10,750 nucleotides of DNA from Candidatus Thorarchaeota archaeon (GTDB taxonomy: Archaea > Asgardarchaeota > Thorarchaeia > Thorarchaeales > Thorarchaeaceae), in contig JAFGAR010000120.1 of NCBI GenBank assembly GCA_016933575.1, positions 1 to 10,750 of the forward strand, in the 5' to 3' direction. This document shows, piece after piece, positions 1 to 10,750 of this stretch (position 1 is its first letter; every line of letters starts with the position of its first letter). The position numbers were made by a program, and so were the translations under genes. The notes beneath the pieces are model-generated. The model saw only the letters and a list, made by a program, of their open reading frames with translations. It ran no database searches and was not told the origin of the DNA.

Positions 1-101
1 AGGAAATCTATGGGAGCATAATCATCTTCCCACACGCTTTGAGAAACCTGTCTTACCTGTTCGAGATCATCAGATGTTAGGTTACGAACTGCGACTGACA
101 T
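1..101 (-). CDS. 5' part of a probable GNAT-family N-acetyltransferase (runs off the window edge)
   Basis: Not in the ORF track. The reverse strand from ATG at 101 reads MSVAVRNLTSDDLEQVRQVSQSVWEDDYAPIDF with no stop. The VRxLTxDDLxxV...W pattern is typical of the GNAT beta1-alpha1 start. A TATA-like TTAAAG (123-128, minus strand) lies 22-27 nt upstream, consistent with a leaderless transcript. Confidence 0.6.
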   Translation of the reverse strand, partial: MSVAVRNLTSDDLEQVRQVSQSVWEDDYAPIDF

Positions 102-144
102 ACATTTCTGTGAATATCAAGTCTTTAAGAAGAATACGAAGTAG

Positions 145-978
145 CTATCTTTTCTGCAGGATTAGACAATGATGATGGTGAACATTAGATACATAGGTCG
201 TAGGATATCCCCAACATCCAAGACGCTTGTTATCCTGACACCAGATCATTTCTTGTCGCAGGGCATAAGTCTTGGATAGTCTTCTTGCAAGGTCCCACGC
301 AATTGGCTTCATCTCTCCGTCGATGTCACGCATATTTTGGACCACGATCACCAAATATGCATTCTTTGCCAATATGGGTTCTAGGCGGTCGAAAATCTCT
401 CCTATTGTATCAATATACTCAGCATAGTCGTCTAGATTCCCGATGTCCTCCTCAGAGTCGCTATAGTACGTATCGAATCCCGATGCTTCTCTTTCTTTTT
501 GGACGGAGTCATTTCCACCTCTTGACTTTCGGAGCATATTCCAATAGGGAGGAGACGTCATGAGCAACGAGAAAGGAGGAATCGAATCCTTGAATATTTC
601 ACCGAGATGCTCCAGGGTTCCATGGGCATTTCCCATGATGAGATATGTTCTTCCACTTCCCTTCGTTTTTTCTAGATGCCTACTACCAATCTCAACGTAC
701 TCACCATTGAGTTCAACACCAATCGCATTCCGTCCAAGCTCCTTCGCAGCAACAAGTGTGCTTCCTACTCCTGCAAAGGGATCGAGCACCCATGCATCGG
801 CCTTAGTGAAGAATCTCAGAAAACGAGAAACTAGCTCCTCAGGATATTTTGCTGGATGATTTGCTTGACCTGCTGATCTCGGTTTGGGATTCACTACGAA
901 CCAAGATTTGGTGGCTTTCACCCATTCCTTACCGTTAAGGTCGTTCAATGTAGCTTTTGCAGAGTCTTTCTTAGACAC
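145..978 (-). CDS. SAM-dependent amino-methyltransferase, N4-cytosine/N6-adenine DNA methylase-like, orphan, permuted motif order
   Basis: Motifs in order: HPAKYPEELV (motif X region), VLDPFAGVGST (motif I), GVELN (motif II), TSPPYW (catalytic motif IV), and a later WDLA...QEMIW segment. GTG start. Confidence 0.88.
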   Translation of the reverse strand: MSKKDSAKATLNDLNGKEWVKATKSWFVVNPKPRSAGQANHPAKYPEELVSRFLRFFTKADAWVLDPFAGVGSTLVAAKELGRNAIGVELNGEYVEIGSRHLEKTKGSGRTYLIMGNAHGTLEHLGEIFKDSIPPFSLLMTSPPYWNMLRKSRGGNDSVQKEREASGFDTYYSDSEEDIGNLDDYAEYIDTIGEIFDRLEPILAKNAYLVIVVQNMRDIDGEMKPIAWDLARRLSKTYALRQEMIWCQDNKRLGCWGYPTTYVSNVHHHHCLILQKR

Positions 979-1033
979 CTTGATCAGGATGCACTAAGAA
1001 AACAATGCCATCATAAATCTACCCTACAGACTC

Positions 1034-2650
1034 TCAACGATCCATGATGATATCTAAGGCAATATTATCGGCATGATCGCTGATTCGCTCAAGATTCCGA
1101 AGAGTCTCCGTAAAGACCGTATCTGCTTCAGCTTGACATATTCCATGAGCCATTCTTTCGTTGTGGGAATTGCGGAGGTCTCTCTCGAGCACATCTACCT
1201 CATCCTCCATCTGCTCAGCTTCTCGTGCAATCTCCTTGTTCTTTGTCTTGAATGCTTTCACTGATCGTTCATATGTATCCGAAACAAGATTGAACATGGC
1301 TCGGAGATCGTGTATTCCCTCTTCAGAGAACATGATACCATTCTGCATGCGCTCCAATGAGAACTCACTGATGTTCTCACATAGGTCTCCAACACGTTCA
1401 ATATCCGTCAACATGGCTAACATCTTCATGCGCCATATTTTGTCTTTTTCATTAAGCTCTTCCTCATGTATCTTATCAATAAAGTCCTCAGTTGACCTGC
1501 AACGCTCATCAACATCATCCTCAAGGAGAAGAATCCTTCTAGCATCCTCCATGTTTCGTTCAAGCAGAGCGCTTTCACTTAAGGTCAGCATAACCATTGT
1601 TGCTTCAGCGATTCGATGCATCTCCTTCTCAGCTTCACGAAGGGCGACTTGTGGAAAATGCAACATCTGCTCATCAAAGAAGTGTTTACCTATTATCTCA
1701 CCCTCTTTGTCTGGTATCAGCCGTTCGCAGAAACGAACTAAGACGCCAATTAGAGGGATGAACATCAAACTAACAAGCACATTGAAAATAGTATGAGCAT
1801 TGGCTATCTGATGTGGAATATCATTTGCCGTTAGTGCGACAATTTCTGAAAACGGACCGATGAATGGAAAGAATACAGCTACCCCAATGACATTTATCAT
1901 CGTCTGTGCTATGGCTGTTCTCTTCGCAGGCGTTGTGGCTCCAATCCCTGCGACTAGCTCTAGGAAGCAGGTTCCTATATTTGCACCCATTACAAGAGCA
2001 ATTCCCATGGGTAATCCAATCAGTCCAGCACTACCAAGCGCGATAACTAGACATGTGGTTGCTGAACTACTTTGTGTCGATCCAGCGATAGCTGTGCCTA
2101 CTAGAATTCCAACTATAGGGAAGGCACTATACTCATTAATGGCATCTACAAAGAAGGTATTATCAGGATCATTCAGTATTGCTTTTGCGCCGTCCTTCAT
2201 GAACTCCATCGCAAGGAAGATGACACCCAAAGAGAAGAGAACCTTGAAGATATTTCTCCAGCTGTCTTTAGGGGCGAACATCATTCCGAAGAATCCAATG
2301 GCGATCAATGGCCAATACATGAATCCAATGTCAAACGAGACAATTTGAGCAGTGATGGTCGTGCCAATTTCTGAACCCAGCATCACATTCACAGACTGTC
2401 TGAACGACATCATCCCAGCGTTAACAAATCCAATTAGGGTGAGAACCGTAATGCTAGAACTTTGTGTCATGAATGTAGCAGCAGTACCAGCTCCCATTCC
2501 CCTGATTGGATCGTTGCTTACCTTCTCTAGTACCCTCGCCACTCTTGCTCCAGATAGCTTGGATAGTGTTTCTCTTAGTAGCGTGATTGAATACATGAAA
2601 AGAGCAAGCCCACCAATGACAACCACCAGATTCTCAACGATACTCGCCAT
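1034..2650 (-). CDS. nptA: Na+/phosphate cotransporter (SLC34/NptA/YjbB family) with C-terminal PhoU-like repeats
   Basis: Two QSSS repeats (TQSSSITV, TQSSSATT), each followed by GxxIGT (GSEIGTT, GANIGTC), plus AHTIFN and about 8 hydrophobic segments. The soluble C-terminus has PhoU-type motifs EDDVDE/DIERVGD and EDEVD/NLERISDH. Confidence 0.93.
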   Translation of the reverse strand: MASIVENLVVVIGGLALFMYSITLLRETLSKLSGARVARVLEKVSNDPIRGMGAGTAATFMTQSSSITVLTLIGFVNAGMMSFRQSVNVMLGSEIGTTITAQIVSFDIGFMYWPLIAIGFFGMMFAPKDSWRNIFKVLFSLGVIFLAMEFMKDGAKAILNDPDNTFFVDAINEYSAFPIVGILVGTAIAGSTQSSSATTCLVIALGSAGLIGLPMGIALVMGANIGTCFLELVAGIGATTPAKRTAIAQTMINVIGVAVFFPFIGPFSEIVALTANDIPHQIANAHTIFNVLVSLMFIPLIGVLVRFCERLIPDKEGEIIGKHFFDEQMLHFPQVALREAEKEMHRIAEATMVMLTLSESALLERNMEDARRILLLEDDVDERCRSTEDFIDKIHEEELNEKDKIWRMKMLAMLTDIERVGDLCENISEFSLERMQNGIMFSEEGIHDLRAMFNLVSDTYERSVKAFKTKNKEIAREAEQMEDEVDVLERDLRNSHNERMAHGICQAEADTVFTETLRNLERISDHADNIALDIIMDR

Positions 2651-2726
2651 TTGGAACGAGAGCTGCGCAGGATGACCTACATATGAATCTTCCTTTAGTC
2701 ACTTCTCTGCAATGAAGCAAATGCAA

Positions 2727-3740
2727 TCAAATGTGTGCTTCGATCATTCTATTGATAGCTACCTCTCCAATGTCTGCGCAATATGAGACGATCCTACCAA
2801 GATGGAGTATCAGTAGTATTTCGTGAGGATTCTTTGCTGGTGGAGATAGTCTCTCCAAGGTTTCTTCAAGTCTATCAGTCTTCCTCACAGATGCAAAGGC
2901 ATCTTCTGCCCCGAATGATTTCTTACTGCCCTTCTCAATCTCACTTACCGTCACAGCGAAGAATGTCTTCGTTGTTGTTTCGAATACTTCCAAAACATCT
3001 TTGCTCAAATCGCGCAGCTTCTTACTCACTGAAGGTAGCTGTAGCATTGCCTGAGTTGCTTCGCAGATATGATCTGCTATCCGTTCTACATACTTGGCAG
3101 CAAGACTATAGTGCAGAGCCTCTGATGGATTAATATCAATCTTTCTCGCATATGACGGATTTTGGAGTGCAAGGTGACATAGTCTTTCTACAAAATATCG
3201 ATGTCTATCCACATCCTCATCTCTGTCGAGAATTTTCGAGCTTTGGTCATATTCTTGACTATCCATTGTATTTACTAGTGTTGTCAGCATGTATTTTGTA
3301 GTTGAGAATTGTCGTCGGAGAATCGGCGTAATCACTTGCTTCTCGCTGGTATCACTTATTGTGAGGCTGTCCGTGTGCTCTTCAAGAATCTCGAAACCTG
3401 GTAATTTCCGTATCCACCGACTTATTTGCTCTCTCATTGCCATATCTAAGCTCTCGGAGAATGTCAGCTTGAGCTTATTTACTCCTACAATGTACGAACC
3501 TATAAGCAACTCCACAATGTTGACTTGATTATCATTATCCACCTCAAAGAGGAGAGGGTTGCTTTCTAGGAGGTTGATCGTTGGGGGTATTATCCGTAGA
3601 TATCCTTCTGGCATTTGCTCGATTCTAACCTCTGAGTCCTTTGTGAGTCCAAAGGAGTCGCACCATTGTCGAGGCAGATAGACATAGAATGAATTCCGCA
3701 CTTGGTTCAGCTTTCGAGTATTGATCACTGAATTCACCAC
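2727..3740 (-). CDS. Archaeal phosphate-uptake regulator: N-terminal AbrB/MazE-like DNA-binding domain plus PhoU domain
   Basis: The N-terminus TRKLNQVRNSFYVYLPRQWCDSFGLTKDSEVRI matches the RKxQ...S..vxLPkxW...GL...D.V swapped-hairpin pattern. PhoU motifs: DRDEDVDRH, KYVERIADH, and C-terminal GRIVSYCADIGE. It is divergent from pstS. GTG start at 3740 or 3737. Confidence 0.87.
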   Translation of the reverse strand: MVNSVINTRKLNQVRNSFYVYLPRQWCDSFGLTKDSEVRIEQMPEGYLRIIPPTINLLESNPLLFEVDNDNQVNIVELLIGSYIVGVNKLKLTFSESLDMAMREQISRWIRKLPGFEILEEHTDSLTISDTSEKQVITPILRRQFSTTKYMLTTLVNTMDSQEYDQSSKILDRDEDVDRHRYFVERLCHLALQNPSYARKIDINPSEALHYSLAAKYVERIADHICEATQAMLQLPSVSKKLRDLSKDVLEVFETTTKTFFAVTVSEIEKGSKKSFGAEDAFASVRKTDRLEETLERLSPPAKNPHEILLILHLGRIVSYCADIGEVAINRMIEAHI

Positions 3741-3750
3741 ATCATGTGTT

Positions 3751-3891
3751 GTAAATGTTTCCGTTATTGTGTAAATGCAGTAGTGAGCTAATCTCTAATA
3801 AGGATATTCGTAGGACTCCCTTAGGTAATATCCAGAAGAAGCTCACTCTTGAGCGAAATCTCTTAGATAGAATAGCATATGAAACATTTAC
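3751..3891. repeat. Nested inverted repeats in the divergent regulator/pstS intergenic region
   Basis: Three perfect reverse-complement pairs, nested around ~3815-3821: GTAAATGTTTC 3751-3761 / GAAACATTTAC 3881-3891; AGTGAGCT 3782-3789 / AGCTCACT 3840-3847; GGATATT 3802-3808 / AATATCC 3827-3833. Confidence 0.7.
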
Positions 3892-3910
3892 TTCAAGTAC
3901 TGACATACGA

Positions 3911-3916
3911 TTATAA
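3911..3916 (+). promoter_or_regulatory. Candidate archaeal TATA box for the pst operon
   Basis: TTATAA, 47-62 nt upstream of the two likely pstS starts (3963, 3978). It is the best TATA-like hexamer on this strand, but no clear BRE is visible. Confidence 0.4.
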
Positions 3917-3977
3917 TGCGGATTCCTTAACTATTCGACTTTTTCGTCTTGCGTTAACATTCATGGAGAAAAAGAAC

Positions 3978-5021
3978 ATGGATTCAAAGACTTTAATTGT
4001 TGGACTTGTAATCGGTCTTCTGATCGGTGCAGGTGGAATCTTCATTGCCGCTCCGGCACTATTCCCCTCCACAACACCAACCTACACCATCACAAGCTCC
4101 GGTTCAACTACAGTCCTGCCCCTCTCTCAGATGTGGGCTTCAGAAATAGGTGACTTCTACCCCAACTTCGTCTTCAATCCTACCGGAGGCGGTTCAGGTA
4201 AGGGACAAGCAGATGCAGCTTCTGGTCTCGTCGATATCGGTGCTTCAAGCTCATATCCAAAGGAAGACTGGAGAACTGCCAATCCTAATGTAGACATCCT
4301 GCCTATCTCAGCTGATGCGTTAGGTATTGTTGTCAATGATGCAGTGAATGGATCGACCATGTACATGGATGCTGATCAAGCATGTGCCATCTTCGCACGA
4401 AACATCACAACATGGGAAGCCTTCGAGACAACCTTTGGTGTCAGCGTTGAAGCAACTGGTGATATCAATGTGTATGTTCGTTCTGATGCCAGTGGAACTA
4501 CTGCAACCTTCGCCAAGTGGCTAAAGACTGCTGCGGACTACGATCACCCAGATGCAGACTATACCTGGGGATACGGTGACAGCGAGTCGATTGACTGGGC
4601 TGCAGGTATAAACGCAGTAGAAGGTAATCCTGGTGTTGCATCTGGTGTCGAATCCGATGCTAATGCTATCGGATATGTTGGCTTAGCCTTCATGGACGAT
4701 GTCACTGCTGTCTGGCTCTACAATCCGAGCTTGGATGAGTACATCGAGCCTACAGTCGAGAACGCACTAAACGCACTTCCCGATGTTATCACTAATCCTG
4801 GTGTCAATCTATTCAATGCAGACCGACCAAACGCATATCCAATTGCACGTTTGATCTTCTATCTCATTCCTGAGAATCCACAGTGGTACACCATTGCTTT
4901 CTTGTCATGGTGCCTCTCTGCAGGGCAGACCTACATTCTTGATGTCGGTTACGTACCCATTGCTGGATCTTCAGCTGGCTCTTACGCTGTAAGTGTAATT
5001 GCTACTATGGTTCCTGCATAA
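3978..5021 (+). CDS. pstS: Phosphate ABC transporter substrate-binding protein, N-terminally membrane-anchored
   Basis: Motifs SGSTTV, GGGSGKG, DIGASS, RSDASGTT, AIGYVG, YPIAR. N-terminal TM helix LIVGLVIGLLIGAGGIFIAA with no lipobox Cys. Start placed at ATG 3978 because GGAG (3965-3968) lies 9 nt upstream, like other genes here; 3963 is the alternative. Confidence 0.93.
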   Translation: MDSKTLIVGLVIGLLIGAGGIFIAAPALFPSTTPTYTITSSGSTTVLPLSQMWASEIGDFYPNFVFNPTGGGSGKGQADAASGLVDIGASSSYPKEDWRTANPNVDILPISADALGIVVNDAVNGSTMYMDADQACAIFARNITTWEAFETTFGVSVEATGDINVYVRSDASGTTATFAKWLKTAADYDHPDADYTWGYGDSESIDWAAGINAVEGNPGVASGVESDANAIGYVGLAFMDDVTAVWLYNPSLDEYIEPTVENALNALPDVITNPGVNLFNADRPNAYPIARLIFYLIPENPQWYTIAFLSWCLSAGQTYILDVGYVPIAGSSAGSYAVSVIATMVPA

Positions 5022-5040
5022 GGGACTACTACCTCCTTCT

Positions 5041-5064
5041 GGAACGCATCTTCTGATGCGTTCC
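5041..5064 (+). terminator. Stem-loop between pstS and pstC (partial terminator or mRNA-stabilising hairpin)
   Basis: Perfect 10-bp stem GGAACGCATC-ttct-GATGCGTTCC about 20 nt after the pstS stop, followed by the pyrimidine-rich CACTTCTATTT. Confidence 0.65.
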
Positions 5065-5122
5065 CACTTCTATTTACGGATTCGATAGACATTAAAGCGA
5101 CTCAAATTGGTGACGAATTGCA

Positions 5123-6145
5123 TTGACAGATAAGCAAGGTACCTCAACAGAGGAAGCATATGCTGAAGATAGTACCATCGAGGAAATTGGTTTCCTTCAG
5201 AATTTAAAGAATGGTTTCTCTTCATACTTTCACGATCTGCGTACAGCGAAAGGTCCTGCGCGAATGGATATCTTCGGAAGGACCATGCTCATCATTCCCG
5301 CCTTGGCAAGTGTCACAATTATCACTTTGATACTCGCAATGCTATGGGTCGAATCAGCTCCGATCCTCCTGAGTGAGCAAGCGGGGATTGGAATCATCGT
5401 TGATACCGAATGGGGTCCCAACCGAGGTCATTACGGAATCGCGATATTCATTGCAGGAACATTCCTCTGTGCATCAATCGCCATCCTGATTGCGATTCCC
5501 ACTGGCGTTGGAGGAGCTATCTTTCTAAGCGAATTCTGCCCTTTGCGCATCAGGTCTTTCTTTCGAACTATCATCGAACTAATGGCAGCTATTCCTTCTA
5601 TCGTCTATGGCCTCTGGGCATTTACTGTGCTTCGCTTTTGGGTCGCTGACCTAGGCGAATTTTGGTATGGAGGCGATATGAATGGTCTCTCGCTCCTCTC
5701 GGGAGGCATAATTCTATCAATCATGCTTCTTCCAACTGTAGTGACTGTGTCTGACGATGCATTGCAATCTGTACCCAAGACATATCGCGAAGCTTCCTTT
5801 GCTCTAGGAGCAACCAAGAGTGAGACCGCAAGACGAATAGTCCTGTCTGCGGCAATCCCTGGAGTGGGGGCTGCAGTTGTGCTCTCACTAGGTAGAGCAG
5901 TCGGAGAAACAATGGCTATTCTGATGGTCACTGGGAATTCACTGCAGATTCCACTCACGTTATTTGATCCTTGCTATGTGATGACGAGTATTATCACGAA
6001 TCAGCTCGGGACAGCCTATGTCGAGCCCTTATGGCGTTCATCATTGTTCTCGGTGGCATTGATACTGATGCTCATGTCTGTGGCATTCACATTGATAGCT
6101 AAGGTGTTCATCAGCTGGGGCATGAAGACAAGGGGGATGAGCTAG
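5123..6145 (+). CDS. pstC: Phosphate ABC transporter permease PstC
   Basis: Motifs WGP...YG, IELMAAIPSIVYGLW, EAA loop YREASFALGATKSET, LGRAVGETMA. TTG start with GGTGA (5109-5113) 9 nt upstream. Confidence 0.95.
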   Translation: MTDKQGTSTEEAYAEDSTIEEIGFLQNLKNGFSSYFHDLRTAKGPARMDIFGRTMLIIPALASVTIITLILAMLWVESAPILLSEQAGIGIIVDTEWGPNRGHYGIAIFIAGTFLCASIAILIAIPTGVGGAIFLSEFCPLRIRSFFRTIIELMAAIPSIVYGLWAFTVLRFWVADLGEFWYGGDMNGLSLLSGGIILSIMLLPTVVTVSDDALQSVPKTYREASFALGATKSETARRIVLSAAIPGVGAAVVLSLGRAVGETMAILMVTGNSLQIPLTLFDPCYVMTSIITNQLGTAYVEPLWRSSLFSVALILMLMSVAFTLIAKVFISWGMKTRGMS

Positions 6146-6146
6146 A

Positions 6147-7130
6147 ATGGTCGAAGATAAGAAACTCCTCTTGCAAGAATCCGCCTATGAGGGACCCTAC
6201 TCAGAAGAACCGACAGCTCTTCAGTCTCTTAAGAAACAGCTGAAATCTGCGACTAACTCGAAACGTGACTTCTCTGATTTTCTCTTTAAGATTCTCCTTG
6301 GCGTTATCACAATCATCATCATTACTCCTTTCTTTCTGATTTTCTTTCAAGTGGCTGATGTCGCAAGATTCGTCTTCTTTGGAAACGGAGAGGGCGAAGG
6401 CATTGACTTCCTCTTCACTCTTCCGACTGAAGCTGAGGAGCCTTTGAATGGGGGGATTGCGAATTCCATTGTTGGAAGCATCCTTCTGTGTGCCATAGCG
6501 GGAAGCCTTGGTATTCCTCTGAGTGTATTTGGGGCAGTATATATTAGCGAGTACACAAGAGCGGGAAAGTTGAGATCTGCCATCGAGTTCGGTGCTGATG
6601 TTCTTGCGGGGATTCCCTCTATCGTGTTCGGTGCTTTTGGTCTGGCTCTATTCGTTGATGGGCTTCATCTTGGAATGGGTCTGTTCTCAGGGGGCATGAC
6701 TCTTGCCTTTATGATGATTCCAACCATACTACGAACAACACAAGAGGCATTGCGACAAGTCCCAATCTCTTTGCGTGAAGCGTCCCTCGCTTTGGGTGCC
6801 ACAAAATGGACAACAACATGGAGAATTACAATTAGAGCTGCGTTTCCAGGAATCATCACAGGAGTCCTTCTTGCAATTGGGCGAATTATAGGTGAAACCG
6901 CACCGCTCTTGTTCACATCAGGGAACTCTCTTGGATTTCCTGGAGCAATAATTGGATCTGCATCATGGGTCGCATCACTGCCATACACCATCTACCTGTA
7001 TGTTAGTGACCCCCGCGATTACCTTAATCAGAAGGCCTCAGCAGCAGCACTCACATTGCTCCTTATTGTTTTAGTCATCGATTTGATAGCGAATTACATT
7101 TCAAGAAAAGTAACCAGAAGGGTGGTCTAA
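6147..7130 (+). CDS. pstA: Phosphate ABC transporter permease PstA
   Basis: Motifs GGIANSIVGS, LAGIPSIVFGAFG, LREASLALGATKWTT, IGRIIGETAPLL. Starts 1 nt after the pstC stop. Confidence 0.95.
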   Translation: MVEDKKLLLQESAYEGPYSEEPTALQSLKKQLKSATNSKRDFSDFLFKILLGVITIIIITPFFLIFFQVADVARFVFFGNGEGEGIDFLFTLPTEAEEPLNGGIANSIVGSILLCAIAGSLGIPLSVFGAVYISEYTRAGKLRSAIEFGADVLAGIPSIVFGAFGLALFVDGLHLGMGLFSGGMTLAFMMIPTILRTTQEALRQVPISLREASLALGATKWTTTWRITIRAAFPGIITGVLLAIGRIIGETAPLLFTSGNSLGFPGAIIGSASWVASLPYTIYLYVSDPRDYLNQKASAAALTLLLIVLVIDLIANYISRKVTRRVV

Positions 7131-7132
7131 GA

Positions 7133-7939
7133 ATGACATCAATTTTTCCTGAGGACAAACCTGGAATAACCAAAGAAAAACCTCACAATGCAAAGATAAT
7201 CATCGAAGACTTATCGACGTGGTTTGGGCGAAAGAAGATACTCAAGAATATCTCATGCTACTTTGAGGACCGAAATGTCACTGCAATCATGGGACCATCA
7301 GGATGTGGAAAGTCAACGCTACTCAGGACCATGAATAGGCTGAATGACCTAATTGGCAACTTCAAGGCCACCGGGAAGATATTCATTGAGGGCGATGACA
7401 TTCTTCGTCCTGAGGCTAATGTCTATTCCCTGAGAGCGAAGGTGGGCATGGTCTTCCAACGTCCTAACCCCTTCCCAATGAGTATCAAGGACAACATCAC
7501 ATATGGTCCCTCATTGCAGGGCATAAATGACGAAGATGAACAAGAGAGGATTGTAGAAACTTGTTTGAAGAAAGCAGCCCTTTGGGATGAAGTCAAAGAT
7601 AATCTCGATCATCCCGCCCCAAATTTATCAGGTGGACAGCAACAACGCCTTTGCATTGCAAGAGCTTTGTCTGTAAATCCACCGATCCTATTGATGGATG
7701 AGCCTGTGTCTGCACTTGACCCACTCAGTGCATCTAAGATCGAAGATCTTATCATAGAGTTGAAGAAGGAATATGCAATTATCATGGTCACACATAATGT
7801 TCAGCAAGCTTTCCGTGTATCAGATCAGGCTGCATTCCTATACTTGGGGGAGCTTGTAGAATTTGACAAGACCAAACGCATCGCTGAAGCCCCGGCTGAT
7901 GATAGGACTGAGGCATTCATTACTGGTCGCATTGGTTAG
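7133..7939 (+). CDS. pstB: Phosphate ABC transporter ATP-binding protein PstB
   Basis: Walker A GPSGCGKS, GMVFQRPNPFPMSI, signature LSGGQQQRLCIARAL, Walker B LLMDEP, VTHN, and C-terminal FITGRIG. Confidence 0.97.
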   Translation: MTSIFPEDKPGITKEKPHNAKIIIEDLSTWFGRKKILKNISCYFEDRNVTAIMGPSGCGKSTLLRTMNRLNDLIGNFKATGKIFIEGDDILRPEANVYSLRAKVGMVFQRPNPFPMSIKDNITYGPSLQGINDEDEQERIVETCLKKAALWDEVKDNLDHPAPNLSGGQQQRLCIARALSVNPPILLMDEPVSALDPLSASKIEDLIIELKKEYAIIMVTHNVQQAFRVSDQAAFLYLGELVEFDKTKRIAEAPADDRTEAFITGRIG

Positions 7940-7950
7940 GAGAGATGAAG

Positions 7951-8643
7951 ATGAAGACACAACTTGAATTCTATATGGAAGAAATAGAAAAGAGGATACG
8001 ACGGATACACGAGCTAGTGAATCATGGTCTCTCAATGGCTATGGACGCTTTCGCATCTCTTGATGGGAAAGAGGTTGTAATGGTAAAACAGAATAGCCAC
8101 GAAATCGAGGACCTGTCTGAAAAGGTGGAGGATAATGTTTTCGAAACAATCGCGCGACGACAACCTGTTGCTCGTGACCTGAGAAAGCTTGCCGCTTATC
8201 TCCAGATATCACATCATCTCTATCGAATAGGTCGATATGCATGCAAGATTGCTCACATCGTTGATCTCTGTCTGGCAGAGAATCTTATTCATTACAAAGA
8301 GCTACAGTCACTCCCGCATCTTAAACAACTGGCCCAAGAAACCATCAATATTGCCATGGAAGCTGTGCTTGATGGGAACTTAGAACGGATTCCTGATTTA
8401 GAGAATTTGGAGTCTGAGAGCGATAGGGAAACAGAGGAGATGTTCCAAGAGATAAGTGAGTTCCTTCGCAAACAGGATGGCATAGAGAAGATGTCGATGT
8501 TCTATGTGATTGTTGGTCGATACTTTGAGCGTGCAGCAGATCATGGACTCCAGATAGCTGAACGGGGGATCTATATTCATACAGGCAAGAAGAAGCAGCT
8601 GGGTATCGCCTTCAAAGATAAGGGAATGCTAGGACCCCACTAG
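7951..8643 (+). CDS. phoU: Phosphate signalling/uptake regulator PhoU
   Basis: Motifs IARRQPVARDLR and RYFERAADH; helical and acidic; directly after pstB. AGGAG (7938-7942) favours ATG 7951, with 7945 as the alternative. Confidence 0.92.
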   Translation: MKTQLEFYMEEIEKRIRRIHELVNHGLSMAMDAFASLDGKEVVMVKQNSHEIEDLSEKVEDNVFETIARRQPVARDLRKLAAYLQISHHLYRIGRYACKIAHIVDLCLAENLIHYKELQSLPHLKQLAQETINIAMEAVLDGNLERIPDLENLESESDRETEEMFQEISEFLRKQDGIEKMSMFYVIVGRYFERAADHGLQIAERGIYIHTGKKKQLGIAFKDKGMLGPH

Positions 8644-8655
8644 ACTCGTAGGACT

Positions 8656-9180
8656 TCATTTCGTCGTGATTCTATCATGGATCGATCTAACGAGCTCAAG
8701 GAATGCCATCTCAACATGGATATTCTCAGTAGCACTTGTTTGGATGTATTTGAGAACGCGCTTTGCAATCTCAGCGTGGATGTGATCTGACATGATAGCA
8801 GGCTGTAGGTCAATCTTGTTCTCGCACACGACAACAGGCACATTTCCTGCAGCATTTCTAAGTGCGACTAGCCATTGATCGAGCTTCTCGAAGGTTTCCG
8901 GTCTTGTCCTATCAAAGACGAAGAATGCGCCACTTGCATTTGCGCAGTATTGCTCTCTTAACTCCGAAAACGACTCCTGCCCACCTAGATCCCAGATGAC
9001 CAGTTTGTGCAAACTATCTCGAAACTCGACCTTCTTGACGTGCAAGACCGCACCAATTGTCCTACTCATATCTGTTGATAGGCTGTCATAGACAAAACGC
9101 TCGACCAGTGAGGTCTTCCCTACACCTGACTCACCCAAAAAGACGAGCTTGTGGACAAAGTCCGGTTCACGATTCACCAT
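8656..9180 (-). CDS. Rab-like small GTPase (Ras superfamily), paralog A, divergent
   Basis: G1 GESGVGKT, G2 T (RTIG), G3 WDLGGQ, G4 NKID, G5 TSAT. AGGAG lies 10 nt upstream of the ATG. No C-terminal Cys. Confidence 0.93.
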   Translation of the reverse strand: MVNREPDFVHKLVFLGESGVGKTSLVERFVYDSLSTDMSRTIGAVLHVKKVEFRDSLHKLVIWDLGGQESFSELREQYCANASGAFFVFDRTRPETFEKLDQWLVALRNAAGNVPVVVCENKIDLQPAIMSDHIHAEIAKRVLKYIQTSATENIHVEMAFLELVRSIHDRITTK

Positions 9181-9203
9181 GACATCATATCTCCTAGGGC
9201 GTC

Positions 9204-9743
9204 TTATGGTTCTACGATACGTTTCCTCAATCTTGACTTCTCAAGAATCTCACGAGTCATTTCTAAGAAAGCTTCTTCAACATTTGTGTCTTCCTTTGCG
9301 CTGGTCTGGATTAGCTTCATATCGAATTTTTTCGCAATCTTCTCCAATTCTGCTCGTTCTATCCTAGATTCAAGGTCGACCTTATTCTCAAGAAGCACAA
9401 TTGGTATCTTTCCTGTCACGGCATTAAGGGCCTCAATCCACTCATCGATACGTTGGAGGGTCGCGGGACGAGTAGTATCGAATACGAAAAAGGCTCCCGA
9501 TGCGTTCTGATAGTATGCCTTCCTCAACTGGGCGAAGTCGTCTTGACCTGCGATATCCCAGATGACAAGTTTGCATAGTGTGTCATCTACTTTGACAGGC
9601 TTAGTATGCATCGCGGCACCGATAGTTGCGAGATAGTCTCCTTCAAAGGAATCGTAAACATAGCGACCTACAAGCGAGGTTTTCCCAACTCCGCCCTCTC
9701 CTAGAAAAACCAATTTCCATAGATAGGCGACGTGTTCTGTCAA
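9204..9743 (-). CDS. Rab-like small GTPase (Ras superfamily), paralog B, canonical
   Basis: G1 GEGGVGKT, switch I F..DY.ATIG, G3 KLVIWDIAGQ, YYQNA, FVFDTT, G4 NKVD, G5 TSAK. TTG start with GGAG 10 nt upstream. Basic C-terminus KSRLRKR, no Cys. Confidence 0.94.
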   Translation of the reverse strand: MTEHVAYLWKLVFLGEGGVGKTSLVGRYVYDSFEGDYLATIGAAMHTKPVKVDDTLCKLVIWDIAGQDDFAQLRKAYYQNASGAFFVFDTTRPATLQRIDEWIEALNAVTGKIPIVLLENKVDLESRIERAELEKIAKKFDMKLIQTSAKEDTNVEEAFLEMTREILEKSRLRKRIVEP

Positions 9744-9885
9744 GGGATGGATACTCCAAAAGATGCTGGCGATAATGTGTTTGACGCTTCTGATAAAATT
9801 ATCGAAGACCTCCTGAAAAGATTATCGGGAACCAAAAGTGACAAAAGACGAACATTCCATTCTAGCAACATGATGGTGGTGACCA

Positions 9886-10677
9886 ATGCAAATAGGAACG
9901 TTCGCGAGGGATAACAAGCAGATTGAAGATGCACTTACGTACGAGCCCGATTTCATAGATCTAAGAATGGATCTTAATCATAGCATCATCTTCACAGAGG
10001 CAAAAAGAATGCTGCGGGAATCAGGAGTCGCATGCACTCTCCACCTACCAAGTAGTCCAGACTGGAATCCGTTGGATATTGCGAAAGATATCATGCCCTA
10101 TGTAGACCTTGGTAGAGAGGTGGATGCAGAGCTCGTGTATTTCCATACGACCCTCTCAACCCTTTTCTATAGCGATCAAGATATCGAGGTGTTCCTCTCA
10201 GCCCTTCCAGCTGTATGTGATGTTGTGAAGGACTCAGGCATCAACATGGCAATAGAAACCTTGGGACTCTATTATACCGAGCTTATGCTCCTCTTTGATG
10301 CCCATCCCAAGATGTCAATGGCCCTCGATCTAGGACATGGACAGATCATGGCAAAGCGAAATAGAGCATTGGGTCATATTGAGAGCTTCCATGAGAAGAT
10401 CAGAATGGTGATAGTCCATGATAATCATGGTGCAGACATGGTAGATGAGGTCATTCGCATCAAGAAGGATAGAATGCTATCCATTGAAGAGATGCGAGAG
10501 ATTGCACATAGATACGACGAGCACCTTCCCATTGGAGAAGGACATATCGATTTCATCCCATTATTCAGAGAACTGAAGGAACATCACTACGATGGGAAGT
10601 TCCTCCTGATGAGTGCAGATCAGACTCGATTTGAGAGCGAACGGGAAAAGTTCACGGACCTCTGGTTGCAGGCATGA
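9886..10677 (+). CDS. Xylose-isomerase-like TIM-barrel protein (sugar phosphate isomerase/epimerase / AP endonuclease family 2 fold)
   Basis: Motifs TLHLP, VYFH, AIET, LDLGHG, VHDNHG, DEHLPIGEGHIDF, YDG. GGTGGTGA ribosome-binding site just upstream of the ATG. Confidence 0.85.
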   Translation: MQIGTFARDNKQIEDALTYEPDFIDLRMDLNHSIIFTEAKRMLRESGVACTLHLPSSPDWNPLDIAKDIMPYVDLGREVDAELVYFHTTLSTLFYSDQDIEVFLSALPAVCDVVKDSGINMAIETLGLYYTELMLLFDAHPKMSMALDLGHGQIMAKRNRALGHIESFHEKIRMVIVHDNHGADMVDEVIRIKKDRMLSIEEMREIAHRYDEHLPIGEGHIDFIPLFRELKEHHYDGKFLLMSADQTRFESEREKFTDLWLQA

Positions 10678-10684
10678 CTGGAAA

Positions 10685-10750
10685 CTAACCTCTTCTTGCA
10701 AGAGAATCGACAAGCTTGCTCACTTCCGCGAGTCCAGTTTCATCCCCTGC
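10685..10750 (-). CDS. Probable 3' end of a convergent gene, product unknown
   Basis: The reverse strand reads ...AGDETGLAEVSKLVDSLARRG-stop (TAG at 10687-10685), ending 7 nt from the TIM-barrel stop. This fits the tight gene packing of the window, but only 21 residues are visible. Confidence 0.4.
   Translation of the reverse strand, partial: AGDETGLAEVSKLVDSLARRG

Follow-up and report, generated by a model that had tools for sequence, protein, structure and literature searches.

A conserved operon of two Rab-like GTPases in Thorarchaeota, one with an altered guanine-base pocket that may favour fast nucleotide exchange

Asgard archaea encode dozens of eukaryote-like small GTPases, the regulation of which is almost unknown. 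Archaeal Rab-like GTPases were described by Surkont and Pereira-Leal (2016; PMC4915359), who found that the absence of prenylation cysteines is typical of these proteins, and one Thorarchaeota Rab, Thor-Rab, has been solved (structure 7EZB; Tran et al. 2024, PMC10933270). In Asgard archaea, few exchange factors or GTPase activators can be recognised and gene order is rarely informative; in the Asgard strain MK-D1, GTPase genes are generally not in operons with regulators, and one Rag-like gene pair lies in an operon (PMC10933270). The pair of Rab-like genes analysed here, B and A, is one of the rare cases of informative gene order. Neither conservation of a B-A operon nor a subfamily without Phe28, Tyr32 and Lys147 (Ras numbering) is reported in PMC4915359 or PMC10933270. 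The reading that we favour, to which we give a probability of about 0.5, is that B and A form an operon of two Rab-like GTPases with divided roles, in which the guanine-base clamp of A would be weakened and its nucleotide exchange fast.

The window, the whole stretch of 10,750 nucleotides that was analysed, is a contig (C100) of a 3.47-Mb metagenome-assembled genome of Candidatus Thorarchaeota archaeon that is 85.5% complete with 6.9% contamination. The GC content of the contig is 0.451 versus 0.423 for the genome, and its tetranucleotide distance is in the top 10% of chunks, values that are not decisive on binning. Gene B (9204-9743, minus strand) encodes a canonical Rab-like small GTPase of 179 amino acids from a TTG start, and gene A (8656-9180, minus strand) encodes a derived Rab-like paralog of 174 amino acids from an ATG start. 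Both open reading frames exist as the preliminary description had proposed, and the residues to which it drew attention, Leu34, Met38 and Ser-Ala-Thr in A versus Phe33, Tyr37 and Ser-Ala-Lys in B, are read directly from the sequence. Its hand count was roughly 85 gap-free identities over 158 positions, and BLASTP aligns the two proteins with 85 identities over 163 positions (52%, E 2e-62), also without gaps.

With Ras numbering counted from the P-loop Lys, the Phe28 position is Leu34 in A (codon CTA, 9081-9079, minus strand) and Phe33 in B (TTT, 9647-9645, minus strand). The Tyr32 position is Met38 in A (ATG, 9069-9067, minus strand) and Tyr37 in B, and the Lys147 position, in G5, is Thr151 in A (ACT, 8730-8728, minus strand) and Lys150 in B (AAG, 9296-9294, minus strand). 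All five G motifs (G1 GxxxxGK[ST], G2 Thr, G3 DxxG, G4 NKxD and G5 SAx) are found in both proteins, with Thr and not Lys as the third residue of G5 in A. The P-loop is GESGVGKT in A and GEGGVGKT in B, G3 is DLGGQ in A and DIAGQ in B, and G4 is NKID in A and NKVD in B; Thr35 corresponds to Thr41 in A and Thr40 in B, and the catalytic Gln to Gln68 and Gln67, respectively. The Thr35, Gln61 and NKxD that were said to be intact in A are thus present, as Thr41, Gln68 and NKID. The switch strings that had been contrasted in the preliminary description, LSTDMSRT in A versus FEGDYLAT in B for switch I and DLGGQES versus DIAGQDD for switch II, are also correct, and they reflect a systematic difference across the family, in which switch I is invariant in B and variable in A.

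Judged by sequence and domain content, A and B are classed as Rab-like members of the Ras superfamily, and not as strict Rabs, Rags or Arfs. The Pfam Ras model (PF00071, cut-off 21.6 bits) matches B with 158.5 bits and A with 126.5 bits over profile positions 1-161 of 162. Scores are well below this for the Arf model (60.9 bits for A, 50.1 for B) and far below it for the Gtr1/RagA model (44.6 and 37.6 bits). Both proteins consist of one G domain without further Pfam domains, and they are not Rags because the C-terminal roadblock domain is absent. They are not strict Rabs because the prenylatable C-terminal Cys (CC, CXC or CAAX) is absent, A ending in DRITTK and B in RKRIVEP; indeed, a Cys within the last five residues is found in only 1 of 120 A-type and 3 of 120 B-type proteins. 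The N-terminal amphipathic helix that is a trait of Arf proteins is not seen in A, which has 10 residues ahead of strand 1 in an AF2 model. The RabF1 to RabF5 motifs of Pereira-Leal and Seabra (2000) are reportedly IGVDF, KLQIW, RFrsiT, YYRGA and LVYDIT. In comparison, the equivalent strings are IGAAM, KLVIW, DFAQLR, YYQNA and FVFDTT in B and IGAVL, KLVIW, SFSELR, YCANA and FVFDRT in A, such that RabF2 is almost complete in both proteins and the remaining motifs are partial.

Among solved relatives, those nearest to A by sequence are Rab11 and Rab22, and those nearest to B are Rab23, Rab7 and Rab18. AF2 models A as a standard G domain (pLDDT 88.2) in which only switch I has low confidence, and the best Foldseek matches of this model are Rab1b, Rab4a and Rab8a (TM 0.85-0.88). 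The nearest database proteins are annotated by NCBI as 'Rab family GTPase' or GTP-binding protein from Candidatus Thorarchaeota. In having a single G domain of about 175 residues with all G motifs, and eukaryotic Rabs as best sequence and fold matches, A and B resemble other archaeal Rab-like proteins. Thor-Rab (7EZB) is a more distant paralog, scoring 110 bits with B and 90 with A. One difference is a polybasic tail in B, which was not found in the set of Surkont and Pereira-Leal (PMC4915359): the median net charge of the last 12 residues is +3 in B-type proteins, compared to about +1 in A-type proteins. This tail may anchor B at the membrane.

The B-A gene order is conserved well beyond the window. 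In a search of one genome per species, an A ortholog (60-87% identity) turned up at 23 loci, each in a different Thorarchaeota genome, and a B ortholog (65-87%) lies directly upstream on the same strand at all 22 loci that have upstream DNA. The two genes are separated by 23 nt in the window (9181-9203, minus strand) and in most orthologous loci by anything from an overlap of a few bases to about 60 nt. A GGAG is found 10 nt ahead of each start codon, at 9194-9191 for the ATG of A and at 9757-9754 for the TTG of B (both minus strand); the short spacer with its GGAG would fit co-transcription with separate translation starts. When the order was sampled, 52 of 61 genomes had matches, most of them exactly two adjacent matches, B then A. 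In a sample of the phylum (151 genomes), matches were found in 22 of the 26 genomes of one family (f1), 19 of which have both genes. In the single genome of a second family (f2; 1/1), the only match is a B-like gene that carries Phe, Tyr and Ser-Ala-Lys, and A is absent; there were no A or B matches in the 123 genomes of this sample from 25 other Asgard families. We conclude that the B-A operon is ancient and has been passed on vertically in one Thorarchaeota family, and it is very probably a specialised, conserved operon of paralogs.

The distribution of A depends on that of B. Among the sampled genomes, A was never found without B, since the apparent A-only genomes are cases of contig ends or of a frameshift in B. 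The A frame is intact in 16 of 17 genera sampled. B without an intact A occurs in genus g9: one genome (G029) has B at 67% identity with its TIM-barrel and Zn-ribbon neighbours and no A, and in a second (G030) an intact B adjoins an A gene that is a pseudogene, interrupted by a stop codon in the P-loop and carrying an internal deletion. Because B persists without A in this genus and the reverse is never seen, B can function by itself, and A seems to be accessory to B.

To place the pair among other GTPases, we used a quick IQ-TREE phylogeny of 161 proteins (SH-aLRT support only) that comprised A types, B types, other paralogs from the same genome and Rab-like proteins of other Asgard archaea. 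The tree joins A and B in one clade (support 98). Within it, the A proteins make up a separate clade (support 100) whose long stem measures 0.81 substitutions per site, and the sub-trees of A and B show identical internal groupings. The paralogy proposed in the preliminary description is borne out. Its tandem duplication is correct insofar as the genes are paralogs, but the duplication is neither local nor recent and dates to the base of one Thorarchaeota family; a recent local event is ruled out by the 22 of 22 conserved pairs, the B-A order across the taxonomic order and the clade structure.

The proposal that A reflects specialisation rather than decay is also upheld. Estimates of dN/dS by the Nei-Gojobori method, quoted only for the three locus pairs in which synonymous sites are not saturated, are 0.009-0.049 for A and 0.011-0.075 for B. 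Thus, purifying selection on A across orthologous pairs is strong, and since the stem is long and dN/dS is low, we infer that A changed in a burst once the duplication had occurred and has remained under tight constraint. If A were instead a decaying duplicate under relaxed selection, its substitutions would be strain-specific noise. Non-synonymous evolution is indeed about 1.3 times faster in A than in B (median dN ratio over all locus pairs) and the gene is lost in one genus, but relaxed selection is contradicted by the dN/dS values, by the frames intact in nearly all genera and by pocket states that are common to genera and kept throughout the separate A clade, as well as by 24 invariant columns in an alignment of 120 A-type sequences. 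We therefore regard decay of A as extremely improbable.

The nucleotide pocket was compared by counts in 120 A-type and 120 B-type orthologs and in a background set of 103 further Asgard Rab-like proteins encoded at the retrieved loci. In the background set, the Phe28 position is Phe in 103 of 103 proteins, position 32 is Tyr or Phe in 103 of 103 and G5 has its Lys in 102 of 103. In the A-type set, the Phe28 position is Leu in 92 proteins, Phe in 21 (17.5%), Met in 5 and Ile in 2; the SFSPEIG group is an example of those with Phe. Neither Tyr at the Tyr32 position (mostly Ile, Met, Val or Leu, with Phe in 7) nor Lys at the Lys147 position (Thr, Val, Leu, Ile, Met or Ser instead) is found in any of the 120. 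The P-loop, Thr35, DxxG, NKxD and the Ser-Ala of G5 are present in all 120, and the Gln61 position is Gln in 108, Glu in 7, Gly in 4 and His in 1, so that 12 proteins are without the catalytic Gln. In the B-type set (orthologs at 65-88% identity), the switch I string SFEGDYLATIG and Ser-Ala-Lys are invariant or nearly so, and the G5 Lys was found in 24 of 24 proteins. Fixed differences between A and B are found at Ras position 12 (Ser in A, Gly in B), in G3 (DLGGQ versus DIAGQ) and in the switch II helix (Cys79 versus Tyr78).

The source genome itself has 26 Ras-family matches in a profile search, and in its single-domain Rab-like paralogs, read by eye, the Phe28 position is Phe in all but the two A-type genes. 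The third G5 residue of these paralogs is Lys, Leu or Arg, with Ser-Ala-Leu in three canonical paralogs. What is unusual is therefore the missing Phe, and a missing G5 Lys by itself is less remarkable. The two substitutions singled out in the preliminary description fare differently: Leu34 represents the majority state (92/120) but is not universal, and Thr151 represents a loss of Lys that is complete in A-type proteins but is not unusual when it occurs alone. The invariant marks of the A-type proteins are the loss of the G5 Lys together with the loss of Tyr32.

How might these changes affect nucleotide binding? Phe28 stacks on the guanine base, and a sequence proxy for fast cycling, loss of the aromatic residue at this position, is present in A as Leu34. 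According to the reading that we favour, a B-like ancestor gave rise to A through a burst of change that was followed by strong purifying selection. The guanine-base clamp of A is remodelled, with the G5 Lys and Tyr32 lost and Leu usually in place of Phe28. A clamp weakened in this way would lower nucleotide affinity and speed up spontaneous exchange, and A would load GTP without an exchange factor. Precedents exist, since nucleotide release from RAC1 F28L is about 20 times faster than from wild type (bioRxiv 10.1101/2025.03.04.637030), and RHOU and RHOV, with Tyr in place of Phe at position 28, are natural fast cyclers (PMC9029563). In all of these proteins, as in the F28L forms of Ras and Cdc42, the base-stacking aromatic is replaced, as it is by Leu34 in A. 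A differs from the fast cyclers in that its change is natural, conserved in a clade and joined to the loss of Tyr32 and of the G5 Lys, and in that part of its clade keeps Phe. The chance that A is truly fast-exchanging is, in our estimate, even or slightly below even. Leu still packs hydrophobically on the base, which would argue against fast exchange, and Leu28 is not required for the function of the A-type family, given the 21 proteins that retain Phe. The AF2 model of A cannot decide the question, because it contains no nucleotide and switch I is its region of low confidence.

It is an alternative, though a somewhat unlikely one, that A is an ordinary, tight-binding and regulated GTPase in which the substitutions are compensated, such that the pair would consist of two conventional, co-expressed switches with different effectors. 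Arf and G-alpha proteins have no Phe28 aromatic and combine DxGGQ in G3 with Cys-Ala-Thr in G5, but their nucleotide binding is tight, and the G5 of Rac and Cdc42 is Ser-Ala-Leu; these motif combinations indicate that co-evolved pockets can compensate. A has a similar combination, DLGGQ with Ser-Ala-Thr and no Phe28 aromatic. This resemblance is convergent, as A is nested in the Rab-like clade, scores 126 bits against the Ras model versus 61 against Arf and differs from Arf in its N-terminus. The higher scores of A than of B on both the Arf model (60.9 versus 50.1 bits) and the Gtr1/RagA model (44.6 versus 37.6 bits) fit a shift towards families that dispense with Phe28 and Lys147. An ordinary GTPase would also be consistent with the universal P-loop, Thr35, DxxG, NKxD and Ser-Ala, with the catalytic Gln in most A-type proteins, with the retention of Phe28 in a minority and with the Ser-Ala-Leu of the three canonical paralogs. 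However, Phe28 and Lys147 hardly vary across the background set of 103 Asgard proteins and all B-type proteins, their loss jointly with Tyr32 in a single clade points to a changed interaction with the nucleotide, and in RAC1 the F28L change is sufficient by itself for the roughly 20-fold faster release (bioRxiv 10.1101/2025.03.04.637030).

The dependence of A on B raises a second alternative, in which A would be a regulatory partner or pseudo-switch of B, either as the subunit of a hetero-complex or by acting on the nucleotide state of B, and GTP hydrolysis by A would be of minor importance. Such a role is not without parallel, as the atypical GTPase Arl13B is the exchange factor for Arl3. It would account for the finding that A never occurs without B while B persists without A, for the 12 A-type proteins that lack the catalytic Gln (Glu in 7, Gly in 4, His in 1), for a switch I that varies in A and is invariant in B, and for the matching branching of the A and B sub-trees. 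The last point loses force because linkage alone predicts matching trees. Moreover, the Gln in 108 of 120 proteins and the P-loop, Thr35 and NKxD in all of them suggest a working nucleotide cycle, and neither A nor B has a dimerisation domain such as the Rag roadblock. On balance, we consider a partner or pseudo-switch of this kind quite unlikely. Prediction of an A-B complex with two GTP and two Mg, from two alignments, gave scores of 0.00 and 0.01 against a mark of 0.32, a result on which the tool gives no verdict and which we count neither way. Direct binding of A to B is in our view doubtful.

The neighbourhood of the pair is also conserved. Divergent from B is a gene for a xylose-isomerase-like TIM-barrel protein (9886-10677, plus strand; PF01261, 61.4 bits), which lies beside B in 23 of 23 loci and is still there in two loci without A (L085 and L086). 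Convergent on A is the PhoU gene (7945-8643, plus strand; PF01895), the last gene of pstSCAB-phoU (3879-8643), and downstream of A we find PhoU in 22 loci and PstB in 18. The whole block consists of an ATP-grasp gene and a gene for a 315-aa Zn-ribbon protein, the TIM-barrel gene, B-A, PhoU-PstB-PstA-PstC-PstS, an AbrB-PhoU regulator and a DNA methyltransferase, and is kept across genera, even where the identity of A is as low as about 51%. In an alignment of 17 orthologous intergenic regions between B and the TIM-barrel gene, two elements are conserved across genera. First, the AT-rich element CGATAATTTTATCAGA (9804-9789, minus strand), about 54 nt upstream of the B start, is conserved as CGATA[AG]T[TG]TTAT[CT]AGA and is a candidate TATA-type promoter element of the B-A operon. 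Second, there is a direct repeat, CTTTTGTCACTTTTGGT (9847-9831, minus strand). Sigma-70 promoters and intrinsic terminators were not found above chance between 8500 and 10000, in a scan that is bacterial and ill-suited to archaea. Two metatranscriptomes from the same study contain almost no sequence words of the stretch 8600-9900.

These neighbours suggest that the pair might belong to a phosphate-uptake island and signal phosphate or nutrient status, which would be compatible with any of the molecular readings of A. The conservation of the block from the TIM-barrel gene to the methyltransferase would support such a link, as would genus g9, in which A is lost where pst no longer adjoins. However, since A is the gene that adjoins pst, one deletion or rearrangement can explain their joint absence, and B stays with the TIM-barrel and Zn-ribbon genes and not with pst. 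Two genomes (G017 and G019) have pst and no A or B ortholog, and B-A is convergent on pst-phoU and is thus not co-transcribed with it. A candidate Pho-box core, AACATTTRC, precedes pstS and the regulator gene, but it is absent upstream of B (none in 9744-9885), and its 5 matches in the window with at most one mismatch compare with 4.3 expected by chance. The link of the pair to phosphate uptake is therefore possible but weak, and we consider membership in a phosphate island improbable.

A more elaborate role has been suggested for A, as a sensor of the GTP/GDP ratio, and we treat this as conjecture. In its fullest form, the GTP-bound fraction of a self-loading A, independent of any exchange factor, would track the guanine-nucleotide, energy or phosphate state of the cell, and A would gate B. 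The pair would then be a minimal two-GTPase nutrient-sensing module beside the phosphate-uptake genes, functionally analogous to the eukaryotic Rag pair but made of Rab-like proteins. We judge such a module very improbable. Like the Rag/Gtr heterodimers, B-A consists of two paralogous GTPases that are encoded together and presumed to be an asymmetric pair, but the roadblock domain, the dimerisation module of Rags, is absent from both proteins.

In the favoured reading of divided roles, B looks like a conventional switch, because its nucleotide pocket is the canonical one inherited from the ancestor and its switch I is invariant, and it would be run by exchange factors and GTPase activators, while A, with its clamp putatively weakened, would be an accessory partner in the same pathway. 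If A does exchange nucleotide by itself, the pair would illustrate one means by which a prokaryote can operate a Ras-like switch that needs no exchange factor, and how the division of regulatory work between paralogs began before the rise of eukaryotes. If A does not, it would represent a natural Rab-like pocket that dispenses with Phe28 and Lys147, and would thus inform on the determinants of nucleotide binding.

The genome that carries the window, the metagenome-assembled genome G000, contains the ~10 kb block of genes around the GTPase pair twice. One copy lies in the window (1-10,750) and the second is found on another contig of the same genome (C166:30385-40024), with protein identities between the two copies of 47-74%. 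The duplicated block comprises the TIM-barrel gene, the canonical Rab-like GTPase gene B and its derived paralog A, PhoU, PstBACS, AbrB-PhoU and a methyltransferase. Of the 61 genomes sampled, G000 is the only one with two B-A pairs. The two copies differ in their affinities: the nearest relatives of the window's copy belong to another genus, g14 (75-80% identity for A), while the copy on C166 agrees with the genus of G000 itself (60-65%). Since contamination of G000 is 6.9%, the window's contig, C100, may have been mis-binned; alternatively, the block may have been transferred, and base composition favours neither of these explanations.

In genus g9, B is intact in two genomes that have no intact A: in G030 (L086:7369-7600), A is a pseudogene whose P-loop is interrupted by a stop and which carries an internal deletion, and in G029 (locus L085) it is absent. 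In G029, the pst operon is located elsewhere, on contig C3 at ~889-890 kb. In our alignment of 120 A-type proteins (A1), the catalytic Gln is missing from 12, replaced by Glu in seven, Gly in four and His in one, and Phe is found at the Phe28 position (Ras numbering) in at least three sequence groups, with the motifs SFSPEIG, SFNPNT and SFSE[EA]LG.

B-type proteins carry a polybasic C-terminal tail (…SRLRKR…; 9204-9245 in the window's B) with a median net charge of +3, whereas the tails of A-type proteins are close to neutral. The B-type tail also differs from the archaeal Rab-like set of Surkont and Pereira-Leal, in which a polybasic region was not found (PMC4915359). In G005, B and A are separated by a third Ras-like gene, which is more distant (~38% identity to B; L081:5530-6006). 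In G003, either a frameshift or an error in the assembly puts the B ortholog in two frames, with a break at approximately residue 28 (L088:714-1242).

Between B and the divergent TIM-barrel gene, two elements on the minus strand are conserved across genera, a direct repeat of CTTTTG with a spacing of ~10 nt (9831-9847) and an AT-rich, partly palindromic sequence, CGATAATTTTATCAGA (9789-9804); both may be promoter or regulator sites of these divergent genes. Directly past the right end of the window is a gene for a conserved 315-aa protein (L001:1560-2507) with two zinc ribbons, one at the N-terminus and the other after an acidic low-complexity linker, followed by a helical C-terminus. This gene is syntenic in 22 loci, and it still accompanies B and the TIM-barrel gene in loci that have lost A. 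The zinc-ribbon protein is a candidate partner of B.
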